The notes: generated from the letters alone by a model not told the origin. A stretch of 15,127 nucleotides of DNA from Halobacteriaceae archaeon (GCA_042216675.1 JBDGTS010000038.1:1-15127); one strand, 5' to 3'; shown: positions 1-15,127, numbered from the stretch's first letter. Numbers and translations: made by a program.

Positions 1-117
1 CTGAGCGACTGGGGGCGACGCGTCGCGAGCTGGACGTGGTTCCGAGTGGCGAATCGCCTCTCGTACGCCAGCCAGACCCGAATCCGGCGGGTTGCGAACT
101 CCCGGCACGCGCCCTGA
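1..117 (+). CDS. Probable 3' end of an upstream gene (partial, product unknown)
   Basis: Frame +1 is open from base 1 to TGA at 115-117 (LSDWGRRVASWTWFRVANRLSYASQTRIRRVANSRHAP*). It ends 4 nt from the convergent stop at 122. No diagnostic motif is visible. Confidence 0.35.
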   Translation: MSDWGRRVASWTWFRVANRLSYASQTRIRRVANSRHAP

Positions 118-121
118 CGGC

Positions 122-1060
122 CTACTTGTAGCCGAGCGCTTCGAGGCGGTCCTCGACGCCGCCCTCGCTCTCCTGTTCGACCGCCGTGTCGGGGTCGTAG
201 TCCCGTGTTCGCTCGGCGCTCGTCGTCACCCACGGCACCTCTCTGAGCGGCGACAGGCAGAGCCCGCCCGGATGGCCGTAGACGCCGTACTCGCCGAGGG
301 CGTTGCCGTGGTCGGCCGTGATGGCCACCGTGTCCGCGTCGATGGACTCCAGCAGGAGCGACACGTCGTCGAGGACGGTCCGAAGGTTTTCGCGGTACCC
401 GGACCACACGTCGTCGCGTGTCACCGTCCCGTCGCGGAGGAGCGTCCAGACGTTCGTCTCCGTCGCCGCGCCCCAGTTATCCAGCGAGAGACCGTGTTCG
501 GGCAAGTCGGCGTCGATGAAGGGGTAGTGCGGTTGCATGTAGTGGACGACGAGCCGTTCGGCGTCGCCGTCGCGCCAGCGCTCGATGGCCCGGTCGGTGA
601 GCGGCCGGGGGCGAATCGTTCCCGCGTCGTCGTCCCACGCGGTGCGCCACAGTTCGTCGACGGCCGCGAAAGCCGACGCGTCCACGTCCGACTCGCTGAA
701 CGGGTTGCCGGTGACGTACACCGTCTCGGCCGTCTCGTCGGCGTGGGCGTCGTCGAAGGTGTTGGTCAGCCACTCGGCTGACGTGCTCCCGACGGACCAC
801 CGGGCGTCCATCTCGTCGAGGAAGGCGTACTCGTCTTGTACCTCCGCCATGAGGTCCGTCCGGCACGCGTCCAGAATCAGGAGGACGTCCCAGTCGTCGT
901 CGTAGACGTTGTCGCCGCGGTCACCGCCGAACAGCGAACAGCCGACCCGGAGCGCCGACTCCCAGCCGTAGAAAGCGGCCTCGCGGGCGGCTTTCCGAAC
1001 CCCGTCCTCGCGGAGAATCTCCAGCCCGGACCGGAGCGCCGACCGAACCGAGTCTGCCAT
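122..1060 (-). CDS. Alkaline phosphatase/sulfatase-superfamily (AlkP core) protein
   Basis: Metal-binding motifs ILDACR, HYMQPHYPF and ITADHG(N), putative nucleophile region SVGSTS, and the C-terminal EDRLEALGY tail common in haloarchaeal sulfatase-like proteins. Confidence 0.85.
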   Translation of the reverse strand: MADSVRSALRSGLEILREDGVRKAAREAAFYGWESALRVGCSLFGGDRGDNVYDDDWDVLLILDACRTDLMAEVQDEYAFLDEMDARWSVGSTSAEWLTNTFDDAHADETAETVYVTGNPFSESDVDASAFAAVDELWRTAWDDDAGTIRPRPLTDRAIERWRDGDAERLVVHYMQPHYPFIDADLPEHGLSLDNWGAATETNVWTLLRDGTVTRDDVWSGYRENLRTVLDDVSLLLESIDADTVAITADHGNALGEYGVYGHPGGLCLSPLREVPWVTTSAERTRDYDPDTAVEQESEGGVEDRLEALGYK

Positions 1061-1110
1061 GGCCCCGAGGTTCCCCGGTCAGCGTCAAAAGTGGTTCGCA
1101 CTGCGTCGGC

Positions 1111-2253
1111 TCACTCGTAGGCCTCGCGCAGTTCCGCGTCCACGTCCCAGATGGCGCTCCCCTCGCCCCGGAGTAACTTCACGCTCGCCCGCAGGAGCGA
1201 CACCTGCGTGTCGAACAGGGCGTACCCGGCCTGAAGCGGGCCCAGCACCTCCCGGGAGCCGGCGGCGACGAACAGGCCGACGGCGACGGGGACCGCAAGC
1301 CCCGCCAGCCCAGCGACCGACACGCCCGCGGCCGTCGCGACGACGATGGTCAGCGCCAACAGCCACGGCGAGACGACCATGAACCACCAGTTGAAGGGCA
1401 ACACGAGTCGCCCGTAGTTGCCGTAGCCGCCGAGTGCGTCCCGGTGCTGAACGAGGAGGCGAATCAGCCCCATCGCGCGCCGGTCTTTCTGCTTGCGGCG
1501 CTTCCGGAACGCCGAGTGAGCGGCCTCCTTGTACCGGATGGCGGGGTCGAACAGCACGCGCTTCCCGCCGCGGCGAATCTTCAGGGCGAGTTCCGTGTCG
1601 TCGGCGATGGAGTCCGGGTCGATGGGCCGAATCTCGTCGTTCTCGAACGCCGAGAACGGGCCGTGGAAGATGAGCGTCGAGTCGAGGTGCGACTCCAACT
1701 GCTGGACGTACCCCTGCACGCCGCGGTAGCCCGCCTCCACGTCGCTCCCGCCCAGTACCTCCGCGTTGCGGCCCGTCACGGCCGCCACGTCGGGGTCGGC
1801 GAGGTTCGCGACGGCCTCTCTGAGGGCGCCGTCCGCGACCACGGAGTCACAGTCCGTCTTGACCACGACTTCGTTCTCGGCGGCGGCGTAGGCGTCGTTG
1901 AGCGCTGGCGCGAGGCCGCGGCGCTCGTCCTCCTCCAACAGCGTCAGACCGGGCGCGTCGCGCCCGTCGAAGAAGTCGCGGATGATGTCGCGGGTGTCGT
2001 CGTCGCTGGAGTCCACGACGACGACTTCCATCTTGTCGAGGGGGTAGTCGAGTTCACACAGGCCGTCGAGTTTCTGCTCCACGATGCGCTCCTCGTTGTA
2101 CGTCGGGAGGACGACGCTCACCGTCGGCTCTCGGGCCGCCTTCTCGGCCGGCGACCCCGACGGGCGCACCCACGCGTAGAGGGCCAGATACGCCACGTAC
2201 GGGGCGGCCGCGACGGTCAGCAACACGGCCGTCGCGACAACGAGGGGATTCAT
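1111..2253 (-). CDS. Membrane-bound family 2 glycosyltransferase (cellulose-synthase-like motif layout)
   Basis: VVLPTYNEE, VVVVDSSDD, DxD (TDCD), ADD and QKDRR motifs. One N-terminal and two to three C-terminal hydrophobic helices. Confidence 0.9.
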   Translation of the reverse strand: MNPLVVATAVLLTVAAAPYVAYLALYAWVRPSGSPAEKAAREPTVSVVLPTYNEERIVEQKLDGLCELDYPLDKMEVVVVDSSDDDTRDIIRDFFDGRDAPGLTLLEEDERRGLAPALNDAYAAAENEVVVKTDCDSVVADGALREAVANLADPDVAAVTGRNAEVLGGSDVEAGYRGVQGYVQQLESHLDSTLIFHGPFSAFENDEIRPIDPDSIADDTELALKIRRGGKRVLFDPAIRYKEAAHSAFRKRRKQKDRRAMGLIRLLVQHRDALGGYGNYGRLVLPFNWWFMVVSPWLLALTIVVATAAGVSVAGLAGLAVPVAVGLFVAAGSREVLGPLQAGYALFDTQVSLLRASVKLLRGEGSAIWDVDAELREAYE

Positions 2254-2276
2254 GGGCGAACGTAGGAGCGCCGGCC

Positions 2277-2284
2277 GTTAAAAC
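2277..2284 (-). promoter_or_regulatory. TATA box for the GT2 gene
   Basis: GTTTTAAC on the minus strand, about 25-30 nt upstream of the ATG at 2253, matching haloarchaeal leaderless spacing. Confidence 0.55.
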
Positions 2285-2350
2285 TCCTGTCGCTCGGGGC
2301 CCGACGGGAGCCGATACTGTTTTGCGCCCCACGCCTCCACGTCGCACGTA

Positions 2351-3259
2351 ATGGCCGACGATGGCGACGTCTGCGTGCTCATTCCGACCCTGAACGAGGA
2401 GGAGACTATCGGTTCCGTCGTCGACGGCTTTCGCGACCGGGGGCTGGAGAACGTGTTCGTCATCGACGGGCGGTCGACCGACGACACCCGCGCGGTGGCC
2501 CGCGACCACGGCGCCCGCGTCACCGTCCAGTCCGGGGCCGGCAAGGGCCAAGCGGTCCGCGAAGCCATCGACGACGTCGACGCCGAGTTCGTCCTCCTCG
2601 TGGACGGCGACGGCACCTACGACCCCGCCGACGCCGATGCGATGCTCGAACCGCTCCGGGAGGGGCGGGCCGAACACGTCATCGGCAACCGCTTCGCCGA
2701 CATGGCGCCCGACGCGATGTCGCGGCTCAACCGCTTCGGGAACCGCGTCATCGACCGCCTGTTCGCGGCGCTGTACGGCACGCCCACGATGGACATCCTC
2801 AGCGGCTACCGGGCGTTCACGCTCGACTCCATTCGGCGCCTCTCGCTCACCGCCGAGGGCTTCGGCATCGAGACGGAGATGGCCGCCGAGTGCGCCCGCC
2901 TCGGCGTCGCCACCGAAGTCGTTCCCATCAGTTACAGCGCCCGGCCCGACGGGTCCGCGACGAACCTCCGACCGTTCCGCGACGGGGGGCGCATCCTGCT
3001 CACGATGTTTCTGCGGACGAAGACGAGCAATCCGCTCGTCTACTTCGGCCTCGCCGGCGGCGCGTCGATGACTGTCGGGTCCCTCATCGCGGCCTACGTC
3101 GGCGTCGAGTGGGTGACCCGACAGGTCAGCCACGAGGTGATGGCCGTCGTCGCCGCCTTCGCCATCATCGTCGGCGTCCAACTGTTCATGTTCGGCGCGC
3201 TCTCGGACCTCATCGTCACGCTCCACCGCGAGCAACTGGACCGCATCGAGGACGACTGA
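2351..3259 (+). CDS. aglJ: S-layer glycoprotein N-glycosyltransferase AglJ (dolichol-phosphate hexosyltransferase, GT2)
   Basis: VCVLIPTLNEE, IDGRSTD, QSGAGKGQAV, LVDGDGTY, HVIGNRFADM, DILSGYRAF, GFGIETEM and NLRPFRDG motifs, two C-terminal TM helices, 302 aa. Matches recalled haloarchaeal AglJ. Confidence 0.85.
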   Translation: MADDGDVCVLIPTLNEEETIGSVVDGFRDRGLENVFVIDGRSTDDTRAVARDHGARVTVQSGAGKGQAVREAIDDVDAEFVLLVDGDGTYDPADADAMLEPLREGRAEHVIGNRFADMAPDAMSRLNRFGNRVIDRLFAALYGTPTMDILSGYRAFTLDSIRRLSLTAEGFGIETEMAAECARLGVATEVVPISYSARPDGSATNLRPFRDGGRILLTMFLRTKTSNPLVYFGLAGGASMTVGSLIAAYVGVEWVTRQVSHEVMAVVAAFAIIVGVQLFMFGALSDLIVTLHREQLDRIEDD

Positions 3260-3310
3260 GCCGAATTCCCCCGCCGGAACTGCCGGCCTGTCGCGTCCGC
3301 CCGGACTCGG

Positions 3311-3562
3311 CTACTCGGAGCGCTCTCTCTGTTCGATGATGTCGTTCGCCACGTCCGACACGTGCTGTCGATGAGCGGCGGTCGTCTGGACGGATTGCGC
3401 GGCGTCGAGTTGGTCGTTCACGACCGCGTTCTGCTGTGGTCCCCACACTTCGGGGGGCTCGGATTCGATGTATTCCACCCAGCGCTTGATGGCTTCGACG
3501 CGTCGCTCGCGGTTCTGCTCGTGTTTCGCGTTCAGGTCCTCACGCACGTTTGAGTCGGTCAT
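3311..3562 (-). CDS. Small helical hypothetical protein (83 aa), putative partner/antitoxin of the upstream nucleotidyltransferase-like gene
   Basis: ATG at 3562 gives MTDSNVREDL...AIKRWVEYIESEPPEVWGPQQNAVVNDQL... and overlaps the upstream ORF by 23 nt. The longer 3694 start lies inside the upstream gene and is unlikely. Confidence 0.7.
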   Translation of the reverse strand: MTDSNVREDLNAKHEQNRERRVEAIKRWVEYIESEPPEVWGPQQNAVVNDQLDAAQSVQTTAAHRQHVSDVANDIIEQRERSE

Positions 3563-3992
3563 ACTCGTTTTCGACGCCGAGGCGCGTTGCCCACTCGTTG
3601 AGACGCGAACCACTAAGGTCTTCCTCGAAGAGCGTGTAGAGGTGGACAGCGTCCTCCACGTCTTTCTGTGCGCCGAGTGAGAGTTTGTAGGCAATCTGGA
3701 GCTCCAAGGGGCCGATCGGAATCCGCTCGTCGCCGATTGCGGCCGTCATCGCATTGTCGATCGATGCCCGGTCGAACTCGTCGCGGACGAATTTCACCTC
3801 CAGATGGGGTGTGATTTGGTCCTCCGGAGCGACCCAGATGTTGTCGCCGTGGTCCAACAGCTCGTACATCGAGGAGAGCGGCATCGCCGGCCCCCAGAAC
3901 CCTTCTTCTTCGAGGGCAGTCGCGAGTTCGTCGAGGCGATTGGGCTCGCGTTCGACGACGAGGACGTCGTCTCGGAGCTCGATGCCGCTCAT
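3540..3992 (-). pseudogene. Archaeal nucleotidyltransferase-like protein (AbiEii/pol-beta superfamily), apparently internally deleted but still in frame
   Basis: C-terminal LEVKF...IGPLELQIAYKL.LGAQKDVEDAVHLY matches a recalled archaeal NTase family. The expected G-x-V-x-I-L-x-G-R-x-R-x-T-E-D-x-D segment is absent (NRLDELA joins directly to TALEEEGFW). The frame is open for 150 aa. Confidence 0.6.
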
Positions 3993-4015
3993 ACAGATAC
4001 ATCATCCGTGGCGCG

Positions 4016-4021
4016 AATAAA
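4016..4021 (-). promoter_or_regulatory. TATA box for the nucleotidyltransferase-like cassette
   Basis: TTTATT on the minus strand, about 25-30 nt upstream of the ATG at 3992. Confidence 0.5.
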
Positions 4022-4102
4022 TCGTCGGGTGCCGCTCGAACCCATGGGGACCGCTACTCACGATTCCGGCGATTGCGGGTATCGTAGCCGTGAGTCCCCG
4101 AA

Positions 4103-4762
4103 TTACAGCAACGCCCGGAGCGCACCCAGCATCGCCCGCGGGAAATTCCGGCGCGCGCCATCGAGCGCCGATTCGAGCGTCGCCGTCGCGTCCGCCATGA
4201 CGCCCTCGCCGTGTCCGACGAGGATGCGCTCGGGCGCCAGCGACCGGAGGCCGCGCGGGGGCGACAGGCGGAGGAACGGATGCACGCCGAGCGTCTCGGT
4301 CGCGGCGACGAAGTGGCCCGCCGTGCCCATCGCGTCGCCGACGACGAGCGTCTCGCCGTCGAACAGCGCCACCTCCCGCCAGCCCGGCACCGACACCGTC
4401 TCCACGAGGCGGTAGTCGGTGTCACCCACCGTCGAGTGGACGTACTCGACGGGCGCGTCCGGCGCGTAGGGCACCGAGGTGGGCACGTGTACAGCCACGT
4501 CGTGCCGGTTCGCGAGCGTCGCGGCGTCGCGGCCGTGCCGGTCCACCGTCACGACGACGCCCGCCACCTCGCCGTACTCGGCCAGTAGTTCGTCGAGACC
4601 GGGGGCGTCGAGCGGGTCGAGCAGCCACACCCCCTCGTCGGTGGCGAGGGCGTGGCTCGCCCGCCGCATCGTCTCCTCTGGGTGGGCGACCCAGCCCACG
4701 CCGCCGTCCCAGCGGTCGATGACTTCAAACTCCGTCGGGGTCCCGGACGCCTTGAACGGCAT
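4103..4762 (-). CDS. Conserved haloarchaeal hypothetical protein with a degenerate metallo-beta-lactamase-like fold (219 aa)
   Basis: Real start is ATG 4762 (MPFKASG...). Motifs WLLDPLD, VTVDRHGRD, VVGDA and ILVGHG. The upstream part of the 532-aa ORF is an antisense shadow of melA. Confidence 0.75.
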   Translation of the reverse strand: MPFKASGTPTEFEVIDRWDGGVGWVAHPEETMRRASHALATDEGVWLLDPLDAPGLDELLAEYGEVAGVVVTVDRHGRDAATLANRHDVAVHVPTSVPYAPDAPVEYVHSTVGDTDYRLVETVSVPGWREVALFDGETLVVGDAMGTAGHFVAATETLGVHPFLRLSPPRGLRSLAPERILVGHGEGVMADATATLESALDGARRNFPRAMLGALRALL

Positions 4763-4803
4763 AGGCGCCCTTCGGTCGGCGGCCCCATAACTCCGGGGCC
4801 GGC

Positions 4804-4812
4804 CTTTTATTG
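4804..4812 (+). promoter_or_regulatory. TATA box for the GH4 gene
   Basis: CTTTTATTG lies about 27 nt upstream of ATG 4835. Confidence 0.6.
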
Positions 4813-4834
4813 TGCCCCACCGCGACCCCGCGGT

Positions 4835-6169
4835 ATGGCTCGAATCTCCTTCATCGGCGCGGGGAGCGTCGTCTTCGCGCGGAACCTCCTCACGGACGTG
4901 CTGACGTTCCCGGAACTGCAGGACAGCACCATCTCGCTGATGGACGTGGACGAGGACCGCCTCGCCACCGTCACCGAGGTCATCGAGCGCACCGTCGACG
5001 AACACGACCTCGACGCCACCGTCGAGTCGACGACGGACCGGCGCGAATCGCTCGCCGACGCCGACTACGTCATCAACGCCATCCACGTCGGCGGACGCGA
5101 GCCGTTCGCGAACGAAATCGAGATTCCCCGCAAGTACGGCGTCGGACAGGCCGTCGGTGACACCCTCGGCCCGGGCGGGGTGTTCCGAGCGCTCCGGACG
5201 ATTCCGACGATGCTCGACGTCGCGCGGGACATGGAGGACCTGTGCCCCGACGCCCTCCTCCTCAACTACACGAACCCGATGGCGATGCTCTGCTGGGCCG
5301 TGGACGAGGCCACCGACGTCGACGTCATCGGCCTCTGTCACAGCGTGCCCCACACCGTCGAGGCCATCGCCGACTACGCTGACGTGCCCGCGGACGAACT
5401 CGAGTACTGGGTCGCCGGCATCAACCACATGGCGTGGTTCCTCGAAGCCGAACACGACGGCGAGAGCATCTATCCCGCCCTCCACGACGCCGCCGAGGAC
5501 CCCGACGTGTACGAGAAGGACAACGTGCGCTTCGAGATTCTGGAACACTTCGGCCACTTCGTCACCGAGTCCTCGAATCACATGAGCGAGTACGTGCCCT
5601 ACTTCCGCGACGACCCGGCCGTCCTCGACGACTACGTGGGGGACGTGGACTCGGAGTGGTACTTTGTGGACTGGATGGAGACGGGGGCGTACTTCGAGCA
5701 CTGGACCGAGTACAAGGCCGAGGCGGCCGAGCGAACGGCCGACGACTACGACACTGACTTAGAGCGCTCCGAGGAGTACGGCTCCCGGGTCATCCACTCG
5801 ATGGAGACGGGCGAGCGCCGGCGCATGAACGTCAACGTGCGGAACGACACCGGCGCCATCTCGAATCTCCCCGAGAACGCCTGCGTCGAGGTCCCCTGCC
5901 TCGTCGACGACAGGGGGGTCCACCCCTGCGGCGTCGGCGACCTGCCGCCGCAGTTGGCGGCGCTCAACCGGACGAACGTCAACGTGCAGGAACTCGCGGT
6001 GCGAGGCGCCCTCGACCACGACCCTGCGGCCGTGCGGCAGGCGCTCAAACTCGATCCGCTGACTGCGTCGGCGTGTACGCTCGACGAAATCGACGCGATG
6101 GCCGACGACCTGTTCGCGGCGAACGCCGACTACCTCGCCGACGAACTGGTGGCGAACGCCCAGTTCTAG
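4835..6169 (+). CDS. melA: NAD+/Mn2+-dependent family 4 glycoside hydrolase, alpha-galactosidase (MelA-like), 444 aa
   Basis: ISFIGAGS Rossmann motif, EIPRKYG, GDTLGPGG.FRALRTIP, LLNYTNPM, GLCHSV (catalytic Cys), GINHMAW, VTESS.H.SEY.PYF and VEVPC.V. ATG at 4835. Confidence 0.9.
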   Translation: MARISFIGAGSVVFARNLLTDVLTFPELQDSTISLMDVDEDRLATVTEVIERTVDEHDLDATVESTTDRRESLADADYVINAIHVGGREPFANEIEIPRKYGVGQAVGDTLGPGGVFRALRTIPTMLDVARDMEDLCPDALLLNYTNPMAMLCWAVDEATDVDVIGLCHSVPHTVEAIADYADVPADELEYWVAGINHMAWFLEAEHDGESIYPALHDAAEDPDVYEKDNVRFEILEHFGHFVTESSNHMSEYVPYFRDDPAVLDDYVGDVDSEWYFVDWMETGAYFEHWTEYKAEAAERTADDYDTDLERSEEYGSRVIHSMETGERRRMNVNVRNDTGAISNLPENACVEVPCLVDDRGVHPCGVGDLPPQLAALNRTNVNVQELAVRGALDHDPAAVRQALKLDPLTASACTLDEIDAMADDLFAANADYLADELVANAQF

Positions 6170-6468
6170 CCGAGGCGGTCGGTGTCGATGTCGACGCTCG
6201 GGGGCGCGACGACGAGGAATTCCCGAAAGTGCATCAGCGTCGCGCCCTTCTCCTTCACGTCACCGGCCCACGGCGAGGCGAGGTCGTTCAGGTCGCCCTC
6301 GATGGAGAGCAACAGGACCGCGCCGCCCATCACCTCGTTCACCCAGTCGCTCGCGGGCGTCGTGCCGTCCAGTACGCCGAGGACTACGCGGTCCTCGAAC
6401 TCCTCGGTCGCGATGTCCTCGATCTCCTCCTCGGCGCTCCGCAGATCGAGGTCGAAGCCGTCGCTCAT
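6166..6468 (-). CDS. DUF5779-like small acidic protein (possible SepF-like fold)
   Basis: MSDGFDLDLR...VVLGVLDG...L.IEGDL...HFREFLVVAPPSVDIDTDRL matches a recalled haloarchaeal family. Its stop overlaps the melA stop (CTAG). Confidence 0.75.
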   Translation of the reverse strand: MSDGFDLDLRSAEEEIEDIATEEFEDRVVLGVLDGTTPASDWVNEVMGGAVLLLSIEGDLNDLASPWAGDVKEKGATLMHFREFLVVAPPSVDIDTDRLG

Positions 6469-6509
6469 GTGTTTTCAACGGTGATGGGTCAGCATAAAAC
6501 CGCGGGTGC

Positions 6510-6920
6510 TCAGTCCTCTGCCGCGGCGGCGCGCCGGATGTCCTCCCACGCGTTCTCGCGTTCGAGGATTTCCTCGAGTTCGTCGGCGTAGTCGACCACG
6601 AGACGCTCCGCCTCCCGCTTGAGGGGGTCCTCGCCGTCGTCGCCGAGGCCGAGGGCGCTTTTCACGTCGTCGAGGACGCTCCCGCCCTCGTTGTCCGCCT
6701 GTCCGACCGCGTGCATCTCCGACACCACGTCGTCGAGATTCGAGGTGTCGGCGACGAGTTCGGCCTCGTCGGGGTCGTCGGGATTCTCGACGCGGAACGT
6801 CACGGCCGTCATCGCGAGGTCCCACTGCCGGCGTGAGAGTTCCGCGTCGCGCACGCGCTCCTCGAACTCTCTGTCGGCACGCAGGCGGTGACTCGCGAGG
6901 CGGTCCTGCCAGTCGCTCAT
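6510..6920 (-). CDS. DUF5799-like hypothetical protein
   Basis: MSDWQD...DREF.ERV....S..QW.L.MTAV.F.VENPDDP..A.LVADTS.L pattern of a recalled haloarchaeal family; acidic composition. Confidence 0.75.
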   Translation of the reverse strand: MSDWQDRLASHRLRADREFEERVRDAELSRRQWDLAMTAVTFRVENPDDPDEAELVADTSNLDDVVSEMHAVGQADNEGGSVLDDVKSALGLGDDGEDPLKREAERLVVDYADELEEILERENAWEDIRRAAAAED

Positions 6921-6957
6921 ACCGGACCGTCGTGGGGATGGGGCGTAAGCGTTCGCC

Positions 6958-7677
6958 TCAGTTTGGGTCGACCGTGAACGACTCGTCGCCGTCGAGGGCG
7001 TGGACCTCGGCGTCGCTCCCCGTCGCCGTCACCTCGCGGCGGAACTTGTCGGGGTCGGCCTCGATTGGCGGAAACGTGTCGTAGTGCATCGGGAACGCGT
7101 GGTCGGCGCCCGTCCAGTCCACCGCCACGGCGGCCTGCATCGCTCCCATCGTGTAGTGGTCGCCGATGGGGACGGCGACGGCGTCGGGTTCGAGGAACGG
7201 GCCGATGACGTCGCGCATCTCCGTCATCAGGCCGGTGTCGCCCGCGTGGTAGAACGTCGCGCTCTCCTCGTCGCCGAGTTGGGTCGGCTTCGTGTTGGAG
7301 ACGACGAAGCCCGCGGGCATGCCGCCCGTCGCGCCGTAGTCCGTCTCGATGCCGTTCGAGTGGTCCGCGCGGTGCATCGTCACGAACGCGTCGCCGGCCT
7401 CGTAGGTGCCGCCGAGGTTCATCCCGGTGCCGTCTTCGACGCCGTACTCGTCGGTGAGGTAACTGATGATTTCGGGCGTGCTGACGAAGTGTGCGCCCTC
7501 GAATCGGTCCACGTCGGCGATGTGGTCCGCGTGCCCGTGGGTGACGAGGACGTAGTCGGGGTCGAGTTCCTCGGGGTCGGTGTCGGTGAAGGGGTTGTCG
7601 AAGAACGGGTCGATGAGCAGGTCCGTCTTCCCCACTGTGACGCTCCACGTCGAGTGACCGTAGTACGTCAGTTCCAT
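6958..7677 (-). CDS. UPF0173 metal-dependent hydrolase (metallo-beta-lactamase fold), 239 aa
   Basis: [38 protein letters not shown] and PMHYDTFP motifs. Start ATG 7677, with TTTAAG at 7704-7709 on the minus strand. Confidence 0.9.
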
Positions 7678-7721
7678 ACGCCCGACACAACGGCCGGGCG
7701 ACACTTAAATGCCGGCGGCAA

Positions 7722-8141
7722 TCAGACGGCGCCCGAGAGGAGCAGTCCCGCGTCCACGAGCAGTAACGCGGCGACGAGCGCCCCCGCCTGAAACAGGCGC
7801 GTGGCCGTCGGCCCCACGGTGTCACCCTCGACGCGCGCGTTCCCGGCCTCCAGAAGCCCCATCAGCACGACCCAGAGCGCCAGCATGCCGAGGACGGCGT
7901 GGCCGCGAGCCGTGCCCGTCAGCGCGCCGTCGCCGTACTGGGTCGCCGCGAGGTGGCCACCGGTCAGGAGCATCACGACCGAACTCCCCCGCGAGAGCAT
8001 CACGAAGCGATCGAGGATGCGGTCCGTCAGATTCGTGCGAGCGACGGGCAACACGCCCAACGCGAAGAACATCACGCTCCCCGTCCACAGCGCCGCGACG
8101 AAGAGGTGAATCACCTCCGAGACCATCGTACCTGTTGACAT
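7722..8141 (-). CDS. CopD-like four-helix membrane protein
   Basis: HLFVAALWTGS.MF, LLTGGH and G.LT.T.RGH..LGM..LW motifs with four hydrophobic segments. Start ATG 8141 (alternative 8126). Confidence 0.7.
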   Translation of the reverse strand: MSTGTMVSEVIHLFVAALWTGSVMFFALGVLPVARTNLTDRILDRFVMLSRGSSVVMLLTGGHLAATQYGDGALTGTARGHAVLGMLALWVVLMGLLEAGNARVEGDTVGPTATRLFQAGALVAALLLVDAGLLLSGAV

Positions 8142-8194
8142 ACGGGCCGGCCTACGGAACGCCGCGGCTTGAAACCCCGCCACGTGTGGGCACG

Positions 8195-8200
8195 CTTAAG
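8195..8200 (+). promoter_or_regulatory. TATA box for hisC-adk-pgsA
   Basis: CTTAAG lies 25-30 nt upstream of ATG 8225. Confidence 0.55.
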
Positions 8201-8224
8201 GCCGGCCGCCCGCACTCCTCGGGT

Positions 8225-9310
8225 ATGCGACTACGTGACCTCTCGGACCACGTCGAGTATCAGGCCGGGCGTGGCATCGAGGAGGTCGCCCGCGAACTCG
8301 GCCGCGACCCCGAGGAGTTCGTGAAACTCGCCTCGAACGAGAACGCGTTCGGCCCGAGTCCCGCCGCCACCGAGGCGGTGCGGGCCGTGGCCGACGAACT
8401 CCACCACTATCCGAAGGCCTCTCACGCGGACCTCACGGAGGCCCTCGCGGACCGCCACGGCGTCGCCGACGCCCAGATTTGGCTCGCCAACGGCGGCGAC
8501 GGAGCGCTCGACTACCTCGGGCGGGCGACACTCGACCCCGGCGACGGCGTCCTCGTCCCCAGACCGGGCTTCGCCTACTACGGGATGAGCGCGCGCTACC
8601 ACCACGGCGACGTGGCCACCTACCACCTCTCGAAGGACGCGGACTTCCCGCTGACCGCCGAGACGGTCCTCGACGCCTACGACGGGGAGCGCATCGTCTA
8701 TCTCACTAGTCCCAACAACCCCACCGGCGGACGCTTCTCGCTGGCGGACGTGCGCGCCGTGGCCGAGGGCACCGACGAGGACGCCCTCGTCGTCGTGGAC
8801 GAGGCGTACCACGAGTTCGCGGACGCCGAGAGCGCCACTTCCCTCGTCGCCGGCGCGGGCGGTGACCGGGACGACGTGGCGGTCCTCCGGACGTTCTCGA
8901 AGGCCTTCGGTCTCGCCGGCCTCCGCCTCGGCTACGCCGTCGTCCCTAACCCGTGGGCGGACGCCTACGCCCGGGTCAACACCCCGTTCGCGGCGAGCGA
9001 AGCGGCCTGTCGCGCCGGCCTCGCGGCCCTCGACGACGACGCGCACGTCGAGCGAACCGTCGAGACGGCCCGGTGGGCGCGCGACTACATCCGCGAAACC
9101 CTCGACGCAGAGACGTGGGAGAGCCACGGCAACTTCGTCCTCGCTGACGTGGGCGACGCAACCGCCGTCTACGAGTCCCTCAAGCGACGGGGCGTCATCG
9201 TGCGCGACTGCTCCTCGTTTGGCCTCCCCGAGTGCGTGCGCATCACCTGTGGCACCGAGGACGAGACGCGCCGCGCCGTCGCGGAACTCAACGGGGTGCT
9301 CGCGGAGTGA
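8225..9310 (+). CDS. hisC: Histidinol-phosphate aminotransferase, 361 aa
   Basis: KLASNEN..GPSP, SPNNPTG, VVDEAY.EF, and RTFSKAFGLAGLRLGY (PLP lysine). ATG at 8225. Confidence 0.93.
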   Translation: MRLRDLSDHVEYQAGRGIEEVARELGRDPEEFVKLASNENAFGPSPAATEAVRAVADELHHYPKASHADLTEALADRHGVADAQIWLANGGDGALDYLGRATLDPGDGVLVPRPGFAYYGMSARYHHGDVATYHLSKDADFPLTAETVLDAYDGERIVYLTSPNNPTGGRFSLADVRAVAEGTDEDALVVVDEAYHEFADAESATSLVAGAGGDRDDVAVLRTFSKAFGLAGLRLGYAVVPNPWADAYARVNTPFAASEAACRAGLAALDDDAHVERTVETARWARDYIRETLDAETWESHGNFVLADVGDATAVYESLKRRGVIVRDCSSFGLPECVRITCGTEDETRRAVAELNGVLAE

Positions 9311-9807
9311 GAGTCGCCGTCACCGGCACGCCCGGCACCGGCAAATCGACCGCGACGGACCTGCTGGACACGGACCTGCCGGTGGTCCACCTCAACGACC
9401 TGATCCGCGAGGAGGACCTCTACGAGTCCGTCGACGAGGAGCGAGACTCCCTCGTCGCTGACCTCGACGCCGTCGCGGAGCGGATTCCCGACGACGCCAT
9501 CGTGGAGTCGCACCTCGCACACCGCCTCGACGCGGACCGGGTGGTGGTGTTGCGCTGTCACCCCGAGGAAATCGAGCGCCGACTCGAAGAGCGCGGGGAA
9601 CCGCCCGAGACAGTCGCCGAGAATGCCGAGAGCGAAGCGCTCGACGTGATTCTCGCGGCTGCCGTCGAGCGCCACGGTCGCGAGAACGTGTACGAAGTCG
9701 AGACGACGGACCGCCCGCCCGAGGCCGTGGCCCGCGACATCGAGGCCGTCGTTGCAGGGGAGCGAGAACCGAGCGCCGGCACCGTCGACTACACGGGGTA
9801 CCTGTGA
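9307..9807 (+). CDS. Archaeal adenylate kinase family protein (AK6/Fap7-type P-loop kinase), 166 aa
   Basis: GTG start overlapping the hisC stop (GTGA). P-loop TGTPGTGKST, VESH, VVVLRCHP..I.RRL..RG and EN..SE motifs. Confidence 0.88.
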   Translation: MRVAVTGTPGTGKSTATDLLDTDLPVVHLNDLIREEDLYESVDEERDSLVADLDAVAERIPDDAIVESHLAHRLDADRVVVLRCHPEEIERRLEERGEPPETVAENAESEALDVILAAAVERHGRENVYEVETTDRPPEAVARDIEAVVAGEREPSAGTVDYTGYL

Positions 9808-10403
9808 CGCTGGACGGTCTGCGCCCGCTGGCGAACCGGGCACTCGCCCCCTTCGTCAGCGCGGCCCGGCGCCTCGGCCTCACGCCGAACGCGGTGAGCG
9901 TCGTCGCGTTCCTGCTGGCGGTGGGCGCGGCCGGCGCGTTCTACGCCGGCGGCACGGCGGGCTACATCGCCGGTGCGGTGCTCGTCTTCCTGAACGGGTG
10001 GCTGGACCTCCTGGACGGCGCCCTCGCGCGGGCGCTGGACGTGGCCTCGAAGGCTGGGGACTTGCTCGACCACGTTCTCGACCGCTACGCCGACATCGTC
10101 ATCATCGGCGGCCTCGCCGCCGGCGTCGAGGCGTACGCGCTCGGCTTCGCCGCCGTGACGGGCGTCGTGATGACCTCGTATCTCGGCACGCAGGCACAAG
10201 CCGTCGGCCTCGACCGCGTGTACGCGGGACTCCTCGGCCGTGCGGACCGCCTCGCGCTGGTGGGCCTGACCGGCGTCGTCGCCGCGGTGCGCCCCGAGGT
10301 GCGGGGCGTCTCCGTCGTCGTCGCGCTCCTCGTCGTGTTCGCCGTCGTCGGCCATCTCACGGCGATGCAACGCTTCTACGGCGCGATGCGGGCGCTGGAC
10401 TGA
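9804..10403 (+). CDS. pgsA: CDP-alcohol phosphatidyltransferase (PgsA-like, archaeal phospholipid synthesis)
   Basis: TPN motif and signature DLLDGALARALDVASKAGDLLDHVLDRYAD; multiple TM helices; GTGA overlap with the kinase stop. Confidence 0.88.
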   Translation: MTLDGLRPLANRALAPFVSAARRLGLTPNAVSVVAFLLAVGAAGAFYAGGTAGYIAGAVLVFLNGWLDLLDGALARALDVASKAGDLLDHVLDRYADIVIIGGLAAGVEAYALGFAAVTGVVMTSYLGTQAQAVGLDRVYAGLLGRADRLALVGLTGVVAAVRPEVRGVSVVVALLVVFAVVGHLTAMQRFYGAMRALD

Positions 10404-10414
10404 CCGGCACATCA

Positions 10415-10420
10415 TTTATA
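10415..10420 (+). promoter_or_regulatory. TATA box for mbf1
   Basis: TTTATA lies 25-30 nt upstream of ATG 10445. Confidence 0.65.
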
Positions 10421-10444
10421 CCGCGCGGTGGGCTACGGTTCACC

Positions 10445-10969
10445 ATGGTCCAGTGTGAGATGTGCGGCGCCGACACCTCGTCTCCGACGACCGTTACGGT
10501 CGAAGGGGCAGAACTGCAGGTCTGTGACGACTGCGCCGACTTCGGGACGGAGGTCAAGACCGAGGACACCTCCTCCACCTCGACGAAGTACTCCACCTCG
10601 TCCAGCGACACCTCCGGGGGGACGGCCGCCGCCGGCGGAAACAGTGGCGGCGGTGGCGGCGGGCGCAGACACGACATGTTCGACGAGATGGAGGAACTCG
10701 CGGCCGACTACGACGAGCGACTCCGCGAGGCCCGCGAGGCGGCGGGGCTGAGCCAGTCCGAACTGGCCGAACAGCTCAACCTCAAGGCGAGCCTCATCCG
10801 CAAACTCGAACACGGCGACACCCTGCCGAGCGACGACGTCCAGCAGACGCTCGAAAACGCCCTCGACGTGTCGCTGTCGAGTGGCGCCAGCGACGAGGAC
10901 ACCGAGTGGGAGTCCGACAGCGCCGGCGACGGCCTCACCCTCGGCGACATGGTCCAGCGCAAGGACTGA
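10445..10969 (+). CDS. mbf1: Archaeal multiprotein bridging factor aMBF1 (Zn ribbon plus HTH), 174 aa
   Basis: CEMCG...EGAEL.VCDDC..FG zinc ribbon, Ser/Thr/Gly linker, HTH (AREAAGLSQSELAEQLN.KASLIRKLE.G..LP) and the C-terminal LTLGD motif. Confidence 0.92.
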   Translation: MVQCEMCGADTSSPTTVTVEGAELQVCDDCADFGTEVKTEDTSSTSTKYSTSSSDTSGGTAAAGGNSGGGGGGRRHDMFDEMEELAADYDERLREAREAAGLSQSELAEQLNLKASLIRKLEHGDTLPSDDVQQTLENALDVSLSSGASDEDTEWESDSAGDGLTLGDMVQRKD

Positions 10970-10981
10970 CACGTAGCGAGC

Positions 10982-11015
10982 GGAAGCCCACCCTTTCAGG
11001 GGTGGGAGGACGTCG
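10982..11015 (+). mobile_element. Orphan IS200/IS605-family end hairpin (remnant or PATE-like)
   Basis: GGAAG-CCCACCCT-TTCA-GGGGTGGG-AGGACGTCG: an 8-bp stem with one G-T pair (10987-11006). It resembles the recalled GAAGCCCCGCCCTTCAGGGCGGGGAGGATGTCA-type right ends of tnpB elements. No tnpA or tnpB in the window. Confidence 0.6.
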
Positions 11016-11057
11016 AGAACGGCAAAGCACTTTGTCCCCCGGGCGCCTCGTCCTCCC

Positions 11058-11702
11058 ATGTTCGTTCTGGTCAACCTGAAGGCGTACCCGTGTGACCCCG
11101 TCGCCGTCGCCGAGGCGGCACGGGACGTGAACGAGACGACAGCCGCCACCGTCGCCGTCGCGCCACAGGCCGCAGACCTTCGGGCAGTCAGCGAGACGGG
11201 CGCCGAGACGTGGGCCCAGCACGTCGACCCGGTGGCCCACGGGAGCCACACCGGCCACGTCCTCGCCGAACGCGCGGCCGAGGCGGGGGCGACCGGCACC
11301 CTGCTCAACCACTCCGAGCGACGCCTGCGCCTCGCCGACGTGGACGGCGCCCTCGATGCCGCCGGGCGCGCCGACCTCGACACGGTGGTCTGCGCGAACA
11401 ACCCCGAGCAGGTTGCCGCGGCCGCGGCCCTCGACCCCGACGCCGTCGCCGTCGAACCGCCGGAACTCATCGGCACGGGGACGCCGGTGAGCAAGGCCGA
11501 CCCGGACATCGTCACCGACGCCGTCGAGGCGGCGGCGGGGGTGGACCCGAGCGTCGACGTGTACTGCGGCGCGGGCATCAGCACCGGGGCCGACGTGGCC
11601 GCGGCCGAGGAACTGGGCGCGAGCGGCGTCCTCCTCGCCTCCGGCGTCGCGAAGGCCGACGACCCGCGCGCGGCGCTGGAAGATTTGGTCGCCGACTACT
11701 GA
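11058..11702 (+). CDS. tpiA: Triosephosphate isomerase (archaeal type)
   Basis: [41 protein letters not shown] and [11 protein letters not shown] motifs. Confidence 0.96.
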
Positions 11703-12907
11703 AAGTCCGCGAGCGTCGTCTGCCCGACCCGCGGTGAGGGCCGCCTCGTCTCCCCGCCGTCCTCGCCCGCCCACCCGTCGAGACTGGCTTGGTCGGCGTC
11801 GGAAAAACTCAGCTTCGAGACGCGAACGCCGAGTTTCCGCACCTCCTCGTCCGTGAACTCCGCCAGCAGGTCGAGGGCCACCTCCCGAACGAGCGCCGGG
11901 TCGTCCACCGGCCCGGAGAGCGAGTCGGCCCGCGTGTGCACGTCGAAGGGAGGTGTGACGACCTTGATGCCGATGGTCTGATACAGCGCCCCCGTCCGAC
12001 TGGCCCGGTCCGCGACGGCCTCTGCCAGCGTCTCGACGCGGGCCCGCATCGCCGCTTCGTCGTCGGTGGCCTCGGCGAATGCCGACTCGCGAGAGAGGCT
12101 CTTCGGGCGCCCGCGGGGTTCGACCGCTCTGTCGTCCTCGCCGCGGGCGCGCCGCGAGAGCGCACGGCCCTGCTCGCCGAACCGGGATTCGAGGTCCCGC
12201 GGGTCCGCGTCGGCCACGTCGCCGATGGTGTGGATGCCCATCTCGCGGAGTTCCTGCTCCGTCACCGGGCCGACGCCGTGGAGGTCGGCCACGTCGAGTG
12301 GCCCGAGGAAGTCCTGTACGCCGTCGGGTGGCACGACGACGAGGCCGTCCGGCTTGTCGTGGTCGCTCGCGATTTTCGCGGCGCTCATCGTCGGCGCGAC
12401 GCCGACGCTGGCGACGACGCCCACCTCTCGTTCGATGCGCTGTTTGACGTGGCGGGCGAAGCCCTCGGCCACGGCCCACTCCGTCGAGTCGGTCACGTCG
12501 AGGTACGCCTCGTCGATGGACACCTCGCGGACCGTGTCGCCGAGGTCGTGCAGAATCGCCTTCACGTCCGCCGCGACGGACTCGTAGTAGTCCATGTCGA
12601 CCGGCCGGTAGAAGCCCGTCCCCGCCGGGTCGTCGGCCGTCGCGCGGCGCGGCAGGTGGTCGAGCGCCGTCGAGATGGCCTGCGCGCTCTCGACGCCGTA
12701 CTCGCGGGCCTCGTAGGACGCGGTGGCGACGGCACCCACGTCGTCGCCCGCTTCGTAGCCCATCCCGACGACGAGGGGTTCCCCCCGGAGTTGTGGCTCT
12801 CGCAGGCGCTCACACGAGGCGTAAAAGCAGTCCGTGTCGACGTGGAGGACGACCGTGTCCGGGCCTGTCTCGTCCGTCCCCGGCAGCGTTCCGCCACGCT
12901 CGACCAT
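11696..12907 (-). CDS. dinB: DNA polymerase IV (Y family, DinB/Dpo4; haloarchaeal PolY)
   Basis: [42 protein letters not shown]...AKIASD..KPDG, HGVGP, KSLSRE and [11 protein letters not shown] motifs. Confidence 0.95.
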
Positions 12908-12938
12908 ACAGTATCGGGGTGCCCGAAGCCCTTAGACC

Positions 12939-13712
12939 CTACCGCTCGGCGCGGGCGGGCAGGTCACCGGCCACCGTCACGTCGCGTTCGCGGGCGTCTT
13001 CGAGGGCGTGTTTGGCGGCCATGCCGGCCTCGGTGGCGACTGCGCCGCGGCCGACGCCGACGCGGAGATCCACGTCGGCGGCCGCTTCAACGGCCTCCAC
13101 GGCGCCGTGAAAGTCCGCTCTATCGAGGTCCGCCGTGACCGAGATGAAGTTGTCGCCGCCGACGAAGAACGAAAGCGAGTCGTGCTGGCGGTGCATGTGT
13201 TCGAGCAGTTCGACGTAGGTGTGCTCGATGCGGGCGAACGAGGAGAACGCGTCGAGGCGGTCGGTGTAGCGCCCCGTCGCGTCCACCACGTCGAAGTGCG
13301 CCACCTGCAGCGCGTCGGGTGCGGCGTCAGTCGTCGGGTCGCCGGCCAGCACCTCGGTTCGGCCGGCCTCCTGTGCGCCGCCGGCCTCTTGCAGACGGGC
13401 CGTCGCCGTCGAAAGCGCGCCGGCGGGCGAGGCGCCCGTCGCCGTCGAGAGGCTGACGGACACCGGGTAGCGGTTGCCCACCGTCTCCTGCACGGCCGCG
13501 AGCGTGTCCGCGTCGACGCCGTTGGTCACCGCGACCATGTTGTCGAACCGGGTGAAGAACACGTACGCCCCCCGAGAGCCAAAGAGGCGGGAGAGGTCGG
13601 CGTACAGGTCCGACTGGAGTGCCTGAAGGTCTGGCTCCGGTCGGGGTTCGGGCGTCACCGTCCACGGGCCGTAGTTGTCGAGTTGAATCAGCGTGACCTG
13701 CGTGTTCGTCAC
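12939..13712 (-). CDS. gch3: GTP cyclohydrolase III (IIa), archaeal riboflavin/F420 precursor pathway
   Basis: TLIQLDNYGPWT.TP.PR.E.DLQ.LQS.LY.DL, FFTRFDNM, N.YPV, AHFDV and FFVGGDN motifs. GTG start. Confidence 0.93.
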   Translation of the reverse strand: MTNTQVTLIQLDNYGPWTVTPEPRPEPDLQALQSDLYADLSRLFGSRGAYVFFTRFDNMVAVTNGVDADTLAAVQETVGNRYPVSVSLSTATGASPAGALSTATARLQEAGGAQEAGRTEVLAGDPTTDAAPDALQVAHFDVVDATGRYTDRLDAFSSFARIEHTYVELLEHMHRQHDSLSFFVGGDNFISVTADLDRADFHGAVEAVEAAADVDLRVGVGRGAVATEAGMAAKHALEDARERDVTVAGDLPARAER

Positions 13713-13777
13713 TGTTGGCCGCCTCTTTGGAGTGGGGGCATATCACCTTTTGGTTGCATCACGATACTGTGGGGGAG

Positions 13778-14530
13778 TCACACGGTGTCCGCGACGGGCA
13801 TCGCGTCGGCCCAGTACGTCTCGAACAGGTCCGTGGCCCACTCGACGGCCGGCGTCGACTCCGCGACGAGTTCCGACCGCGCGTCGTAACTGCCGTCGAG
13901 ACGGGGCAACGAGAGCAACGTGGAGTCGTCGGTGACGGTGAGCGAGAACGGCACCTCGCCGACGCGGACGGGGACCTCGCTCGCCCCTTCCGACTCCTCG
14001 TCGACTGCGTCGGGGACGCTCCTGTCGACGACGATGCGGGCGTCCGAACACGTCTCCGTCGCCGCCGCGAACTCCGGATGGTAGATTGCGGCCAGCACCC
14101 ACGCCCGGTCGGCGTCGCGGATGCGGTCCGCGACGGCCCGCGTGACCCTGTGTGGGTCGGCGTCGGTGGCGCGAAGCACCGTCGCGTCCGCGAACACCTC
14201 GAAGCGGCGGTGACGGGGGGGAATCGCGGTCGGGTCGTGGCGCTCCCAGTACGTCTCGTCCGCCGCGAGAAGCCGCTGAACCTTGCGTTCCCTGTCGAGG
14301 CAGTCCCAGACGAGTGCCCCGAGACCGGTCACCGTCCAGTCACCGTCCGAATCCGCGAGGAGGCCCCGTTCGGCGAGGGCGTTCACGCCCGCGTAGACGG
14401 CGGACTCGCTGGCGTCGAGGTCCGCGACGAGATCCGTCGTCGACCGGGGTGCGTCGTAGACGGCGGTCAGCACCGCGGACCTGACGCTGGACGTTCGGAC
14501 GTACTCGACGTGGTCCGCTGCAGGGGTCAT
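13778..14530 (-). CDS. Winged-helix transcriptional regulator with a C-terminal effector domain (FilR1/DUF1724-like haloarchaeal family)
   Basis: N-terminal HTH (S.VR..VL..V.D.PRST.DLV..LDASESAVY..V..L.ERGLL), YWERHD...IP, and C-terminal L.LP..DG.YD...L......AVEWA..LFE.YW. Confidence 0.85.
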   Translation of the reverse strand: MTPAADHVEYVRTSSVRSAVLTAVYDAPRSTTDLVADLDASESAVYAGVNALAERGLLADSDGDWTVTGLGALVWDCLDRERKVQRLLAADETYWERHDPTAIPPRHRRFEVFADATVLRATDADPHRVTRAVADRIRDADRAWVLAAIYHPEFAAATETCSDARIVVDRSVPDAVDEESEGASEVPVRVGEVPFSLTVTDDSTLLSLPRLDGSYDARSELVAESTPAVEWATDLFETYWADAMPVADTV

Positions 14531-14631
14531 GTCAGACCGGTATCACCCGTGCCACGAGTATTTTTCGTCCCGAATAGACCTCCACCGTCCGCAGAATGTT
14601 CCGCGACGGGTGGAAAATTGCTCCACGAATG

Positions 14632-14647
14632 CATTAAAATTTTTATG
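14632..14647 (+). promoter_or_regulatory. AT-rich near-palindromic TATA-like element
   Basis: CATTAAAATTTTTATG is 14/16 self-complementary and is the most AT-rich stretch noticed in the window. It sits about 20-30 nt upstream of ATG 14666. Confidence 0.55.
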
Positions 14648-14665
14648 GTGCCGCTCGTTACGTGT

Positions 14666-14850
14666 ATGCGCGGCGTCACGTCACTGACCTGCTGACGTCG
14701 GCCCCCCGACGCCGTCCGGCGTCGCACCGACACTGGCGCCGCACGACCCCCACCACCCCCGCCTCGCGTCCGCAGACCCCGCCTCCGGTCACCGATCCAC
14801 GGTCCCCCACCCTGTGGATGCACCCCGGGTGCAATCGGAGGCGGTAACGG
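14666..14850 (+). ncRNA. Candidate structured small RNA (with 9-codon ORF MRGVTSLTC)
   Basis: Intergenic and downstream of a TATA-like element. Hairpins at about 14696-14723 and a three-way junction at 14779-14844 whose mismatches are G-U pairs on the + strand. Not recognised as a known family. Confidence 0.35.
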
Positions 14851-14875
14851 CCCCAGCGGACGCGTTCGCCAGCTG

Positions 14876-15127
14876 CTATCGGGTGTGGAAGCGGTACTGC
14901 CCCGCCATCACGTCGAACGCCACGCCGTCCCCCACCGCGCGGGCCTCTTCGACGCCGGCGGGGAGGTCTGTCACCCCGCCGTCCCACACCCGCTCTTCGT
15001 CGACGCTGATTTCGTCACCCTCGTCTGCGGGCACGCGAACCGTCGCCGTCGTGTTCCACGGCACGGTCACGACGAGTTCGAGGCCGTCGTCGGTGCGCTC
15101 CCAGCGCGATTCGACGTCGCCGTGACG
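14876..15127 (-). CDS. C-terminal fragment of an alpha-L-rhamnosidase-like (GH78) glycoside hydrolase, partial
   Basis: Open from the window edge: RHGDVESRWERTDDGLELVVTVPWNTTATVRVP...FDVMAGQYRF*. This matches the G.V.S.W...L.V.VP.NT.A.V C-terminal beta domain of GH78 enzymes. Confidence 0.75.
   Translation of the reverse strand, partial: RHGDVESRWERTDDGLELVVTVPWNTTATVRVPADEGDEISVDEERVWDGGVTDLPAGVEEARAVGDGVAFDVMAGQYRFHTR

Follow-up and report, generated by a model that had tools for sequence, protein, structure and literature searches.

Nucleotidyltransferase toxins of the MenT type have so far been studied in bacteria. In the MenAT1 system the toxin is MenT1 (Rv0078A), a member of the DUF1814/AbiEii superfamily, and its partner is MenA1 (Rv0078B). 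In the available part of PMC10435456 the gene order is given as menA1-menT1, and MenA1 is described as contacting MenT1 at its N-terminal helix and at its T39 loop. The corresponding stretch of MenT1 is numbered R37, F38, T39, R40, D41 in the available part of PMC11375011, where T39 is presented as an auto-phosphorylation site and D41 as catalytic.

Two other kinds of described systems are related in composition. In AbiE (AbiEi-AbiEii), as well as in MenAT3 and MenAT4, a DUF1814 toxin is combined with a COG5340/AbiEi antitoxin of ~200 aa. HEPN-MNT (HepT-MntA) systems are likewise two-gene modules that include a small pol-beta-type nucleotidyltransferase.

Here we describe an archaeal gene pair that encodes a nucleotidyltransferase (NTase) and a small protein of the DUF8150 family, and that points to a compact archaeal relative of the MenT-type systems. 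One copy lies in the 15,127-nt stretch of DNA from a Halobacteriaceae archaeon (GCA_042216675.1, JBDGTS010000038.1:1-15127) that was analysed as a whole and is called the window below. The pair resembles MenAT1 in the fold of its enzyme and in the alignment of the catalytic loop, but it differs in several respects. The enzyme gene comes first and overlaps the partner gene by 23 nt, which is the reverse of the menA1-menT1 order; DUF8150, with its three helices and ~85 aa, shows no likeness to MenA1 in sequence or fold; the enzyme carries an extra N-terminal beta-hairpin (residues 1-17) and falls below the Pfam AbiEii model; and the hosts are archaea. The window copy, in addition, lacks the catalytic loop altogether. 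The partner is also unlike that of AbiE, being an all-helical protein of 83 aa in the window that gave no Pfam, PADLOC or Foldseek match. In contrast to HEPN-MNT systems, the partner has no HEPN motif, and the pattern of decay suggests that the enzyme, not the partner, does the harm.

We think it fairly probable that the pair is a toxin-antitoxin cassette of the MenAT kind, in which the enzyme would be the toxin and DUF8150 the antitoxin, and of which the window holds a decayed copy. As a remnant, the locus alone is of little interest; its value lies in the family to which it belongs, a MenT1-like archaeal NTase family that curated models have missed and that combines a toxin-first gene order with an uncharacterised partner family. 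In the main texts of the literature searched, we found no experiment on the NTase-DUF8150 family, nor anything in print on it, and no mention of PF26477 or DUF8150. DUF2204, to which some NTase members match weakly, occurred in one paper of that literature, on an unrelated subject as far as the accessible part of the paper goes. DUF2204, DUF6036 and DUF8150 are thus far names without function.

Organization and insertion of the locus

An earlier note, made from the sequence of the window alone, had drawn attention to two overlapping minus-strand ORFs (150 aa and 83 aa, with a 23-nt overlap) situated between two convergent genes, behind a TATA box of their own and in DNA of lower GC content than the flanks. 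All of these features hold (Table 1). The flanking genes, aglJ and a conserved 206-aa gene, converge on each other with the NTase/DUF8150 pair between them. GC content is 0.60-0.62 over positions 3301-4050 as against 0.69-0.74 on either side, and gene GC is below that of the flanks at other loci as well.

The element CCCGACG-ATTTAT, which from general knowledge of haloarchaeal promoters we take to be a BRE/TATA, is conserved across the family. When 74 homologue upstream regions were aligned on the start codon, positions -30 to -25 were found to consist of 76-97% A/T, and CCCGAC(G/A)ATTTAT is present in most of these regions. The spacing of the element implies a leaderless or near-leaderless NTase mRNA. 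An overlap such as that in the window is common too, the tblastn match of the partner starting 19 nt before the last NTase residue in most of 77 linked loci, and the 23-nt overlap suggests translational coupling. Rfam gave no match, the best being a miRNA family with an E-value of 0.67, which was dismissed, and a look-up of RNA data sets listed none that holds this stretch.

Table 1. Features of the NTase/DUF8150 locus and its immediate flanks, in coordinates of the window
Feature	Position	Strand	Remarks
aglJ	2351..3259	+	TIGR04182, 431 bits
Inserted cassette, ~843 nt	3260..4102	-	separates the stops of aglJ and the 206-aa gene
DUF8150 (PF26477) partner gene	3311..3562	-	83 aa, intact; ATG 3562..3560, stop at 3311
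ORF overlap	3540..3562	-	23 nt
Remnant MenT1-like nucleotidyltransferase (NTase) gene	3540..3992	-	150 aa; in-frame loss of 50 codons
Deletion junction GACGAACTCGC	3922..3932	-	NTase codons 21-24
BRE/TATA-like element CCCGACG-ATTTAT	4017..4029	-	-30..-25 from NTase ATG
Conserved 206-aa gene	4103..4723	-	without Pfam or NCBIfam family

The two flanking genes abut in 15 of the 19 same-family loci compared, where their tblastn matches end 7-53 nt apart as against 849 nt in the window. Another genome of the same family does carry the pair, at a distance of 160 kb from its 206-aa gene. Since the flanks adjoin each other in relatives and the pair is found elsewhere in a same-family genome, the ~843 nt that separate the flanking genes in the window represent an insertion of the cassette alone. 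No convincing terminal repeats were seen flanking the insertion.

The 206-aa protein was found in 37 of 41 same-family genomes, its gene usually being convergent with aglJ, and a second gene for a GT2 glycosyltransferase (PF00535, 73 bits; 1111-2253, minus strand) adjoins aglJ, the two forming part of an N-glycosylation gene neighbourhood. The remaining genes of the window are ordinary chromosomal ones, among them a family-4 glycosidase, an aminotransferase, a Y-family polymerase and a GTP cyclohydrolase III.

The nucleotidyltransferase family

By sequence, the links of the enzyme to known toxin families are weak, which counts against the toxin-antitoxin assignment. Neither the window NTase nor its partner gave a match in Pfam, NCBIfam, PADLOC or PHROGs, and the first full-length member of the family (P0010) had none in Pfam, NCBIfam or PADLOC. 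A search of 5.8 billion proteins returned 707 homologues of the NTase, and an exhaustive HMMER search put the size of the family at 572 clusters at 50% identity with E-values up to 1e-3, or at 229 with E-values up to 1e-10. Among 75 diverse members, weak Pfam matches were obtained to DUF2204 (23 members), DUF6036 (13), AbiEii (PF08843; 10, with a best E-value of 2.7e-4) and aminoglycoside 2''-adenylyltransferase (4), the window protein and P0010 matching none of the first three. PADLOC models matched the same 75 members weakly, PDC-M21B in nine of them (best E-value 1.3e-4) and the AbiEii models in one to three each, and a profile search of the PDB with the enzyme yielded E-values of 0.016-0.018 only.

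The model of the full-length NTase consists of a pol-beta-type fold with a C-terminal helical domain and superposes on the solved structure of MenT toxin, MenT1 being the closest. MenT1 aligns with the model from end to end over 174 residues and scores ~3.5 Z units above the antibiotic nucleotidyltransferases LnuA and ANT(2'')-Ia, which have the same fold at lower Z (11.0-11.4).

In the alignment of 75 members, G43, G50 and R51 are conserved in 74 each and R53 in all, while position 55 is Ser or Thr throughout (T in 60, S in 15); D57, D59, E115 and K153 are conserved in 73 each, K160 in 70, D161 in 74 and D164 in 75. A profile alignment places the R-x-T-E-D-V-D of the family on the R-F-T-R-D-V-D of MenT1. 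For K137 and D152 of MenT1 the candidate counterparts are K153, K160, D161 and D164, all of them conserved, with a residue-by-residue pairing that is ambiguous. These C-terminal residues belong to the motif YKL..G..KD.EDA, from which the earlier note had read a nucleotidyltransferase of the pol-beta/AbiEii type. The motif is indeed there, and it hardly varies among family members (K153, K160, D161, D164, A165), and the assignment stands for the full-length homologues, whose fold is closest to MenT1, but not for the window copy, which is without the catalytic loop.

The DUF8150 partner and the predicted complex

For the partner, 342 homologues were recovered, and the window protein as well as all 120 homologues listed have the precomputed label PF26477, that is, DUF8150, with atlas feature scores of 0.92-0.95. 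The window partner was modelled as three helices (residues 3-34, 37-59 and 62-82; pLDDT 84.5, pTM 0.47), for which neither Foldseek nor the other structural comparisons gave a meaningful match, so that no known fold was found. Its best profile match in the PDB, a coiled region of yeast Sth1 (E-value 0.007), was judged to be compositional. Across 40 diverse partners R21, W28, W40, G41, N45, Q51 and A55 are invariant, and all seven are present in the window partner, in which a single one of 35 highly conserved columns is changed. The tail, by comparison, is variable and acidic. The absence of HEPN RxxxxH, PIN and AbiEi features, remarked upon before, was upheld by motif, family and fold searches, there being no conserved His and no HEPN-type Rx4-6H among the 40 partners. 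In Halobacterium bonnevillei, a second DUF8150-like match (L017:10193-10456; 61% identity) lies 3.6 kb downstream of an intact pair.

Modelling of the complex had been put forward as a check on the pairing, and the predicted complex passes its controls. A full-length enzyme was modelled with its own partner in three runs and alongside three controls, giving an ipSAE of 0.84 (median of the three runs) as against 0.00 for the best control. The mark applied to this score is one that 116 of 157 solved complexes and two of 215 mismatched pairs reach. At least 80% of contacts recur from run to run, and the partner pLDDT is at least 66. The predicted interface involves the conserved partner residues 18-56 and, on the enzyme, residues 1-4, 14-20, 47, 50-54, 56, 109-112 and 159-171. 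The model supports binding of DUF8150 to the enzyme, and the predicted position of DUF8150, which covers the catalytic loop, suggests occlusion rather than help. By an approximate mapping, the N-terminal helix of MenT1 has its counterpart in enzyme residues 18-20 and the T39 loop in residues 50-56, and these are the elements that MenA1 contacts.

Linkage, spread and mobility

The earlier note had mentioned similar pairs in other archaea, and their co-occurrence could be followed by gene neighbourhood. The partner is encoded directly downstream of the NTase at all 12 loci of one set, at 77 of 80 from named genomes and at 14 of 14 that are non-haloarchaeal. Of the three exceptions among the 80, one is a contig end and two are copies of one 3′-truncated NTase gene. 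The 14 non-haloarchaeal loci come from other families of Halobacteriota, including methanogen-type ones, and have a locus GC of 0.41-0.63; in each of them an overlapping small ORF with a W..P.E.WS.QQ core was recognised by eye. In a divergent plasmid copy of the NTase, the partner ORF is present as well, although unannotated. A third conserved gene of the module was considered and rejected, the commonest real flank gene occurring in only 15 of 81 loci.

The distribution is patchy. The NTase was detected in 38 of 151 sampled Halobacteria genomes, representing 21 of 58 genera and scattered within genera, and the NTase profile matched 84 of the 401 genomes sampled from the phylum (Halobacteriota). 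The NTase was also found in 14 plasmid records. In phage records there was no match to the NTase, and among viral contigs 46 pattern matches were obtained, none of them to a relative of it. With PADLOC giving weak matches only, and with no phage or viral-contig matches, nothing ties the pair to virus defence, one of the roles that the earlier note had suggested.

Two sets of loci deserve separate mention. Contigs binned as 'Candidatus Nealsonbacteria bacterium' (L083) and 'Methanobacteriota archaeon' (L064) carry a pair of the haloarchaeal type, with 62% and 61% identity, respectively, to a Halobacterium protein; mis-binning is one possible cause of these host labels. In H. tibetense (L089:3158-3625) and H. 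alkaliphilum (L090:6001-6468) the same Halorubrum NTase is cut after residue 156, is without partner and continues into unrelated sequence that is identical in both Halorubrum species. Both copies seem to go back to a single disruption, possibly through an inserted element.

One-sided decay

A striking feature of the pair is that the enzyme is often lost with the partner left behind, whereas the reverse was not seen, as far as the comparative pattern goes. The partner profile was positive in 58 of the 151 Halobacteria genomes, as against 38 for the NTase in the same sample. Every one of the 30 full-length, stop-free NTase matches adjoins a partner match, and 37 of the 38 NTase-positive genomes are also partner-positive, the exception having an NTase fragment only. 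Among the surveyed loci and the 151 genomes, no intact NTase without a partner was seen.

The orphan partners were surveyed in 20 of the 21 partner-only genomes, the one left out having a weak match. These 20 genomes hold 22 partner copies with no match to the NTase profile within ~1.5 kb, and the partner ORF is open in 17 of the copies and broken in five. At least nine of them retain, by visual inspection, the last 15-25 codons of the NTase just upstream. At six further loci a C- or N-terminal fragment of the NTase lies beside a full partner match, and the window belongs to the same class.

The open state of most orphan ORFs speaks only weakly for selection, given the scarcity of stop codons in G+C-rich DNA, where frames of ~85 codons are easily kept. 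In one genus with three orphan copies, one copy is changed at two conserved positions, as seen by eye, and one is frameshifted; the three copies of this genus appear to be decaying.

At two loci (L134:5360-6862 and L147:111-1431) an orphan DUF8150 gene appears, by eye, to have another toxin-antitoxin pair as its neighbour. One of these pairs resembles a RelE/ParE-like and a ribbon-helix-helix protein, the other an MNT combined with a HEPN protein. Such neighbourhoods would suggest toxin-antitoxin islands.

Possible function of the pair

A toxin-like fold, an obligate partner placed on the active site, mobility, low GC content and loss of the enzyme ahead of the partner together make up the pattern that one would expect of a MenAT-kind cassette. 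The candidate assignment as an uncharacterised toxin-antitoxin module made in the earlier note is thus supported at the level of the family, by fold, linkage and the complex model, but not for this particular locus, which has lost the catalytic loop and is a remnant.

The cassette would be self-contained and horizontally mobile, consisting of its own BRE/TATA promoter, a MenT1-like NTase of ~200 aa and an overlapping DUF8150 gene of ~85 codons' length. The intact enzyme, by means of its G..R.R.[ST]EDVD loop together with E115, K153 and D164, would add nucleotides to the 3′ end of RNA, the target probably being the acceptor ends of tRNAs, as with MenT1. The helical DUF8150 protein would sit over the active-site loop and silence the enzyme, and might also promote phosphorylation at the invariant Ser/Thr, the counterpart of MenT1 T39 in the alignment. 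In the window, an in-frame deletion between direct repeats has removed the catalytic loop, leaving a dead enzyme next to an intact partner. Of all this, the analysis shows the deletion, the fold, the linkage, the insertion, the patchy spread and the one-sided decay, whereas toxicity, the RNA target, neutralisation through binding and phosphorylation are inferred. Two parts of this scheme, both drawn by analogy with MenT1, namely the tRNA 3′-end target and control through phosphorylation of Ser/Thr55, are less certain than the toxin-antitoxin assignment itself.

Should that assignment prove correct, a function could be given to DUF8150, the MenAT theme would be widened by an antitoxin fold and a gene order that are new to it, and the genetically tractable haloarchaea would gain a small inducible growth-arrest module. 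One could go further and suppose that the pair represents an unrecognised archaeal branch of MenAT, with a new antitoxin fold, with the toxin encoded first and with an antitoxin that acts on the Ser/Thr loop, and that remnants such as the one in the window are kept because an orphan antitoxin protects against addiction by incoming plasmid-borne copies. We regard this extended version as unlikely.

The fold shared with LnuA and ANT(2'')-Ia raises another explanation, in which the pair would have no part in conflict and would form a two-subunit enzyme that acts on a small molecule, as those enzymes do, or on a cellular RNA, with DUF8150 as a specificity or regulatory subunit. It appears to us an outside chance. 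The lead of MenT1 over both enzymes in Z score and its end-to-end alignment argue against it, as does the presence of Ser or Thr at the MenT phosphosite in 75 of 75 members. The predicted location of the partner on the active-site loop suggests occlusion, and a patchy, plasmid-borne and non-syntenic spread with decay of the NTase first fits an addiction module better.

A reversal of roles as in HEPN-MNT (type VII), where the NTase would be an antitoxin that modifies a toxic small partner, seems distinctly improbable. The enzyme gene of HepT-MntA systems lies upstream, which counts in favor of such a reversal. So does the fact that small nucleotidyltransferases act as antitoxins in these systems, according to the available parts of PMC7641770 and PMC11586414. 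The partner described here, however, has no conserved His or Rx4-6H and no Pfam match, and the fold of the enzyme is closest to the toxin MenT1, over 174 residues, rather than to MNT antitoxins. The decay pattern argues in the same direction: 20 of the genomes fetched have the partner by itself, in 22 copies of which 17 are open ORFs, and in the window it stands beside a catalytically deleted enzyme. A toxic partner would be lethal under such circumstances. MNT antitoxins are, besides, proteins of ~100-140 aa.

Deletion of the catalytic loop in the window

Under the preferred toxin-antitoxin assignment, the window offers a natural example of module death, in which the active site of the enzyme goes first and the partner is left. 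Lengths were available for 119 listed homologues of the NTase besides the window's own, and all of these are 197-232 aa long, 112 of them exactly 200 aa. The window NTase aligns with a single clean gap at alignment columns 23-72, an internal deletion that the earlier note does not mention, and is 76-82% identical elsewhere. Within the gap fall G43, G50, R51, R53, [ST]55, D57 and D59, which form the G..R.R.[ST]EDVD catalytic loop, and the deletion takes helix 1, two core strands and this loop out of the predicted model; the C-terminal K153, K160, D161 and D164 are kept. Since the catalytic loop is missing, the window enzyme should be incapable of nucleotidyl transfer and the module here a remnant, and from the sequence it is close to certain that this copy is catalytically dead.

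A naturally short form of the NTase was considered because, at 13 loci, the tblastn segment was limited to residues 9-150 or 11-148 of the query. This subfamily was dropped, as the frames of the 13 loci turned out to be ordinary genes of ~200 codons in which the catalytic loop is present; a run of N breaks one of these genes.

Direct repeats of the kind GAC GA(G/A) CT(G/C) GC are found in 12 full-length relatives at codons 21-24 and at codons 71-74, 150 nt apart, and the window NTase has one copy only, GACGAACTCGC, read at 3932-3922. This arrangement fits a 150-nt deletion through slippage or illegitimate recombination between short direct repeats in a presumed full-length ancestor. Of the 73 columns with a conservation of at least 95% among 117 relatives, two are changed in the remnant, and 26% of the full-length relatives have as many changes. 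With no excess of changes at conserved columns, either the deletion is recent or the remnant is still constrained.

Constraint of this kind could mean that the deleted allele has been retained as a scaffold, catalytically dead yet able to bind DUF8150. The frame of the remnant is open, its changes at highly conserved columns do not outnumber those of full-length relatives, and about half of the predicted interface outlasts the deletion (residues 1-4, 14-20, 109-112 and 159-171). Nevertheless, we hold this to be very improbable, as no second such deletion occurs among the 119 listed homologues or the 80 loci, correct folding is doubtful after the loss of so much of the core, and a recent deletion explains the lack of extra changes equally well.

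The deletion was also found in sequencing runs. In two public runs, X1 and X2, one contig of 2221 nt (depth 9.6) and one of 2228 nt (depth 23.2) span positions 3208-4150 with no differences and no gaps; the runs belong to one study, possibly that of the window's source samples, and do not count as independent samples. The same deletion in contigs assembled separately from two runs argues against an artefact confined to a single assembly. That the 150-aa ORF is nonetheless an assembly artefact of an organism that really has a 200-aa gene is hardly credible: the genome is a 58-contig assembly with an estimated completeness of 80% and the deletion falls between short repeats, but the contigs of both runs agree with the window throughout and the repeat, at only ~11 nt, is shorter than usual assembly word sizes. 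A further contig (232 nt, depth 32.8 in X2) matches positions 3921-3962 with five differences and then diverges exactly at the deletion junction, which points to a related organism in the same samples that probably has the full-length gene.
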